DNA from: a virus
Taxonomy: Duplodnaviria > Heunggongvirae > Uroviricota > Caudoviricetes
Length of the DNA: 56,223 nucleotides
Strand: one strand, 5' to 3'
IMG/VR virus record: IMGVR_UViG_3300011008_000036
Coordinates: 625 to 56,847 of that record
Part shown: positions 1-56,223 of the stretch, piece after piece
Position numbering within the stretch: the stretch's first letter is position 1
How the letters are laid out: each line of letters begins with the position of its first letter
The notes under the pieces: generated by a model
What the model was told of the DNA's origin: nothing
The model's database searches: none
The model's input: the letters and a program-made list of their open reading frames with translations, nothing else
Program-made: the position numbers and the translations under genes

Positions 1-201
1 ACTATCGAAAGCTAATATATTAGTTAGTAGAGTAAAGCCAAAGCTAATGTGGTAGGTATCTAAATGATATTAGTTTAGAATAATTCCTTTAAATTGAAAC
101 GATTGGTATAAATAATAAAGATATAGTCTCATCTTTATAGAAATATAAAGAAGTTCATAAGAGAACTGCATATATGTTGCGAATATATGTGAAGACAAAT
201 G
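1..201 (+). mobile_element. 3' part of a group I intron in gyrB (5' part lies outside the window)
   Basis: End of the R element (ACTAT, 1-5), S element AAGATATAGTC (118-128) and a P9 module nearly identical to those at 39213-39290 and 43213-43290. Terminal G placed at 201 by analogy with the other two copies. Confidence 0.85.
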
Positions 202-1248
202 TCCAAAAATGTTTATAAGGCAACACTTGATCAGATTGTTGGTCAACGTGGAAACAAAGAATTTACAGATTTAATTAATATTTTGGGGTGTAATGTAGGA
301 TCTAAATTTGATTTATCAAAATTGCAATTTAATAAAATAATAATTGCATCGGATGCTGATGTAGACGGATTATTTATTAGAAGTCTTTTAATGGCATTCT
401 TCTTTAAATTATTTCCAGAAATTATTAAAGACAATAGATTATATATTGCAGAGCCTCCATTATATAGAGTAGGTGATAGAAAAGATCCATTTGTGATTAA
501 TAAAGAAGATTATATTAACAGATATAGCCGAGCTGTTACAAAAGATTATCGAATTGGATTTATTTTCGATGATAATTCTGTATCTTATTTTAAATTATCT
601 GATATAAGAGATTTCTTACAATTAACATATCAATATCCAAATGATATGCAAATAATTGCAGAGCATTATAAAATAAATGAACGATTGTTAGAAATAATCT
701 TTGAAAAATTTTCTATGTTTGATTCATTTAGAGATTTTCTAAATGATTTAAATATTCAGGATTTATTAAATAGAATTAATCAGGAATTTTCAGAATTAAC
801 TTATGATTATGATAAGAATTTAATTATTGGATCTATTGATGCTAAGATGCAATTGATTGAAATAAATGAAACATTGTTTAATAAATCAACTGAATTCAAA
901 GATATAATTCTAACATTTGGAAGTAATGATAAAAGAAAATTATTATTGAAAGATAATAAAAATAATACAGAACATGATTACTCCATGTTACAATTATTAA
1001 AAATATTAAAGAAATATCAACCAGAAATTTTACATAGATTCAAAGGTCTTGGAGAAAATTCTGATGAAGATATAAAACTAACAATTATGGATCCAAACAC
1101 CAGAAGTCTTATAAAAGTCAATATAGGTGACATTGAAAATGATATGAAGATTTTCCAAATGTTAAGAGGTTCAAATTATGAAGATTTGGAAGGTAGAAGA
1201 ATGCTAATGAAAAATATGAAGATTGACAGAGCTTTAATAGATACTTAA
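202..1248 (+). CDS. gyrB: Type IIA topoisomerase B subunit (GyrB-like), 3' exon
   Basis: SKNVYKA matches the ILNVEKA region; TOPRIM motif IIIASDADVDG; PPLY; RFKGLGE. The ORF-track ATG at 199 lies in the intron tail. Confidence 0.92.
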   Translation, partial: SKNVYKATLDQIVGQRGNKEFTDLINILGCNVGSKFDLSKLQFNKIIIASDADVDGLFIRSLLMAFFFKLFPEIIKDNRLYIAEPPLYRVGDRKDPFVINKEDYINRYSRAVTKDYRIGFIFDDNSVSYFKLSDIRDFLQLTYQYPNDMQIIAEHYKINERLLEIIFEKFSMFDSFRDFLNDLNIQDLLNRINQEFSELTYDYDKNLIIGSIDAKMQLIEINETLFNKSTEFKDIILTFGSNDKRKLLLKDNKNNTEHDYSMLQLLKILKKYQPEILHRFKGLGENSDEDIKLTIMDPNTRSLIKVNIGDIENDMKIFQMLRGSNYEDLEGRRMLMKNMKIDRALIDT

Positions 1249-1255
1249 TAATTAT

Positions 1256-1290
1256 TTAGAAGATGATCCAATTATAGGATCATCTTCTAA
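1256..1290. terminator. Intrinsic terminator-like inverted repeat
   Basis: 14-bp stem TTAGAAGATGATCC/GGATCATCTTCTAA right after the gyrB stop; the same core stem recurs at 3181-3212. Confidence 0.7.
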
Positions 1291-1330
1291 AATTAATTGA
1301 TATATATTAAATAGAAAGGAGTAGCTGATA

Positions 1331-2253
1331 ATGGATGATAATAAACACGTGGAACTTGTTTGTGATAATTGTCATAAATCATATATAATACACATTCGTA
1401 GCATGTATAGACGAAAACAATTCAATCGACCAAACCTATGTCAAGAATGTTCACGAAAAGCTGTTGCAGATAAGAATAGAGAAACTTTTAAAAAGCCTGA
1501 AGTTAAAAAAAAGATTAGCGAAAAAACAAAACAAGGTTTAAAAAATATAACACTACCATCAAACAAGGAATTGAGTAATTTAATACAAACAGAATATGAT
1601 GAACAATGTGATTTGATAAAAAATGGTATGAGATTATCATATGAAGATCATGTTGAACAAGAAAGAAGAATAATATTAAGAAGAAATAAAGAATCATTTA
1701 TGAAATTACCAAATATTGTTTTACACAATTTAGATATGATAACCAATAAACCTGAAGTTGATTTTATTAATTTATTACGATCATTTGAATATCCATGTAT
1801 AATATTTAATTATCAATGGTATAATATATATGAACATCCTAAATTTAAAGAATTATTTCCAAATAATATTATTACTGGATATAATTATGTATCACCATTT
1901 CATAGATGGGATTTTAAAATATTAACAAATAAATGTGATTTAAAATATTAACAAATAAATGTGATATATTTGTTGATATTGATGGAAGTATCCATGATAA
2001 AAATAAACATGATTATATTGTAACTAATGATTATGGTGTTAAATTTAATTTACGAGATTCTATACAATTTAAAGATATTCAACGTAAATATCAAACTGAT
2101 AATTCTCCTGCATATATCATTCAATGTTACAATGATAAATTAAATATTGATTGTAAAGTTATAAATATTTATAATGATAATATTATGCCCATTAAAGAAT
2201 TTCTCAATATGATATTAGAATATAATAAAATACCAATTATAAATAGTAATTGA
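1331..2253 (+). pseudogene. Zn-ribbon + PD-(D/E)xK/EDxHD-like endonuclease, frameshifted by a 26-nt tandem duplication
   Basis: CxxC...CxxC N-terminus. Duplication at 1913-1938/1939-1964; removing one copy gives a 298-aa ORF with WDFKI...DIFVDIDGSIH ending at TGA 2251-2253. Confidence 0.8.
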
Positions 2254-2371
2254 TTTTATAATGATATATTCTAATGTTGATATAAATAAATTAGAGTGTT
2301 ATAAATTAACAAAATTATCTAATATAAATAATTCAGAAATAGTATAATTTTAAACAAAGGAGATAAAAATT

Positions 2372-3163
2372 ATGCCTAGAAGAAAAGCATCTGAAGTTGA
2401 GAATGATGAAGTACTTGAACCAGTAGCAAAAAAGAATGAAACATTTGTAGTTCGCTGGTTCAATGATTATGCGGTTGACAATAAAGATGATTTAAAAATA
2501 GTCTGTGATGCAACACTACGATCAGCAGAACAGCAGTTTTCATTGTATCTGAAATCTAAAAACTCTGAAACCTATGCAGCTATATTCTATGGAACATTTA
2601 TCAATATACTTGAATTTCTTAAAGAAAAAGAAAAAACGTATAATGAATTTACAATTGAAATTGGATCTTCAATAAATATTGGATTCTGTAATAATACAGA
2701 TGAAAATAATGAAAAAGCTGGTAATTTTATGCCAATTCTTGAATGCACTGGAACGTTGAATAGAAATATTGCTGGTCCAAATCCATCTGATCTCACAGAA
2801 CAATCTAGTGCAATAAGTTATATTTCATGGAAAGAATTGAATTGTAAACGTAATGCAGATGCAATGAAAGAAATTCAAGAAAAAACATATCAATATTTAA
2901 AGAAAGAATTTAGAATTAATCTGAGAACATCAGAAGCGGTCATTCCATTATTTTGTATATTTATTGACCATCTAATGAATGTGTTGAAATATAAATATAA
3001 AGAATTACTTGATACAAATATTAGTGAAGTATCAATGAAAGTTTTAGGATTGTTTGAAATGTTCTATTCATATAATGAAGAAACTGGTCAAGATATCATT
3101 GATTTTGTACCAAGTGTGTTTATGAAATTATCATTAAAATCAGATGAACGTGCTGAAAGATAA
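2372..3163 (+). CDS. Hypothetical protein (263 aa)
   Basis: Long ORF, SD AAGGAG, terminator hairpin downstream; no motif recognised. Confidence 0.8.
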   Translation: MPRRKASEVENDEVLEPVAKKNETFVVRWFNDYAVDNKDDLKIVCDATLRSAEQQFSLYLKSKNSETYAAIFYGTFINILEFLKEKEKTYNEFTIEIGSSINIGFCNNTDENNEKAGNFMPILECTGTLNRNIAGPNPSDLTEQSSAISYISWKELNCKRNADAMKEIQEKTYQYLKKEFRINLRTSEAVIPLFCIFIDHLMNVLKYKYKELLDTNISEVSMKVLGLFEMFYSYNEETGQDIIDFVPSVFMKLSLKSDERAER

Positions 3164-3296
3164 TAATTAATATTTAATATATAGAAGATGATCTATAATG
3201 ATCATCTTCTATATAATTATTTTATTATTTTTAATCATATATTATTTTTGTAAGAACAAAAAATAAATATGTTGTGTAAAGGAGATATAGTATAAG

Positions 3297-4616
3297 ATGC
3301 TAGTAAATAAAGAAGCATTACAAAAAATTATTAATGAAGAAAATTATAAATCATTAGATGAATTATATTGGTATGAAACAGAAGACCAACATAAGAAACG
3401 TGCTAAATTACAAGAACGATTGGAAAGACAATTTAGAGAATCACATTTATCAAACTTTTATAAATTAATACCAAATATAAAATTATCAACTGGACCATTT
3501 TGGTATATTTGGGATTATGGTGTGTATAATAAACATAACGAATTAGTAGCATTAGTTGATTTATATGATGGAAATTTTTATATTGATAAATGTGATTATG
3601 AAGAATTTATTAAAGTTCCATTGGAACATGCTTGTAGTATTAATGAAGTACTCACAGAAGGTTTAAAAATATTACGAGAATCAGTATTAGAATCATATAT
3701 GAATATTTCGGAATTTACAATTTATAGTGATCATTTCATTGATTCTTTAGAATTTATGATTAAATGGTTATTACCAAATTACGATGAATATGTTGACAAA
3801 ATGTTTGAATTATCACGTTCAATATCATTTCCATTTCCACATTATTCAGATAATGAATTAATTGAATCATATGATCAATTATGTCAAATGCCATGTGACG
3901 ATTCAAATATTGCATTGAATACCAGAGTAGGAGATAAAATAATTCAACATTTTCATCCATCAATTTGGAAAGCTCATCGTGGTGGAGATAGATCACCTTA
4001 TGAGGCTTGGCAAGATGATGAATTAATCAAAAAGGTTATACGTAATAGAGTAATATTTCAACCCTATATAAATGCATATAAAATTTGTCAAGGTTTAAAT
4101 ATCATGAGAGCAGCTTCTAAAGTATCTGTATTTTCAGCAGGTAGAGCAAAATTAATTATTCATAAATATTTAAATGATTATAATACAATATTCGATCCAT
4201 TTTCTGGATATTCTGGTAGATTATTGGGAACTATTTCCATAGGAAAACATTATATTGGTCAAGATATAAATATTAACCATATTAATGAATCTTGTAATAT
4301 ATTGATATTCTTAAGAAATCATTTTAAAAATATCAATGCAGAATTATTCAATAAGAATATATTTGCTAGTAGTGGAAAATATCCATGTTTGTTTACATGT
4401 TCACCTTATGCAGACAAGGAAATTTGGGACGGGACACCAGAATCTTCATTATCATGTGATAAATGGATTAATGAATGTTTGCAAAGATTTGATTGTGAAA
4501 GGTATGTTTTTGTAGTAGATGAAAGTACAGATTATAAAGATAATATAGTAGAAACTTTGAATAATAAATCACATTTTGGATTAAATAATGAATATGTCAT
4601 TGTGATAAATCGATAA
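3297..4616 (+). CDS. Putative amino-DNA methyltransferase with a degenerate N-terminal nuclease-like domain
   Basis: SAM-binding-like IFDPFSGYSGRLLG followed by YIGQD; motif-IV-like FTCSPY; paralogous to the C-terminal part of 13109-15317. Confidence 0.65.
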   Translation: MLVNKEALQKIINEENYKSLDELYWYETEDQHKKRAKLQERLERQFRESHLSNFYKLIPNIKLSTGPFWYIWDYGVYNKHNELVALVDLYDGNFYIDKCDYEEFIKVPLEHACSINEVLTEGLKILRESVLESYMNISEFTIYSDHFIDSLEFMIKWLLPNYDEYVDKMFELSRSISFPFPHYSDNELIESYDQLCQMPCDDSNIALNTRVGDKIIQHFHPSIWKAHRGGDRSPYEAWQDDELIKKVIRNRVIFQPYINAYKICQGLNIMRAASKVSVFSAGRAKLIIHKYLNDYNTIFDPFSGYSGRLLGTISIGKHYIGQDININHINESCNILIFLRNHFKNINAELFNKNIFASSGKYPCLFTCSPYADKEIWDGTPESSLSCDKWINECLQRFDCERYVFVVDESTDYKDNIVETLNNKSHFGLNNEYVIVINR

Positions 4617-4617
4617 T

Positions 4618-4647
4618 TATAAGAAGCCTACTATCAGGCTTCTTATA
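4618..4647. terminator. Intrinsic terminator-like inverted repeat
   Basis: 12-bp stem TATAAGAAGCCT/AGGCTTCTTATA after the stop codon. Confidence 0.65.
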
Positions 4648-4683
4648 TTAATTTAATTTTTTTATTAATTGGGGTAATAACAT

Positions 4684-6017
4684 ATGAAAAAATCATATAT
4701 AGAATTAATTTGTGATAAATGTTTGAAAAAATATCAAATTAGAAAAAGTAGTTATTACAGAAGAAAACAATTTAATCGTCCAAATTTATGTAATGATTGT
4801 ATGCATAAATACGTTGGAAATAGAAATAAAGAAGTGTGGCAAAACAAATCATCTGAAGAAAAAATATATCATGCTAAACAGTCAAGTGAAATAAATAAAA
4901 AACGATTTGCTAACAAATCACCAGAAGAACAACAACTGCAAATTTATAAATTACAAAAGGGATATGCTGATTATATTAATAATCTAACTTCTGAGGAAAA
5001 AGATAAACTTTCAGAAAAGCATCGTGAAGTTTGGAATAAGAAAACAGAATTGGAGAAAGAAGAATTTATCAAAAAGCAACAAGAAATTTGGAATAATAAA
5101 ACTCTTGCTGAACAAATGAAATGTATATCTAGACTTCATAGTGGTCATAAACATTATATTGAAACTAGAACTGAGGAACAAAGAATTCTTCATAATAATA
5201 AAATAAGTAAAGGTGTAAAGAAAGCTTGGGATAGTATGGATATTAATGAAAGAAAAATTTTAATAACCCGAGCTATAGAAAATCTTAATAATTTCAGAAA
5301 AAATGAATCTGCTAATAATAAGAAAGAGCGATATATAAAAAATAGTATTAAATGTCGTGAAAATATTAAAAATATGACATATAATGAAAGAGTTAAAAAT
5401 AATTTAAATACTATTTATATAAAAAATAAAAATGCTATAATAAATACTCAAATTATTATTACAAATCATTTGGATAAAATGAAATATGATAATGAAAGAG
5501 AATTTATGAGAGTATTAATAATTAATGATATTGAATTCATATATCAATGGTATAATATATATGAACATCCAAAATTTAAAGAATTATTTCCAAATAATAT
5601 TATTACTGGATATAATTATGTATCACCATTTCATAGATGGGATTTTAAAATATTAACAAATAAATGTGATGATATAATTATGTATCACCATTTCATAGAT
5701 GGGATTTTAAAATATTAACAAATAAATGTGATATATTTATAGATATCGATGGAAGTATACATGATGAATCACAAAATAATTATTACAGAACATTACCTTC
5801 AGGAAATAAAATATTAATGAAAGATCTTATATCATTTTATGATTCTCAACGTAAATATCAAACTGATAATTCTCCTGCATATATCATTCAATGTTACAAT
5901 GATAAATTAACTTTAGATGATAAAGTTATAAATATTTATAATGATAATAATATAATGAGTTTGAAAGAATTTATTAACATAATAAAAGAATATGATAATT
6001 GTTTAAAAAATATTTAA
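4684..6017 (+). pseudogene. Zn-ribbon + helical repeats + EDxHD-like endonuclease, frameshifted by a 62-nt tandem duplication
   Basis: Duplication at 5609-5670/5671-5732; removing one copy joins ORFs 4684-5718 and 5817-6017 into 423 aa with DIFIDIDGSIH; paralog of 1331-2253. Confidence 0.8.
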
Positions 6018-6059
6018 AAATATTAAATAATTCCAATAATTGGAATTATTTAATATTTT
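6017..6059. terminator. Bidirectional terminator-like hairpin between convergent genes
   Basis: Near-perfect palindrome of about 20 bp, AAAATATTAAATAATTCCAA/TTGGAATTATTTAATATTTT. Confidence 0.7.
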
Positions 6060-6063
6060 ATAA

Positions 6064-6801
6064 TTACATGAAATGGATATGGTCAATGTCTAAATTTGAA
6101 GAATTTCTCCATTCTTCTAATAATTGATTTCTTGCTTCTTCAGCACTCTGAAGATCATCTATTTTTAAATTTATATTACCAAAAGCTGTTGGAATGTCAT
6201 TATAATGTTTTAATGTACTATACAGAAACATTTTGACATCTAATAATGCTAATTGCATAAATGAATCATAACAACTTGGTTTTATAGTTTCTCCATTTGG
6301 TTCGTGTTCACATGCCAATTTGAATTCAAGAATAGCTTTTGGATATCCTTGCAATTGAATTTGGTTGTGACCGAGGTAATTGAATGTTGGTTCAGATCTC
6401 ATTTCACCAGCTACCATCATATATGCTTGACTTGTCAATACTCCACCAACTGACCTAGAGATTCCACCAACTGGAGCAATATCGTTGTAAATTCCTCTGC
6501 TATTCAAATATGGGGGCATGACATTAATTACCCACATTACTGGAGTCAATGTTAGAAAATTAGGTAATTTATAAATATCATATTTTTTATCAATAACTTC
6601 AAGTGAACCAAGATGGGCTAACCCTGTACGTTTCCATGGCATGAATTGTGAATATTCACTAATTGTTACAGTACTTAATACTTCATGTATAACGTTTTCA
6701 ACAGGAATTGTTTCACCAGTAATATCATCTTTAAATGGTAATGTTAATTCATATAATCCTAATTGTGTTTTAATAACACTAATTGCTTTTGACATATTCA
6801 T
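6064..6801 (-). CDS. Probable virion neck/head-completion protein
   Basis: C-terminal FGNINLKIDDLQSAEEARNQLLEEW resembles the T4 gp13-type neck protein tail (recollection, not a search); SD GGAGG. Confidence 0.45.
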   Translation of the reverse strand: MNMSKAISVIKTQLGLYELTLPFKDDITGETIPVENVIHEVLSTVTISEYSQFMPWKRTGLAHLGSLEVIDKKYDIYKLPNFLTLTPVMWVINVMPPYLNSRGIYNDIAPVGGISRSVGGVLTSQAYMMVAGEMRSEPTFNYLGHNQIQLQGYPKAILEFKLACEHEPNGETIKPSCYDSFMQLALLDVKMFLYSTLKHYNDIPTAFGNINLKIDDLQSAEEARNQLLEEWRNSSNLDIDHIHFM

Positions 6802-6831
6802 TATTTAATTCCTCCTATAGAAAGTAATCAA

Positions 6832-6866
6832 AATTTTATAGAATCGTTGAATTATGATGATATATT
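6832..6866. repeat. 35-nt intergenic repeat, copy 1 (candidate back-to-back promoters)
   Basis: 34/35 identical to 7686-7720; both copies lie between divergent genes. Confidence 0.8.
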
Positions 6867-6927
6867 CTTCATATAATAAATAACTTTAAAGTTATTTGAA
6901 ATCTTTATATTAAGGGATTGATATTAT

Positions 6928-7197
6928 ATGACTAAAAGAAAAAATTTTGATTTTACGTATCATTGTTTGAATTGTGGCAAAGAATATCGAACCAATAAAA
7001 TTTTTCCATATGGTTGGATATGTTCAAAATGCATACATGATATAAAAATAAATAAAAATAATATATTGGGATATTTTGTATCCCAATATATTATTTTTTT
7101 CTATAAAAATGTATATGTATTTGAATTAGTATATTCTTTCAATTTCTTTTTAGAATTATATCCAGAAGCCCATAACATATTTTCAATAAATGGATAA
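6928..7197 (+). CDS. Small CxxC-CxxC zinc-finger protein
   Basis: CLNC...CSKC; SD-like AAGGGA; the 3' end overlaps the convergent gene by 97 nt. Confidence 0.5.
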   Translation: MTKRKNFDFTYHCLNCGKEYRTNKIFPYGWICSKCIHDIKINKNNILGYFVSQYIIFFYKNVYVFELVYSFNFFLELYPEAHNIFSING

Positions 7198-7652
7198 AAT
7201 CGTTCATTCATCTTATCAATAAAATACTCACCAAATTCTTCTAACGCTCCTATTGATTGATTATCAATATTTGATTCAAATAATTTATTTTTTCCATCAT
7301 CAATTGTTTTTAATAATTTATTTATACCCATAATATATGATTCAATATATTTTTTTGTATCTGTGTATAAAATTCTATGATCTTGAAATAATTTATTATC
7401 AATGAAATCATGAGTAGCTTCTGTAATTTGTTTTTGATTCATTGATTTTACATTATCAATATTTTCAATTTTATAATCAATATAACCTTCTAAATATAAA
7501 TTAAATTTATCAACTGCTTCATTTATATTAGTAGCTTTGATTGATAATTCATTCAATTTATAACTTTGATTATTTGATAATTTATCTAATGATTCAAAAA
7601 CTTCTCTATCATATTTTGTGAATAAATTTTTAACTGCTTCATTTAAAAACAT
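7101..7652 (-). CDS. Hypothetical protein (183 aa)
   Basis: ORF with SD AGGAG on the minus strand. Confidence 0.75.
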   Translation of the reverse strand: MFLNEAVKNLFTKYDREVFESLDKLSNNQSYKLNELSIKATNINEAVDKFNLYLEGYIDYKIENIDNVKSMNQKQITEATHDFIDNKLFQDHRILYTDTKKYIESYIMGINKLLKTIDDGKNKLFESNIDNQSIGALEEFGEYFIDKMNERFYPFIENMLWASGYNSKKKLKEYTNSNTYTFL

Positions 7653-7685
7653 TAGAGATCATCTCCTATATAAAGAATAATATTC

Positions 7686-7720
7686 AATTTTATAGAATCG
7701 TTGAATTATAATGATATATT
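7686..7720. repeat. 35-nt intergenic repeat, copy 2
   Basis: 34/35 identical to 6832-6866. Confidence 0.8.
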
Positions 7721-7852
7721 ATATATTTATACAAATAAGAAAAGAGGGAATAAAAAATGTTATGAAATATTATAATTTAAATTATGCGGATAATAAAATT
7801 TATTATGGTATTAAACAAGTTAAATTAAATTAATTAAAGGAGACTTAAAATT

Positions 7853-8146
7853 ATGGAAAATATGAATATTGGCGCAATGTTAAAAATGGAATGGTTAATC
7901 GATAATAATGCTCAACTTCCAGAAGGAACAACTGAAGTTATTTGTTCAAGTTGTGGAATGAGATTTGCTGTTCCTACTGATGCATATAAACTTTTAGTTG
8001 GAGTATCAGATGGAGCTAATCTTAATTTTATTTGTGAAGATTGTGTATTACAAGAAGAAGGAGCTGAATTTGATGATGAACCATTGGATGATGAATTATA
8101 TTCTGAAGATCCAAATGATCTAATTAATGAAGCTCTTGGGAATTAA
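7853..8146 (+). CDS. Small acidic zinc-finger protein (paralog family member 1)
   Basis: CSSC...CEDC, acidic tail, ends INEALGN. Confidence 0.8.
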   Translation: MENMNIGAMLKMEWLIDNNAQLPEGTTEVICSSCGMRFAVPTDAYKLLVGVSDGANLNFICEDCVLQEEGAEFDDEPLDDELYSEDPNDLINEALGN

Positions 8147-8237
8147 ATAAAATTTTATTGTGTATATAACAAATAGATATTGGAAAAAATTATATGATTA
8201 ATAAATAATAAGTTAATTAATTTATGAAAATATAATA

Positions 8238-8695
8238 TAGACATCTTTCAGCAAATTTTAAATGATCACAATATATGCGGGTCTAAGTATGTCTAGATAA
8301 TATTATATTATTCCATAAATTAAATGTGTCATGTAATTATAAGATACAACCAGCAAGAACATAATATATTTACGTCAACATATTTTGATATCAAATATTT
8401 GTATCTTGTTATTTAAAGACTCTTTCAGCAATATATTTAAGATTGTATAATTTTGTGCTTATACGTAAAAAACGGAGTCTTGAATTATTTTAAAGATTCA
8501 TTACAGCAAATATTTCAAATGGTTAACTATATTAGAATATTTTAAATTGAATCTTGTTTTAATAATTAAACTATTACTAATGATACTAAACAGCAAAATT
8601 ATTTATGATTATATAATTTATTTTAATTATAAATCTGAAAGATACAACCAGCAAGAACATAATATATTTTCGATTGATGAAACAAATGTATCTTG
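8238..8695 (+). repeat. Array of six stem-loop units with a conserved CAGCAA motif (candidate ncRNA array)
   Basis: Units at 8238-8296, 8341-8408, 8416-8482, 8493-8556, about 8580-8637 (degenerate) and 8639-8695; closing stems of 7-8 bp that covary between units. Confidence 0.75.
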
Positions 8696-8714
8696 AAAAT
8701 TATAATTAAATTAG

Positions 8715-8788
8715 TGGCAGTTAGTTCAAAGGCAGAACAGTGGACTGTTAATCCATCAATACTGGTTCGAGTCCAGTACTGCCAGCCA
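8715..8788 (+). tRNA. trnN: tRNA-Asn(GTT)
   Basis: Acceptor stem TGGCAGT/ACTGCCA, anticodon loop CT-GTT-AA, T-loop GGTTCGAGTCC, discriminator G, encoded CCA. Confidence 0.95.
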
Positions 8789-8799
8789 ATTTTAATTTT

Positions 8800-8894
8800 G
8801 GATAAGTGGCTGAGTGGTCGATAGCGGCTTCCTGCTAAGGAGTTGATCTGATATTTATTCAGATCCATAAGTTCGAATCTTATCTTATCCGCCA
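8800..8894 (+). tRNA. trnS: tRNA-Ser(GCT)
   Basis: Acceptor stem GGATAAG/CTTATCC, anticodon loop CT-GCT-AA, long variable arm, T-loop GTTCGAAT, encoded CCA. Confidence 0.93.
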
Positions 8895-8930
8895 TTTTCT
8901 TTTAATTATCAATTTAGGAGATGAATATAA

Positions 8931-9287
8931 ATGATATTTATACCAATGAAATATCATAGTATCTACTATGATGAATGTGATAAAAATTCAACAATTATTG
9001 TTTGTAATAAATGTAAAAGATCATTTTACGTTCCAAGAGAGATTGTTGATAATTTAATTAAAGTAAAATTTTCTAAATCTTCTGAACCTGAAATAATTTG
9101 TGAAAATTGTGCTACAGAATTAGAAAATAATGGAAAATTAAAAATAACTAAGAAATCATCTTCTAATGAAATTGAAACTACACTTGATTTATTAAGTGAC
9201 AATTTAGATGATCTGTGTGAATCGTTCCAAGAAATTTCTGAAACATTTGAAGAAATGTCATTAATTATTAAAGAAAATCTTGGATAG
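8931..9287 (+). CDS. Small zinc-finger protein (paralog family member 2)
   Basis: CNKC...CENC, ends IIKENLG. Confidence 0.75.
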   Translation: MIFIPMKYHSIYYDECDKNSTIIVCNKCKRSFYVPREIVDNLIKVKFSKSSEPEIICENCATELENNGKLKITKKSSSNEIETTLDLLSDNLDDLCESFQEISETFEEMSLIIKENLG

Positions 9288-9339
9288 TATTTGTATAAAT
9301 AATAATTCATAATATTATTTTATTTCCTCATGTTTTGAT

Positions 9340-9380
9340 AAAATATATAGATGAGCTTTTAAAGCTCATCTATATATTTT
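9340..9380. terminator. Terminator-like inverted repeat
   Basis: AAAATATATAGATGAGCT/AGCTCATCTATATATTTT. Confidence 0.65.
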
Positions 9381-9399
9381 TGTTGAGTTTCAAATTTTA

Positions 9400-10428
9400 T
9401 TGGAGGTTTTTAATGTGTCTGAAATTGAAAGTTTAAAAGAAATGATTATGCGTTCAGAAAAATATAAATTTATACATAATAAAAATATTTGTTTATTAAT
9501 ATTTGGGGGAAGTTGGGCATACGGGACAAATAATGAAAATTCTGATATTGATTTAAGAGGAATTATTTTAGAACAGCCAAACCAACTTATTGGTTTACAT
9601 TCATTTGAACAAACTATAGATTCCAATACAGATACAATTTTATATGGATTTAATAAAGCTATCCGATTATTCATAGATTGCAATCCTAACACTATTGAAA
9701 TGTTAGGTTGTGATTCTGATCACATTCTACATATGAATGAAATAGGAAGGGAATTGTATGATAATCGTAAATTATTTTTATCCAAAAGATGTATACGTAC
9801 ATTTGGTGGATATGCAAATCAACAGTTAAGAAGATTGAAGAATGCTTTGTTTGATAAAGTTAGTGAAGAAGAAAAAAATAATGATATAAATAAAACATTA
9901 AATTACCGTATAGATGAAATTGAAAATAAAATTAAATCTGTGTCGGGTAATATGAAATTAGTTTCTTCAACTTCAAGTCCATATACAAATGAACCTGATA
10001 TTTATCTTAGTGGAAATCTTGATTATTTTCCTGCACGAAATTTAAATGGAGTATTGAGCGAATTACATAGTATTATTAAAAGTTATGATAAATTAACTGG
10101 ACGAAACAAAAAGAAAGATGATGAACATTTACGAAAACATGCAATGCATTTATTTCGTTTATATTTTATGGCTTTTGATATACTTAAAAAACATGAAATA
10201 ATTACATATAGGAAAGATACCGATCCAATTTTATTGGATATTAGAAATGGAAAATTTTCAAAACATGATGGTACTTTCACAGATGATTTTTGGAATTTAC
10301 TAATAGAATTGGAAATACAATTAAAAACATTGTCAGAAACAACAACTTTACCAGATCATCCAAATTTTGATGAAATTGAAAAATTTGTTATGCGTATAAA
10401 TAAAAGAATCATTAACAACGATATTTAA
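9400..10428 (+). CDS. DNA pol-beta superfamily nucleotidyltransferase (RlaP-like); likely true start GTG at 9415
   Basis: GGSWAYG...SDIDLRG motif, NPNTIEML, helical C-terminal domain. Confidence 0.85.
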   Translation: MEVFNVSEIESLKEMIMRSEKYKFIHNKNICLLIFGGSWAYGTNNENSDIDLRGIILEQPNQLIGLHSFEQTIDSNTDTILYGFNKAIRLFIDCNPNTIEMLGCDSDHILHMNEIGRELYDNRKLFLSKRCIRTFGGYANQQLRRLKNALFDKVSEEEKNNDINKTLNYRIDEIENKIKSVSGNMKLVSSTSSPYTNEPDIYLSGNLDYFPARNLNGVLSELHSIIKSYDKLTGRNKKKDDEHLRKHAMHLFRLYFMAFDILKKHEIITYRKDTDPILLDIRNGKFSKHDGTFTDDFWNLLIELEIQLKTLSETTTLPDHPNFDEIEKFVMRINKRIINNDI

Positions 10429-11868
10429 ATGAGGTGTAAATTTATGTATACAATTACAAAAACAATTAAAACCATCAATATGGAAGAAATTCCTGAAGCT
10501 GTGAAAAGATGTTTTAGATTATTTAAAGTTTATCAACATGAAACATATCTTGTTGGTGGAAGTGTTCGAGATATGTTACTTGAAAAAACACCTGAAGATT
10601 GGGATATTGCAGCAAATGCTTCAGTTGATGAAATTGTTAAAATTTGTCAAAATGTTTTTAAAACATCAGTGTATAAAACAAGATGGCAAACAGTAAGAAT
10701 TCAAGATGTTACTGAACCGAACATTTCCATTGAAATAACTCCATATAAATATGGAAATGATTTATATACTGATTTGTTACATCGAGATTTTACAATGAAT
10801 GCAATAGCTGTTGATGATAGTGGAAATTTCTATGATCCGTTTGGTGGAAGAGAAGATCTTGAGAATAGTCGTTTAAAATTTACTAATGGTGATATTATCG
10901 AACGAGTTAATGAAGATCCATTACGATTATTGAGAATGCTTCGATTCTTAAGAGAATTTCATCTTACACTCGATGCTGATTTAAAGAAAGTAAACCAACT
11001 ATATCCTTTATTGGATAATATTAAACCAGAAAGAATATTTCCAGAATTGTGTAAATTTTTATTGGTAAAAAGAAAAAATAAATTTGATGCTTTTCAGGAT
11101 ATAATTTGTTTCAAAGATATCATATGTGCAGCAGTTCCAGAATTAAAAGTATGTGAAGGATATAATGTTGGACTTTATCAAACACAGAGTGATGATTTGT
11201 ATAGAGTTATCATGAAGAATATCGATATTTATACGGGTGATGACATAATACTAAAACTAGCACTACTATTTCATGATGTTGCAAAACCTTATGTTGCAGA
11301 ACATCAGTTCTCGCAATGTGATAAAATTAATGAATATTTTAATCACAAATATCGTTCAGCCGACATGGCAAATTTACGATTATTGCAATTTAGATGTTCA
11401 AATAAAATAAGAAATTGTGTTGTTGAATTAATTAAATATCAAGATAATTTTGTGAAACCAAATAAAAAATCAATAAGAAAATTAATTCATAAATTAGGAA
11501 TTGATCAAGCTAAAAGATTAATACTTTTTCAAGATCTTATTACTCATTTTGGTGAGAATAATGTTTCATCAACTTTACTTGAGAAAACACATGATGCTAA
11601 ATTTATATTTTATGAATTAGAAGCTGATTATTATAATCATATTGGTGTGTTTAATATCAAAGATCTCAATATAAATGGTTATGATTTACTTAATATGGGA
11701 TTTAAAGAAAATCATCTTATTGGAGTAATTCTAAGACATATATTGAATGCTGTGTTAGAGGAAAAGATTGAAAACACATATGAGGATTGTGTAAATATGG
11801 CTAAATTGTTAAAGAATGTGTATGAAAAATCTGGTAAAATTCCATATCATGTTACATTTGAAAAGTAA
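10429..11868 (+). CDS. cca: CCA-adding tRNA nucleotidyltransferase with HD domain
   Basis: LVGGSVRD, DWDI, HRDFTMNA, EDPLRLLRMLRF, LFHDVAKP, C-terminal LNINGYDL. Confidence 0.9.
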   Translation: MRCKFMYTITKTIKTINMEEIPEAVKRCFRLFKVYQHETYLVGGSVRDMLLEKTPEDWDIAANASVDEIVKICQNVFKTSVYKTRWQTVRIQDVTEPNISIEITPYKYGNDLYTDLLHRDFTMNAIAVDDSGNFYDPFGGREDLENSRLKFTNGDIIERVNEDPLRLLRMLRFLREFHLTLDADLKKVNQLYPLLDNIKPERIFPELCKFLLVKRKNKFDAFQDIICFKDIICAAVPELKVCEGYNVGLYQTQSDDLYRVIMKNIDIYTGDDIILKLALLFHDVAKPYVAEHQFSQCDKINEYFNHKYRSADMANLRLLQFRCSNKIRNCVVELIKYQDNFVKPNKKSIRKLIHKLGIDQAKRLILFQDLITHFGENNVSSTLLEKTHDAKFIFYELEADYYNHIGVFNIKDLNINGYDLLNMGFKENHLIGVILRHILNAVLEEKIENTYEDCVNMAKLLKNVYEKSGKIPYHVTFEK

Positions 11869-11902
11869 CATGTTTATATTAAAAAGGATGTGAATTGAAA
11901 TC

Positions 11903-12226
11903 ATGTTGAGTGAATTAGAATTAATGTCGTATGGAACACTAATTATATTAAAACAAATATGGTTGGTTCCAGAAGAAAATGTTGAAGAAGATAAACACTA
12001 CAGTATTTGTTCATACTGTGGAAAACATTTTCTAATCCCAGAAAATAGTTTTGTTGATTGGGTTGGTAGTTCTAGCTTTGACAAAATGCATTATTGTTGT
12101 GAAGAATGTTTAAATACCAAATTCCCAGAATTAATTCCAACAATGAATGGTTCATTGGAAGAACAAGATGTTGATGAAGTATCAAATCAGATGAGAAATA
12201 TGATAACTGAAGTTTTAGGTAAGTAA
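11903..12226 (+). CDS. Small acidic zinc-finger protein (paralog family member 3)
   Basis: CSYC...CEEC, ends ITEVLGK. Confidence 0.8.
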   Translation: MLSELELMSYGTLIILKQIWLVPEENVEEDKHYSICSYCGKHFLIPENSFVDWVGSSSFDKMHYCCEECLNTKFPELIPTMNGSLEEQDVDEVSNQMRNMITEVLGK

Positions 12227-12259
12227 TAAAAATTTTAAAAATTTTGGAGGTAACTAAAG

Positions 12260-12565
12260 ATGAGTTTAATGTTAAGAACTGAGTGGTTAGTTAAAGAAGG
12301 AGACAAGATTCCTTCTAATTCAACGGCAATGAAATGTATCTCATGTAGAGACTTGTATGCTGTTCCAAATAATGAAGTTGATGGTTTACAGATGTTTGAT
12401 GATGAAGAATATGGAAAATTACCAATATGCGAACATTGTACATTGGAACAAGTAGTGGATGTTGTATTCTTTCATGATGATCCAAATGCCGAAGATGAAA
12501 TGGATTATTATGATGCGACAAACGCTCCAGTTGATGTTATTGTTGATGAAGCTTTAGGAAAATAG
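12260..12565 (+). CDS. Small acidic zinc-finger protein (paralog family member 4)
   Basis: CISC...CEHC, ends VDEALGK. Confidence 0.8.
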   Translation: MSLMLRTEWLVKEGDKIPSNSTAMKCISCRDLYAVPNNEVDGLQMFDDEEYGKLPICEHCTLEQVVDVVFFHDDPNAEDEMDYYDATNAPVDVIVDEALGK

Positions 12566-12570
12566 TTTAA

Positions 12571-12610
12571 TAATTATGAAGAATTCCAATATTGGAATTC
12601 TTCATAATTA
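12571..12610. terminator. Terminator-like palindrome
   Basis: TAATTATGAAGAATTCCAA/TTGGAATTCTTCATAATTA. Confidence 0.65.
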
Positions 12611-12694
12611 ATATTATTAATACAAAAAGTGTTTAATATTTCAATGATATATTATATATGTATACAAATATAATATCGAAAGGAGTTAAAAACC

Positions 12695-13027
12695 ATGTTT
12701 GATTATTATTGGAAATTTGTTTCAATTGATCCATCTAAAGGTCAGATGGAATGTTGTGTGTTTCGTTTGTGGCAAGTGCATGGTAAGAAAATAGATTTAT
12801 CATCACTTATTAAACAACTTGAACATATATTGGCAACATTTAAAATTGAATATGATGATAATGGTATTAATTTATATACAGATATTATCACATGTAAATC
12901 GTTAATGGTTTATCAAATGAAAATGATTAATTTATGCGAATGTTATGATCATGATAATGACTTATATTATGAAATTTCTCAAGAGTTGTCGGATGATTAT
13001 GATAATTTTATAAATAACAAATCATAA
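12695..13027 (+). CDS. Hypothetical protein (110 aa)
   Basis: SD AAGGAG, upstream TGATATATTAT motif, terminator hairpin at 13031-13068. Confidence 0.75.
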   Translation: MFDYYWKFVSIDPSKGQMECCVFRLWQVHGKKIDLSSLIKQLEHILATFKIEYDDNGINLYTDIITCKSLMVYQMKMINLCECYDHDNDLYYEISQELSDDYDNFINNKS

Positions 13028-13108
13028 TAATTATTAGAGATTATCCTTTATTGGATAATCTCTAATAATATTTTTTTTTTTTATTAATATTGAAAGGATT
13101 ATATAGTT

Positions 13109-15317
13109 ATGAGTAAATATAAAAAAACTAAGATATACACATTTAAATGTGAAAAATGTGGACAAAATTATACAATTACACAACAAGGTTTAAAATTACG
13201 ACAAAATAAAAAGTATCCAAATCTTTGTCCAAAGTGTTTAAAAAAGTATTTAAATAATTTGAACAAAGTTCCAGATTTTTATGAATTGGAATGTGAAAAA
13301 TGTCATAAAAAATATAAAATAAGTAGAATTAATTATAACCAAAGGAAACGAATGAATAGACCAAACTATTGTCAAGAATGTGCTAAACAAAACGGTATAA
13401 ATATACGAAAGAAAAATAATGTAAAGAAATCTAAAAAAGAAAAAGAAAAATTAAATAGACGAATTAGCAAATCATTGAAAAAATATTTTGCTGATAAAAA
13501 ACAACCAGATATTATTGAATTAAATTGTGATAGTTGTTATAGAAAATATACTATTACAAGATCAGCATATAAAAATAGAATTAAAAATAATATACCAAAT
13601 TTGTGTCCAGAATGTATGAGAATTCATAGTAATAAATTAATAGGAGAATCTCAAATAAAATTATGGAATGAGAAATCACCTGAAGAACAACAAAAGCAAA
13701 TTGATAGATTATTCAATATATCTGATGAAAAGAAATTACTTAAAAATCAAAAAGCTGCTAAAACTAAAAGTATTAATTATCAAAATAAAACTAATGAAGA
13801 AAAGAAAGAATATTATTAATTATCAAAATAAAACTAATGAAGAAAAGAAAGAATATTCCAATATTCGTAAAGAATCTTGGAACAGAAAAACAGAATTAGA
13901 AAAACAAGAATTTATACAAAAGCAACAACAAATTTGGAATGATAAATCACAAGAAGAGAAAGAACAACAAATTCACAATTTACATGATCTTACAGAAATT
14001 CAAGAATTACTTAGAAGATCAAAAATATCTGCTAAACATAAATTAAGATATGAAAACCAAGAAGAACGCGATAGAACTGGAAAAGCTGTAATTGAAGGAC
14101 TATCTAGAATGTCAACTGAAGCTAAAATTAAAATGAGATCAACTCAATTGGTAAATTCTAAAGGTAAAAATCAATTTCATAAAGATTTTGAAAATTTATT
14201 TAATACTTCAGAATTAGCTAAACAATTCTATTTTAATTGTGAAATACCTATATCTAGTAATGATATAATTCATTTTTGGGATTATGGAATATATAACAAA
14301 CATGGTGATTTAGAATTATTATTAGATTTAGATGGATCTTATTTTCATGCTGATCAATGTGATTATAATGGATATTATTCAAAAGAAGAATATGATGAGA
14401 AAAGATATTTATCTATTCCAAATAATATTAAATCATGTATTATATATGAAAATAAATTTGATGATTGCTTTAATTATTTAGAAAAAATATTAAAACTATC
14501 ATATGATAGATTTATAAAAAATAAATATGAATATTTTAGAAATGTTGAATTTCCATATCCTAAATATTATAATAAAGAATTACAATCATCATTCAATGAT
14601 TTATTGAAAATGAATTGTGAAGATAATCATCATATTAATAATTTATCACTTAATACCAGATTAGGTGATCGATTAATTTACCATTTTCATCCTAGTATAT
14701 TTAAAGATCATTATAATGATAAATTATCTCCATATGATATATGGAATGATAATAAATCTTTAATGAATTTAATGAATTTAATTAAATCTAATGCATTATT
14801 ACATAATCATTTCAATATGAATAAAATATATCAAAGTTTTAATTTGAATAGTAAGATTAGATTCATGAGTGCTGGACGAGCTAAATTAATTATTAATAAA
14901 TATCTGAATGATTATGGTATTATATTTGATCCATATGATAAATATTCAAATATATTATTAGGAACTATATCATCTGATAAAGAATATATTGGAATATTTG
15001 ATGAAGAAATAAAATTTAGTGAATCATTACAACTATTAATATTCTTAAGAAATGATTTTAAAGAATATGCTAGTAATGCTAAAATATACTATAATGATTA
15101 TTTCATAAATAGTAATGTTTTACATTATCCATGTTTATTCACATCATTATATGATAATAATAATTGTGATGATATGATTACCAGATATATCGATAGATAT
15201 AAATGTAATAAATATGTATTTGTAGTTAATAATACAGAGAAGTATGTAAATAATATAGTGGAAATAATTAAAAATAAAAATTATTATGATGAATATATTA
15301 TATTAATAGAAAAATAA
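13109..15317 (+). pseudogene. Triple Zn-ribbon + Vsr/EDxHD-like nuclease + degenerate methyltransferase fusion, frameshifted by a 43-nt tandem duplication
   Basis: Duplication at 13771-13813/13814-13856; removing one copy gives a single 721-aa ORF; nuclease motif WDYG...LDLDGSYFH. Confidence 0.75.
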
Positions 15318-15352
15318 ATATAATGAGAAGCATATCAGCTTCTCATTATATT
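15317..15352. terminator. Bidirectional terminator-like hairpin
   Basis: ATATAATGAGAAGC/GCTTCTCATTATAT between convergent stop codons. Confidence 0.7.
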
Positions 15353-16705
15353 TTAATATTTAATCATATCTTGTATTTTTCTTTTTAATTCAATAAGAAC
15401 TTTAGTTGCACACATTATTGGTACTATGCTAATTGTCATTCTTCTACTAATTGTACCAGGAGTCAGTAACAAACTAACTTCTTCTTCAGGTCTAAATTCG
15501 GAAAACATTTCATATCCCTCAGAAATAGTTTCACTGACCACCTGTTTATTGGGACCATATATGGCAATCTTATCACCAATTCCTAAAATGTCTTCATGTT
15601 CTATATAATATTCTATAAGAACATCACAGCCTTTATTTCCTTTTATTGAGTTATATTTATTTTTAATAACTTCAGCAGAATCAGTTAACATATATCCAGC
15701 TTTCATAACTCCATCTGAATCATCAAATTTACTCAAATAATCTTTTTTCTTTTTTGCCATATCAAAATAATCTTGTACAATTTTACCCAATGATTCACTA
15801 AGATCTTCTGGTGGCAATAATGTATAAATCTTAATATCAATAATTTTTCCAGCATGCATTGATTTTAATTCACTTTTAGTTTCTTCTTCTAATAATGCAG
15901 CATTATCAGCAGATAATTTACTTAAATATTTTGCGATTTCATTATCTTCAGTTGCAATATCATATTTTATCAAAGCATCACCAATTCCAACATGATCACC
16001 AACTTTAGCCATATATATAACATTATTATTCTTTTTCAATTTAGCAATTTCTTGATATACAATAGCAGTTTTCATTCTTTTACCAAAATCTTCACTACAA
16101 ATTCCAGCATCTTCATATGTGGAATACATACTCATGATTCCAATTTTTGTTAAAGGTCCAAATGCATATCTTAATCCATGCATTTTTGAATATTTAAAAA
16201 ATTTTTCATGATATGCCAAAGGTTCATCTTTTTTAAAAGTTTCACCAACTTTAGTATGAACTAATTTCATTTGATTTGGCATATAAAAACCTGCTCCAGC
16301 ATTATGTACGATTTCCGGTCTCATTGAAATAGCTTTTGATTTTCCTGATTTATATTGTACAACTTCAAAACCTAATTCTTCGTTGATATCAATAACTTTA
16401 CCATCTTCTTCTGCATTAATAACAAAATCATCTGATAGATTAAATTGGATTGCTTCATCATATCCATTACTGACCAAGCAATATGATGCATCTTCAATTG
16501 GTATCGTGTGACATGCTTGCTTTACAGCAATGCTTACTCTGATTGAGTCATCGCCTCTACTTGATCCAGGCGTAAGCATTTCAATCGGACTTATGACATT
16601 TGTATCTTTCAATTCATTGATATCATTTACTTCTTCACGGTACCCACGAGCATTAGCAATAGTAGGTTCTGTTGCTAATTCATGAAGGATACCGACATTC
16701 TTATC
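15353..16705 (-). CDS. rpoB: RNA polymerase beta-like subunit, exon 2
   Basis: DKNVGILHEL, AVKQACHTIP (RMQKQAVP equivalent), GIGDKIAIYGPNKQVVS, TISRRMT. Confidence 0.88.
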   Translation of the reverse strand, partial: DKNVGILHELATEPTIANARGYREEVNDINELKDTNVISPIEMLTPGSSRGDDSIRVSIAVKQACHTIPIEDASYCLVSNGYDEAIQFNLSDDFVINAEEDGKVIDINEELGFEVVQYKSGKSKAISMRPEIVHNAGAGFYMPNQMKLVHTKVGETFKKDEPLAYHEKFFKYSKMHGLRYAFGPLTKIGIMSMYSTYEDAGICSEDFGKRMKTAIVYQEIAKLKKNNNVIYMAKVGDHVGIGDALIKYDIATEDNEIAKYLSKLSADNAALLEEETKSELKSMHAGKIIDIKIYTLLPPEDLSESLGKIVQDYFDMAKKKKDYLSKFDDSDGVMKAGYMLTDSAEVIKNKYNSIKGNKGCDVLIEYYIEHEDILGIGDKIAIYGPNKQVVSETISEGYEMFSEFRPEEEVSLLLTPGTISRRMTISIVPIMCATKVLIELKRKIQDMIKY

Positions 16706-18113
16706 CAAATCACCTATACCTTTCAGCACAGGATTAGACTATATCTTTATCAAAAAATAAAAGGATTGATTATATTATTTATAACAATCCTTTTATCAAT
16801 CTTGATATCCTCCGTTTCCATTTAAGAGATTCCAAACTCACTTATATTATATTAATATAAGCCGTACTCTACTAACTAAATTATTTAGCTTTTCGATAGT
16901 CGTTGAAGGTTTAACTTATAATATTATTAATATTACAATTCCATATATAATTCAGAATCTATAAATATTTCATATCCTTGACTTATCATATCATTAATTA
17001 ATTTATTTTTATTAATGATATATTTAGAATCTAATAAAATATTTAAATCTATATTATTAAATATATTTAATTCTAATAATATATTTTTTAATTTATTATA
17101 TTTAATTTTTTCAGATTCATATTTCTTTTTATAATCAATATTATATTGAGAAGAAATTGATTTCCATGTACCACCATGTATTATACTTCTAATCAAATGT
17201 TTATCAATATTCAATATTGAAGTTATCAATTTCATTGAAACATGATTTTCTAATAATTTACATATTGAATGAATTTGATTTTTTGTGTATTTTGTATAAT
17301 AATAAGGACTTTTATCGATATCATATAATTTAGATATATCTTTCCGATTTTCCCCTTCTTTTATTTTACGAATAGTAGAATTGGCAACACCAGTAATTTT
17401 GACAATTTCGTTCATAGGAATTTTCTTTACTAACAATTTACAAACTTCATGAATCTGTTTATCAGAATATATACTATGATAATGATTTTCACCTTTTTTA
17501 GATAAACCATTATCATATGCATGTCTCATATTTTCTTCACGAGTTACCCATTCAAGATTTTCAACTCTATTATCATATTTTATCCCATTAATATGATTTA
17601 CTTGGTTTTTATTAATTGGATCATCGTTTGGTATAAAAGCATTTGCTACCAGACGATGAACTAATTGATGAACTTTTTTGCCATTGATATAAATGAGAGC
17701 ATCAATATACCCATGATTATATGAAACCATTTTTCTAACTTTTCTAGTTATTTTATTTCTAACTTGTCCAATATTATTAACTTCGTAATTAGTTGGAATA
17801 TCATCGATAATAATTTGTTTCCAAATTATTGAATCATTGTAATTATCAATATTTATTAGATTCTTATTCATAATAAATATATTCTCCTTTATTAAGAAAT
17901 TTTATATTATTATGAATATAATATATGATTATATATTTTAAAATAAATAATATAAAGTTACTTCCCTGCGGATTATCCAATCTTTAATATTTTTACCATA
18001 CATGATTAATTAAATCATCCATTATATTATCACTAATATAATTTGGTAATTAAAGCTCTAAGGAACTTCCCGCAATTAAGAGGATTTTACTCGACCGATA
18101 ATTGGAATTTTTT
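16706..18113 (-). mobile_element. Group I intron with HNH endonuclease ORF
   Basis: P1 CUCGGCU/GGUCGAG with U.G; P10 GAUAA/UUAUC; P 18068-18077, Q 17965-17974, R 16896-16908, S 16737-16747; terminal G at 16706; junction TSA|DKNVG is in frame. Confidence 0.92.
16933..17871 (-). CDS. NUMOD4-HNH homing endonuclease (intron-encoded)
   Basis: WKQI...YEVNNIGQVR, VHRLVANAFIPN, VNHINGIKYDNRVENLEWVT; paralog of 42272-43018. Confidence 0.92.
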   Translation of the reverse strand: MNKNLINIDNYNDSIIWKQIIIDDIPTNYEVNNIGQVRNKITRKVRKMVSYNHGYIDALIYINGKKVHQLVHRLVANAFIPNDDPINKNQVNHINGIKYDNRVENLEWVTREENMRHAYDNGLSKKGENHYHSIYSDKQIHEVCKLLVKKIPMNEIVKITGVANSTIRKIKEGENRKDISKLYDIDKSPYYYTKYTKNQIHSICKLLENHVSMKLITSILNIDKHLIRSIIHGGTWKSISSQYNIDYKKKYESEKIKYNKLKNILLELNIFNNIDLNILLDSKYIINKNKLINDMISQGYEIFIDSELYMEL

Positions 18114-21100
18114 AGCCGAGGTAACAGTTGTAAGCTTACCAATACTTGATGGATCATAAGATCTTTTTTCTTCATCATATGAATATTCACTATTAGAACC
18201 TTTAAAACCTTTAGTGGATATAACTGATGATTTGTGAACTTCAATTGCTGGTGATAATGTTGAATAAGCTTCTACTGTTGGTATATCTGTAGTAAGTGTT
18301 TGTAAAACACAATTTTCTCGAATTGACATTGGTAATTTTCTACCACTTTTAACATATGCTTTATATTGGGCATTCAAATGATTATATAATATTGCTGGAA
18401 TAATTTCTATAGATCTGACTCTATATGATTTATCGGATGCTTTTGATACTGATGCATTATCGCAAAGTAATTTTACTCCATGAATTACTAAACCTGATGG
18501 AGTATCAGGAAGCATCATATCTTTACAAATTGATTTTGTTATCGGATCTATGAGAAATTCTTTAAAATGTTTTAATTCATTAATTCCATTATAAGATCCC
18601 CACTTAGAATAAATAAATTCATCATAAAATTCTTCTGTTTGAGCTTGTTCAAATGTAAATTGTTCTGGATGTAATTTGGATAATCCATTCATTATTAATT
18701 CAGCATATGTTTTTGCTTCATATTCTAAAACACCATTTGCAAATCTAATATATCGTTTTGTATTATTTGGAGATGGAACTTTTTTTACATCTGGAATAAA
18801 TCTCCAATGAATATTCATATTTTGTAATGCTTGTGTGAATCCATCCCAAATAATTAAACAAACCGCTACTGGAATAGGTTGACCAGCTGCTTTACATTCT
18901 ACGAACATTGACTCCGATGGACCTTTTAATCTTGAATATATTTCTTTATATTTATCTGGTAAATGTTCTGCAATAATTTCTGTAATAGTGTGACCTTCTC
19001 TATCCAATCCAGTATCTTCATTTATATATATTGGAGAAGTTCCATGATAACCAATGAAGAATTCATTTCCTTTAGCTGGTTGATTATTAAGTTTTATAAT
19101 TTTTGATTCAATACTATTTGAATTCTTTAACAAATCTTTTATATGATCACGTGAAAAATATATTACACAATCATTACATGTGAACGAGAATAGTTTTCTT
19201 GATAATTCATCATATTCTAATGATGAAATATATTTTAAATTTGATTTGGATGAATCTCCAACTGTAAATATTTTATCATTGGGATCTATTTTTTTATTTA
19301 ATGAAAATACTTTTTCAATTGCTGAAAATGATTTTGTTCCAATTCTTCGGATTGTAATTTTGTTAAAATTGGTTGTGAGTATTACTGTATCTGGAGTATC
19401 CTTTACTAATGGATTATAAAAATTTTGTTTCAATATGATATATTTGGTACCTTGAATTCTCATAAAACGATTATTGATAAATTTTGGAATATCAACTTTT
19501 ATTGTATGCTTCTTTCCAAGTTCATCTTTCAATGAAACAGTCCAAGTATCTTTATAATCTAGAGTAGTTGATGTATCTTTGATGTCTATTCCTGTAATAT
19601 AGAATGGAGTCTCTTTGTCTTTAAATGAATCAAACACAGCAACTAAATCTTTCAAAAATAAATTATCAAGATAAGTTTTTTCAAAATTTGCAAATTTCAT
19701 TTTATACAAATTTTGATTTGTTGTGTGTAATACTTTTGATAGGTCTTTTTCTTCCAATCTGACATTGTTTGTATCACGTTCTAAAATTTGTTCAATTGTT
19801 TCACTTCTGATAACAACTTTCTTTTGTTCTTCTCGTAATTTTTTATCACGTTCTGAATTTACTGGAGCTACTTTATTTGTATTATTGATTGGAACAGTAT
19901 TAGATTGAATCTCATCAAGTACTTCTTCAACCACATCTTCATCCTGAACAATTTCTTGAACATCATCTGCTATGTCTTCTTCCATATCATCAAATTCATC
20001 TTTATGTTTTTCCTCATCATCATAATCAGTTTCAGAAGGATCTTCATAATCGTCGAAATCATTTTCATCATCTGAAAGTTTTGATATTTTTTTATTATTA
20101 AAAATATTTTCCGTTTTTTTCCCAATTGAAGTTAACGATTTTTTATCTTCTGAATCAGCATCTATTTCAACTGATAATCCTGTTGGGGTTGCTAATTGTA
20201 AATAATCGCCAGCAATACTTTTGAAGAAAGATTTAGCTTTATCAGATAGCGGATTTTTTAAAACATTTCGATGAATTAATGATCCCTTATTCACAGGAAT
20301 TGCTTCTTTTCGATCTGTTTTAGCAATTGATTTTGCTATTCCTATCTTTTCAGAAACTTCTTCTTTTGTCTTTTTTATTTCATCATCTTTTTTAACAATC
20401 TTTGCAACTTTTGTACGAATTTTCTTTTCAATAGCATCTTGTAATACAGCTTTTGTTGAACCAGATACATTTTTCACGAATGGTTTTATTCGTTCTTTTA
20501 TAATATTACTCATGATGATATCTTTACTAGTTTCTTCAAGTTCTTTCTTTTCTTCACTGGTGAAAGTTTCTGTCAAATCATCAAGATTTTGTTTACAAAT
20601 AACAAATAGACCCTTTCGGAAATTGTTCCAATCCATCATTGATAATTTTGATGGGTTAAATTTCATAAATAAATTATCTGAACAGATCAACATGTCCATA
20701 TTAACATTTAAACTTTTTAAATCACGATTACGTAAAAATGCTAAATATAATAAATATAATGGATTTGTTCGCACGTCATTTAATTTAGCTGATCCAATAA
20801 ATCCAAATCTATTTGCGTCAATAATTAAAATTCTATTTCCATAATTTAGTTTTCCATTATTTACTGTATTGGGAGAATTATCTTTTAAGATTTGACAAAA
20901 ATCATGTATGTATTCAGTATATGCTCTTTTAAGAGATACTGAAGAAAGTAATTTCTTTGTATTTTCATAAAGATCATTACATGCAAAAAATACATTCTCG
21001 TTTCCCGATTGCAATAGCATTCTTCCAGGATAAGGTTTAATTTTAGTCTTTGATATTAATAAACTATCTCGATTTTTTTTATCTAATACTTTATAACGAA

Positions 21101-21377
21101 ATCTTCGTTTCATTATCATACCATTTAAATATAATGGATAAAATAATTTCAAATACGTTGATGGATATGAAAAGTATTGATTTTCAATCATTTTTACACA
21201 ATTCTCAAATGAATCAGATAGTAAATATACAATGTTTCCTTTCCCATCAGGTAAACGAATTTTTCGATAAAATAATTTATTAAATGGAGCTCCTACATAT
21301 CGAGCATCTTCCAATAATAAATGATCTTGTAATTCAGTGAGTCCGTAATTTAAATTTTCATAAAAAAGTTCATCCAA
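18114..21377 (-). CDS. rpoB: RNA polymerase beta-like subunit, exon 1 (spliced product 1538 aa; probably virion RNAP)
   Basis: Spliced in frame with exon 2; KRSYDPSSIG fork region; long acidic linker. The virion assignment is inference from size and strand. Confidence 0.8.
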
Positions 21378-21504
21378 TTTACTTTCACCTCTATAAATAA
21401 ATTATATTTGTAATCTGTTGTATTTAGATCTTTAATTAAAATGTAGAGCCCAACTTCACTATTGATTAAGGATATTTACTTTAGGAAAGGGGATAAATTT
21501 AAAA

Positions 21505-21744
21505 ATGGCTACAGATATAACAATTGTACAACAATCTGATTTAGATAAAGCTATTGATGAAATTGGTACTCAAGTAAAAAATAATTATTTGAAAAAAAGT
21601 GAAGCTAGTAGTACATATGCAACTAAAACTGAATTAACAAACACTGCTGGTGATACAGCACTTGAAAATAAAGTTACTACTATCATGAGTAGTTATACTT
21701 TTTCAGTTGATAATAATGGAAATTTGATTTTAACAACTCCTTAG
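21505..21744 (+). CDS. Small tail-fibre-associated-like protein (79 aa)
   Basis: SD AAGGGG; T/S/A-rich; ends FSVDNNGNLILTTP; lies next to the DGR target. Confidence 0.6.
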   Translation: MATDITIVQQSDLDKAIDEIGTQVKNNYLKKSEASSTYATKTELTNTAGDTALENKVTTIMSSYTFSVDNNGNLILTTP

Positions 21745-21826
21745 AAATTGAATAAAAAAACTATTGACATTATATACTATAATTAATAATTTATGAAATC
21801 TTAAAAAATTAGGAGGTAATTGTTAA

Positions 21827-21964
21827 ATGGCTACATATAATTTAGGAAAAGTAGTTGGACCACAAGGTGAACCTGGACCAACTGGACCTGCTGGAACATC
21901 TGCATCAGTTAGTATTGGTACAGTTATTACAGGAACTATCTGCATAAGATTCAAACTGAGTTAA
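21827..21964 (+). pseudogene. Internally deleted copy of the DGR target gene (45-aa ORF)
   Basis: First 37 codons nearly identical to the start of 22115-24193, then a jump to a GCATAA-containing homolog of that gene's 3' end and downstream element. Confidence 0.85.
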
Positions 21965-21971
21965 AGGATAT

Positions 21972-22066
21972 GTGAATTAATAATATAATGAAGCGTAGCG
22001 AAATTATATTATTAAGAGGAGAAACATGCGTTTCTCCTTTCATTATTCCCTAAATATTTTTTGATA
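21972..22066 (+). repeat. 95-nt direct repeat, copy 1 (double-hairpin element)
   Basis: Identical to 24217-24311. Confidence 0.92.
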
Positions 22067-22089
22067 CATTATCCATTATATACTATAAT
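22061..22089 (+). promoter_or_regulatory. Sigma70/sigmaA-type promoter candidate for the DGR target
   Basis: TTGATA-N17-TATAAT, 25 nt upstream of the ATG and its AGGAGG SD. Confidence 0.55.
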
Positions 22090-22114
22090 TAATAATTTAG
22101 GAGGTACTTGTTAA

Positions 22115-24193
22115 ATGGCTACATATAATTTAGGAAAAGTAGTTGGACCACAAGGTCCACAAGGTGAACCTGGAGCAACTGGTCCTGCTGGAACAGCTGC
22201 ATCAGTTAGTATTGGTACAGTTATCACAGGAACTAATGCAGCAGTAACGAATTCAGGTACTGCATCAGCAGCTGTATTTGATTTTGTGATTCCAAAAGGT
22301 GATAAGGGAGATCCTGGAGATCCGGGAACTGCAACAGCAGCTGATGTCGCATATACAGATACAAACAATAAATTTGAAGCAGCCGACAATGTAAATACTG
22401 TTCAAAAAGCTATTGATAAATTAGCTGAAGGTGGTATTGGTGGAGCAAACATTCCGATGAATACACTTACTGTGAAATTTCTTGATGAAAATAGTATTGA
22501 ACACATGGGCTCAACAATTCAAGTTATTTCAGGTGGCATGTATGATGTAAGTGATACTGTTCCACCAACTGGATATGTACTTGATGGATTAGCATCTGGA
22601 TCAGCAGCTATTACAGGAGCAATGACATCTGACAAAACAGTTATTTTCAATATTTGTGTGGACAATTGGAATTCTACTAATAATACATTAACTGGTGGGG
22701 ATGAGATTGCTGACAAATATGAAGTTGTATTTAATTATGTTTCCGGTGGTGATGGTACTGTTACGGGTACAACTACTAAAGTTGTAAGTCTTGGTGTTGG
22801 CAATTCATCAGGAACTGTAACTCCAGGTGTTGATGGAATTACATTAACTCCAAATACATTATTTAAATTCAAAAAATGGGATATTGATCCAACAGAACCA
22901 ATGAACGTAACTGGTGGACAAACATATACATTTACAGCACAATTTTCAAATTATGAGAAATACTCATTTTATGTTGATACGACAAAATCAGTACCAACAG
23001 AAATGATTGTATACCCAGGTTCAGATTGTGATAATGTTAATTATACACCTGCTGGACTTAATACTAATAATGTATTCAGTTATGGTGACTGGGGTAATGC
23101 ATTCTTTATACAAAACACAAAACCATGTATGTTGAAATATGATGGCACAGTTGATTATTATCTAAATAAAAATAATTATAATCAAAAAGAAGATGGAACT
23201 GCTCATAGTAATTTAAATAATACATCATATGGTGGAAATGTTATGATTGAATTCCCACAGATTTGGATTTGCGTTTCCGAGTTAGCTGAAGATGGTGCTT
23301 CTGAAACTAAACCAAGAATCTTTGTATCTGATATGGATATTAGTGATTCTACACATACATATCATGCATATGCTCATACTGATTTCAATGGTAATTTAAT
23401 TGATAAGATTTATATGCCAGCATATGAAGGTTGTAATGTTAATAATGTACTTCGTTCACTTTCAGGACAAACTGTAATGGTTTCACAGACAGGAATTACA
23501 GAGAGAATTTATGCTCAAAAGAATAATCCTTCAAAATCAACAATTACTGCAGTTACACAAGATCCAGTATCTTGGGATATGAGTCCATTATGTGATCATG
23601 AACTTCTTATGATTCTTTGCTTATTAATTTCGAAATCTACTGATAATCAAACAGCTTTTGGTAGAGGATTATGTTCCATGTCAGCTGCTACGAAAACAGG
23701 TGGAAATTCAAGTATTTCTGATACTAGTGGTTTCTTCTATGGTACAAATGCTAATGGAACTACACCTGTTAAAATTTTCGGTATTGAAAATCCGTGGGGA
23801 AATGTTTGGATGAGAAAAACTGGATGCGTAAGAGATGCTAGTAAAAATCTTAGAATTAAAATGACTCCTCCATATCTTACAGATCCTGCATCTGAAACTA
23901 CATTATTAGCCACATATGAAAATATTGGTTTATATAGTGGCGGAGATGGATATGTTAAAGGTTGTGTATTTAACGAATATGGAATTTTTCCAGCTGTTGG
24001 AGGAGGATCTGAAACAACGTATTATTGTGATTATCAATATGGAACAGGATCCGCTAATACCTTTGCCTTGTTTGGTGGAGACTGGGGTTATGGATCGCGG
24101 TGTGGTCTTTTCTATTGGAGCTTGGCTGATGCGGTGTCCCACGCGGGCCCGAGCATTGGTTCATCCGTTTCTTGTAAACCATTAGCAGCATAA
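22115..24193 (+). CDS. DGR target protein: collagen-like N-terminus, repeat/Ig-like modules, C-terminal CLec-type variable domain (putative receptor-binding protein or adhesin)
   Basis: GPQGPQGEPG repeats; GIENPWGNVW and ALFGGDW...SIGSSVSC typical of DGR CLec targets; VR at the extreme C-terminus. Confidence 0.9.
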   Translation: MATYNLGKVVGPQGPQGEPGATGPAGTAASVSIGTVITGTNAAVTNSGTASAAVFDFVIPKGDKGDPGDPGTATAADVAYTDTNNKFEAADNVNTVQKAIDKLAEGGIGGANIPMNTLTVKFLDENSIEHMGSTIQVISGGMYDVSDTVPPTGYVLDGLASGSAAITGAMTSDKTVIFNICVDNWNSTNNTLTGGDEIADKYEVVFNYVSGGDGTVTGTTTKVVSLGVGNSSGTVTPGVDGITLTPNTLFKFKKWDIDPTEPMNVTGGQTYTFTAQFSNYEKYSFYVDTTKSVPTEMIVYPGSDCDNVNYTPAGLNTNNVFSYGDWGNAFFIQNTKPCMLKYDGTVDYYLNKNNYNQKEDGTAHSNLNNTSYGGNVMIEFPQIWICVSELAEDGASETKPRIFVSDMDISDSTHTYHAYAHTDFNGNLIDKIYMPAYEGCNVNNVLRSLSGQTVMVSQTGITERIYAQKNNPSKSTITAVTQDPVSWDMSPLCDHELLMILCLLISKSTDNQTAFGRGLCSMSAATKTGGNSSISDTSGFFYGTNANGTTPVKIFGIENPWGNVWMRKTGCVRDASKNLRIKMTPPYLTDPASETTLLATYENIGLYSGGDGYVKGCVFNEYGIFPAVGGGSETTYYCDYQYGTGSANTFALFGGDWGYGSRCGLFYWSLADAVSHAGPSIGSSVSCKPLAA
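24065..24178 (+). repeat. DGR variable repeat (VR)
   Basis: 114 nt aligned without gaps to TR; 19 mismatches, all opposite TR adenines (14 A>G, 4 A>C, 1 A>T). Confidence 0.97.
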
Positions 24194-24216
24194 TATTCAG
24201 AGGAGTTAAAGGAGAG

Positions 24217-24311
24217 GTGAATTAATAATATAATGAAGCGTAGCGAAATTATATTATTAAGAGGAGAAACATGCGTTTCTCCTTTCATTATTCCCTAAAT
24301 ATTTTTTGATA
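24217..24311 (+). repeat. 95-nt direct repeat, copy 2, downstream of VR
   Basis: Hairpin 24222-24260 (13-bp stem, loop GAAGCGTAGCGAA) and hairpin 24262-24283 (AGGAGAAAC-ATGC-GTTTCTCCT). Confidence 0.92.
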
Positions 24312-24577
24312 TATTATCCATTATATCCATAATTAAAAAATTTTTTACCTCATAATCCCCATAATATTCATAACATTTATAATATTATAATATTATGGAT
24401 ACTGACGGTATGTCATTGATAATTGCTCATAAATAAAAATCTAATAACAACTATACATATTATTAATAGATTTCCCAAATTATTCATGATATTTTTATTA
24501 AATTTGATTGTGTTTGATAAAAATATTTTCTTTCTTATTATAATACTCATTAACTTTTTTCTTTCATCATAATATTT

Positions 24578-24607
24578 AGAAGCACGGCCCACTCATGCCG
24601 TGCTTCT
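24578..24607. other. GC-rich hairpin between VR and TR
   Basis: 11-bp stem AGAAGCACGGC/GCCGTGCTTCT with an 8-nt loop, in an otherwise very AT-rich spacer. Confidence 0.6.
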
Positions 24608-24872
24608 TATATTTATTTCTCCATTTGATAATATATACTAATATATAAAGTTTTTGATAATATTTATAATATCCAATATTCATTAAAAATAAAAAAATGT
24701 TAATAACAAAAATAACCAGTATAAATATTATTAAAACATGATAATTTGATTAAATGATTTAAATTAGAATAAATTTAAATCTTGAATAAAAATGTGGTCT
24801 TTATATTTATTAGGTTTTATTTGACGCAAAAAATAGCATATGGATTTCGTTGCTACGGAAAAACACTATAAT

Positions 24873-24986
24873 GCCTTATTTGGTGAAAACTGGAATAATG
24901 GATCGAAATGTGGTCTTTTCTATTGGAACTTGAATAATGCGGTGTCCAACACGAACACGAACATTGGTTCATCCGTTTCTTGTAAA
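24873..24986 (+). ncRNA. DGR template repeat (TR)
   Basis: Non-coding copy of VR rich in AAC/AAT codons (33 adenines); diverges from VR immediately after TGTAAA. Confidence 0.97.
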
Positions 24987-25258
24987 TATTCTTTAAAATA
25001 TTAATCAATATTCTATATCAATGATATAATTAGTTCGGTGGATAACTGAATTAATTATATTATTAATGATGAATATTTGTATTAATGTCAAATATTATCT
25101 ATACCCCTTGGTAGAAATTATATTCTCAATGTCTCTAGTAGCTCGTCGAATGAGACGACTCGAAGAATATTTGCAAATTTTCAACTTTTTACAAAAAAAT
25201 ATAAAATATTATAATATCATATTGAGTTTATAATAAACTCAATATGATATGATTTCTA

Positions 25259-25375
25259 TTATTCATTTTTTAATAATTTCTTTTGTTGATCAATGATATA
25301 TTCTTTCCAATCATCGATAAATGTTGGATAATAATTAAATGCCTTTATTATTTCATCAATTGATTTACATCTCAT
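25259..25375 (-). CDS. Small antisense ORF (38 aa) between TR and RT
   Basis: MRCKSIDEIIKAFNYYPTFIDDWKEYIIDQQKKLLKNE; hairpin just downstream; below the ORF-track cut-off. Confidence 0.35.
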   Translation of the reverse strand: MRCKSIDEIIKAFNYYPTFIDDWKEYIIDQQKKLLKNE

Positions 25376-25468
25376 GTATATGTAATATATTATATAAAAA
25401 TAATCATATTTAAACACAATTCTTTATTTACAATTAAAAAAATATTTGGAGAGAAGTGAATTATTAAA

Positions 25469-26557
25469 ATGAAAAGCTATTCAAATCTTTGGGAAAAATT
25501 TACCGATTATGACAATATCGTAAAGGCTATGCGACAAGCAGCACTCCACAAACAGAATTATGTTGAAGTCAATGTCATGCTAAAAGATCCTGATCGTTAT
25601 GCAGATGCTATATTAGATTATGTAAATGCATTTAAAAATTATAATCATATTCCTGTTGTAATATATGAAGGTGTACACAGAAAGAGACGAGAAATTATTG
25701 CTCCTGCATTTGCAGAACAAGTTGTTCATCATATGATTGTACAAGTATTAATGCCAATGTTTACACGAGGATTATACAAACATACATATGCATCAATTCC
25801 AAAACGAGGACTACATCAAGCTGCTAAACAAATAATAAAATGGATATCTAAAAATGATAAAAATGTTAAATATTTTTTGAAAATGGATATACGTAAATTT
25901 TTTGAATCTATCGATATTGAAATACTTAAAGATATGCTACGAAAATATGTGAAGGATGAAAAATTTTTAAATCTTGTATTTAAGATACTAGATGATCACA
26001 AAGGTCTTCCATTAGGATTCTACACATCCCAATGGTTCGCTAATTGGTATCTTCAAGATTTGGATCATTTTATAAAAGAAAATTTAAAGGCTGTCCATTA
26101 TGTTCGATATATGGATGATATGGTACTGTTTGGACCAAACAAAAAAGAATTACATAAACAACGATTATTGATAGATAATTGGTTGCGAAACAAACGAAAT
26201 CTTCAATTGAAAGATAATTGGCAAGTTTGTCGATTTATTCACATATCTAGAAAAGATGGAAAAGAAAAAGGAAGACCATTAGACTTTTTAGGTTTTCAAT
26301 TTTATCGTAATCGACTAATATTGCGAGAAAGTTTAATGTTGAAAGCTACCAGAAAAGCTAACACAATTTCGAAAAAAGATAGACCAACCATATTTGATTG
26401 TCGACAAATGATGTCATATAATGGATTTTTTCATATGACTGATTGTCATGATATGTATATGAAATATGTATTTGGAAAGACAAATTTTAAACGTATGAAA
26501 AAATACATTAGTAAATGGGATAAAAAACACGGAAAAGAATCTAAAATTAATTTTTAA
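25469..26557 (+). CDS. DGR reverse transcriptase
   Basis: KMDIRKFF, GLPLGFYTSQWFAN (the SQ motif typical of DGR RTs), YVRYMDD, DFLGF; adjacent TR/VR pair. Confidence 0.96.
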   Translation: MKSYSNLWEKFTDYDNIVKAMRQAALHKQNYVEVNVMLKDPDRYADAILDYVNAFKNYNHIPVVIYEGVHRKRREIIAPAFAEQVVHHMIVQVLMPMFTRGLYKHTYASIPKRGLHQAAKQIIKWISKNDKNVKYFLKMDIRKFFESIDIEILKDMLRKYVKDEKFLNLVFKILDDHKGLPLGFYTSQWFANWYLQDLDHFIKENLKAVHYVRYMDDMVLFGPNKKELHKQRLLIDNWLRNKRNLQLKDNWQVCRFIHISRKDGKEKGRPLDFLGFQFYRNRLILRESLMLKATRKANTISKKDRPTIFDCRQMMSYNGFFHMTDCHDMYMKYVFGKTNFKRMKKYISKWDKKHGKESKINF

Positions 26558-26647
26558 TATCTTATATCATTTCAACTTGTAAATAATATTACATTCGGTA
26601 ACAACAGATATGTTAAAATTATTATTACTTTTTAGGAGTGATCTATT

Positions 26648-26917
26648 ATGGATTTAAAATGGCATGTTAGTAGAAGTACAGTTGAACCTGAATTAGTTGA
26701 TGAAACATCTTCAGATAATTTAGTACTTGTTCGTAGAAATGTTCATACGATAGTTGTAAAGGATAAGATGGACGATACAGAAACTACTTTATTTGAATAT
26801 GATGAAGCATTTCCCACAAAGACAGAATATGAGCTCTATAAAATCTATCAAGAAAATATTGAAGCTCATACTAATCTTGAGTTAGCTGTTGCTGAAGCTG
26901 TAGAAGCAATGATGTAA
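26648..26917 (+). CDS. Small tail-associated/chaperone-like protein
   Basis: RSTVEPELVD...VRRNV and a C-terminal LELAVAE, resembling genes that follow tail fibres in Firmicutes phages (recollection). Confidence 0.55.
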   Translation: MDLKWHVSRSTVEPELVDETSSDNLVLVRRNVHTIVVKDKMDDTETTLFEYDEAFPTKTEYELYKIYQENIEAHTNLELAVAEAVEAMM

Positions 26918-26936
26918 TGAAAGGAAGAGATTTATC

Positions 26937-27050
26937 ATGGTAAAGTTATATGTTGATTTGATTAAAAAAGGATTAAGAACATTAGCAGATGTTCCTGAGA
27001 AGTGGAAAAAAGATGTTGAAGCTGCTTTACAGGAAGAATCTGATAAATAA
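26937..27050 (+). CDS. CD1375/XkdX-like small protein (37 aa)
   Basis: MVKLYVDLIKKGLRTLADVPEKWKKDVEAAL; not in the ORF track; its TAA overlaps the next ATG. Confidence 0.7.
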   Translation: MVKLYVDLIKKGLRTLADVPEKWKKDVEAALQEESDK

Positions 27051-27277
27051 TGCAATGTCCAAATTGTATGAGTATTAATGTTACATTGGTTGGAAATACA
27101 CACTATATTTGCAATAATAAAAATTGTAATCGATATGGCAAACGTACACAATTTTATGTAACACAAGATAAAGAAGTAAAATTTCCATATACTCAAATAT
27201 TTAAAGATAGACAACTATCTGAGTTTTATAAAAAACAATATTTGAAGATAAAAGATGTTGGAAACACTCAATTATAG
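27050..27277 (+). CDS. Small zinc-ribbon protein
   Basis: MQCPNC...CNNKNC. Confidence 0.65.
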   Translation: MQCPNCMSINVTLVGNTHYICNNKNCNRYGKRTQFYVTQDKEVKFPYTQIFKDRQLSEFYKKQYLKIKDVGNTQL

Positions 27278-27288
27278 GATTATATATT

Positions 27289-27327
27289 TATATGATGAGA
27301 CTCTAGTTAAGAGAGTCTCATCATATA
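27289..27327. terminator. Terminator-like hairpin closing the DGR-associated unit
   Basis: 16-bp stem TATATGATGAGACTCT/AGAGTCTCATCATATA. Confidence 0.7.
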
Positions 27328-27401
27328 ATTTTATTTCGTTTTTAAAGATACTCGCAATTATAATAATATATTATAATTATATAATAAATAATAGAAAGGA
27401 C

Positions 27402-28253
27402 ATGATTTGCATGGCACATTATTGTGTATCTGATATACATGGAAATATTCAAGCATTCCATAATATATTGAAACAGATTAAATTTACAGAAGATGATAAA
27501 TTGTATGTTCTGGGTGATGTTTGTGATAGAAGAGAATTTGGAATTGATATTTTATTAGAATTGATGGGTATGAAAAATGCTTATTTAATTAAAGGAAATC
27601 ATGAAGAATTCTTATCAGAATATGTATTTAGATATTATATTGAAGATAGAAGTATTGAATCATTTTTAAGATACCAATGGTTTCCAAATGGAGGAATATC
27701 TACTTACACATCATTTTTAAAATTATTGGGGGATGATGAAAAATTAGCATTGAAATTAATTGAATATATTCGAAATGCTCCACTATATGCTGAATTAACA
27801 TTGGAAGGAAAAACATTTTTACTTCGACATAATCTTGGAAGTAAAGAATATAATTACGCAACATCACATCAAATAATTGATAAGAATCAATCATTGGAAG
27901 AATTTTCAGTTTGGAATAGAAGATTTTTATTTAGTGTGCATTATGAGAATAAAACTGTAATATTTGGACATACTCCAACAATATTTCTATATGAAACACT
28001 ATTGACAGGAAATCATGGAACTTTGGATTATCTTTCTCTATTGGAGAAAGCAAAAGAATATCAAAATTTACCAAAGTTAAAAATCTTTGAATTTGATAAT
28101 CAATACTGTATTGATTGTGGTGCATCATTTCCAAAAGAATCATACATTGATAAATTTAATGAAGAAACAGGTAAGTGTGAAAAGATAAATCAACCTGAAG
28201 GTAGATTAGCTTGTTTGCGCTTAGAAGATATGAAAGAATTTTATTCAGATTAA
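27402..28253 (+). CDS. Calcineurin-like metallophosphoesterase (Ser/Thr phosphatase type)
   Basis: SDIHG, LGDVCDR, KGNHE, FGHTP, IDCG. Start moved from 27255 to 27402 (or 27411) because of SD GAAAGGA. Confidence 0.88.
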   Translation: MICMAHYCVSDIHGNIQAFHNILKQIKFTEDDKLYVLGDVCDRREFGIDILLELMGMKNAYLIKGNHEEFLSEYVFRYYIEDRSIESFLRYQWFPNGGISTYTSFLKLLGDDEKLALKLIEYIRNAPLYAELTLEGKTFLLRHNLGSKEYNYATSHQIIDKNQSLEEFSVWNRRFLFSVHYENKTVIFGHTPTIFLYETLLTGNHGTLDYLSLLEKAKEYQNLPKLKIFEFDNQYCIDCGASFPKESYIDKFNEETGKCEKINQPEGRLACLRLEDMKEFYSD

Positions 28254-28265
28254 ATTTAACTAAAT

Positions 28266-28622
28266 ATGGAGGAATTAATTATGCGCGATAATTATATGTA
28301 TGACCGCTATGATCCAATAATGTGTTATTATAATCCCATACAACTTTATTTATCGGATATTTATAAATCTGATAATGATCAATACTGTGAGATAATTTGT
28401 AAAATAAATGGAACTGCGCAATTATCTCAAATAATTGTAACATTCGATTCATTTGAGCATAAAGAAATAAAAATAAGTGATACAGGTTTAGTTACAATCA
28501 CAACTAGACCAGAACATGCTAGAGATTTCATCAAAAGTATTTTGGATGCACCTAATATAATACATAAGAATTATTTGGAAAGTTTGTTGATAAAATTATA
28601 TAGATTATTTCCAGATTTATAG
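28266..28622 (+). CDS. Hypothetical protein
   Basis: 118-aa ORF; GGAGG suggests the start is at the second Met. Confidence 0.65.
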   Translation: MEELIMRDNYMYDRYDPIMCYYNPIQLYLSDIYKSDNDQYCEIICKINGTAQLSQIIVTFDSFEHKEIKISDTGLVTITTRPEHARDFIKSILDAPNIIHKNYLESLLIKLYRLFPDL

Positions 28623-28687
28623 ACTTCTATTAAAAAGATTAAAATAAAAATTGATGGACTCTTAAATGAGTCCATCAAATATTTTTT

Positions 28688-29680
28688 TTATACACAATCC
28701 CATGTAAATAACACATCATTGAAATTTTTATTTTTAAGATTTTGCATTGATATGAAAAAATTTGCAACTCCATAGTCAGACCACTTTATACCATTTTCAG
28801 AATCAATCTGCAATAGTAAAATATCATGATTTTTATCACGTGCATCAGATTGTGTAAAACTTGGCCAACCTCCAATTCTACATCCTTTTCCATATTTAAT
28901 TAATTCATTATATATTTTATATGCAAGATCATCTATTCCGTTTGGAATCTTATTCCCAAATTCTTCTTTTAAATATTTTTTATATAATAAATCATTTATT
29001 TTTGTAAAATTTCCATCAATACTATATTCATCAATATAGTTAATATAAGCAGATTCTGCTATTTTTGGTGTTGGATAATATACACCTTTAATAGGAAATG
29101 TTCGATATCCTTCCATAGATAAGTCTTCAATCTTATTTTGATCTAATGTAGAAATTGGTACTTGTTGTAATAAGTTATTTTTATCTATATTTTTATGATA
29201 AATAACTTTACAAAGTTCAGGATCATAATCAATATTAGTGAAAAATTGTAAAATACCTGTATCAGGATAATTTTCTAATTTTGGTAATTTACCAAAATTA
29301 ATTTGAGCTAAACAAATCATAGGTTCGTCTGGATAAGATGGCCATTTCATATTTTTAGGCCAGGCAGGAACACCACCAAATTTAGTATCAAATCTTCTTT
29401 TATTATCATCATTTAATAATTTCTTTCCAGGATTTAATTTAATACAATTAACTTTAGTATCATCATATAATTTCTGCATAGCTTTTCTACATCTATTTTC
29501 ATTTTCCAATTTTATTTCTTCTTTTTTAGTATTATTAAACCATGGCCATGTAAATGATTTATTTTGTAATTGAGAAATTCTACCTTTATTTATAATTTCT
29601 TTTATTTGTTTCTTATCATGGATTAATGATTTTTCATTAAAATTTTCATTTATTTTTTTTATTATTTTCTTTTTCAGCAT
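28688..29680 (-). CDS. YwqG/DUF1963-like protein
   Basis: KFGGVPAWP, LAQINF, IGGWPSFTQ, LLLQIDS, WSDYGVANFFI, terminal WDC. Confidence 0.8.
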   Translation of the reverse strand: MLKKKIIKKINENFNEKSLIHDKKQIKEIINKGRISQLQNKSFTWPWFNNTKKEEIKLENENRCRKAMQKLYDDTKVNCIKLNPGKKLLNDDNKRRFDTKFGGVPAWPKNMKWPSYPDEPMICLAQINFGKLPKLENYPDTGILQFFTNIDYDPELCKVIYHKNIDKNNLLQQVPISTLDQNKIEDLSMEGYRTFPIKGVYYPTPKIAESAYINYIDEYSIDGNFTKINDLLYKKYLKEEFGNKIPNGIDDLAYKIYNELIKYGKGCRIGGWPSFTQSDARDKNHDILLLQIDSENGIKWSDYGVANFFISMQNLKNKNFNDVLFTWDCV

Positions 29681-30989
29681 TAGCTATTTCATCTTTCTTT
29701 AATAATGATTCTTTCATCATTTCGATACAACGTTTATAGAATTCATCAAAGTTATCTGTATATGAATTATAAACAGCTTCTAATTCATCAAGATCTTCTT
29801 GTAATTTCTTTTTAACATCTTTTGGAGTATTCTTATCTTTAATATCTTCTTTATATTCTCTAATTAATGCTTGAATACGAGTCAATTCATGATTATGTTC
29901 ATCTTCCAATGTATATATAACCATTTCCATTATAGCTTCTTGTCTACTTCGTTCTTTACTATACCAAGATCTAATTTGTTTATATGATTCCATGTCAATC
30001 TTTTTCAATAATTTTGCTAATTCTGCACCATAACCATACATTCTTGCAAAGTTATCTGCAAATGCTTCACTAAATTCTTGTCTAGTAAATTGTTTTTTAT
30101 CCTCTTCCATTTTCTTTTTAATTTTATCAATTCTTTCTTGTACTTCAGCATCACTAATTTTTATATGGAATAAATTTTTAAATCCATTTTTAACATGTCT
30201 CCAGAATCTTCCAAATCCACCATATACTGTAACAAATAAAAGCAAATAGCAAAGAATATAAAATATTCCTGAAAATACATATATTGCTGTTTCAGTAGCA
30301 ATACCTTTCTTTTTATTTATTTTTTCCATCAATTTTCGTTCCCTATTAACAATTTTATTTTTACGATCTGTAAGATATTTACTTAATATATTTACTTGAG
30401 TATATTTAATATCCACCATAGCAGGATCAATATTATGACCCACTTCATGTAGAAGACATGCCACAAATTCTCCTGGAGTAAGTTCCATTATCGCAACATT
30501 TGTTAATGTTATAAATAATGATATTGAATGTGTTGAATCATAAAATCCTTTATCCGTAACCAATCCATCAATAGGATATCTATCATTCATTACAGTATAT
30601 GCATTAATAAAATCATAATAAAATTTTTTATCTTTACTATAATACTCATCTTTTATAGGAGCAATTTCAACACTTCTAAACCCAAATACTTTCTTTAATT
30701 CATCTTCTAACTTTTTAAATGATAACGATTTATAAAATTTTTCCCAATCATAATTAGATTTGGATTGTTGGGATTTTTCACCATTTTCATCTTCAACAAG
30801 TCCTAATTGATCAAACAATTCTTTTCGAATATCAGCAACACATTTTTCAATAGGTTTAACTTTTTCTTTTCCATGCACAAATACAGCTTCTTGATAATAT
30901 GCATCATAAATACTTGTACCTAAACTTTCAATATTACAGGATTCATAAATTTCACATTCTTTGTCACTCATTATTTGAATTACGCTCAT
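29646..30989 (-). CDS. HExxH metallopeptidase-like protein, probably virion-associated
   Basis: LLHEVGH followed by EAFADNFARMYGYG; one hydrophobic segment. Confidence 0.6.
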   Translation of the reverse strand: MSVIQIMSDKECEIYESCNIESLGTSIYDAYYQEAVFVHGKEKVKPIEKCVADIRKELFDQLGLVEDENGEKSQQSKSNYDWEKFYKSLSFKKLEDELKKVFGFRSVEIAPIKDEYYSKDKKFYYDFINAYTVMNDRYPIDGLVTDKGFYDSTHSISLFITLTNVAIMELTPGEFVACLLHEVGHNIDPAMVDIKYTQVNILSKYLTDRKNKIVNRERKLMEKINKKKGIATETAIYVFSGIFYILCYLLLFVTVYGGFGRFWRHVKNGFKNLFHIKISDAEVQERIDKIKKKMEEDKKQFTRQEFSEAFADNFARMYGYGAELAKLLKKIDMESYKQIRSWYSKERSRQEAIMEMVIYTLEDEHNHELTRIQALIREYKEDIKDKNTPKDVKKKLQEDLDELEAVYNSYTDNFDEFYKRCIEMMKESLLKKDEIANAEKENNKKNK

Positions 30990-31078
30990 TTGGTATCAAT
31001 CTCCTTTATAAAAAAATATACGTAATTAAACATAATACCATAAATTTGTTAATTAAAGAAAGGTAGGAAATTATAATT

Positions 31079-31942
31079 ATGGAATTACAAGAAACCTTTA
31101 ATAATATTAGAACACAATATTCCGAACAACTCGGAAGTTTACAAAAATCAGTTATTGCTGGAATTTGTTCATTCATATATCCAATATACTTATCAAATAT
31201 TATTCAAAAACCTCAAAAGGAAGGTATCAAAATACTAGTACCTTCATTGAAAAAAGTTCAAACATTTTTAGCCAAGAATAGCAATTTTATACAAATGATA
31301 TCAAAGAAATTAATTGATGATATTGTTAATAATAATAGTATTATGTTATGTATAGACTATCCTGAACTTTCTCTATTTGATCCGAAAAAAGTTAATATAG
31401 ATGTTTTAAAAGTGATATTTGATATGAATATAATAGAAACGATTCCAGAAGTTATCATTAGAATTTTAGCTGAGAATTTTAAATTATATGATAAGAATCA
31501 AAAGTCTATAATTGAAAATAATGAAACGGAATGTTTAAATGAAGATTTACTAAATAATGAAGCATTATTAACTAAGGCATATACATTTATATTAGAACAG
31601 ATTGTTTATCATTTAATAATTGACAGTAAATCTTTCTTAACGGATAAAAATACAAATATTGAATTCAAAGAAAAAAATACTAATATTATTTTGGATAAAA
31701 ATTATTTAGTGGCTATTCGTAATAAAAATATGCCATGTGATATTTATTTTTCACCTCTCACATATATTTCAGAATTTTATGATAAAATTTCATGGGTAAC
31801 GAACACAACAATTACAACTCAACATACTGATGATGAATCAAATGATAAAATTATTTTAAATACTGGAGTATTTAATCAAGTTTATGTTTTCAAAAATAGT
31901 GATAGTATATTTTTCAATGATATATTCTCAAGAAGTATATAA
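31079..31942 (+). CDS. Hypothetical protein (287 aa)
   Basis: Long ORF with SD. Confidence 0.75.
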   Translation: MELQETFNNIRTQYSEQLGSLQKSVIAGICSFIYPIYLSNIIQKPQKEGIKILVPSLKKVQTFLAKNSNFIQMISKKLIDDIVNNNSIMLCIDYPELSLFDPKKVNIDVLKVIFDMNIIETIPEVIIRILAENFKLYDKNQKSIIENNETECLNEDLLNNEALLTKAYTFILEQIVYHLIIDSKSFLTDKNTNIEFKEKNTNIILDKNYLVAIRNKNMPCDIYFSPLTYISEFYDKISWVTNTTITTQHTDDESNDKIILNTGVFNQVYVFKNSDSIFFNDIFSRSI

Positions 31943-32009
31943 AGAAAAAATGGCATTAAATTTTAATGCCATTTTTAATTATATATTATATCGATAATAT
32001 AGATTTGAG

Positions 32010-34088
32010 GTGAATTTATTGTCAAGTATATTAGATGATTATTTGAATAATGCGTTAAATATTCTATCCAAAATTTATCCAACGAAAAGTAAAAAAGAAT
32101 TAAGAGAACTAATTACTCCAATTTTAAATATTCGATTAAAGAATCCTAGTGTAAATTTGGATAATAATGTAATTGAAGAAAACAAAGATACAACTTTAGT
32201 TGATTTGTGTAATTGGATTGAATCGGAATTACCTGTTGTTTCTGGAAATGCTACTTTCTATATGCAACCAAGTGTTCAAGCTTCTCCAACTTCAACTATG
32301 TTGAATGCTATGAAAATCAATAGAAAGAAAGTTAAAGATGAAATGTTCAAATATGCATCTGGTTCAGATGAAGCAATAGCGAAAGAACTTGAACAGAAAA
32401 ATCTTAAAGTTATTCTCAATGCTGACTATGGTGGATCAGGAAATGAAACAGCAGCGTTCTATAACGAATATGGCCCACCAGCGACAACACTGATGGCACA
32501 ATCATTAATCACAATAACAGCAGCATTTTTTGAATCTTATGTGGGAGACAATCAAGTATTCTTTTCAAATAATGAATGTTTTGATTGGATTAATACAGTA
32601 ATTTTAAAAGACATGAGAATTCCAACATGGATGAAAGTTCCAACTTCAGAAGAAGTTTATAGACGAATAGCTAGTCATAATAATTTACCATCTATTAGAT
32701 TTTGTAAAGTATTGAAACAACTAATTTCTAGTTATAATAAAGATGAACTTTGTTATTTATACTATGCAAATAATATAAGAGATTTTGTTACCAATCATCC
32801 ATATATTCAAAATTTATTAAGAAATGTTTTAACAAAATTACCAATATATGAAGTTTCTGAAACAGAAGTTCCTAGTGAATTTAAAGATAAATTTAATAAT
32901 TCTGGAGAAGAATTAAAAGATTATAATAATTGGGTATGTGAAGAAATATTTATGAATCCATATAAAATTCCAAAAATAATAAAAGATGATATAGAAGAAT
33001 TAATTGCATTATTCACACAATTTATTTATGTTGATTATTTAACTCCAGATTCCATAATGAAAATGAATAATCACAAACGTAATACAGATATATTATCTGA
33101 TACTGATTCCGTTGTTGTGTATATTGATAATTTTATTTCACTTATATTAGATGAAATATTTCCCGATTGTACATTCAATCGAAAGAAGATGTACACTGAA
33201 TTTATCTTGGGAAATACACTAACAACATTCTTTTCCGAAGGACTTAAAAGATTATTAGATTATTATGGACGAGCTCATAATATGGATGATGAGAGTAGAA
33301 AACAATTAGCAATGAAAAATGAATTATACTTTAGAGTATTATTCTTAATGAAAGTTAAGAAACGATACGTTGCATCCATAGCTTTACGTGAAGGACATGT
33401 AATGTTACCATTTAAGATTGAAATAAAAGGTATGGATTTCATAAAGTCAGGAGTAACTGAACTAGTTTCCAACAGATTCACAAAAATTCTGAAAGATAAT
33501 ATTCTGTATCCAGATGAAATTGATATTCATGGTATGAATCGGGATCTTAAATTATTTGAACAAGAAATAATTAATGATCTTAAATCCGGTGGAACACAAT
33601 ATCTATCAACGACAACGTTTCAAGATGATAATGGTAAATATAAAGAAGTGGTAACAAAGGATGAAGGCAACAGAAGTTCGGCTTGGGGACAACCAGGATA
33701 CGTTGGAACGATTAATTGGAATGAGATCAATACAGATAATAAAATTCATTCATTGGATCGAGTTTATATTATTAAATTAATTTCGAAAGAAGAAGATGCG
33801 ATTGAACGAATTAAAAATAAATATCCAGATAAATATAAAATTATCAAGGATAAAATATTTAATTCAGAAAATAAATTAATTCGTAATCGAGGTCTGCGAT
33901 ATATTTGTATTCCGTTTGGATTGGAAAAAATTCCCGAATGGATCAGACCATTAATTGATTATGATATTATTGTATCTGATACAATAGCCTCATTTAATTC
34001 TGTATTGGAGGTTTTAGAAATGGAAAATTTTGATTTTAAAACACCAAATGGAACAGCAAATAAAATTAGTTGTTTGGTATCATTATAA
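32010..34088 (+). CDS. polB: Family B DNA polymerase, C-terminal piece (split PolB)
   Basis: KVILNADYG (region III), SDTDS (region I), KKRY, KGMDFIK; motif A and the exonuclease domain not seen. Confidence 0.8.
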   Translation: MNLLSSILDDYLNNALNILSKIYPTKSKKELRELITPILNIRLKNPSVNLDNNVIEENKDTTLVDLCNWIESELPVVSGNATFYMQPSVQASPTSTMLNAMKINRKKVKDEMFKYASGSDEAIAKELEQKNLKVILNADYGGSGNETAAFYNEYGPPATTLMAQSLITITAAFFESYVGDNQVFFSNNECFDWINTVILKDMRIPTWMKVPTSEEVYRRIASHNNLPSIRFCKVLKQLISSYNKDELCYLYYANNIRDFVTNHPYIQNLLRNVLTKLPIYEVSETEVPSEFKDKFNNSGEELKDYNNWVCEEIFMNPYKIPKIIKDDIEELIALFTQFIYVDYLTPDSIMKMNNHKRNTDILSDTDSVVVYIDNFISLILDEIFPDCTFNRKKMYTEFILGNTLTTFFSEGLKRLLDYYGRAHNMDDESRKQLAMKNELYFRVLFLMKVKKRYVASIALREGHVMLPFKIEIKGMDFIKSGVTELVSNRFTKILKDNILYPDEIDIHGMNRDLKLFEQEIINDLKSGGTQYLSTTTFQDDNGKYKEVVTKDEGNRSSAWGQPGYVGTINWNEINTDNKIHSLDRVYIIKLISKEEDAIERIKNKYPDKYKIIKDKIFNSENKLIRNRGLRYICIPFGLEKIPEWIRPLIDYDIIVSDTIASFNSVLEVLEMENFDFKTPNGTANKISCLVSL

Positions 34089-34115
34089 TCTTGGAGAGGA
34101 GGTATTAAGTTATAA

Positions 34116-34862
34116 ATGGATAAATTATCATTACAAGAAAATGAGAATTTTCAATCTTATGAAGATGATGATGAAGATTACTTGCTCGGATTTCAAGATG
34201 TCATGTATGAAAGATGTTTTGTTGGTAAGGTTCCATTTAAAACAATTTTGGAATCATTGGAAAATCAATTTAATGATTATATCAATTTAGATGATAAGAC
34301 AAATTACGTTGATATATTTTATTCTCAGCTAGAAGCATCATATAAATATATTGAGGATGATATTGGTACAGATGTCGAAGATTATAAAAATATATTGGAT
34401 AGAATTCGTCAAGAATTTTATGATTTTATATCCCAACAATTTCAACAACGTTTATTAGTAACAATTTCAGAATTAGATAATGATGCGATTGATAAAGATA
34501 AAGCCGATTACATTATTAGAAAAATTTATAAATATTTTATATTGGATGCTCGACAAAATTTCTTTAAATTTATAACAACGGATATATTATCGAAAGTAAA
34601 AACAGTTAGATTGGATGATGATAATTTTCAACAATTGGTTGAAACATTACTAGCAGAATATTCGCCAATGATAAGACCAGTTGGTCCGTTGGAATTTTTA
34701 AGATCAACTAATGGTGAAGATATTGCAGAACTTTTAGAAAATAATGAAATCAGTGGAAATTATTTAAAGAAATATTCATGTAAATTATATAGAAACGAAG
34801 ATTTTGAAGTTGAAATAATAAATGAAATTATCATGAAACAAGACAATGCGGAGGAAGAATAA
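34116..34862 (+). CDS. Acidic hypothetical protein
   Basis: 248-aa ORF in the replication/transcription operon. Confidence 0.75.
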   Translation: MDKLSLQENENFQSYEDDDEDYLLGFQDVMYERCFVGKVPFKTILESLENQFNDYINLDDKTNYVDIFYSQLEASYKYIEDDIGTDVEDYKNILDRIRQEFYDFISQQFQQRLLVTISELDNDAIDKDKADYIIRKIYKYFILDARQNFFKFITTDILSKVKTVRLDDDNFQQLVETLLAEYSPMIRPVGPLEFLRSTNGEDIAELLENNEISGNYLKKYSCKLYRNEDFEVEIINEIIMKQDNAEEE

Positions 34863-34864
34863 TT

Positions 34865-35506
34865 ATGCCAACAAATAAAGGAATCAGTACACAAATACGT
34901 AATTTTTATAATGATGGACATTCATATATGAATGTCCGATATTATAACACAAATTTATCATTCCAAATATTTCCATATGCTGGTAATGATGAAAACAATA
35001 AACCAATTTACGATATGAAATCATCACTGACAACAACAGTTGGATTTGAGAATGCATTTGCCATGTATAAAACATGCCAAGATATCATTGAAGAAAGAAT
35101 TCAAGAAGTTTCGTTAACAGTTCCATGTATGGCTGGAGCTTCTATATTATTTGAACGGAAATTGAGCCAATCAAATATTTACGAAACAACGATATCGATT
35201 AAAAAGAATGATAAAGTAGTGACATTTAAATTTGCTACAACTACAGAACAAGTTAAAGAAAATGGTGTTCCATCAACAAAATTAATTGAATCAGGTATTG
35301 GAGCATTTATGATGACTCTTGCAGGTTACCTAGTATCGATAAATGCTGGGCATCATCTGGATAAAGTAATGGCAGAATATGAACGGAAACAAAACGAATT
35401 ACAAGCAAATGGTAACAATGCATTTAGAAATGATAACTACAATAAGCAATCTTATCAGAATAATAGTTACAAACAACAAGATTTTTTATCATTTAATCCA
35501 ATGTAA
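34865..35506 (+). CDS. Hypothetical protein, possible ssDNA-binding protein
   Basis: Beta-rich core with a low-complexity N/Q-rich tail; function is inference only. Confidence 0.4.
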   Translation: MPTNKGISTQIRNFYNDGHSYMNVRYYNTNLSFQIFPYAGNDENNKPIYDMKSSLTTTVGFENAFAMYKTCQDIIEERIQEVSLTVPCMAGASILFERKLSQSNIYETTISIKKNDKVVTFKFATTTEQVKENGVPSTKLIESGIGAFMMTLAGYLVSINAGHHLDKVMAEYERKQNELQANGNNAFRNDNYNKQSYQNNSYKQQDFLSFNPM

Positions 35507-35534
35507 TATTATATTATGAGAGGTAGATATTATT

Positions 35535-36026
35535 ATGAATAATGATTTTATAATTGATATTCCAATTTATAAACCAGGAGAGGTAATGAAATCAGGTACA
35601 ACATATAATCCAGAATGTTATCAAAGTATGTTGAATGATGATAAAAATGTAAAATCATTAATTACAGAAAAAAGACTGGTATTGATTAAAGAACTTACTC
35701 CAGAAATATTAGCCAAAGAAAAAGAATTTGATCAATTATTTCAAGAATGTTTACAAACAGAATTTTTCAGTACTAATGTAAAATCAGAAGTTGAAAAATT
35801 AGTATCATTAGTAAATCAGAATGCTATTGGTATTGTTTTAGAATGGAATATTGGCAGCATTAAAGTTCAATGTAATAATGAAGAAATCTATAATTATATT
35901 AAAGAAATAATTACAGATGATTCATATAAAGCAAAACATATGGTAATTATTACAGGTTCACCAATTAAAATTAATAATATAGAAAATAAATTAATTGTGT
36001 ATTTATTTGGTTTTACATTATTTTAA
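35535..36026 (+). CDS. Hypothetical protein
   Basis: 163-aa ORF with SD GAGG. Confidence 0.7.
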   Translation: MNNDFIIDIPIYKPGEVMKSGTTYNPECYQSMLNDDKNVKSLITEKRLVLIKELTPEILAKEKEFDQLFQECLQTEFFSTNVKSEVEKLVSLVNQNAIGIVLEWNIGSIKVQCNNEEIYNYIKEIITDDSYKAKHMVIITGSPIKINNIENKLIVYLFGFTLF

Positions 36027-36120
36027 AATAAGCAAAAAATCATAAGAATAATAAAGATTAGAAAATATTTTCTAATCTTTATTATTTATTTTATCCATCA
36101 TTAGAGGTGATTATTTTCAC

Positions 36121-36870
36121 ATGTCAGATTTTTCATCAAAACCATTTGATACACGTAAACTATTCTCGGGAGGAGGAGGACTTTTTATCCAATTCCAAGA
36201 TGTCGTTACACCAATATATTTATTTGCGATTATAAAATTATTATTAACAGATGCATCATTAGGTTTACCAATATCGATTATAAAAGATATGTCGATATTA
36301 TCACTAGCAGAATGGTATATAAAACGATCAAATATTAATCCTATTCAAGAATTAGATTATAAGCATCAACTATCATCACAAGATGCAAATACATTATTGT
36401 ATAAAATTTTAGAAGACAGATCAATTTATGATCATTCTCCAGTATTTAATGTTGGATTAATGTTTGATGTCTATAAACATAAGAAGATGAATATACCAAT
36501 TTATATTTATTCCGAGTATAATGATCCACACATTGAGTATTTTGGTCGTAAACATTTCCCCGATATTTCATTTAAATACATATATGATGACTTATCATCA
36601 GCAATTAAAAAATGTAATGATAATTTTACATATATATTTTCAAATATAGAATTTTTTAAACAAGCATGTGAATTATTAAAAGGATCATATGCAAACATTC
36701 TGTTAGCTCAGGAATATAAATATAATTATATTGATAATTGTGTTACAACAAAATATCCCCTAGAAGAACTTATGTTCAATAATCCATTTATACTTACAGG
36801 AATTACTCGTGTGATTAATGTTAAAACGTTAGCAAATTCTTTACAAATTTTAAAATTGAAAGGAAGATAA
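36121..36870 (+). CDS. Hypothetical protein
   Basis: 249-aa ORF coupled to the next gene. Confidence 0.75.
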   Translation: MSDFSSKPFDTRKLFSGGGGLFIQFQDVVTPIYLFAIIKLLLTDASLGLPISIIKDMSILSLAEWYIKRSNINPIQELDYKHQLSSQDANTLLYKILEDRSIYDHSPVFNVGLMFDVYKHKKMNIPIYIYSEYNDPHIEYFGRKHFPDISFKYIYDDLSSAIKKCNDNFTYIFSNIEFFKQACELLKGSYANILLAQEYKYNYIDNCVTTKYPLEELMFNNPFILTGITRVINVKTLANSLQILKLKGR

Positions 36871-36871
36871 T

Positions 36872-37696
36872 ATGTTACAGCTTAACGCAGTTAGACATAC
36901 TGATGAACCACAAAAACCAATTAAAAGACATCCCTACAAGAAACATTCATTTCCAAATGGAAAATCTTCGTATTGGATTAAATTTAAATTAAATCCAGAA
37001 GATGCAAAGTTTTGTTCACTCCCCAAAACAATGATTGTGAAATTTGATAAAGAATTAAATATTAAGAATAATGAAAACATTTCATCATTGAATGAATTTC
37101 GTGTTACAAAAGTATCATATTCAACATTTTTACCAAAAATGTGTGAAGAATTAAATTTCTTTGAAGTATTATATGATAAAGAAGGAGAACTAATTGCTTC
37201 ATTATTTAGAGTAAAATATTTGATTGATATTGATAATACGACATACACAATTAAAAATTTTGATGCTTTCAAGGATATGGTCTATAAGACAATATTTACT
37301 CCTTCACTAAAAGAAAAAATCTTATTAATGGTAGAAGAAAATTATACAGACGATATTGAAGCAGAAAATTTACGTAATATGTCGAATGTTGAAATGTTAT
37401 CCATAATGCAAAGAAAAAAGAAATCATTAGAATTTTTAAATGTTCATGTAAAAGCAATGTTAGCTATTTCATTTGCAATAAAAATATTATCATTTATAAT
37501 AAATCATTTTTGTGTCATGAGATCAGTTAATATCCAAAAAAATAGAGACTTATTTTATAGAATGTATTATGATGCATTCTACATATATGACTTTGAATTT
37601 GATGTCTATAACAAATTATGGGCATACGTTGAGAACAAAGTGAACAGTAACTATAGTTTCAATCGGCGTATTTTTATTCAGCAATTAATTGAAGGT
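36872..37696 (+). CDS. Exon 1 of a 576-aa helical protein (candidate sigma-like nvRNAP subunit)
   Basis: Ends IEG at the P1 U.G site; in frame with exon 2. Confidence 0.7.
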
Positions 37697-39295
37697 AGGA
37701 CACTGGACAGTTGGTCATTGCCTTCTCTTTCTTAATTGCGGGAACATCTTGTAAAGCTAACATTACCAAACTATCATAGTGATATAGATAGTGGATGAAG
37801 TAATTAATCATGTATGGTAAAAAGATGTTAGATAAAGAAAATCCGCAGCTAAATAACTGATTAAATTTTCAATGATATATTCTTTATGTAAGAAATAACT
37901 TCAATGTTATTTAAAATTTTACATAAAGAAAGGTTGACATAATATGTCTAAATGTACTGAAATACTTACAATTACTTGTGAAAATCCTGAATGTGGTGCA
38001 GAGTTTGAAATCCTTAAGAAAACATACAATAATAGAAAATATGGTAAAATACCAATGTATTGTAAAGATTGTATGAAAAAATACAGAAATGCTTGTCAGA
38101 GTGAAACACTTAGAGAAATGTACCAAAATAGAACACCTGAACAAAAAGCAACAATATCTGAAAAATTGAGTAAAGCAGCATACAAGAGATATGAAAATCC
38201 TGAAGAACATGAAAAAAGTAGTAAAGCAGCATACAAGAGATATGAAAATCCTGAAGAACATGAAAAAACAAGTTCTGCTGTTAAATTAGGTCAAGCAAAT
38301 ATGAGTGAAGAAGATAAACAAAGAATGCGTGAAAATCAAGTTAAAGGTATAATAGAAACTTGGGACAATAGAGGTGCTGAAGAACGAAAACTTCATGGAG
38401 AAAAAGTTAAAGCTGGACATGACAGAATGACTCCTGAACAAAAACTAAGAACATCTATGAATATACGTAATGCTCAAATTGAACGATTTCGAAAATTATC
38501 TTTTGATGATAAACTTCAATTTGATTTAAATATTGCATTGAAAACAAATGAATTGTGTGGTCTTCCTCCATTGAAATTTGATTCTCCAATTGAAAAAGAT
38601 TTCTACTGGTATATGATGAATAAAAATATTGATATAGGATATCATTTTTATAATACTACAATACATCCTGAATTTTATAATATATTTAAAGATAATCCAT
38701 ATAGCAAATATAATTATTCATCACCATTTCATGAGTGGGATTTTAAGATATTTACATATAAAACTCCAATACTAGTAGATATTGATGGTGGATTTCATGA
38801 TCCGTCTAGAAATAAATACAATCTTCCAAATATGTATAAAACTGAAGATAATGAATTAATAACTATGAATTGTTATTATGATTTGCGACGACCATATCAA
38901 ACTGATGGATATCCTGCATATGCTGTTTTATGTTACGAAGGATTTTTTGATGGATTTAACAAAGTAATTGATATTAATAATTCTAATAAACCAATGAATT
39001 TTATGGATTTTCTACAAATAATTGCCGAATATATGGATCCAAAATATTTAGACAAAGAATAATTTAATCAGTTACAAGTTCAACGACTATCGACCAACTA
39101 TATTAAATATAGTCAGTAGAGTAGTTTCCAAGCTAATGGGTTATATAATATTGGAAGTATTATATATAAAACGAAATGGAAAGACTTAATATATTTATAT
39201 AAATATATTAGGAAGATATAGTCTCATCTTTATAGAAATATAAAGAAGTTCGTAAGAGAACTGCATATATGTTGCGAATATATGTGAAGATAATG
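37697..39295 (+). mobile_element. Group I intron with endonuclease ORF
   Basis: P1 GAAGGU/GCCUUC; P 37734-37743, Q 37840-37849, R 39078-39090, S from 39213; terminal G at 39295; junction IEG|KDKSVII. Confidence 0.88.
37944..39062 (+). CDS. Intron-encoded Zn-ribbon + EDxHD-like endonuclease
   Basis: CENPEC...CKDC; SPFHEWDFKI...LVDIDGGFH; in-frame 17-aa tandem repeat. Confidence 0.82.
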   Translation: MSKCTEILTITCENPECGAEFEILKKTYNNRKYGKIPMYCKDCMKKYRNACQSETLREMYQNRTPEQKATISEKLSKAAYKRYENPEEHEKSSKAAYKRYENPEEHEKTSSAVKLGQANMSEEDKQRMRENQVKGIIETWDNRGAEERKLHGEKVKAGHDRMTPEQKLRTSMNIRNAQIERFRKLSFDDKLQFDLNIALKTNELCGLPPLKFDSPIEKDFYWYMMNKNIDIGYHFYNTTIHPEFYNIFKDNPYSKYNYSSPFHEWDFKIFTYKTPILVDIDGGFHDPSRNKYNLPNMYKTEDNELITMNCYYDLRRPYQTDGYPAYAVLCYEGFFDGFNKVIDINNSNKPMNFMDFLQIIAEYMDPKYLDKE

Positions 39296-40201
39296 AAAGA
39301 TAAAAGTGTTATTATAAATCAATTGATGACAAACAATTTGATTGTGGATAATTTCATTAAATTTTGTCAAGCACGTACCTGGGATAATAATAAGGACCAT
39401 CCTAAAGAAAGAGTACTATCCTTTATTTGTAGTATTGTCAATACACATATAAAGATATTTGTAATGCAAGTTTTCAGACGAAATTTAATTGAAACATCAC
39501 TGGCTCCTGATGCAGATGGTAATAGAAAAAATGATCGATATCGTGCATCAAAAATGAAATTAAATGAAGAATATGTTTTCACGTGTTCATTGGATATTCA
39601 TAATTTAGTTGATAAATTATTTAAACGATATGAGAATGAAATTACTCCAGAAGAAATTGATTATTATCGTAAAAATTTAAAACCAAATAGATTACAACAA
39701 TTAATGATTGAAATCTATTTCTTCAATAATACTTTAAGTAGTCAAGAATTTGGATTATTACGAAATCTTGATTGGTATAAATTATTATTAGTAATGAAAC
39801 ATGATCTTATGAGAAGATTTTCAGTAACCAATGAAACTATTCTTGATTCCACATTATGCTTAATATTAACTTCTAATATTGAAGAAAATCCTGTTGGAGA
39901 AAAAATCTATTTAAAAGATACTAAATATTTGAAAGATGATCCTGATTACAATAAATTGGTAAAGTTGTACTATAGTACAATTATTGATATGAATGATGAC
40001 TTGCTGAAAAAATTTTTAATTACATTTGCAAATTCAAAGTATTCATTTGTATTATATGAAGAGCCAGATTTACTTGGGCAGGAAATTGCTATAAATAAAC
40101 ATGCATTGATTTCTGATTTGCTAAATTTCTTAATATTGGCAAACGTTAATATATTCAATGATGATAATGAGGAGGAATATTCCAACAATGAGGAATGGTA
40201 A
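39296..40201 (+). CDS. Exon 2 of the 576-aa protein
   Basis: Continues the frame after the terminal G; the ORF-track start at 39269 lies inside the intron P9 module. Confidence 0.75.
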   Translation, partial: KDKSVIINQLMTNNLIVDNFIKFCQARTWDNNKDHPKERVLSFICSIVNTHIKIFVMQVFRRNLIETSLAPDADGNRKNDRYRASKMKLNEEYVFTCSLDIHNLVDKLFKRYENEITPEEIDYYRKNLKPNRLQQLMIEIYFFNNTLSSQEFGLLRNLDWYKLLLVMKHDLMRRFSVTNETILDSTLCLILTSNIEENPVGEKIYLKDTKYLKDDPDYNKLVKLYYSTIIDMNDDLLKKFLITFANSKYSFVLYEEPDLLGQEIAINKHALISDLLNFLILANVNIFNDDNEEEYSNNEEW

Positions 40202-40391
40202 GAAATTAACTATTCAACAATGTAAAGTTTTGAAAAGAAATAAAATCATTGACTATGCTAATTGGTTATATTTAAAAACAGAAGTTGTTGATAATGAAGG
40301 AAACAAATGTGCATCACGATTTCGTGATAAAGAAACTTATCTAATCATACGTAATAAAAATACAAATGAAGAAAGACGTTGTTTGTGTTAA
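40188..40391 (+). CDS. Small hypothetical protein
   Basis: SD GAGGAGG upstream of ATG 40188. Confidence 0.55.
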   Translation: MRNGKKLTIQQCKVLKRNKIIDYANWLYLKTEVVDNEGNKCASRFRDKETYLIIRNKNTNEERRCLC

Positions 40392-40413
40392 ATAGAAAGG
40401 AATTAATGATATT

Positions 40414-41106
40414 ATGTTTAATGAAGAAAATATTTTAAAAGTATATTTTGATTGTGAAACTACTTCATTGTTGGATGATGCAAAATTAATATCAATTGGA
40501 TTGATTACTGATTGCAATAATATTTTTTATGCGGAACTAAATGATTACGATTATCGTCTGGATACTGATCCATACAATTCATTTGATAAAAATGACATTG
40601 CTGTTGACAAATGGACATATGACAATATTATTCAAAAATTAATATTCAAAGAATTTTTTGCTGACGATACGAAATGTTTTGATAACACAATTCAAATATA
40701 CAAAGCTGGTTCTGAAAATATTGCTTTATTTTTGAAAGAATGGTTAAAACATATCAATACCAATAACAAAATAGTTTGTTTTTATGGTGATAATATTTGT
40801 CATACTGGAAAATTTTTATTTAGACTATTACCAAAGTTATCCTGTTTGGATATGATAAATATGCCAATTGATTTGTTCACATCATTTGCACTAAATGATG
40901 TTTATTATTGGAGAGATAGATACCAGTATGTTTGGTGTCATTCTCTTGATTCAGCAAAATCTTATTTGGATGATGTGAAAATAATTCATCGAATGTTAAA
41001 TAATAATACTGAATTAGATGCTAATAAATCTATTATAGATTTTAAGCACAATGCTTTGTATGATGCTTTAACAATAAAACACTGTTTCAAATGTTTACTA
41101 AAGTAA
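40414..41106 (+). CDS. DEDDh 3'-5' exonuclease
   Basis: YFDCETT...HNALYDA. Confidence 0.85.
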   Translation: MFNEENILKVYFDCETTSLLDDAKLISIGLITDCNNIFYAELNDYDYRLDTDPYNSFDKNDIAVDKWTYDNIIQKLIFKEFFADDTKCFDNTIQIYKAGSENIALFLKEWLKHINTNNKIVCFYGDNICHTGKFLFRLLPKLSCLDMINMPIDLFTSFALNDVYYWRDRYQYVWCHSLDSAKSYLDDVKIIHRMLNNNTELDANKSIIDFKHNALYDALTIKHCFKCLLK

Positions 41107-41113
41107 AAGATAA

Positions 41114-41157
41114 AAATATAAAAGTTTATCCAATAATTAGGATAAACTTTTATATTT
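41114..41157. terminator. Terminator-like inverted repeat
   Basis: 18-bp stem AAATATAAAAGTTTATCC/GGATAAACTTTTATATTT. Confidence 0.65.
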
Positions 41158-41190
41158 GATTAAATAATTTTCATTTAGGAGGAAACAATT

Positions 41191-42054
41191 TTGCGAATTA
41201 AATTTGAATTGCTAAATTGGGAATCAGAATGTTATAATGATATTATTAATGATCGTGGTTTTCTGATAGCAGATCAACCATTTTCCGATGTTGATAAGTC
41301 AATTAAAAATGTTGATGGTCCAAGATCTCCTAGATATGGATCAGCTCCTGAAGATACATCAGAATTTAATAATCGATATCGTTGTAATTGTGGTAAATAT
41401 ATCGGTGCTATTTTTGAAGGAGAAGTTTGTCCAGAATGTAACACGAAAATTGAATATCGCGATATTGATTTACTTTACACAGGATGGTTGAATTTTTCAC
41501 CATATAAAGTAATTAATCCAATCTTTTATAAGAAATTGGAATCAGCTCTTTCAAAAGATAATTTGAAAAATATCATCAGTAATGAGAATATAATTACTTC
41601 TACAGGAATAATTAGAAAACATAATGATGATATAGAAGTTAAAAAATCAATGTTGAAATATCATAATATTGGTATGTACGAATTCTATTTAAATTATGAA
41701 GAAATCATGTTATATTTTAAACAGAAACGAAAAACCAAAGCTGATCTTATTCAACAATTGATTGATATGAAGAATCAAGTTTGGACGTCAAAAGTACCAG
41801 TATATTCAACAGTATTAAGACCTCTATCTATATCCACAGAATCTTTATATTTTTCACCACTAGATAGAAATGTATTCCCCTTGACAAGTATTTCAATTAA
41901 TCTAAAAAGAGCTTCACCTATTGAAGTTCCTCTATATTTGTTTCAGGCTCAATCAAAAATCAATGAATTATGGGATATTAATTTTTCACTGCTGGACGGA
42001 AAACATGGCGTGATTAGAAGTCAGGTCCTTGGCGGTGAGTTTAACTTCACGTCT
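41191..42054 (+). CDS. rpoC: RNA polymerase beta-prime-like N-terminal subunit, exon 1
   Basis: Zn finger CNCG...CPEC, VLRP, ends LGGEFNFTS (equivalent to GKRVDFSG). Confidence 0.9.
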
Positions 42055-43296
42055 GAACCACATCTGGACATGTAAAACTCTTTTAATTGCGGGAACATCC
42101 TTAGAGCTTTAATTACCAAATTAATATAGTAATATATTAATGGCAATGAATAATGTCAAAGGTTTGGTAAAAAGATTAAAGATTGGATAATCCGCAGCTA
42201 AGTTTGTATATTTTGAAATTATTCATAACTTTATATTCTAATATTAATATTAATAAAGGAATTATATAATTATGAATAATGAAATTATTTGGAAAGATGT
42301 TATACTAGATGGAATAGTTACCAATTATGAAGTTAGTAATACGGGATTAATTAGAAATAAATCAAATGGTAATGTATTATCAAATGTAATAGCAAACAAT
42401 GGATATTATGTTGTAAATTTGCATATTAATAATTTACAACATACAAAAACAATTCATCGTTTAGTTGCAAATACATTTATTCCAAATCCAGAAAATAAAC
42501 CACAAGTAAATCATATAAATGGAAATAAGTTAGATAATAGAGTTGAAAATTTAGAATGGAATACACAGTTAGAAAATATACAACATGCGTTCAATAATGG
42601 ATTAATGCCGAAGGGTTCAGAATGGAGTTTTTCTAAATATGCAGATGATCAAATACATTTAGTATGTAAATTATTGGAATATCAAATTCCAATACGATTA
42701 ATAACTGATCTAACAGGTGTTAAGTCTAGTACTATTTTTGATATTAGAAAAGGTATAAGTTGGACTCATATCGGCAGATTATATAAATTTGATTCTAATT
42801 ATTATTCTACTCATGATATGAAAAAAATTAAATATAAGGATTTAAAAAAAATATTAATAGAATTGAATATATTTAATGATATAGATTTATTTATATTATT
42901 AAAATCAAAAAATATTAAGAAGAAAAAGAAATTATTAGAGGATTTGGAAAATGAATATAATGAAATATTCTTGTTTAAGGATGAACTTAAAGAACTTAGT
43001 AAAATTGAAAATAATTAAATATTCTATTAAAGTTATAACATCAAGAAAAAAATATACAATAAAGTTCAACGACTATCGACCAACTATGATATTGGATAAT
43101 TACCATATCGATATAGTCAGTAGAGTACACCCAAAGCGCTAATGTGGGCGTGTATAAAATGGAATGTTATACACCGTAAGTGGAAATGAAGAGTACATAA
43201 TTAATTTATGTAAAGATATAGTCTCATCTTTATAGAAATATAAAGAAGTTCATAAGAGAACTGCATATACGTTGCGAATATATGTGAAGATAATTG
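42055..43296 (+). mobile_element. Group I intron with HNH endonuclease ORF
   Basis: P1 CACGUCU/GGACAUG with U.G; P10 AGAU/AUCU; P 42085-42094, Q 42189-42198, R 43064-43076, S from 43213; terminal G at 43296; junction FTS|RSVI. Confidence 0.93.
42272..43018 (+). CDS. NUMOD4-HNH homing endonuclease (intron-encoded)
   Basis: IHRLVANTFIPNP, VNHINGNKLDNRVENLEW. Confidence 0.92.
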   Translation: MNNEIIWKDVILDGIVTNYEVSNTGLIRNKSNGNVLSNVIANNGYYVVNLHINNLQHTKTIHRLVANTFIPNPENKPQVNHINGNKLDNRVENLEWNTQLENIQHAFNNGLMPKGSEWSFSKYADDQIHLVCKLLEYQIPIRLITDLTGVKSSTIFDIRKGISWTHIGRLYKFDSNYYSTHDMKKIKYKDLKKILIELNIFNDIDLFILLKSKNIKKKKKLLEDLENEYNEIFLFKDELKELSKIENN

Positions 43297-43648
43297 AGAT
43301 CAGTAATTGTTTTAGATCCTACTTTAAAAATGGATGAAGTTGATATGTCTTATAAAGAATTCATCGAATTGTATAGAGGGCATATCATAAAAAGAATTAT
43401 TAAAGATAAAGGTTGGACAATAACAAAAGCATCAAATTATTTATCATCAAAATTTATGTATGATAAATACATTCATTCTATAATGATGCAAATCATTGAA
43501 GAAGACCAACCCCAAATTATTCTTAATCGTAACCCCACCATAACATTTGGGTCAATTTTATTAATGAAAATCCGTAAGGTAAAAACAGATAATAATGATT
43601 TAACATTATCAATTCCTTCAAGTATATTAAAAGGATTAAATGCTGATT
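43297..43648 (+). CDS. rpoC: Beta-prime-like subunit, exon 2
   Basis: RSVIVLDP, ILNRNPT, GLNAD plus the first base of the Phe codon. Confidence 0.9.
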
Positions 43649-44967
43649 TAACACATCTATATCCCAGGTTGAGATCAGTTTAAAAACTTTCCTAAATGCG
43701 GGAAACTTCCTATAATTCATTTATACTAAATTATATTAGTAATAATATAATGGCAAGAGGTAATATCTCAAGGTATAGTAAAAAGTAAATGAATTAGTAT
43801 CTTTATTTAGAAAGATATGAGTTCAGAGACTATCGAAAAGGTAATATAAATAGTAATGTTTATATGAGTAACTGAGTAGAGTACGGCTTATATTAATGAA
43901 TATAAGTAGGGTTGGGATCCTTTAAATGGAAACGGAAAGTATATTATATTACCTTCATATGAAGGTAATATAATATAAAGATATAGTCCATGATTAAGTA
44001 TAAAGTATTATTCCGTATATTTTAAATCATCTAATTTTTCAAAATTAGGAAAATATTCTTGATTTGTTTTAGGATAGTTTTTTAAATATAAACCAATTGT
44101 ATCATATAATGTTTTATAAAAGTTTTTAGCTTTTTCACTATGACGATCTTGACTTCGTTTATCTTGATCATTTATAACATTATTGATTAAAACATCTTCA
44201 CGTTTTACTGAATCTATATAGAATATAAACCATCCTCTATATGGTTTACCAGTTCTATTTGCATTTTTAATTAGATCTTTTGTGGTATGTAAATAATCAG
44301 CAAATAATTTCATTGAGTCAGAAAATATCAATTTTTGCTGATTCATATTTACAGCAATTATTGGTTCGGATCTTAATAATTTTTCTTTAGCTGATAGATT
44401 TGATCTAGATGTTTTCCTAGTATTAATAGCTTCATCTAGATTATATCCATTTTTAATTGTATCATATAGATTTATAAAATAATTTTCCATATCCGTATGA
44501 ACTGGTTGAAGAGTTTCAGCTATTGGATACATTATAAAATTTTCAATGCCTTCGTCAATCATAGCTTGAATAATTGGGCGATGAATCTTTTTAACTCCCT
44601 TACTCTTTAATGCTTTATTATATTCATAAATATATTGTGAAGCTCTTTTTTGTAATGAAGCCATTGGACCAGAATTAGCTACTCCAATATTTAGTGAATA
44701 TGTGGATCCAATATATTTCTTACCATTTAAAAGATTCTCAATGCAATAAATATAACCATATCGATCGAGATTATATATATTTGGTATTTTATGGATTGGA
44801 TCAATTGGTTTATTAACTAAAAACTTTTTCTTTATTTCTTGATTTAAAATTCTATCTAAATCATACATAATAAAAACAACTCCTTTTGCAATTAATAATT
44901 TTAATATTATGTATACAGATAATGATGTTTTTATTATATGTGGAATAATGCGATTAAAAGTTTAACA
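43649..44967 (+). mobile_element. Atypical group I intron inside the NADFDGD codons
   Basis: P1 GCUGAUU/GAUCAGU with U.G; P10 UCGAC/GUUGA; P 43694-43703, R 43821-43833, S 43977-43988; Q element not found; last base is A. Confidence 0.78.
44008..44868 (-). CDS. GIY-YIG homing endonuclease, antisense within the intron
   Basis: GYIYCIENLLNGKKYIGS, ENYFINLY, NGYN; own SD AAGGAG on the minus strand. Confidence 0.88.
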   Translation of the reverse strand: MYDLDRILNQEIKKKFLVNKPIDPIHKIPNIYNLDRYGYIYCIENLLNGKKYIGSTYSLNIGVANSGPMASLQKRASQYIYEYNKALKSKGVKKIHRPIIQAMIDEGIENFIMYPIAETLQPVHTDMENYFINLYDTIKNGYNLDEAINTRKTSRSNLSAKEKLLRSEPIIAVNMNQQKLIFSDSMKLFADYLHTTKDLIKNANRTGKPYRGWFIFYIDSVKREDVLINNVINDQDKRSQDRHSEKAKNFYKTLYDTIGLYLKNYPKTNQEYFPNFEKLDDLKYTE

Positions 44968-45134
44968 TCGACGGGGATGTGCTGAATATGCTTGGAATGG
45001 AATTACCAGAAATAACAGAAATATTCAAAAACTTTTCACCAACACAATTAATATATAATCGTGTTGATGCAAGTATTAGGATTGATATTTCTGATCTGGA
45101 AAATATCAGTTTATCTATATTTAGTGATTTTTAA
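44968..45134 (+). CDS. rpoC: Beta-prime-like subunit, exon 3 (not in the ORF track); spliced product 460 aa
   Basis: (F)DGDVLNMLGMELPEITEIFKNFSP...SDF-stop; completes NADFDGD; terminator hairpin at 45143-45178. Confidence 0.88.
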
Positions 45135-45315
45135 ATGATATAAAATACAATGCTGGTATAATTGCCAGCATTGTATTTATTTTATTATCGTATATTATTA
45201 TTTTTTATTGATATATTATAATTGTGAATAAATAAAAGAAAGGAGTTGAGTATTAATGGGATTTACTTGACATAATTAATTTTAGATAGTTTTAATTTTA
45301 GTGTGTAAATACATG

Positions 45316-45575
45316 ATCAAGAAAGGAGGAAATGATTATGTATAATATATTCAAGCCTCCTTGATTAATATTAAGAAATCTTTAATATTAATTAAGGTTG
45401 TACAATTTCTAGCTTGATCAACTAACTAGCTAGAAAAAAATATTAAAAGTAGAATGCAAACAATTGAAGATGGTTATAAATTTTAGTTTCAAAGAAGTTG
45501 AATTCAAACTTTAATGAGCTGGAATAAGTAATCAGATTCAGTTGTTTCGAACAGCATTCTATTTTTTTTTTTTTT
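45316..45575 (+). other. Structured intergenic region with micro-ORF MYNIFKPP and a long stem ending in poly-T
   Basis: SD/anti-SD hairpin 45316-45365; TTCTAGCT/AGCTAGAA hairpin; TAGAATGC/GCATTCTA and AAACAATTGAA/TTCAGTTGTTT stems; T-run from 45562. Confidence 0.45.
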
Positions 45576-45678
45576 ATTAATATTTTATTTTTTAACCGAC
45601 TTAACTATACTTAAATTTATATTGATATATTATATTAGTATATGTGCTAATATTCTGAAAGGAAGTATTTAGTATAAT

Positions 45679-46041
45679 ATGGATGAAATAATCTATTTTG
45701 ATTTGAACAATTGGTCTGCTGGAAATACATATCCAAATGCAGAACCATTTATCAGTTGGATGGGGGGTGATTTAAACACAAGATTATATGATGATGTTTG
45801 GGTAAAAAGAAATAATTTAGTTGTTGTCGCTGTAACAGTAGATCAAAGTATTTCATTTAATGTTTCAGCTCCAAAAAAATGGGTAATGAAAAATTGTCCA
45901 TCCTTATTAGATGAATATTCAAAATTTATTTGTATTGCTGATAAAGAAAATGAATTACCTGATCCACATATATATGGAAGTTTTATGAAATACTGTGAAG
46001 AAAATATTGGTCTACATTACGATGATACTTGGTTTGAATAA
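45679..46041 (+). CDS. Hypothetical protein
   Basis: 120-aa ORF with an upstream TGATATATTAT motif. Confidence 0.75.
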   Translation: MDEIIYFDLNNWSAGNTYPNAEPFISWMGGDLNTRLYDDVWVKRNNLVVVAVTVDQSISFNVSAPKKWVMKNCPSLLDEYSKFICIADKENELPDPHIYGSFMKYCEENIGLHYDDTWFE

Positions 46042-46080
46042 TTTCAAGTAAAATTAAAAAAAATATAGGAGAAAAAGATA

Positions 46081-47265
46081 ATGTTAAATCCAAAGACAAG
46101 TGAAAGAGAACTTGCATATTTAGTTAAAGTCAACGATGTAATCAAACACGGAAATGCTGATAGACTTGAAATCGCTGTTATTGGTGGATGGCATGTAATA
46201 GTTGGAAAAGGAGAATTCCAAAAAGGTGAGGTTGGAATATATTTTGAAATTGATTCTTTATTACCAGATAAAGAACCTTTTCATTCTATGGAATTTTTAG
46301 CATCAAAACATTTTCGAATTAAGACGCAAAAAATTAGAGGTGAATTATCGCAAGGTTTTCTTATCCATCTTAAATGTTTAAAAGGTACAGAATTTGAAGA
46401 TCTCAGTAATATAGATAATTATAATGATGAAAATCGATTTCTTACTGAAAGATTAGAAGTAAAATATTATGAGCCTGAATATAATGAAAGAAAGAATAAT
46501 AACAATAAACAAGTAGTTGATAAATACAAAAGAATGATTTCTCGTCACAGAGAATTATTCATGAAATATCTTCCATTCAAGTGGATGATACAATATCCAT
46601 TAGGTCAAAAATTATTATATATATTCTTTGGTAGAAAAACTGATGAATTAAAAGCTCAGTGGCCAAGTTGGGTACGTAAAACGGATGAAGAAAGAATTCA
46701 AAATATGAAATGGATTTTACAGAATAAAGATAGATGGATAGTCACTGAAAAGGTTGATGGAACATCATTAACTGTTGCATTTCATAAACAGAAGGGAATT
46801 TTTATATGTTCGCGAAATTTAGCATTTTATGATACTGATGAGAATTTATACACTAGTATCGCAAAATCTCGAAAAATTCCAGAAGCATTACAAGATATTT
46901 GTGACGAATATAAATTAAATTGGGTAACTTTCCAAGGAGAAATATATGGAAAATGCGTTCAGAAAAATGAATATTTTCTTCCATACCAGGAAGTTTTAGG
47001 ATTTAATTTAGTCTTCTCTGATAGAGGAAGATTAAATTCTGTAGTAGCAGAAAATATCATGTCGAAATATAATATATCTTGGGTGCCAATTCTTAAAGTT
47101 GACTATATTCTTCCTGACACAGTTGAAGAATTAATGCAATATGTTGAAAATGAAGGCTCTCAACTTGCTAATGTTATGCGTGAAGGTTTAGTATTCAGGT
47201 CTCCCGATGGGATAAAATCATTTAAAGCAGTATCAAATAAATATTTATTAAAATATCATGGATAA
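46081..47265 (+). CDS. RNA ligase, Rnl2/DRB0094 type
   Basis: N-terminal HGNADRLE...YFEIDS; EKVDGTS, FQGEIYG, REGLVFR, FKAVSNKYL. Confidence 0.9.
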   Translation: MLNPKTSERELAYLVKVNDVIKHGNADRLEIAVIGGWHVIVGKGEFQKGEVGIYFEIDSLLPDKEPFHSMEFLASKHFRIKTQKIRGELSQGFLIHLKCLKGTEFEDLSNIDNYNDENRFLTERLEVKYYEPEYNERKNNNNKQVVDKYKRMISRHRELFMKYLPFKWMIQYPLGQKLLYIFFGRKTDELKAQWPSWVRKTDEERIQNMKWILQNKDRWIVTEKVDGTSLTVAFHKQKGIFICSRNLAFYDTDENLYTSIAKSRKIPEALQDICDEYKLNWVTFQGEIYGKCVQKNEYFLPYQEVLGFNLVFSDRGRLNSVVAENIMSKYNISWVPILKVDYILPDTVEELMQYVENEGSQLANVMREGLVFRSPDGIKSFKAVSNKYLLKYHG

Positions 47266-47283
47266 GAAAAGGTGGAAATTATT

Positions 47284-47430
47284 ATGGGATTAAATATTGA
47301 AGAAAGTATTTGGTTTGATGTGAGTGAAAATTATCATGAGGAAGAAGAAAATTATGATTATAATCTTTCATGTAAATATACTGAAGATGATTATAATGAT
47401 GATTATAATTTAAGCTGTAAAAATAATTAG
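47284..47430 (+). CDS. Small acidic protein (48 aa)
   Basis: Not in the ORF track; DYNLSCK occurs twice; fills the gap between two genes. Confidence 0.45.
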   Translation: MGLNIEESIWFDVSENYHEEEENYDYNLSCKYTEDDYNDDYNLSCKNN

Positions 47431-47443
47431 GAGGTAATGATAT

Positions 47444-47839
47444 ATGAAAATAATTATTTTATTAGCAATGATTTATTGCCATATCATTAATGATTATTTG
47501 TTACAAGGAATATTAGCATCAATGAAACAATATAAATGGTGGATTAATCATGAAGGTTTTAATCCAAAATATAATAAAGATTATATTGCTGCATTAGTTT
47601 GTCATGCATTCTCATGGACATTTACAATGTCAATTCCAATATTAATTTATCGATTTAATCAAATTAATTATAAATGGGCATTTATATTTATGATTGCTAT
47701 TATCATTAATACAATCATTCATGCAATTGTTGATGATTTAAAAGCCAATAAATATAAATTAAATTTGATTCAAGATCAATTATTACACATGGCACAGATT
47801 GGATTAACATTCCTATTAGTAATTGGGGATATTTTATAA
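47444..47839 (+). CDS. DUF3307-like membrane protein
   Basis: HIINDYLLQ, HAIVDDLKAN, DQLLH. Confidence 0.8.
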   Translation: MKIIILLAMIYCHIINDYLLQGILASMKQYKWWINHEGFNPKYNKDYIAALVCHAFSWTFTMSIPILIYRFNQINYKWAFIFMIAIIINTIIHAIVDDLKANKYKLNLIQDQLLHMAQIGLTFLLVIGDIL

Positions 47840-47861
47840 TTAATAGAGAGAGTGAAACATA

Positions 47862-48164
47862 ATGGAAATTGCAAATAAAATATTACAATTGTATTTTAAC
47901 TATAAACCATTATTTGAAAATCTATTGATACTCACAATATTACCATATTTATTTTATACAATATTTGCATTTCTTAAATATGAGCTTGAGTATAATAATG
48001 CTTGGAACGATGATTATCGAATTCCTTTTATATTAAAGATTCTTTATTATACGTTAAAAGTTATTTGTATATCAACAACTATTATGATTGGTATAGTATA
48101 TGTTGTACCATATCTATTGATAACGATTGGAATTATGAAAGATTTAATAATGTTATATGTTTAA
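47862..48164 (+). CDS. Small membrane protein
   Basis: Two hydrophobic segments. Confidence 0.6.
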   Translation: MEIANKILQLYFNYKPLFENLLILTILPYLFYTIFAFLKYELEYNNAWNDDYRIPFILKILYYTLKVICISTTIMIGIVYVVPYLLITIGIMKDLIMLYV

Positions 48165-48180
48165 AAGGAGATTGTTTATC

Positions 48181-48516
48181 ATGAATAGTAAAGCACCAGT
48201 TGCTATGATTTCACAAGGAATGAGAGATAAAACAGATGAAGAAATTTTAACAGTTCGTAACAAAGCTATTCGAGAATTGAATGAAATGGGTTATGAAGTA
48301 TTAAACACATTCTATTCTGATTATGGAAAAGAGAAAGAAACAATGGAACAAAATAATGTCGTTAATGAACCATTGTGGTATTTGGCAAAATCTTTAAGTG
48401 ATATGGCTAAATGTGATGCTGTTTATTTTACAAAAGGTTTTGAAACCTATCGAGGATGTGTAATAGAACATATAGCTGCCACAAGATATGGATTAAAAAC
48501 AATTTACGAAGATTAA
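48181..48516 (+). CDS. DUF4406-like / nucleoside deoxyribosyltransferase-fold protein
   Basis: ISQGM...CDAVYF.KGFE..RGC.IEH..A..YG; SD supports a start at 48181. Confidence 0.6.
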   Translation: MNSKAPVAMISQGMRDKTDEEILTVRNKAIRELNEMGYEVLNTFYSDYGKEKETMEQNNVVNEPLWYLAKSLSDMAKCDAVYFTKGFETYRGCVIEHIAATRYGLKTIYED

Positions 48517-48595
48517 TATATTACTTTAATTGAGGATTATTAATAATCCTCAATTAAATTTTATTTATAATATAATTAAGAAAGGAATAATTAAA

Positions 48596-49399
48596 ATGAA
48601 TAAGTTTGATGCTTTGGGAGATCGAATGAAATTATATGAAGCTGTTTCTAAAATTTATTTACCTCGCAGATTACCTGTTATTATTAGAATTGATGGCAGA
48701 TCTTTTCATTCATTTACACGAGGATTTATAAAACCATTTGATTATGTATTATCTAAAACCATGCAAGACACAATGCAATATTTATGCGAACATATTCAAG
48801 GATGTATTTTTGGATATACACAATCTGATGAAATTTCATTAATATTGCAAAATGATAAGAAAATGAACACAGATGCATGGTTTGCAAATAATGTTCAAAA
48901 AATAGTTTCGATTAGTGCTTCAATGGCTACTATGATATTTAATAAGAGATTTTCAACCAATGCTATTGATGAAGGATATAAATTATTTAATGATAACCAG
49001 TCAGATACAGATGTGGAAGTTTTAGAGCAACAAGCTGCTAGATATAAACATGCTTTGGATAAAGCTATGTTTGATTCTCGTGTATTTATATTGCCAAAGA
49101 ATGAAGTTTGTAATTATCTTATTTGGCGACAAAACGATGCAATTAGAAATTCTATAGAAATGGTTGGTAGACAATATTTCGCACATAATGAATTATATGG
49201 GAAAAGTTGTAATTGGATTAAAGAGCAATTGATAAATCAATTTAATTTTGATTGGGAAGATATTAATACTATATACAAAAGAGGATCTTGTTATATAAAA
49301 GATTTTACAAGCGAATGTGGTGAGTGGTATCTTGATGAAGAAATTCCAATCTTCAAAGAAAATCGAAATTATATAGAAAGATTATATTATAATTCATAA
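48596..49399 (+). CDS. tRNA(His) guanylyltransferase Thg1-like protein
   Basis: RIDGRSFHSFT, YTQSDEISL, FDSRVF, WRQNDAIRNS; start moved to 48596. Confidence 0.92.
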   Translation: MNKFDALGDRMKLYEAVSKIYLPRRLPVIIRIDGRSFHSFTRGFIKPFDYVLSKTMQDTMQYLCEHIQGCIFGYTQSDEISLILQNDKKMNTDAWFANNVQKIVSISASMATMIFNKRFSTNAIDEGYKLFNDNQSDTDVEVLEQQAARYKHALDKAMFDSRVFILPKNEVCNYLIWRQNDAIRNSIEMVGRQYFAHNELYGKSCNWIKEQLINQFNFDWEDINTIYKRGSCYIKDFTSECGEWYLDEEIPIFKENRNYIERLYYNS

Positions 49400-49411
49400 T
49401 AGGAGGATATT

Positions 49412-49900
49412 ATGAAATTTAAATTTATTAAAAAAGCAATTCATAACTTAAAATGCTTACATAAATATTTTAATAATAAATTCACACATGATGGAACAAA
49501 TTTCATATACCTTGATGAATGTTCACCAGCTGTTAGAATTCCATTAGCATCATTAAATGTAAATGATGATAAACTTGAATTCAATGAAGAAATTCAAATA
49601 AAGAATAATATATGGACAAGTTTTGCATACACAGAAATTAAACATTTCAATGATTTTATTTATATCAACACATACCAACTTGATTATTATTCAACTCCTC
49701 GAGATATTACATATGTTCTTCACTGGAAACTGCCAACAGTATTTGACAAGCCATCGGACTTCAAATTGTATCTTGATAATAAAGATGTTTCACGAAAACT
49801 TGCACAATCACATGTTATCGATATTATGATTGAATTATCATTGTATAAAATGCAATATAAATCTTTCTTTGATAAATTGGTATCATTATTATATAAATAA
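49412..49900 (+). CDS. Hypothetical protein, tandem paralog of the next gene
   Basis: Shares FI..AI.NL and WKLP..F....DF with 49932-50462. Confidence 0.65.
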   Translation: MKFKFIKKAIHNLKCLHKYFNNKFTHDGTNFIYLDECSPAVRIPLASLNVNDDKLEFNEEIQIKNNIWTSFAYTEIKHFNDFIYINTYQLDYYSTPRDITYVLHWKLPTVFDKPSDFKLYLDNKDVSRKLAQSHVIDIMIELSLYKMQYKSFFDKLVSLLYK

Positions 49901-49931
49901 AATAATATTAATTAGAAGGGAATTCAAATCA

Positions 49932-50462
49932 ATGAATAAACTTAATTTTATCAATACGGCCATTAATAATTTATTGGAAATTAATAAAGTTTTACGTAAG
50001 AATTCAACATATAGAATTGATCCATTGGAATTTAATGATGAATTAACAAATCATACAGATACTATTCCACAATCACAAATTAAAATTGATTTTAATTTCT
50101 TGAAAGTAAATACTATTAGTAAAACATCAAAATCAATTAGTTTCGTTGAACAATTAACAAGAATTTTTGATGACGAAACTATTACAGATTTATATAAATA
50201 TATGATTTTCGTATTTAAAGATCATATTGATGTTGCATTTTCAAAAATATATATTAATGGTCAAGAAAAGATTGCATATTCAAATATTGTCAAACTTTGG
50301 AAACTTCCGTTAACTTTTGAATTCGATGACGATTTTGCAAAAGCAACTTACGATAGAGATGCATATGTTATTCCATGGAAAATTCATATATTTAATGTGC
50401 TGAATAAAATATCAACATCAACATTTGAAGTGTGTTGTTTCAGAAAAGCAAAGGAGAATTAA
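49932..50462 (+). CDS. Hypothetical protein
   Basis: Start at ATG 49932 after AGAAGGG. Confidence 0.65.
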   Translation: MNKLNFINTAINNLLEINKVLRKNSTYRIDPLEFNDELTNHTDTIPQSQIKIDFNFLKVNTISKTSKSISFVEQLTRIFDDETITDLYKYMIFVFKDHIDVAFSKIYINGQEKIAYSNIVKLWKLPLTFEFDDDFAKATYDRDAYVIPWKIHIFNVLNKISTSTFEVCCFRKAKEN

Positions 50463-50464
50463 TA

Positions 50465-50665
50465 ATGTTAAAAGCAAAAGTAATTATAACTAGACCAGAA
50501 GCATTACAGAGAGAATTAAATGATTTCTTCGTTCAAGTTGGTGAAAGTTTATACGAACTCAAGGATGTAAAAATTGTTGAAATTTCTGGTAGAGAAACAA
50601 AAATCATGGCAATAATAATTTATGATATGATCAATATATCTATGGATTTGGATGAATTGATGTAA
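50465..50665 (+). CDS. Small hypothetical protein
   Basis: SD AAGGAG; palindrome downstream. Confidence 0.6.
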   Translation: MLKAKVIITRPEALQRELNDFFVQVGESLYELKDVKIVEISGRETKIMAIIIYDMINISMDLDELM

Positions 50666-50726
50666 TTTTATATGGGTAATTTATAAATTACCCATATATT
50701 TTTTTTTATTTTTAAGGAGAATTATT

Positions 50727-50939
50727 ATGATTATATGGAATGCACAAGATATCAAGAATACATATGAAGAAGATGATGATAAAGATACGCTACAATCATT
50801 ATGCAAAAAATATCTGGAAAGTGATTTTAAACCAATAATGAGAGTGGTCAAAGAAGATCCTGGTGATATATCATTTGGGATTGGAATAGTTATAATTTTC
50901 CTAATAATTATATTCATTGCTATACATTTTATTCATTAA
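50727..50939 (+). CDS. Small protein with a C-terminal transmembrane segment
   Basis: SD AAGGAG; hydrophobic tail. Confidence 0.6.
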   Translation: MIIWNAQDIKNTYEEDDDKDTLQSLCKKYLESDFKPIMRVVKEDPGDISFGIGIVIIFLIIIFIAIHFIH

Positions 50940-50949
50940 TGATTAAAAT

Positions 50950-50988
50950 ATATTTAGATATAGTCTATTATAGACTATATCTAAATAT
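50950..50988. terminator. Bidirectional terminator-like hairpin
   Basis: 18-bp perfect stem between convergent genes. Confidence 0.7.
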
Positions 50989-51776
50989 TATATTTCTCTC
51001 ATAGCTTGTTTAATATCGTCAATTTCTTCAGTTAAAACAATATCATCTAAATTATCAATATCATATTTTTTTGCTTTAAAATAATTATACTTAACCCAAA
51101 CTTGTAATAATCGATAATATATCTTAATTAGTGCTGGAATATTTCCTCTAACATCATAAACGATATCATGAATAAATCTACAATATTTATCCATATCATC
51201 TAAATAATTTTTATAATGATTTACTAAATTTATCGTTGGTTGAAATGATATGTGATCATTGTATCCATATAAAATCATTATACCAAATATTGTATCTTGT
51301 ATATTAATATTTTTATTTAAATGATTAATTAATGTATAATACAATTCTCTATTTAATTCTTCAGGAGATCCAATTTTTCTAAGATCCGAAAGTTTATTTA
51401 TTGCATCTTGAGCATTTTTATATCTATATAAAAATATTAAATTAACATGTGAATCAAATCTTCTTGATACTTCTATTCTATGAATACAATATTCGTTTTC
51501 ATCATTTATCATTAAACAATATTTAGTTGAACTTTTAAAATTTTCCCATTTGTTATCGATTGGAACATCTCCTAAATATCTAATTATTTCATGAGATTTT
51601 TCTTTAACATAATAAATTGTATTAGGATCTTTAACTTTAATTAAATCAAATTCTTCTCGTCCATACACAGGTAATGGGTCGATGGTATCTTTTAAATTTT
51701 CATATAAATGTTTATTTAAATCTATTTGATTTCCTTGTAGTGGATGATTAATATTATAATCAGTGGATGCTAACAT
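50988..51776 (-). CDS. Hypothetical protein (262 aa)
   Basis: SD AGGAG on the minus strand. Confidence 0.75.
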   Translation of the reverse strand: MLASTDYNINHPLQGNQIDLNKHLYENLKDTIDPLPVYGREEFDLIKVKDPNTIYYVKEKSHEIIRYLGDVPIDNKWENFKSSTKYCLMINDENEYCIHRIEVSRRFDSHVNLIFLYRYKNAQDAINKLSDLRKIGSPEELNRELYYTLINHLNKNINIQDTIFGIMILYGYNDHISFQPTINLVNHYKNYLDDMDKYCRFIHDIVYDVRGNIPALIKIYYRLLQVWVKYNYFKAKKYDIDNLDDIVLTEEIDDIKQAMREI

Positions 51777-51881
51777 ATTAAAATCAACTCCTATATTTTT
51801 TAAAGATATATTATTATTTTATATATTAAAGAAATTGTATTTGGTATCTTAATTAGAGAGAAAGGATGTATGTGAAAATAA

Positions 51882-54242
51882 ATGAGTATTGATATAAATC
51901 CTAATGAAAAATTTATTGAACATAATGTTGCTGATTTAGCATTATCATATGATACAACGAGAGCTTATAATGTTAATGTTGCAAGAGTTGTACCTGATCT
52001 CAGTGATGGATTAAAACCTGTTCAAAGACGAGTGTTATATTCAATGTATTTAGATGGTGGAATGAAAACTTTTAAAAAATTAGCAACTATTAGTGGTCAA
52101 ACATTTGGTAAGTTTCATCCGCATTCGACAACAAGCATATCGGATGCAGTTGTACTAATGGCACAAAGTTGGCGAAATATGATACCTCTGATAGAACCAG
52201 CTGGAAATTTTGGTTCACCTGACGGAGCAGAAGCAGGTGCTGATAGATATATTCAAGCCAAATTATCTGATTATGCAATATCATGTTTCTTTGAAGATTG
52301 GAAGGAATCTGTTGTAGATATGAAGGAAGCATATACAGAAGAAGAATGTGAACCTTTATATCTTCCAAGTAAATATCCAAATGTATTATTGAATGGGACC
52401 TTGGGCATAGGATACGGTACATCTAGTAATATCCCAGCCCATAATTTCAAAGAAATTATTGATGCTACTATCAAATTGATACATAATTCACATGCAAATA
52501 TTGTATTGATACCAGATTCAACAACTGGAGCTGATATTATTCAAACAGATTTTGCAAATATATGTGAAAGAGGAAGAGGATCGTATACGCAACGATGTAC
52601 TTATGAAATTGATCCAGAATTAAATACTATAAGAATCACATCTCTTCCAGAATTAGTTAATGCTAATGATATTATAGATAAAATTGCATCATTAAAATTG
52701 GAAAATAAATTTAGTGAATTGGAAAATATGAAAGATTTATCTGGGAAGAAAATTAATATTATCCTATATATTAGAGAAGATATTAATCCATATAAATTTA
52801 TGAGAAAACTAATTAAAGAAGTACAAGGTCTTGAACGAAATTATCCAGTAAATATCACAGTTGTATCAGATTATTCTACATATGATTTATCATATAGAGA
52901 TTTATTGTTACAATGGATAAATTATCGTAGAGAACAGAAACGAGTTGTAATTAGTAACAAGAGAACGAATTTAATTGCTGAACAACGAACCAATGATGTT
53001 AAAATATTTATTCTTGATGGAAATAATTTACAAGACACTGTAAAGATATTTTCAACAAATAAAAATAGAGAATCTATTGAAAAGGAATTAATTAAACGAT
53101 ATAAAGATACTCCAATCAGGATGGATTCACTACAAGCAAGAACTTTATCTAATTTAAGAATGGTTGATTTATCAACTGATGCTCGTGATGGATATCTAAA
53201 ACGAAAAGAAGAATTAATAATCGAATTAGAAAAATTAGAAAATATTTTAAATAAAGATAATGGAATCGATGAAGTTATAATTGGAGAATTACAAGAAGGA
53301 ATTAAAAAGTTTGGAACTAATAGAAGAAGTAATATTGTTCCAAAGAAAATAAGTGTATCATTGGAAATTGAAGGCCATTGTATATTAACATTGTCACAGG
53401 ATGGAATTATTAATAGAAGACAATCATCAAATATAGATGAACCAGTTCCACCATTAGGTGGATTTGCATGTAATGTTGATAATGGATCTTCATTTATACT
53501 TATAAATGATTCAGGATATCATTCATTTATTAGAGTAAAAGATATTCCTATAGATACTGACGTTCCTGTTGCTAGATATTCAAAGAAACCATTGAATGGT
53601 AATATAATTGCTCTGGTTCCATGTAATTTAGATGATGATGAATCATGTACATTAATATCTAGAAAAGGTATTATTAAGAGAACAAGAGTTGTTGATCTAA
53701 GACCTTCAAACAAACCATTCCTTTCATTAGATGCAAATGATTCACTAATAAGAGGAATTGTAACAAAAACAAATTCCAGCAAAGAAATTCTTATTTACAC
53801 TAGAAATGGATTAGGACAAAAAATTAGTATTAATTCCATAAAACCAACACAATCAAATGCTAAAGGTTCAAATGGATTTAAATTAGATAATAACGATGAG
53901 ATTGAAGGTTGTTTCTTAATAAATCCAACTGAGTCACAATATTTGTTATATATAACTTTACGTGGTAGATGTAGGTTGAATGATATTAATTATTTCCCAA
54001 CTCGTGTAAATAAAAATGATTCATTTGTAAATTTAATCTCATTATCGGAACGAGATAAATTAATTGCTGTTGTTGCTGTAAATAAATATGATAAAGTAAA
54101 AATATTTTATGGTGATGGAACAGATGAAGATTTAAATATTGATTTTTTGGAAGCTACAACAATGGGTGATTTACCTAAGAAAGTTTTAAAGAAATCAATA
54201 TCATCCACAAAAGATGGTGTAGTCAAAGTTAAAATTATTTAA
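51882..54242 (+). CDS. gyrA: Type IIA topoisomerase A subunit (GyrA/ParC-like)
   Basis: DGLKPVQRR, FHPHS, GNFGS, active-site DRYI, PNVLLNG, C-terminal pinwheel-like repeats. Confidence 0.92.
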   Translation: MSIDINPNEKFIEHNVADLALSYDTTRAYNVNVARVVPDLSDGLKPVQRRVLYSMYLDGGMKTFKKLATISGQTFGKFHPHSTTSISDAVVLMAQSWRNMIPLIEPAGNFGSPDGAEAGADRYIQAKLSDYAISCFFEDWKESVVDMKEAYTEEECEPLYLPSKYPNVLLNGTLGIGYGTSSNIPAHNFKEIIDATIKLIHNSHANIVLIPDSTTGADIIQTDFANICERGRGSYTQRCTYEIDPELNTIRITSLPELVNANDIIDKIASLKLENKFSELENMKDLSGKKINIILYIREDINPYKFMRKLIKEVQGLERNYPVNITVVSDYSTYDLSYRDLLLQWINYRREQKRVVISNKRTNLIAEQRTNDVKIFILDGNNLQDTVKIFSTNKNRESIEKELIKRYKDTPIRMDSLQARTLSNLRMVDLSTDARDGYLKRKEELIIELEKLENILNKDNGIDEVIIGELQEGIKKFGTNRRSNIVPKKISVSLEIEGHCILTLSQDGIINRRQSSNIDEPVPPLGGFACNVDNGSSFILINDSGYHSFIRVKDIPIDTDVPVARYSKKPLNGNIIALVPCNLDDDESCTLISRKGIIKRTRVVDLRPSNKPFLSLDANDSLIRGIVTKTNSSKEILIYTRNGLGQKISINSIKPTQSNAKGSNGFKLDNNDEIEGCFLINPTESQYLLYITLRGRCRLNDINYFPTRVNKNDSFVNLISLSERDKLIAVVAVNKYDKVKIFYGDGTDEDLNIDFLEATTMGDLPKKVLKKSISSTKDGVVKVKII

Positions 54243-54244
54243 AT

Positions 54245-54285
54245 ATATATAATTAGAAGAGATACCTTCTCTTCTAATTATATAT
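54245..54285. terminator. Terminator-like inverted repeat
   Basis: 18-bp stem after the gyrA stop. Confidence 0.65.
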
Positions 54286-54319
54286 TATTATTGTATATAT
54301 TTGAAAGTAGGGTGAATTT

Positions 54320-56223
54320 ATGATTATGACATTTATACAAATATTAGATGATCTTCGAAATAATTTAATTACAGAAACAGAAGCTTTTGATAAATTATTT
54401 GAAAAGGATAATAAGAAGTTGATAAATTATTATATTTGGTTATGTAGAAATAGTAATGATACATTAAAAGAAAATCAATTACAAGAATTACAATCGATTG
54501 TGGAAGTGTTAAATTATTTATATAACAATGGTCAAAAAAATATAATTTCTGATGAAGATTATGATATTTTACAAGAAAGATTAGTTGATCAAGGAATTCC
54601 TAGACAAAATGAAATAATATCATCGGATAATAAAGTAAATCATCAGTATACTAATCTTAGAGGTACTCTCGATAAAATTTATTATCTTGATGATCCTGTT
54701 AATAGAACTAATAAAAGTAGAAAAAGTTTGGATGAATGGATAAAATCATCTGAAGCTCGTTATAAAAGAAATACAGGTAAAGATATTGATTTATCCGATG
54801 CTAAAGTATTTGTTTCTTGTAAATATGATGGAACATCAGTTGTGTTAAACAATGATGGAATAAATATGACATATTTAACAAGGGGAGATACGAAATTAAA
54901 TTTAGCATCCGATGTTACAAATGTAATGAAACAATTCAATGATATATTTTCTTCATATGGAAAATCTGGACAAAAATTTGAAGTAATGATTACTGAGGAA
55001 GGAAAAGATAAAATAAATGAATATTATCCAAAGCATCCATATAAAAATTCTAGACAAATTGCAACTTCAATATTGAATACAAAAGAAGTAGATTTTAAAT
55101 CAGAATTTTTATATCCCGTACCATTAAGAATTCAATATCCAGATAATGATATTGAAGAAATTCATCCATTATACCTTGAAAAATTTCCATATTTAATTTG
55201 TACTTTAAATGAGCGTGATAAGTTAAAAGAATTTGCATACTCGCATAGATATGCAAAAGTTGCTGGTTCCACTTTTAGAACAGATGGAATTGTGTTAACA
55301 ATTATGGATCCAAAAATTCAATCTGGTTTAAGTAGAGAAAATGCTATTAATAAATTTGAAGTAGCATTTAAATTTACTGAAGAATTTGCATATGCAAAGG
55401 TAAGAGATATAAATTTCTATGTTTCTGAATTTGGGTATATTACTCCCGTATTACAAATATTTCCTATTACATTAAAAGGAAATACAATTGAAAATATTAG
55501 CTTATCCAATAAAGAAAGATTTGATGAGTTAAATTTACATTATAATGATACTGTGAAAATACTATATGATATTATTCCATATGCTGTATTAGATGAAAAT
55601 TGTAAACGACAACCAAATGGAAGAAAAATTCCATTTGTTAAAAATTGTCCACGATGCCATGAGCCTCTAGATTTAGATGTTGTTCAAGTTCAGTGTAAGA
55701 ATCCAAGATGTCCTTCTAGATTACTTGGAAAGATAATGAATTATTGTACAGGTGTAAATATGAAAAATATTGGATCATCTATAATAGAATCTTTGTGGGA
55801 TAATGGATTATTAAATAAAGGAATAAGATCATTATACAAATTAAAGAAACATATTGACGAAATTGAAAATCTTGAAGGATTTGGTAAATTGAAAACCAGA
55901 AATATTATTAAAGAAATTGAAGCTAAACGAAATTTGTTTGACTATGATTTTTTCGGATCCTTAGGAATTGAATCATTGTCCAATAAAACATTTCAGCTTA
56001 TTTTCTCCAATATAAAATTAAGTGATTTTCTAAATATGATTAAACTAGAAAATTACACTTTATTAGTTGAAAAGCTAATTAAAATAAATGGAATTGGAGA
56101 AAATAAATCACAAGTATTAGTCGACTATTTTAAAGATAAAGAAAATGTTAAAGAATTAAATAAACTATTAGATGAAATTCAATTAATTGAATCTTTCAAT
56201 CTAAATCAAAACAGTAAAGGAAT
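54320..56223 (+). CDS. ligA: NAD-dependent DNA ligase (runs off the window end; not in the ORF track)
   Basis: In-frame KYDGTS (54821), TRGD, TDGIV, AFKF, OB domain, CPRC...CKNPRCP zinc finger and HhH motifs. Confidence 0.92.
   Translation, partial: MIMTFIQILDDLRNNLITETEAFDKLFEKDNKKLINYYIWLCRNSNDTLKENQLQELQSIVEVLNYLYNNGQKNIISDEDYDILQERLVDQGIPRQNEIISSDNKVNHQYTNLRGTLDKIYYLDDPVNRTNKSRKSLDEWIKSSEARYKRNTGKDIDLSDAKVFVSCKYDGTSVVLNNDGINMTYLTRGDTKLNLASDVTNVMKQFNDIFSSYGKSGQKFEVMITEEGKDKINEYYPKHPYKNSRQIATSILNTKEVDFKSEFLYPVPLRIQYPDNDIEEIHPLYLEKFPYLICTLNERDKLKEFAYSHRYAKVAGSTFRTDGIVLTIMDPKIQSGLSRENAINKFEVAFKFTEEFAYAKVRDINFYVSEFGYITPVLQIFPITLKGNTIENISLSNKERFDELNLHYNDTVKILYDIIPYAVLDENCKRQPNGRKIPFVKNCPRCHEPLDLDVVQVQCKNPRCPSRLLGKIMNYCTGVNMKNIGSSIIESLWDNGLLNKGIRSLYKLKKHIDEIENLEGFGKLKTRNIIKEIEAKRNLFDYDFFGSLGIESLSNKTFQLIFSNIKLSDFLNMIKLENYTLLVEKLIKINGIGENKSQVLVDYFKDKENVKELNKLLDEIQLIESFNLNQNSKG

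What the first reader, a model, noticed from the sequence alone, without database searches (positions are those of the whole stretch)
8238..8695. Tandem array of covarying stem-loops with an invariant CAGCAA, directly upstream of the tRNA genes
Six units of about 57-68 nt follow the pattern (A/T)AGA-N6-7-CAGCAA-variable AT-rich loop-closing stem-G. The stems change sequence but keep pairing: TAGACAT/ATGTCTA, AAGATACA/TGTATCTT, AAGACTC/GAGTCTT, AAGATTCA/TGAATCTT. Units 2 and 6 share 31 identical nt. Compensatory variation plus a fixed single-stranded motif points to a repeated functional RNA, probably co-transcribed with the tRNAs. The 7-8 bp stem plus a 3' G resembles a tRNA acceptor stem, so these could be processed tRNA-like decoys or protein-binding RNAs. 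It is not a CRISPR array and I cannot assign it to a known family.
Basis: partly seen in the sequence, partly recalled or inferred. Interest (0 to 1): 0.8.

Follow-up and report, generated by a model that had tools for sequence, protein, structure and literature searches.

The report
Phage small-RNA array, Ro60-like partner
The six repeats are real small structured RNAs made with the phage's tRNAs. They belong to a widespread family absent from Rfam release 15 and from the papers I searched, found in many phages beside (here far from) a Ro60-shaped protein gene, and their conserved handle closely resembles the 'Class I' RNAs reported only from social amoebae.

Summary
Window 8238-8695 has five complete units and one degenerate unit. 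Each is a 7-bp covarying closing helix, about 3 nt (U-W-A), an invariant CAGCAA, an AU-rich loop, the 3' arm and an unpaired G. They lie 19 nt upstream of tRNA-Asn and tRNA-Ser, downstream of an early-promoter word.

Two related phages carry arrays at the same place: 13 CAGCAA elements, 12 of them complete units, in one, and at least 3 units in the other. No Rfam family reaches threshold.

The same genome encodes a DUF2828 protein 94 kb away. Its model matches only Ro60 structures among the significant PDB hits. In seven cultured phages, 26 units of identical geometry lie next to the DUF2828 homologue. A covariance model trained only on those units finds four of the five window units (E 2.5e-5 to 9e-4). 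An 838-kb control gave nothing significant.

Best reading (0.6): Y-RNA-like partner RNAs of the phage's Ro60-like protein, co-transcribed with tRNAs. No experiment shows binding or function.

The handle matches the Dictyostelium Class I RNA motif CCUUACAGCAA at 10 of 11 positions, with the same spacing, but scores below the Rfam threshold.

This scan has reported the same family on many other genomes. New here: minimal units, a long tandem array, and separation from the protein gene, next to RlaP and a CCA-adding enzyme.

The parts
7710..7720 (+). Exact copy of the phage's candidate early-promoter word AATGATATATT, the likely start of the transcription unit that holds the array
Evidence: exact match; sequence. 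In the relative L002 the same word sits about 37 nt upstream of its first unit.
7853..8146 (+). Small zinc-ribbon-like ORF (97 aa) between the promoter word and the array
   Evidence: weak Zn-ribbon hits only. No terminator-like site lies between it and the array.
8238..8296 (+). Unit 1: UAGACAU / AUGUCUA helix, CUUU, CAGCAA, 3' G
   Evidence: Model R1 scores it 23.9 bits, E 0.015, and it was not in the training set.
8326..8337 (+). Conserved inter-unit word GTGTCATGTAAT, also present between units in L002 and, as CATGTAAT, in L139. Possible internal promoter or processing signal.
   Evidence: Function not tested.
8341..8408 (+). Unit 2: AAGAUAC / GUAUCUU helix, AAC, CAGCAA, 3' G
   Evidence: R1 42 bits. 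Independent model R2 27.5 bits, E 9e-4. Fold z-score -2.8.
8416..8482 (+). Unit 3: AAGACUC / GAGUCUU helix, UUU, CAGCAA, 3' G
   Evidence: R1 52.3 bits. R2 29.6 bits, E 2.8e-4.
8493..8556 (+). Unit 4: AAGAUUCA / UGAAUCUU helix, UUA, CAGCAA, 3' G
   Evidence: R1 39 bits although not in the training set. R2 28.9 bits.
8580..8637 (+). Unit 5, degenerate: 5' arm AUGAUAC, UAAA, CAGCAA, but no closing 3' arm. Its first 17 nt match, apart from one inserted base in the linker, a complete unit in the relative L139 (239-287).
   Evidence: (17.2 bits, E 0.55).
8639..8695 (+). Unit 6: same 5' 31 nt and 3' arm as unit 2, with a different distal loop
   Evidence: R1 36.8 bits. R2 34.1 bits, E 2.5e-5.
8715..8788 (+). 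tRNA-Asn (GUU), CCA encoded, 19 nt after unit 6
8800..8894 (+). tRNA-Ser (GCU), CCA encoded
8931..9287 (+). Small ORF (118 aa) conserved downstream of the tRNAs in all relatives. It was used to find L138 and L139.
9340..9380 (+). Intrinsic-terminator-like hairpin, the probable end of the transcription unit
9415..10428 (+). RlaP-family nucleotidyltransferase (RNA-repair-associated)
   Evidence: (PF10127, 6e-17)
10429..11868 (+). CCA-adding enzyme / poly(A) polymerase family protein
   Evidence: (PF01743, PF13735)

Best explanation
The array encodes five working small RNAs of about 57-68 nt and one decayed copy.

They are transcribed on the + strand together with tRNA-Asn and tRNA-Ser, probably from the early promoter at 7710. 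They are probably cut out of that precursor by the enzymes that mature the tRNAs.

Each RNA is little more than a 'handle': a 7-bp helix joining its two ends, a single-stranded U-W-A-CAGCAA just inside the 5' arm, an unpaired G after the 3' arm, and a free-varying AU-rich loop.

I read them as the Y-RNA-like partners of the phage's Ro60-shaped DUF2828 protein, encoded 94 kb away. By analogy with Ro60 and Y RNA, the ring protein would recognise the handle, and the variable part would set what else the particle touches. That part is a plain loop here and a tRNA-like module in one unit of a relative and in other phages. The particle would act on RNA damage or on a host defence early in infection.

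Shown: the structure, its conservation, the strand, the family membership, and the co-occurrence with the gene.

Inferred: transcription and processing, binding to DUF2828, and function.
For: Structure
- Covarying 7-bp helix: 99.1% paired against 77.9% in shuffles (0 of 500), 23 double-sided changes.
- 7 G-U against 0 A-C in the outer pairs.
- All motif copies are on the tRNA strand.

Conservation of place
- A syntenic relative (L002; its RlaP is 55% identical) has 13 CAGCAA elements directly upstream of tRNA-Asn, 12 of them complete units, with the promoter word just before the first unit.
- A third lineage (L139) has at least 3 units upstream of tRNA-Ser.

Specificity
- Model R1 finds only the array in the whole 120.8-kb record.
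- It finds nothing in 838 kb of unrelated loci.

The protein
- The genome has a DUF2828 ORF (PF11443, 89 bits).
- Its AlphaFold model (pLDDT 93, pTM 0.92) has 13 PDB matches with E at or below 0.001. All 13 are Ro60/TROVE structures, E 4e-8 to 7e-5.

Co-occurrence
- Homologues occur in 709 phage records.
- In Felix O1 and in Listeria, Campylobacter, Staphylococcus, Mycobacterium, Aeromonas and Klebsiella phages, 26 same-strand units lie within about 1.2 kb of that gene (most within 0.7 kb), abutting it or in the adjoining tRNA array. All have the geometry 7 bp + 3 nt + CAGCAA ... 7 bp + G. All 7 pairs covary.

Independent membership test
- Model R2, trained on those cultured-phage units only, hits four of the five complete window units at 27.5-34.1 bits. 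Nothing else in the window scores below E 0.7. The 838-kb control gave one hit, at E 0.27.

Literature
- Bas63 gp130, which the authors describe as Ro60-like by structure comparison, counters the Ppl defence. They guessed that some 'tRNA genes' next to it are Y RNAs (preprint 10.1101/2024.10.10.617714). Bas63 was not checked here: I did not confirm that gp130 is a DUF2828 homologue or that handle units lie beside it.
- Thermus phage phiLo Ro60 binds Y-like RNAs encoded next to its gene (PMC12135203).
Against: - Here the array is not beside the DUF2828 gene. It is 94 kb away, beside the tRNAs, RlaP and the CCA-adding enzyme, so the link in this genome is co-presence only.
- No binding, processing or expression data exist.
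- The DUF2828 protein does not hit the TROVE Pfam model or any PDB sequence. Its likeness to Ro60 is by fold only, at TM about 0.5.
- The handle lacks the GNCGAA motif thought to be the Ro60 site of YrlA (PMC4201824).
- The leader of the DUF2828 gene holds only a weak, variant handle (CAGCAG; 12.7 bits, E 0.26).
- I could not check that the L002 phage has the gene, because only 13 kb of its contig was held.
Confidence: 0.6

Rival explanations
1. The units are real small RNAs, but they work with the neighbouring RNA-repair enzymes (RlaP nucleotidyltransferase, CCA-adding enzyme) or with the tRNA-processing machinery, as substrates, sponges or decoys. DUF2828 would not be involved.
For: In this genome and in L002 the array always lies within 0.8 kb (0.72-0.80 kb) upstream of RlaP, with the CCA-enzyme gene directly after it, and abuts the tRNAs. 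The 7-bp helix followed by U at position 8 and an unpaired 3' G recalls an acceptor stem with a discriminator base. The DUF2828 gene is 94 kb away.
Against: - A phage contig with an RlaP-CCA-RtcB cassette (L135) has no units.
- In seven cultured phages the units follow DUF2828, not RlaP or a CCA enzyme.
- The window units have no T-arm-like coaxial partner for a CCA-adding enzyme or RNase P, and the helix extends to 8-10 bp in several units.
Confidence: 0.15
2. The units are cis-acting punctuation in a long tRNA precursor: structured spacers that protect the transcript from exonucleases or guide its cleavage, with no role as free RNAs.
For: Tight packing (spacers 7-19 nt), constant position at the 5' side of the tRNAs, and copy number that changes freely between relatives (6, 13, at least 4).
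Against: A spacer hairpin would not need an invariant single-stranded 6-10-nt word at a fixed distance from the helix, kept from Mycobacterium to Campylobacter phages. In several phages the units lie up- or downstream of the DUF2828 ORF without tRNAs between (Staphylococcus, Mycobacterium, Aeromonas).
Confidence: 0.1
3. The repeats act as DNA: a cluster of promoters, protein-binding inverted repeats, recombination sites or a replication origin.
For: Inverted repeats with a conserved word could bind a dimeric DNA-binding protein. AT-rich loops contain -10-like hexamers in units 3 and 5. An origin often has repeated elements.
Against: - Promoter-like matches in the region are no more frequent than in shuffles (35 against 32.6).
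- The phage's own promoter word does not recur in the units.
- G-T but never A-C mismatches and strict single-strand orientation point to RNA.
- Arms change by compensatory pairs while the arm sequence itself is free.
- There is no GC-skew turn at the site.
Confidence: 0.03

Closest known systems
Bacterial and phage Y RNAs bound by Ro60/Rsr (YrlA/YrlB, Yrn1; Rfam RF02553; Chen et al. 2014, PMC4201824) and Yrl1/Yrl2 of Thermus phage phiLo (PMC12135203)
   Same: - Small RNAs whose 5' and 3' ends pair in a stem, with a conserved motif on the 5' strand next to a large variable loop.
- Several paralogues per genome, encoded with a ring-shaped Ro60-fold protein, often among tRNA or RNA-repair genes.
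- Some members carry tRNA-like modules, as does one unit of L002.
   Different: - The protein is DUF2828/DUF7788, not Pfam TROVE.
- The motif is U-W-A-CAGCAA, not GNCGAA.
- There is no Rfam YrlA hit in the window or the L002 array, nor, at gathering threshold, in seven cultured-phage and phage-contig loci around DUF2828 homologues.
- The window units are half the size of Y RNAs (57-68 against 80-130 nt) and lack a tRNA-like domain.
- The array is far from the protein gene.
Class I RNAs of dictyostelid social amoebae (Rfam RF01414; Kjellin et al. 2021, PMC7919456)
   Same: - Length about 60 nt, with a short covarying stem joining the ends.
- A conserved single-stranded word directly after the 5' arm. 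The phage consensus C-U-W-A-C-A-G-C-A-A matches positions 2-11 of CCUUACAGCAA. That covers the positions invariant in all dictyostelids: C6, C9, A10 and A11 in 20 of 20 phage units, and T3 in 15 of 20.
- CAGCAA begins 10 nt after the first helix base in both.
- An AU-rich variable loop, a start of AAG or UAG, and a G after the helix.
- These were the only Rfam hits to fall on several units, although weak (21.4, 18.4 and 13.6 bits).
   Different: - All scores are far below the gathering threshold of 41.5, and below the 25 bits the authors used. No window unit scored at all.
- The stem is 7 bp, not 6, and the 3' end is helix-G, not C-U-G-U.
- The phage units form tandem arrays under a phage promoter. 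The amoeba genes are dispersed and driven by the DUSE element.
- The known direct binder in the amoeba is an RRM protein (CIBP/Rnp1A).
- The family was reported as unique to Dictyostelia.
Bas63 gp130 (Felix O1-type coliphage), reported as Ro60-like and as a counter to the Ppl defence (preprint 10.1101/2024.10.10.617714)
   Same: A Ro60-like phage protein reported to sit at the head of a tRNA array. The authors guessed that some neighbouring 'tRNA genes' are Y RNAs. In Felix O1 itself, the related type phage, four handle units lie in the tRNA array next to its DUF2828 homologue.
   Different: No RNA partner was defined there. Bas63 was not examined here: whether gp130 is a DUF2828 homologue, and whether handle units lie beside it, was not checked. 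The protein alone, moved into T7, countered Ppl, so the RNAs may not be needed for that effect. Whether this jumbo phage meets Ppl is unknown.
Stable non-tRNA RNAs co-transcribed with the phage T4 tRNA cluster (species 1 and 2; from my own knowledge, not checked here)
   Same: Small stable RNAs of unknown function made from the same precursor as phage tRNAs.
   Different: No sequence or structure comparison was made. The T4 RNAs are single-copy and larger. This is a recollection only.

Membership tests
CAGCAA-handle RNAs found beside DUF2828 genes (no published family; defined here by model R2 from seven cultured phages) | Closing helix of 7 bp joining the 5' and 3' ends, sequence free but pairing kept | tested here: met
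   Window and relatives: 99.1% paired, 4 of 7 pairs covary. Cultured phages: 99.2% paired, 7 of 7 covary.
CAGCAA-handle RNAs found beside DUF2828 genes (no published family; defined here by model R2 from seven cultured phages) | Invariant CAGCAA starting 10 (rarely 11) nt after the first helix base, that is 3 nt after a 7-bp arm | tested here: met
   18 of 20 units at 10 nt and 2 at 11 nt. 26 of 26 cultured-phage units at 10 nt.
CAGCAA-handle RNAs found beside DUF2828 genes (no published family; defined here by model R2 from seven cultured phages) | Unpaired G immediately 3' of the helix | tested here: met
   20 of 20 and 26 of 26.
CAGCAA-handle RNAs found beside DUF2828 genes (no published family; defined here by model R2 from seven cultured phages) | Significant score with a covariance model that holds no sequence of this phage lineage | tested here: met
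   R2 scores four window units at 27.5-34.1 bits, E 2.5e-5 to 9e-4. Unit 1 and the degenerate unit 5 are not reported. The 838-kb control gave one hit at E 0.27.
CAGCAA-handle RNAs found beside DUF2828 genes (no published family; defined here by model R2 from seven cultured phages) | DUF2828 (Ro60-fold) gene in the same genome, usually within about 1 kb on the same strand | tested here: inconclusive
   The gene is present at G000:103196-104776, and its fold matches Ro60. It lies 94 kb from the array, so presence is met and adjacency is not.
CAGCAA-handle RNAs found beside DUF2828 genes (no published family; defined here by model R2 from seven cultured phages) | Physical binding of the RNA to the protein | not testable with these tools
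   No protein-RNA predictor or experiment was available.
Y RNA / YrlA (Rfam RF02553) | Match to the Rfam model at gathering score | tested here: not met
   No hit at gathering score or at E up to 10. None at gathering threshold in the cultured-phage loci either.
Y RNA / YrlA (Rfam RF02553) | GNCGAAN0-1G motif near the 5' end, the putative Ro60 site (PMC4201824) | tested here: not met
   The 5' strand reads N-A-G-A-Y-N-C-U-W-A-CAGCAA in all units. No CGAA occurs there.
Y RNA / YrlA (Rfam RF02553) | tRNA-like domain (D and T arms) | tested here: not met
   None in the window units: ARAGORN and the tRNA model hit only the two true tRNAs. One L002 unit has a T-arm-like hairpin, but ARAGORN does not call it a tRNA.
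Y RNA / YrlA (Rfam RF02553) | Partner protein with a TROVE domain | tested here: inconclusive
   Pfam TROVE gives no hit. The DUF2828 model's 13 significant PDB matches (E at or below 0.001) are all Ro60/TROVE structures.
Dictyostelium Class I RNA (Rfam RF01414) | Match to the Rfam model at gathering score (41.5 bits), or the authors' 25 bits | tested here: not met
   Best scores are 21.4 and 18.4 bits in L002 and 13.6 bits in L139. None in the window.
Dictyostelium Class I RNA (Rfam RF01414) | 11-nt motif CCUUACAGCAA next to the 5' arm, with T3, C6, C9, A10 and A11 invariant | tested here: met
   The phage consensus C-U-W-A-C-A-G-C-A-A covers positions 2-11. C6, C9, A10 and A11 occur in 20 of 20 units, T3 in 15 of 20 and C2 in 19 of 20.
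Dictyostelium Class I RNA (Rfam RF01414) | Short terminal stem with compensatory changes; total length about 60 nt | tested here: met
   7 bp (6 bp in the amoeba); median length 64.5 nt.
Dictyostelium Class I RNA (Rfam RF01414) | Conserved ends AAG ... CUGU | tested here: inconclusive
   The start is AAG or UAG in 18 of 20 units. The end is C-U-(U/A)-G, one base out of register with CUGU.
Dictyostelium Class I RNA (Rfam RF01414) | DUSE promoter element about 60 nt upstream; dispersed genes; occurrence in Dictyostelia | tested here: not met
   Here there are tandem arrays behind a phage promoter word in a bacteriophage with Shine-Dalgarno sites and bacterial-type tRNAs.
tRNA or tRNA pseudogene | Cloverleaf with D and T arms; detection by ARAGORN or Rfam RF00005 | tested here: not met
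   Only 8715-8788 and 8800-8894 are detected.
CRISPR array or type III antitoxin repeat array | Near-identical direct repeats of fixed period | tested here: not met
   No direct-repeat family and no tandem repeat covers the units. The units differ in sequence and keep only the handle.

The most novel reading that the evidence does not exclude
The phage handle RNAs and the dictyostelid Class I RNAs may be one RNA family, either by descent or transfer, or by convergence on the same kind of partner. In that case Class I RNAs, now an orphan class tied to amoebal multicellularity, would be Y-RNA-like partners of a Ro60-fold DUF2828-type protein. The uncharacterised DdR-21 pull-down protein DDB_G0281243 is the obvious candidate to check. 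The minimal units of this jumbo phage would be the closest bacterial-virus counterpart of the amoebal form.
Probability: 0.2. Interest if true: 0.85.

Novelty: new variant of a known kind. Interest (0 to 1): 0.62.

Why it matters
Ro60 and its Y RNAs are a classic RNA-quality-control particle and a human autoantigen. In bacteria they are tied to RNA repair.

This locus adds to evidence that a second, far more widespread Ro60-shaped protein family has its own partner RNAs, which are in no database. The family is DUF2828, with 709 phage records and thousands of metagenomic clusters here. Those RNAs have a very simple, recognisable handle.

That would give annotators a new RNA class to call in phage tRNA regions, where such elements are now left blank or mis-called. 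It would give people working on phage counter-defence (Bas63 gp130 against Ppl) a concrete RNA to test.

This instance is useful for three reasons:
- Its units are stripped to the bare handle.
- The array is uncoupled from the protein gene and tied instead to the tRNAs, RlaP and a CCA-adding enzyme.
- A close relative has doubled the array.

If the likeness to Dictyostelium Class I RNAs is more than chance, it would give a 20-year-old orphan RNA class a testable mechanism.

Tried and rejected
- Rfam at gathering and at E up to 10 on the window, L002, L139 and seven loci around DUF2828 homologues (six cultured phages and one gut phage contig): only tRNAs pass. YrlA never appears. Class I appears only below threshold.
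- Nucleotide search of GenBank phages with the region: no match.
- Searches of IMG/VR for the 25-mer shared by units 2 and 6, for a two-unit pattern, for the conserved inter-unit 16-mer and for the lineage's tRNA-Asn word: nothing, or chance hits only. The tRNA word was also absent from the JGI metagenomes. The relatives came from ENA and Logan assemblies through protein look-ups instead.
- Relatives of the CCA-adding enzyme in viral contigs: none.
- A long-range helix between GTGTCAT (8326) and the orphan 5' arm of unit 5: dropped. L139 has a normally closed copy of that unit and lacks the GTGT.
- Sigma-70-type promoters inside the loops: no enrichment over shuffles.
- Unit 6 as a chimera of unit 2 and the lost half of unit 5: the alignments are too AT-rich to decide.
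- Single-unit folding energies are mostly unremarkable (z from -0.5 to -2.8). The evidence for structure is covariation, not stability.
- The handle-like element in the DUF2828 leader is weak (12.7 bits, E 0.26). The relative's leader keeps the stem but not the motif. It is recorded as noticed, not used as evidence.
- Avesson et al. 2011 is not held, so the identity of DDB_G0281243 could not be checked.
- Complex prediction was not used, because it does not take RNA.
Full report
**What is there**

The window is part of a 120.8-kb, 25% G+C viral record, estimated 45% complete. Earlier notes of this scan class it as an AR9/phiKZ-type jumbo phage.

Between a small zinc-ribbon-like ORF (7853-8146) and tRNA-Asn (8715-8788) lies 570 nt without a credible ORF. 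In it CAGCAA occurs six times, all on the + strand. The whole window has 40 copies on both strands, where shuffles give 15.

Five of the six copies sit in complete units: 8238-8296, 8341-8408, 8416-8482, 8493-8556 and 8639-8695. The sixth (about 8580-8637) keeps the 5' arm and the motif but has no closing arm. Units 2 and 6 do share their first 31 nt.

**Anatomy**

I curated 20 complete units from this phage and two relatives. They all follow one plan:
- a 7-bp helix, N-A-G-A-Y-N-C paired to G-N-R-U-C-U-N;
- three bases, mostly U-W-A;
- CAGCAA, beginning 10 nt (twice 11 nt) after the first helix base;
- 24-108 nt of AU-rich sequence with no shared structure;
- the 3' arm;
- an unpaired G in 20 of 20 units.

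The median length is 64.5 nt.

On a 16-unit alignment, 99.1% of helix cells are standard pairs, against 77.9% when the partners are shuffled (0 of 500). Twenty-three cells changed on both sides, and four of seven pairs covary. Sliding the 3' partner by one to three columns drops pairing to 16-48%. The outer eight helix positions hold seven G-U and no A-C. That is what selection on a + strand RNA predicts and selection on duplex DNA does not.

Folding energies of single units are mostly ordinary. The case for structure rests on covariation.

**Transcription context (inferred, not shown)**

An exact copy of the candidate early-promoter word AATGATATATT lies at 7710. An earlier follow-up in this genome read this word as the virion-RNA-polymerase promoter.

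No terminator-like site comes before 9340-9380, which is beyond the tRNAs and a 118-aa ORF. Spacers between units are mostly 7-19 nt, and the last unit ends 19 nt before tRNA-Asn.

So the units are most simply parts of one early precursor with the tRNAs.

**Relatives**

The region has no nucleotide match in GenBank phages, and several word searches of IMG/VR and JGI metagenomes gave only chance hits. Protein look-ups found the kin:
- L005 is an identical copy from another sample.
- L002 is a 216-kb contig with the same gene order, and its RlaP is 55% identical. Its 1.2-kb gap directly upstream of tRNA-Asn, tRNA-Ile and tRNA-Met holds 13 CAGCAA elements, 12 of them complete units. The promoter word lies about 37 nt before the first unit.
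- L139 is a third lineage, with at least three units upstream of tRNA-Ser.

Stems differ between and within the phages: UAGA.../...UCUA, AAGA.../...UCUU, ACGA.../...UCGU, and GAGG.../...UCUC with a G-U pair. The handle stays the same.

One L002 unit (4873-5005) carries a 108-nt loop with a T-arm-like hairpin (loop UUCAAAU) and a D-arm-like hairpin. ARAGORN does not call it a tRNA.

A covariance model of 16 units (R1) finds the two window units left out of its training set, at 39 and 23.9 bits. It finds nothing else significant in the whole 120.8-kb record. It finds nothing in 838 kb of unrelated viral and metagenomic loci, even though most of those had been picked for a loose version of the motif.

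**What it is not**

Rfam 15 gives only the two tRNAs at gathering score. At E up to 10 it gives nothing on the array.

The units are not tRNAs, not direct repeats of a CRISPR or antitoxin type, and not enriched in sigma-70-like promoters.

**The protein link**

A note from an earlier window of this genome mentioned a Ro60-like gene, so I checked it myself.
- The record has a 526-aa ORF at G000:103196-104776 that passes the Pfam DUF2828 cut-off (89 bits).
- It does not match Pfam TROVE or any PDB sequence.
- With 69 homologues from a library-wide search (6,212 clusters at E up to 0.001), AlphaFold gives a confident model (pLDDT 93.1, pTM 0.92).
- The model has 13 PDB matches with E at or below 0.001. 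All 13 are Ro60/TROVE structures, at E 4e-8 to 7e-5 and TM about 0.5 over the full length: Thermus phage phiLo, Xenopus, human and Deinococcus. The next matches are isolated vWA domains.

So it has a Ro60-like fold, a helical ring plus vWA, in a different sequence family.

**Does the RNA travel with that protein?**

The protein has homologues in 709 GenBank phage records. I took nine of them and looked around the gene.
- Seven carry units on the gene's strand: Felix O1, Listeria phage 805405-1, Campylobacter F352, Staphylococcus S-CoN_Ph9, Mycobacterium Whirlwind, Aeromonas LAh_9 and Klebsiella KP13-26. The units abut the gene or lie in the tRNA array next to it, within about 1.2 kb and mostly within 0.7 kb.
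- There are 26 units, every one with 7 bp + 3 nt + CAGCAA ... 7 bp + G.
- Vibrio phi-ST2 and Prevotella Lak-B3 each have one doubtful short element at the gene start.
- Across 19 of the units, all seven pairs covary and 99.2% of cells pair.
- None of them is an Rfam family at gathering threshold.

A second model (R2), built from those cultured-phage units alone, recovers four of the five complete window units (34.1, 29.6, 28.9 and 27.5 bits; E 2.5e-5 to 9e-4). It also recovers eleven units of L002 and L139 at E below 0.02, plus four weaker matches there. Nothing else in the window falls below E 0.7. The 838-kb control gives a single hit at E 0.27. That is an unbiased membership test, and it is met.

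**How it most likely works**

Ro60 proteins bind Y RNAs through a stem formed by the RNA's two ends and a conserved 5'-strand motif. The rest of the RNA tethers other factors or gates the ring (PMC4201824, PMC12135203).

The handle here has the same logic with different letters. I therefore read the units as the partner RNAs of the DUF2828 protein, made early with the tRNAs.

The window's units are the bare handle. One L002 unit and, by earlier notes, many units in other phages graft a tRNA-like module onto it.

The only functional datum for what may be the same protein family is a preprint. In it Bas63 gp130, which the authors show to be structurally similar to Ro60, counters the Ppl defence. 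The authors guess that some neighbouring 'tRNA genes' are Y RNAs (10.1101/2024.10.10.617714). I did not examine Bas63, so its membership of DUF2828 is assumed from its Felix O1-type kinship.

Binding, processing and function are all inferred. I put the partner-RNA reading at 0.6.

**What is unusual here**

In this phage the array is 94 kb from the protein gene. It stays instead with the tRNAs, directly upstream of an RlaP-family nucleotidyltransferase and a CCA-adding enzyme. The rival reading, that the RNAs serve or distract these repair enzymes, is therefore alive (0.15).

Against that rival, a phage contig with an RlaP-CCA-RtcB cassette has no units, and elsewhere the units follow DUF2828.

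The DUF2828 leader itself holds a weak variant handle (GAGACAU-UGA-CAGCAG ... AUGUCUAG, 26 nt before the start codon; 12.7 bits, E 0.26). In the relative L149 the leader keeps an AAGACA/UGUCUU-G stem but not the motif. This hints at autoregulation but is not evidence.

**The Class I resemblance**

The only Rfam family to fall on several units, always below threshold, was RF01414, the Class I RNAs of Dictyostelium: 21.4 and 18.4 bits in L002 and 13.6 bits in L139. No window unit scored.

Points of likeness:
- The printed consensus, G-a-U-c-u-C-CUUACAGCAA ... G-a-g-A-u-C-UG, has CAGCAA starting 10 nt after the first helix base, as in the phage.
- The phage consensus C-U-W-A-CAGCAA equals positions 2-11 of the 11-nt amoebal motif. 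Of the positions Kjellin et al. report as invariant in all dictyostelids, C6, C9, A10 and A11 hold in all 20 units and T3 in 15 of 20.
- Those RNAs are also about 60 nt long, with a short covarying terminal stem and conserved ends AAG ... CUGU (PMC7919456).

Points of difference: membership by score fails, the ends are one base out of register, the gene organisation is entirely different, and the known amoebal binder is an RRM protein.

I treat it as a striking likeness of design. I give 0.2 to the idea that the two are one family, by descent or through the same type of partner. One of the four DdR-21 pull-down proteins, DDB_G0281243, is uncharacterised. I could not find what it is.

**Relation to earlier work in this scan**

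After I had reached the Class I lead, a word search of the scan's notes showed that other follow-ups had reported the same 'stem plus CAGCAA' family beside DUF2828 genes. A CAGCAA-specific word search returned 36 findings in at least 36 genomes (a looser search returned 173), and several of the notes shown report the same Class I likeness. One later check rated the bold reading at 6 in 100.

Those are unverified notes. The tests above are my own and agree with them. I found no published description of the RNA family in the papers searched.

**Verdict**

This is a real, conserved small-RNA array. It is a member of a widespread, uncatalogued handle-RNA family that goes with Ro60-fold DUF2828 proteins. 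It is a new variant of the Ro60/Y-RNA kind of system, here in its most minimal and most amplified form, and unlinked from the protein gene.

Noticed in passing
window 8326-8337; L002 4555-4568; L139 217-228: A word (GTGT)CATGTA(A/G)(T/A)T is kept between units in all three phage lineages, each time a short way upstream of a unit. It could be an internal promoter for one of the phage RNA polymerases, or a processing signal.
   Followed up: partly
G000:103122-103170 (L140:1001-1049), 26 nt upstream of the DUF2828 start codon; outside the window: A handle-like element with the variant motif CAGCAG and the same AGACAU/AUGUCU arms as unit 1. It is the best full-length R1 hit in that 3.5-kb stretch, but weak (12.7 bits, E 0.26). 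The relative L149 keeps an AAGACA...UGUCUUG stem before its Shine-Dalgarno site without the motif. This may be a site for autoregulation of the Ro60-like gene.
   Followed up: partly
L002:4873-5005: One unit of the relative's array has a 108-nt loop containing a T-arm-like hairpin (7 bp, loop UUCAAAU) and a D-arm-like hairpin. ARAGORN and the Rfam tRNA model do not call it a tRNA. It looks like a tRNA-like module grafted onto the handle.
   Followed up: partly
window 8580-8637 and L002:4828-4872: Both phages keep an 'open' unit with a 5' arm AAUGA(U/C)AC plus the motif and no 3' arm. L139:239-287 has the closed version. The open copies may be decayed, or may pair elsewhere.
   Followed up: partly
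window 9415-11868; L135:6995-10465: RlaP and a CCA-adding enzyme are adjacent here and in L002. In an unrelated 67-kb phage contig (50% G+C) the same pair is followed by RtcB, giving a three-gene RNA-repair cassette next to a terminase gene.
   Followed up: no
L140:212-913 and L149:913-1740: An ORF directly upstream of the DUF2828 gene is a Band_7/SPFH protein in the relative L149. The same pairing is annotated in Mycobacterium phage Whirlwind and Aeromonas phage LAh_9.
   Followed up: no
window 7055-7097: A 20-bp perfect palindromic hairpin that scores as a terminator on both strands, between convergent or divergent genes upstream of the array's transcription unit.
   Followed up: no
window 8715-8788; L002:5215-5288; L138:43-116: The lineage's tRNA-Asn has an unusual D region (UAGUUCAAAGGCAGAAC) that is identical in the window and L002 (L138 was not compared). 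The 31-base word spanning its D arm and anticodon stem-loop is absent from JGI metagenomes and IMG/VR. The set of tRNAs that follow it differs: Ser in the window and L139; Ile-UAU and Met in L002 and L138.
   Followed up: no
L144:6852-8063 (Listeria phage 805405-1): In the Listeria phage the DUF2828 gene and its three handle units lie 1.3 kb upstream of an annotated RtcB-type RNA ligase. In Aeromonas LAh_9 an RNA ligase 2 lies 3.7 kb downstream. The repeated link to RNA-repair genes fits the Rsr-RtcB theme known from Salmonella.
   Followed up: no

Follow-up and report, generated by a model that had tools for sequence, protein, structure and literature searches.

An emptied copy of the target cassette beside the intact target of a jumbo-phage DGR

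Tandem duplication followed by deletion between direct repeats is a general route by which prokaryotes and phages amplify and lose genes, and silent-cassette or site-specific swap systems are exemplified by pilS/pilE, vls, shufflons and integron cassettes. Among DGRs, about 15% have several targets and 13% have two (Wu et al., PMC5758913), and duplication is the usual explanation for the multi-target elements (PMC10743442). According to Guo et al. 2011 (PMC3240598), efficient homing in Bordetella phage BPP-1 requires a hairpin/cruciform downstream of the variable repeat (VR). No FGS/C-type-lectin domains of the DGR-diversified kind were reported in a survey of 224 jumbo phages (PMC7824862), which lends some interest to the jumbo-phage context of the DGR described here. 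We found no account of emptied DGR target cassettes in the literature.

The intact DGR and its host record

The window is the whole stretch of 56,223 nt that was analysed (positions 625 to 56,847 of IMG/VR record IMGVR_UViG_3300011008_000036). The virus record that holds it is linear, 120,847 nt long, with 26% G+C and an estimated completeness of 45%. A divergent family B DNA polymerase (PF20286) and a fragment of an RNA polymerase beta subunit mark it as a phiKZ-like jumbo phage. The features of the locus are compiled in Table 1.

Table 1. Features of the DGR locus and of the emptied cassette, in window coordinates.
Feature	Position	Strand	Remarks
79-aa upstream gene	21505-21744	+	synteny anchor; in L024 and L033 the single target is preceded by homologues of 113/114 aa
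Promoter-like motif of the remnant	21764-21790	+	TTGACA, spacer of only 8 nt, TATAAT
Left breakpoint motif of the putative duplication	21768-21790	+	part of the remnant's promoter-like motif
Shine-Dalgarno (SD) AGGAGG of the remnant	21811-21816	+	read from the sequence
First 37 codons of the duplicated target	21827-21938	+	35/37 aa as in the intact gene; one PQG unit fewer
45-aa fusion ORF	21827-21964	+	from the frameshifting deletion; on record only in the window's contig and the sister contig
Old last codons, out-of-frame stop, post-stop spacer	21939-21971	+	7 substitutions in 32 aligned nt
Direct repeat, copy 1	21972-22066	+	95 nt identical; hairpin 1 at 21977-22015, hairpin 2 at 22017-22038, -35-like TTGATA
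Duplication junction	22061-22096	+	downstream-type DNA meets upstream-type DNA at the common motif
Unit absent from the sister assembly (L022/L023)	22067-24311	+	2,245 nt, exactly the intact cassette
Intact DGR target	22115-24193	+	692 aa; collagen-like N-terminus; C-terminal C-type-lectin-fold tail protein domain
Variable repeat (VR)	24064-24178	+	19 mismatches to the TR, every one at a TR adenine
Direct repeat, copy 2	24217-24311	+	same double hairpin, 3' of the intact target
Template repeat (TR)	24872-24986	+	identical TR in the deletion allele
DGR reverse transcriptase (RT)	25469-26557	+	362 aa; Pfam RVT_1, E = 3e-18; identical in the deletion allele

The locus has the hallmarks of a DGR, namely differences between TR and VR at adenines only (19/19 mismatches, among 33 TR adenines), an RT of the DGR type, a ligand-binding C-terminal fold that bears the VR, and a hairpin 3' of the VR. 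The RT is 42% identical to RTs of Butyrivibrio phages, followed by those of Faecalibacterium phages, and its close homologues adjoin TR/VR pairs. The target matches the tail protein family PHROG 5302 (E = 4e-71), and the model of its C-terminal domain (pLDDT 89.7) has TaqVP as its best Foldseek match (E = 7e-8), followed by Mtd; this family assignment and the TaqVP/Mtd-like model suggest a receptor-binding role. Three copies of the related target have differing VRs. In the 120.8-kb contig, which is about 45% complete, the TR matches a single VR, and the remnant described below contains none.

Three small genes (89, 37 and 75 aa; window 26648-27277) lie 3' of the RT in all close relatives; searches of Pfam and PHROGs returned no Avd match for these ORFs, and the 37-aa one matches PHROG 1382, a family of unknown function.

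Structure of the emptied cassette

Positions 21768-22066 are confirmed as a second, emptied copy of the DGR target cassette, which retains the promoter-like motif, the SD sequence, 37 codons, the double hairpin at the 3' end and the old stop codon, although the last is no longer in frame. The two parts of the remnant, compared with the genome by BLAST, gave E-values of 2e-52 and 2e-61, far beyond chance. The original prediction of an emptied second target cassette was right in that the 5' and 3' ends align and the middle is gone, and its details also hold: the SD and first 37 codons copied with a few substitutions and a 9-nt indel, a jump to the stop and downstream element of the target, and the loss of about 2 kb with the VR between two preserved ends. 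The homology starts earlier than had been described, however, at 21768, with a 23-nt exact motif (equal to 22074-22096) followed by an 18-nt indel. Positions 21809-21938 then align to 22097-22235, with one substitution in the SD spacer and four in the 37 codons (P/A, S/A and two silent), and the remnant is without one 9-nt PQG unit of the intact gene. This 5' part carries 5 substitutions in 152 aligned nt, and its homology ends at 21938/22235.

Position 21939 pairs with 24185, so that 22236-24184 (1,949 nt), including the VR and the IMH region, are missing. The remnant is therefore no DGR target, and the DGR cannot home there. The join also shifts the reading frame, by which the old stop is bypassed and the 45-aa ORF is produced. 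The hexamer GCAGCA is found at both deletion ends in the intact gene (22238-22243 and 24185-24190), a coincidence to be read against the roughly 2% of trials in which two random 12-nt windows have a common 6-mer; the actual junction is 2 nt net shorter than a GCAGCA deletion predicts, and a 2-nt TA join in the diverged copy fits equally well. We give very little credence to the readings in which the DGR itself made the deletion, by misplaced integration of cDNA, or in which the 45-aa ORF is a working small protein. No TR-derived sequence was found at the join, which rules out a deletion written through cDNA, and the ORF, while it retains an SD and a start codon, belongs to a cluster with one member, on two near-identical contigs.

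The duplication junction creates a promoter-like site, TTGATA-17-TATAAT, ahead of the intact gene. It is a weak candidate for the promoter of that gene, because our scan returned 6 such sites against 5.6 expected and the late genes of jumbo phages may not use promoters of this kind. A chimera of a remnant-only and an intact-only strain was also considered and is unlikely, since the DNA upstream of the intact gene is a unique downstream-to-upstream junction, which exists only in a tandem or circular arrangement.

Each copy of the 95-nt repeat folds into two hairpins: a 13-bp AT-rich stem, topped by a 2-bp stem and a GNA loop, is followed by a 9-bp stem that ends in a 4-nt loop. Five sequences preserve every one of the 24 pairs, with compensatory changes at five pairs, a covariation that provides modest evidence since the sequences are few and related; the hairpin downstream of the VR has a z of -7.2. 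The layout GTGAATT, hairpin, AAGAG, hairpin recurs 3' of the VR in loci that were chosen by TR/VR pairs alone, without a motif filter (L001, L002, L006, L021, L024, L039 and L045). As an element that follows the target stop, with a variable first hairpin and covarying stems (21972-22040 and 24217-24285 in the window), it is found in the same loci and in L026 and L033, and it is a candidate homing signal of this DGR clade. By analogy with BPP-1, a role of the double hairpin in homing is plausible; the second hairpin could instead be a terminator.

Divergence between the remnant and the intact cassette is uneven, with 7/32 substitutions beside the junction, 0/95 in the core and 5/152 at the 5' end (Fisher p = 4e-5 and 1e-3). 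Such a pattern is not accounted for by neutral decay alone; it requires selection on the core or gene conversion. The first 33 nt of the 3' copy hold the 7 substitutions and one indel, and two changes of the remnant lie within the purine run preceding GTGAATT, in which the four closest relatives agree. These two changes, the frameshift and the 8-nt promoter spacer are signs of decay.

Alleles of the locus and age of the duplication

The ENA contig ERZ3810914 NODE_172 (L022/L023) encodes the unchanged RT and the upstream 79-aa protein, shows 0 substitutions relative to the window over 22.8 kb, and carries the remnant base for base. Mis-assembly of the remnant is rejected, as it is identical in ERZ3810914 and its substitutions and junction are not derivable from the intact copy. 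An allele with the intact target deleted had been anticipated, and it is present in this sister assembly: removal of 22067-24311 from the window gives L023 exactly over 6 kb. The cut lies between the two identical 95-nt repeats. In the contig, the bases ahead of the repeat are of the remnant type and those beyond it of the downstream type, which is what a crossover inside the repeat predicts.

Judging from the assemblies, we favour the zero-copy allele as real, although a short-read collapse would look alike. It is quite unlikely, in our estimation, that the allele is an assembly collapse beside a real remnant in a static locus. The two assemblies have no SNP over 22.8 kb and the perfect 95-nt repeat is longer than the usual metaSPAdes k of 55, as a collapse would have it; the skipped loop, however, is normally output as its own contig, here of about 2.2 kb, and no such target protein is on record. 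In the two length ranges searched (30-379 aa and 380-1211 aa), near-identical pieces of the target are on record from no other contig, that assembly included, which is expected if the target is truly absent. The window and L023 also differ by 9-nt and 43-nt tandem units, too short for collapse in the usual assembly graph, and these indels point to distinct haplotypes. The 43-nt tandem duplication (window 13766-13851) splits a 718-aa ORF into ORFs of 236 and 549 aa, and the 9-nt one is located at about 14759-14776; both are absent from the otherwise identical L023. The two sequences thus resemble different haplotypes of a phage in which repeats readily give rise to indels, although the 9-nt and 43-nt differences may also be errors confined to the record of the window.

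Besides the deletion allele, the ENA sample contains another related DGR phage, whose RT is 82% identical (L026:1-1900) and whose contig begins exactly at the stop codon of the target and the element that follows it. Contigs of this phage, the closest relative, stop at or after the downstream element.

L024 (217 kb; RT of 363 aa, in a cluster about 77% identical) and the Logan contig L033 are syntenic with the window locus. In both, the upstream gene leads straight into one 490-aa target, and neither a remnant nor a repeat is found at the slot. The remnant starts 82 nt after the upstream gene, which is the position of the single target in these relatives (99-100 nt). Of its 37 residues, 35 are identical in the neighbouring intact gene, 29 in the JGI fragment P0003, the closest N-terminal relative, and 18 in the L024 target. 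Because the relatives are without a remnant, and because the remnant is nearer to its neighbour than to the target of any relative, the duplication appears to be recent and lineage-specific on present sampling, in which the slot is covered by only three contigs of one related clade. The notion of an ancestral two-target DGR is thus retained as a recent duplication within one lineage, while a deep ancestral state is unsupported by L024 and L033, with their single targets. The P0148 and P0126 loci have single targets where DNA was obtained.

Two side observations concern these relatives. In L024, a NUMOD4-HNH endonuclease gene sits between TR and RT (L024:12442-13185). In P0003, the target of the closest relative, residues 10-170 comprise several extra collagen-like/TVTTG modules, so the N-terminal stalk of the target also varies in length by gain and loss of repeats.

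Number of targets does turn over in this DGR clade, as indicated by a more distant jumbo phage, L006 (IMGVR_UViG_3300033463_000006, 244 kb), which has two intact targets in tandem, followed by identical downstream elements, and in addition two orphan VR relics. The latter (L006:6100-6400) are tandem VR-only fragments upstream of the TR. They keep an open frame and VR-type 3' ends, differ from the TR at 12 and 19 non-adenine positions and have no hairpins; they are remains of earlier targets or, possibly, variants in storage.

The window had also been proposed to contain a slot through which genes are gained and lost. Loss is borne out by the sister assembly; gain is not, as neither a different or extra gene nor a nearby recombinase was found. 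Alleles with a full gene in the remnant's slot were sought in related genomes and none was found in the few contigs that cover it, where only one-copy, zero-copy and unduplicated forms occur; searches of viral and metagenome contigs with DNA patterns returned nothing useful, and nor did an RNA polymerase alignment in viral contigs, look-ups of P0003 and P0248, or a scan of metagenomes with P0003. We consider it unlikely that the locus is a functional slot in which the repeats are kept to drop, amplify or swap the diversified tail gene (0, 1, 2+ copies), with the remnant as an empty site. The identity of the 95 nt between diverged flanks, the zero-copy allele with intact TR and RT and the turnover seen in L006 would suit such a slot, but neither a two-intact-copy nor a foreign-gene allele was found, the repeat is absent in the relatives, no recombinase family is on record among the Pfam matches of genes within about 10 kb, and the remnant is decaying, its core being conserved for other possible reasons. 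Equally doubtful is a duplicated double hairpin that serves as a reusable recombination site, switching the target between zero, one and several copies or moving targets between related jumbo phages; if true, such a switch would add a copy-number layer to DGR diversification.

Proposed history and comparison with known systems

The history that we regard as probable consists of a recent tandem duplication, an internal deletion in the first copy, and repeats that permit the loss of the working gene. A single ancestral cassette would have lain between similar promoter-like motifs (21768-21789 and 24319-24339), and recombination or slippage between them would have produced a head-to-tail duplication with a hybrid junction at 22067-22096. 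The first copy, in the ancestral position, then lost its 1,949 nt, VR and IMH included, through a short-homology deletion with a frameshift, as its structure shows, so that it makes no receptor-binding protein and offers the DGR no target. The 95-nt core may have been kept identical by selection on the hairpins or the -35 box of the intact gene, by gene conversion, or by both. Recombination between the repeats would finally remove the intact gene, as seen in the assemblies, after which the known sequence would contain no target for TR and RT. The predicted reciprocal product, an allele with two intact copies, was not seen among the contigs examined.

Read in this way, the locus would be a snapshot of a change in the number of DGR targets, with the duplication, the death of one copy and the repeat-mediated loss of the other caught as two states in genomes that are nearly identical. 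Should the zero-copy allele prove real and common, the phage could do without the tail protein for some time at least, and a single step would suffice to produce "orphan" TR-RT pairs. As a candidate for the homing signal, the covarying double hairpin that follows the stop codon can be tested. The known mechanism of DGRs is unchanged by these findings, which describe a clear but mostly ordinary case of duplication and decay.

Compared with BPP-1 (Guo et al. 2011, PMC3240598), the locus shares adenine-specific TR/VR differences, a DGR RT, a tail target with a C-type-lectin fold, and a 9-bp stem with a 4-nt loop 3' of the VR. It differs in that no avd gene was recognised, that the host is a phiKZ-like jumbo phage, and that there are two hairpins, of which the first is AT-rich and covarying; in addition, the 4-nt loop has the sequence ATGC and a distance of about 80 nt to the VR, whereas the examples in PMC3240598 have GRNA loops at 4-34 bp. 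In multi-target DGRs, tandem paralogous target cassettes are likewise associated with one TR/RT, each with its own downstream element, and L006 is an intact jumbo-phage example. Here, in contrast, the second cassette has neither a VR nor an IMH of its own, so the element is a single-target one and the duplicate is a relic and a substrate for deletion.

Silent-cassette and swap systems, too, have an incomplete gene copy beside a variable surface gene that is expressed, but the remnant comprises only constant ends without a variable region and therefore stores no alternative specificity. The locus behaves as a decaying tandem duplication of the ordinary kind, with a short-homology junction, one decaying copy and the precise loss of one repeat unit; unlike in the general case, the unit is a tail gene diversified by a DGR, whose loss leaves a TR and an RT without a known target.

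Follow-up and report, generated by a model that had tools for sequence, protein, structure and literature searches.

The intron that interrupts the active-site codons of an RNA polymerase beta-prime gene in the phage studied here belongs to the standard IA2-like group I introns of phages and holds an antisense GIY-YIG gene within its P9 loop; its sequence predicts self-splicing. It occupies positions 43649-44967 (plus strand) of the window, by which we mean the whole stretch of 56,223 nucleotides analysed. The parent IMG/VR virus record, of which the window covers bases 625-56847, is 120,847 bp long and has a completeness rating of 45%. The source is a jumbo phage whose DNA is AT-rich and which has a multisubunit RNA polymerase. 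We consider it probable that the core of this IA2-like intron is complete in the phage, 19 nt having been lost in the record, that the terminal A of the intron is genuine and that splicing proceeds normally. The anatomy of the intron, the private deletion, the terminal A with its recurrence, and the covariation of P1, P4, P10 and P9.0 are established here. An intron without a core in an essential active-site codon would be remarkable; here the impression stems from an artefact in a single record, worth noting as such against reuse.

The gene for the N-terminal beta-prime subunit spans 41191-45134 and comprises three exons. Exon 2 (43297-43648, plus strand; Pfam RNA_pol_Rpb1_2, E 6.8e-5) ends with ...LNAD and the first T of a Phe codon, and exon 3 (44968-45134, plus strand) continues as (F)DGDVLN... 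to the stop codon, as judged by alignment with the uninterrupted homolog L010 and with exon 3 of L219. The insertion point thus follows the first base of the Phe codon within NADFDGD, in a gene that encodes the catalytic Asp triad of the RNA polymerase subunit. The surrounding motif is a hot spot for introns: across 43620-44975 and the homologs P0003-P0059 there are at least 5 different insertion points within ~20 nt (after ILPG, after LPGL, after NA, inside the Phe codon and after NADF), as inferred from read-through tails among 55 homologous gene products. Directly 3′ of the beta-prime stop codon (45134), a hairpin of 13 bp and the T run after it (45143-45180) look like an intrinsic terminator. 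Some 500 nt of non-coding sequence follow this hairpin before the next ORF starts at 45679, and a further ORF downstream of the polymerase gene (46081-47265) carries a PHA02142 OB-fold and an RNA ligase domain, with Pfam E-values of 1e-19 and 1e-17.

The intron measures 1319 nt in the window record and 1338 nt in other assemblies. Its assignment rests on the P, R and S elements, and its ends on P1, P10 and the alignment of the exon proteins. By sequence reading, P1 (43643-43678, plus strand) forms 6 bp between exon CTGATT (43643-48) and guide GATCAG (43673-78), placing a U.G wobble (T43648/G43673) at the 5′ splice site, and the adjoining guide GTTGA (43668-43672, plus strand) pairs with TCGAC of exon 3 (44968-72) to give a P10 of 5 bp. 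The 5′ strand of P4 is the P element TGCGGG (43697-43702, plus strand). In the extended P5 arm, ATTCATTTA (43715-23) pairs with TAAATGAAT (43786-94) as P5a, followed by a P6 hairpin (43798-43817, plus strand; strands 43798-43804/43811-43817), which is homologous to P6 in the nearest relatives (GTATCTT...AAGATAT) and covaries in alignment A2. The R element (43821-32), an exact match to the consensus, supplies the 5′ strand of P7 and leads into the 3′ strand of P3, the two together spanning 43821-43840 (plus strand). P3 itself (43687-91 with 43835-40) contains one bulge and, like a P8 hairpin that is also present, was identified in the sequence by its analogy to alignment A1. The 5′ strand of P7 consists of G43826, a bulged A43827 and GACTA (43828-32), and its 3′ strand TAGTCC lies in the S element (43979-43989, plus strand), again an exact consensus match. 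Both G43828-C43988 and G43826-C43989 pair in P7, the latter covarying with A-U in relatives; the guanosine-binding G-C pair and the bulged A are intact. An Rfam cmscan of the window returned only two tRNAs and no Intron_gpI match, whether at the gathering threshold or with the cut-off relaxed to E 10. This silence is uninformative, because the canonical sister introns of the window were missed as well. A family covariance model (R1) does match the window at 43693-43832 with 75.6 bits.

One strand of this core is absent from the window record. Between P5 and R there is no CCGCA-type strand to pair with the P element TGCGGG, which is left without a partner, and P5 runs straight into the P6 hairpin and the R element. 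The three sister introns in the window each carry AATCCGCAG after P5 (17966-74 on the minus strand, 37840 and 42189). In all these points the sequence agrees with a preliminary description of the intron, which had taken the missing Q element and the terminal A for two independent defects and had suggested splicing assisted in trans or a new intron subtype, with a short assembly deletion of about 18 nt as the mundane alternative. An exact look-up of the product of the antisense ORF retrieved two further assemblies of the same phage, namely L082 (ENA ERZ3810914; 81-kb contig, coverage 24.7) and L083 (JGI 3300011005; 76.5 kb). Aligned to the window with blastn, they show 0 mismatches over 6.8 kb and 4.2 kb, respectively, and the sole gap is one of 19 nt, between 43795 and 43796 (plus strand), which is private to the window record. 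The mundane alternative is therefore the one borne out, at 19 nt. The lost bases comprise GGAA of the 3′ strand of P5 (partner of TTCC at 43707-10), CAA of J5/4 and the Q element or P4 3′ strand, TCGACGCAG; thus P4, as formed by the P and Q elements, is absent from the window record and present in L082 and L083. Moreover, the restored Q fits the window's own P (TGCGGG with GACGCA), and the counterpart in L219 is TGCAGG with GATGCA. Since the strand is found in two otherwise identical assemblies, no trans-splicing model is needed, and the reading as a new subtype is not supported either.

The wider family gives the same picture. A scan of IMG/VR with a pattern of the conserved P5b strand followed by R recovered 80 introns of this family, reduced to 59 distinct rows in alignment A2. 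Q is present in every one of the 80, as AATCCGCAG or AATCGACGCAG; the window alone is without it. P4 pairs in 59/59 of the distinct P4-P6 domains, A-U having replaced G-C in 4 of them, and P5, P5a and P6 covary richly. When R1 was built from 59 relatives with the window lineage left out, the restored intron of L082 scored 123.7 bits against 75.6 bits for the window, a drop of 48 bits. No other copy of this type of Q was found in the 120-kb record, and no microhomology flanks the 19-nt deletion. An error of the assembly or of the consensus most likely explains the loss; failing that, the deletion would be a private variant that is non-viable, or a real allele, whether minority or majority, of the source sample. 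Judged from the assembled sequences, the catalytic core is complete in the phage itself.

It could be argued instead that the allele without Q is real and functional, P4 being formed with another strand or P4-P6 being supplied in trans by the RNA of a neighbouring intron or by a protein. The record does lack the 3′ strand of P4, and other copies of the intron lie nearby. A search of the intron for alternative partners of TGCGGG gave as its best candidate TTCCGTAT at 44011-18, which could pair with ATGCGGGA over 8 bp, including two G.U pairs. However, this segment already belongs to the 16-bp P9 helix with 44936-51, and was rejected; partners of its kind are common in this AT-rich sequence. Given also that two otherwise identical assemblies carry the strand, that 0/80 relatives dispense with Q and that the model score falls by 48 bits without it, we regard a functional Q-less allele as highly improbable.

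Two extra copies of the intron family were seen outside the window in the same 120-kb record, at C1:343-506 and C1:~119676-120838 (R1 scores of 110 and 88 bits, respectively), the second being cut by the end of the record. The 76.5-kb contig of L083 stops inside the P element, at the equivalent of window position 43702. This suggests that repeated intron cores lead to contig breaks and local errors in metagenome assemblies of jumbo phages.

The second peculiarity, the terminal base, is of a different kind. We found 105 homologs of beta-prime exon 2, and all 11 of the uninterrupted ones that were read have LNADFDGD, which fixes the spliced product as GAT T|TC GAC and excludes G as the last base of the intron. 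NADFDGD is restored by this junction only, the one to which the 5-bp P10 also points, and the last intron base is then A44967 (plus strand), or T44968 if the 5′ cut falls one base later. The window intron thus lacks the terminal G expected of a group I intron. Four assemblies share one 3′ end, in which L082/L229, L083 and L232 (JGI 3300010998) agree with the window. The preliminary description was right that a short deletion would not account for the terminal A, which is kept where the 19 nt are present. Of the two defects that it proposed, then, the terminal A is real and recurrent, whereas the Q/P4 defect is absent from L082 and L083.

Further alleles were gathered through the products of the exons and of neighbouring genes; the insertion site, the core and the antisense endonuclease are common to all of them. 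The terminal base is A in three further alleles (L219, L235 and L233/L234/L238) and G in L228/L230/L231 and L224/L225. Among these, L228, L230 and L231 represent a sister species that is ~77-80% identical and carries Q, its terminal G standing before TCGAT. A second clade (L224/L225, L219, L235 and L233/L234/L238) has a core 74% identical to that of the window phage and an exon protein ~75% identical; its L233/L234/L238 allele, from a 265.7-kb scaffold, ends in A. L220, a compact intron unrelated to these, occupies the same site and likewise ends in G. A tighter pattern run against IMG/VR and a metagenome collection matched only L217 (IMG/VR) and L219 (metagenome collection), and the pattern AAYGCNGATTTAACAC gave only chance matches in IMG/VR among the matches listed. 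Terminal A is, on this sequence evidence, a natural variant that occurs in two clades beside G-ending relatives, in four distinct alleles. The P7 pocket, with its G-C pair and bulged A, is the same in A-ending and G-ending alleles, and the terminal base does not covary with it.

The position of the 5′ cut bears directly on which base is terminal. If both splice sites lay one base downstream (GATTT|...T|CGAC), the terminal base would be U44968 rather than A44967. The spliced product would be identical, and P1 and P10 permit either register, T43649 and T44968 both being able to pair with A43672. Yet this would place the cut after a U-A pair, even though the U.G wobble is conserved at the expected site in all four lineages despite changes in P1. 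Indeed, in every allele collected the 5′ cut follows the U.G wobble, which is kept through compensatory changes in P1 (CAGATT/AGATCTG in L228; CTGACT/GGTCAG in L224 and L238). Moreover, the P9.0 helix of L219 and L238 ends right before the A, the usual place of omega, and the sister alleles that end in G put omega in the register of A44967. The shifted junction is therefore quite unlikely. P10 is likewise kept in relatives, GTCGA pairing with TTGAT in L219 and L238 and with TCGAC in L224.

Several sequences near these junctions deserve separate mention. A 7-nt repeat, TTTAACA, stands at both ends of the intron and was considered as a duplication; this was rejected, as the tails are collinear with substitutions relative to L228 and the repeat is absent from L219. 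L085 has a terminal G together with a Tyr codon, to which we give little weight: its 5′ half is L219-like, whereas exon 3 is closer to the other RNA polymerase paralog (as in L086) and is not an ortholog of window exon 3. L085 may have arisen by recombination, or the assembly may be a chimera linked via the endonuclease gene that both parts share. It also contains a 41-nt mini-exon between two group I introns (3640-3700, minus strand). A second such case is found in L238 (ENA ERZ28633584 scaffold_32, reverse strand ~770-1160), where an 11-nt mini-exon, CAATGCTGACT, coding for part of L-N-A-D-F, is flanked by an upstream intron ending ...GGCAAG and by the intron with the antisense endonuclease, which starts directly after it.

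The long 3′ part of the intron is taken up by the endonuclease gene and by the helices that close the loop in which it lies. The gene (44008-44868, minus strand) runs opposite to the intron and encodes 286 aa, with a YIY-N10-YIG motif near residue 40, as in an N-terminal nuclease domain; Pfam gives a weak SegE_GIY-YIG hit that falls short of the curated cut-off (E 0.0014). Homologs with 48-53% identity occupy the same antisense position in introns of L084-L086. In L084 and L086 (minus strand, ~2400-3900) the homologs sit in a different-looking group I intron, in both cases ending in G, which interrupts a second RNA polymerase-like gene within its D|xDGD motif (SGD|YDGD and GAD|DDGD). Gene calling divides the endonuclease gene into two ORFs in L224 and gives a single ORF in L225; L232 also has two ORFs (163 and 96 aa), on a contig whose first 497 nt cannot be aligned to the window. 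Such split calls in L224 and L232 may reflect decaying alleles or assembly noise.

Two helices, found with RNAduplex, close the endonuclease loop. Their 5′ strands lie within 43992-44020 and their 3′ strands within 44936-44966 (both plus strand): a P9 helix of 16 bp joins 44005-20 to 44936-51, and a P9.0-like helix joins 43992-98 to 44961-66 and so adjoins the splice site. The energies of the loop-closing helices are -23 to -28 kcal/mol, and 0/300 shuffles reach the observed energy. The long-range helix beats shuffled tails in all five alleles examined (z -3.3 to -6.6; 0-3 of 300 shuffles), with z -5.0 in the window. The same architecture, built from different sequences, recurs in L219, L238, L224 and L228, and in L219 and L238 the proximal helix begins at the first base after P7 and stops one base before the terminal A. 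A helix that runs from just after P7 to the 3′ tail occupies the canonical position of P9.0, and supports both the assignment of the splice site and a functional 3′ end.

Whether alleles with this 3′ end are functional has to be weighed against what the terminal base does. Few features of group I introns are as strongly conserved as the terminal G, since it fills the guanosine pocket during exon ligation, and in model introns (Tetrahymena, T4 td) a change of the terminal G to A blocks exon ligation. The A-ending alleles might accordingly be impaired in splicing or dead, with the beta-prime gene crippled by a recent G-to-A decay; the near-universality of the terminal G, the requirement for it in model introns and its retention in close relatives would all fit. 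Against this, two separate clades have the A, and the four distinct alleles concerned have diverged by substitutions and indels and yet keep P9.0, P10 and the exon frame. The same 3′ end was assembled for the window phage from at least 3 samples, at ~25x coverage in one of them, and the affected gene encodes the catalytic Asp triad. We thus hold impairment to be unlikely, and infer from the sequences that the A-ending alleles splice. A milder form of the idea is that A is a mildly harmful derived state, which it could be, given the sister alleles with G (the L228 group and L224/L225).

For a normally splicing intron with a complete core, the pathway may be pictured as follows. In the first step, exogenous G would attack after the U.G pair of P1, the guanosine-binding G-C pair of P7 and its bulged A being intact. 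In the second, the 5-bp P10 and the long helix from just after P7 to the terminal base would hold the 3′ splice site. We propose that, because the 3′ site is held by P10 and the long helix, A can replace G in exon ligation. A broader form of this proposal, to which we incline slightly, is that the terminal base is relaxed throughout the intron family of the DFDGD codons, with A- and G-ending alleles both splicing. Here, the unusually long P9.0/P9 helix that encloses the antisense endonuclease gene, together with P10, would fix the 3′ site in place of recognition of G in the P7 pocket. At least 4 natural A-ending alleles in two phage clades, beside close G-ending relatives and with all P7 pockets intact, form a natural matched set of A and G alleles, with which the share of 3′ splice-site choice that falls to the terminal base can be set against that of P9.0 and P10.

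Among the phages in GenBank, blastn matched only the crAss-like phage cr127_1 (MT774393), whose DNA polymerase intron is the nearest public sequence, with 83% identity over the P4-P5 arm; R1 scores it at 136 bits and the restored window intron at 124 bits. With phage IA2 introns of the T4 td/nrdB/sunY class the window intron has in common the P/Q/R/S core, the extended P5 arm, the P7.1/P7.2-like region and an insertion site in an essential phage gene, at an active-site codon that is conserved. It differs from that class in its antisense endonuclease gene, its terminal A and its host gene, RNA polymerase beta-prime. Introns with homing endonucleases also interrupt RNA polymerase genes of jumbo phages, phiPA3 being one example. 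Such introns have been reviewed (PMC12908238), and the present one resembles them as a mobile group I intron with an endonuclease at a conserved site of an essential jumbo phage gene, but its GIY-YIG enzyme is encoded on the opposite strand and its insertion site is different. Endonuclease genes antisense to the ribozyme are likewise carried by group I introns of nuclear rDNA at L2066 (PMC9548176). Those, however, are eukaryotic His-Cys box genes with spliceosomal introns of their own, whereas the window has a phage GIY-YIG gene in the P9 loop.

As to the terminal base, we know of no natural group I intron ending in A besides that of Coxiella. The 23S rRNA intron Cbu.L1917 of Coxiella burnetii is reported to be a natural group I intron without the canonical terminal G (Raghavan et al. 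2007, J Bacteriol 189:6572; reference 20 of PMC3428280). Cbu.L1917 is a bacterial rRNA intron of another subgroup, whereas the A described here stands in a protein-coding gene of a phage and alternates with G among close alleles.
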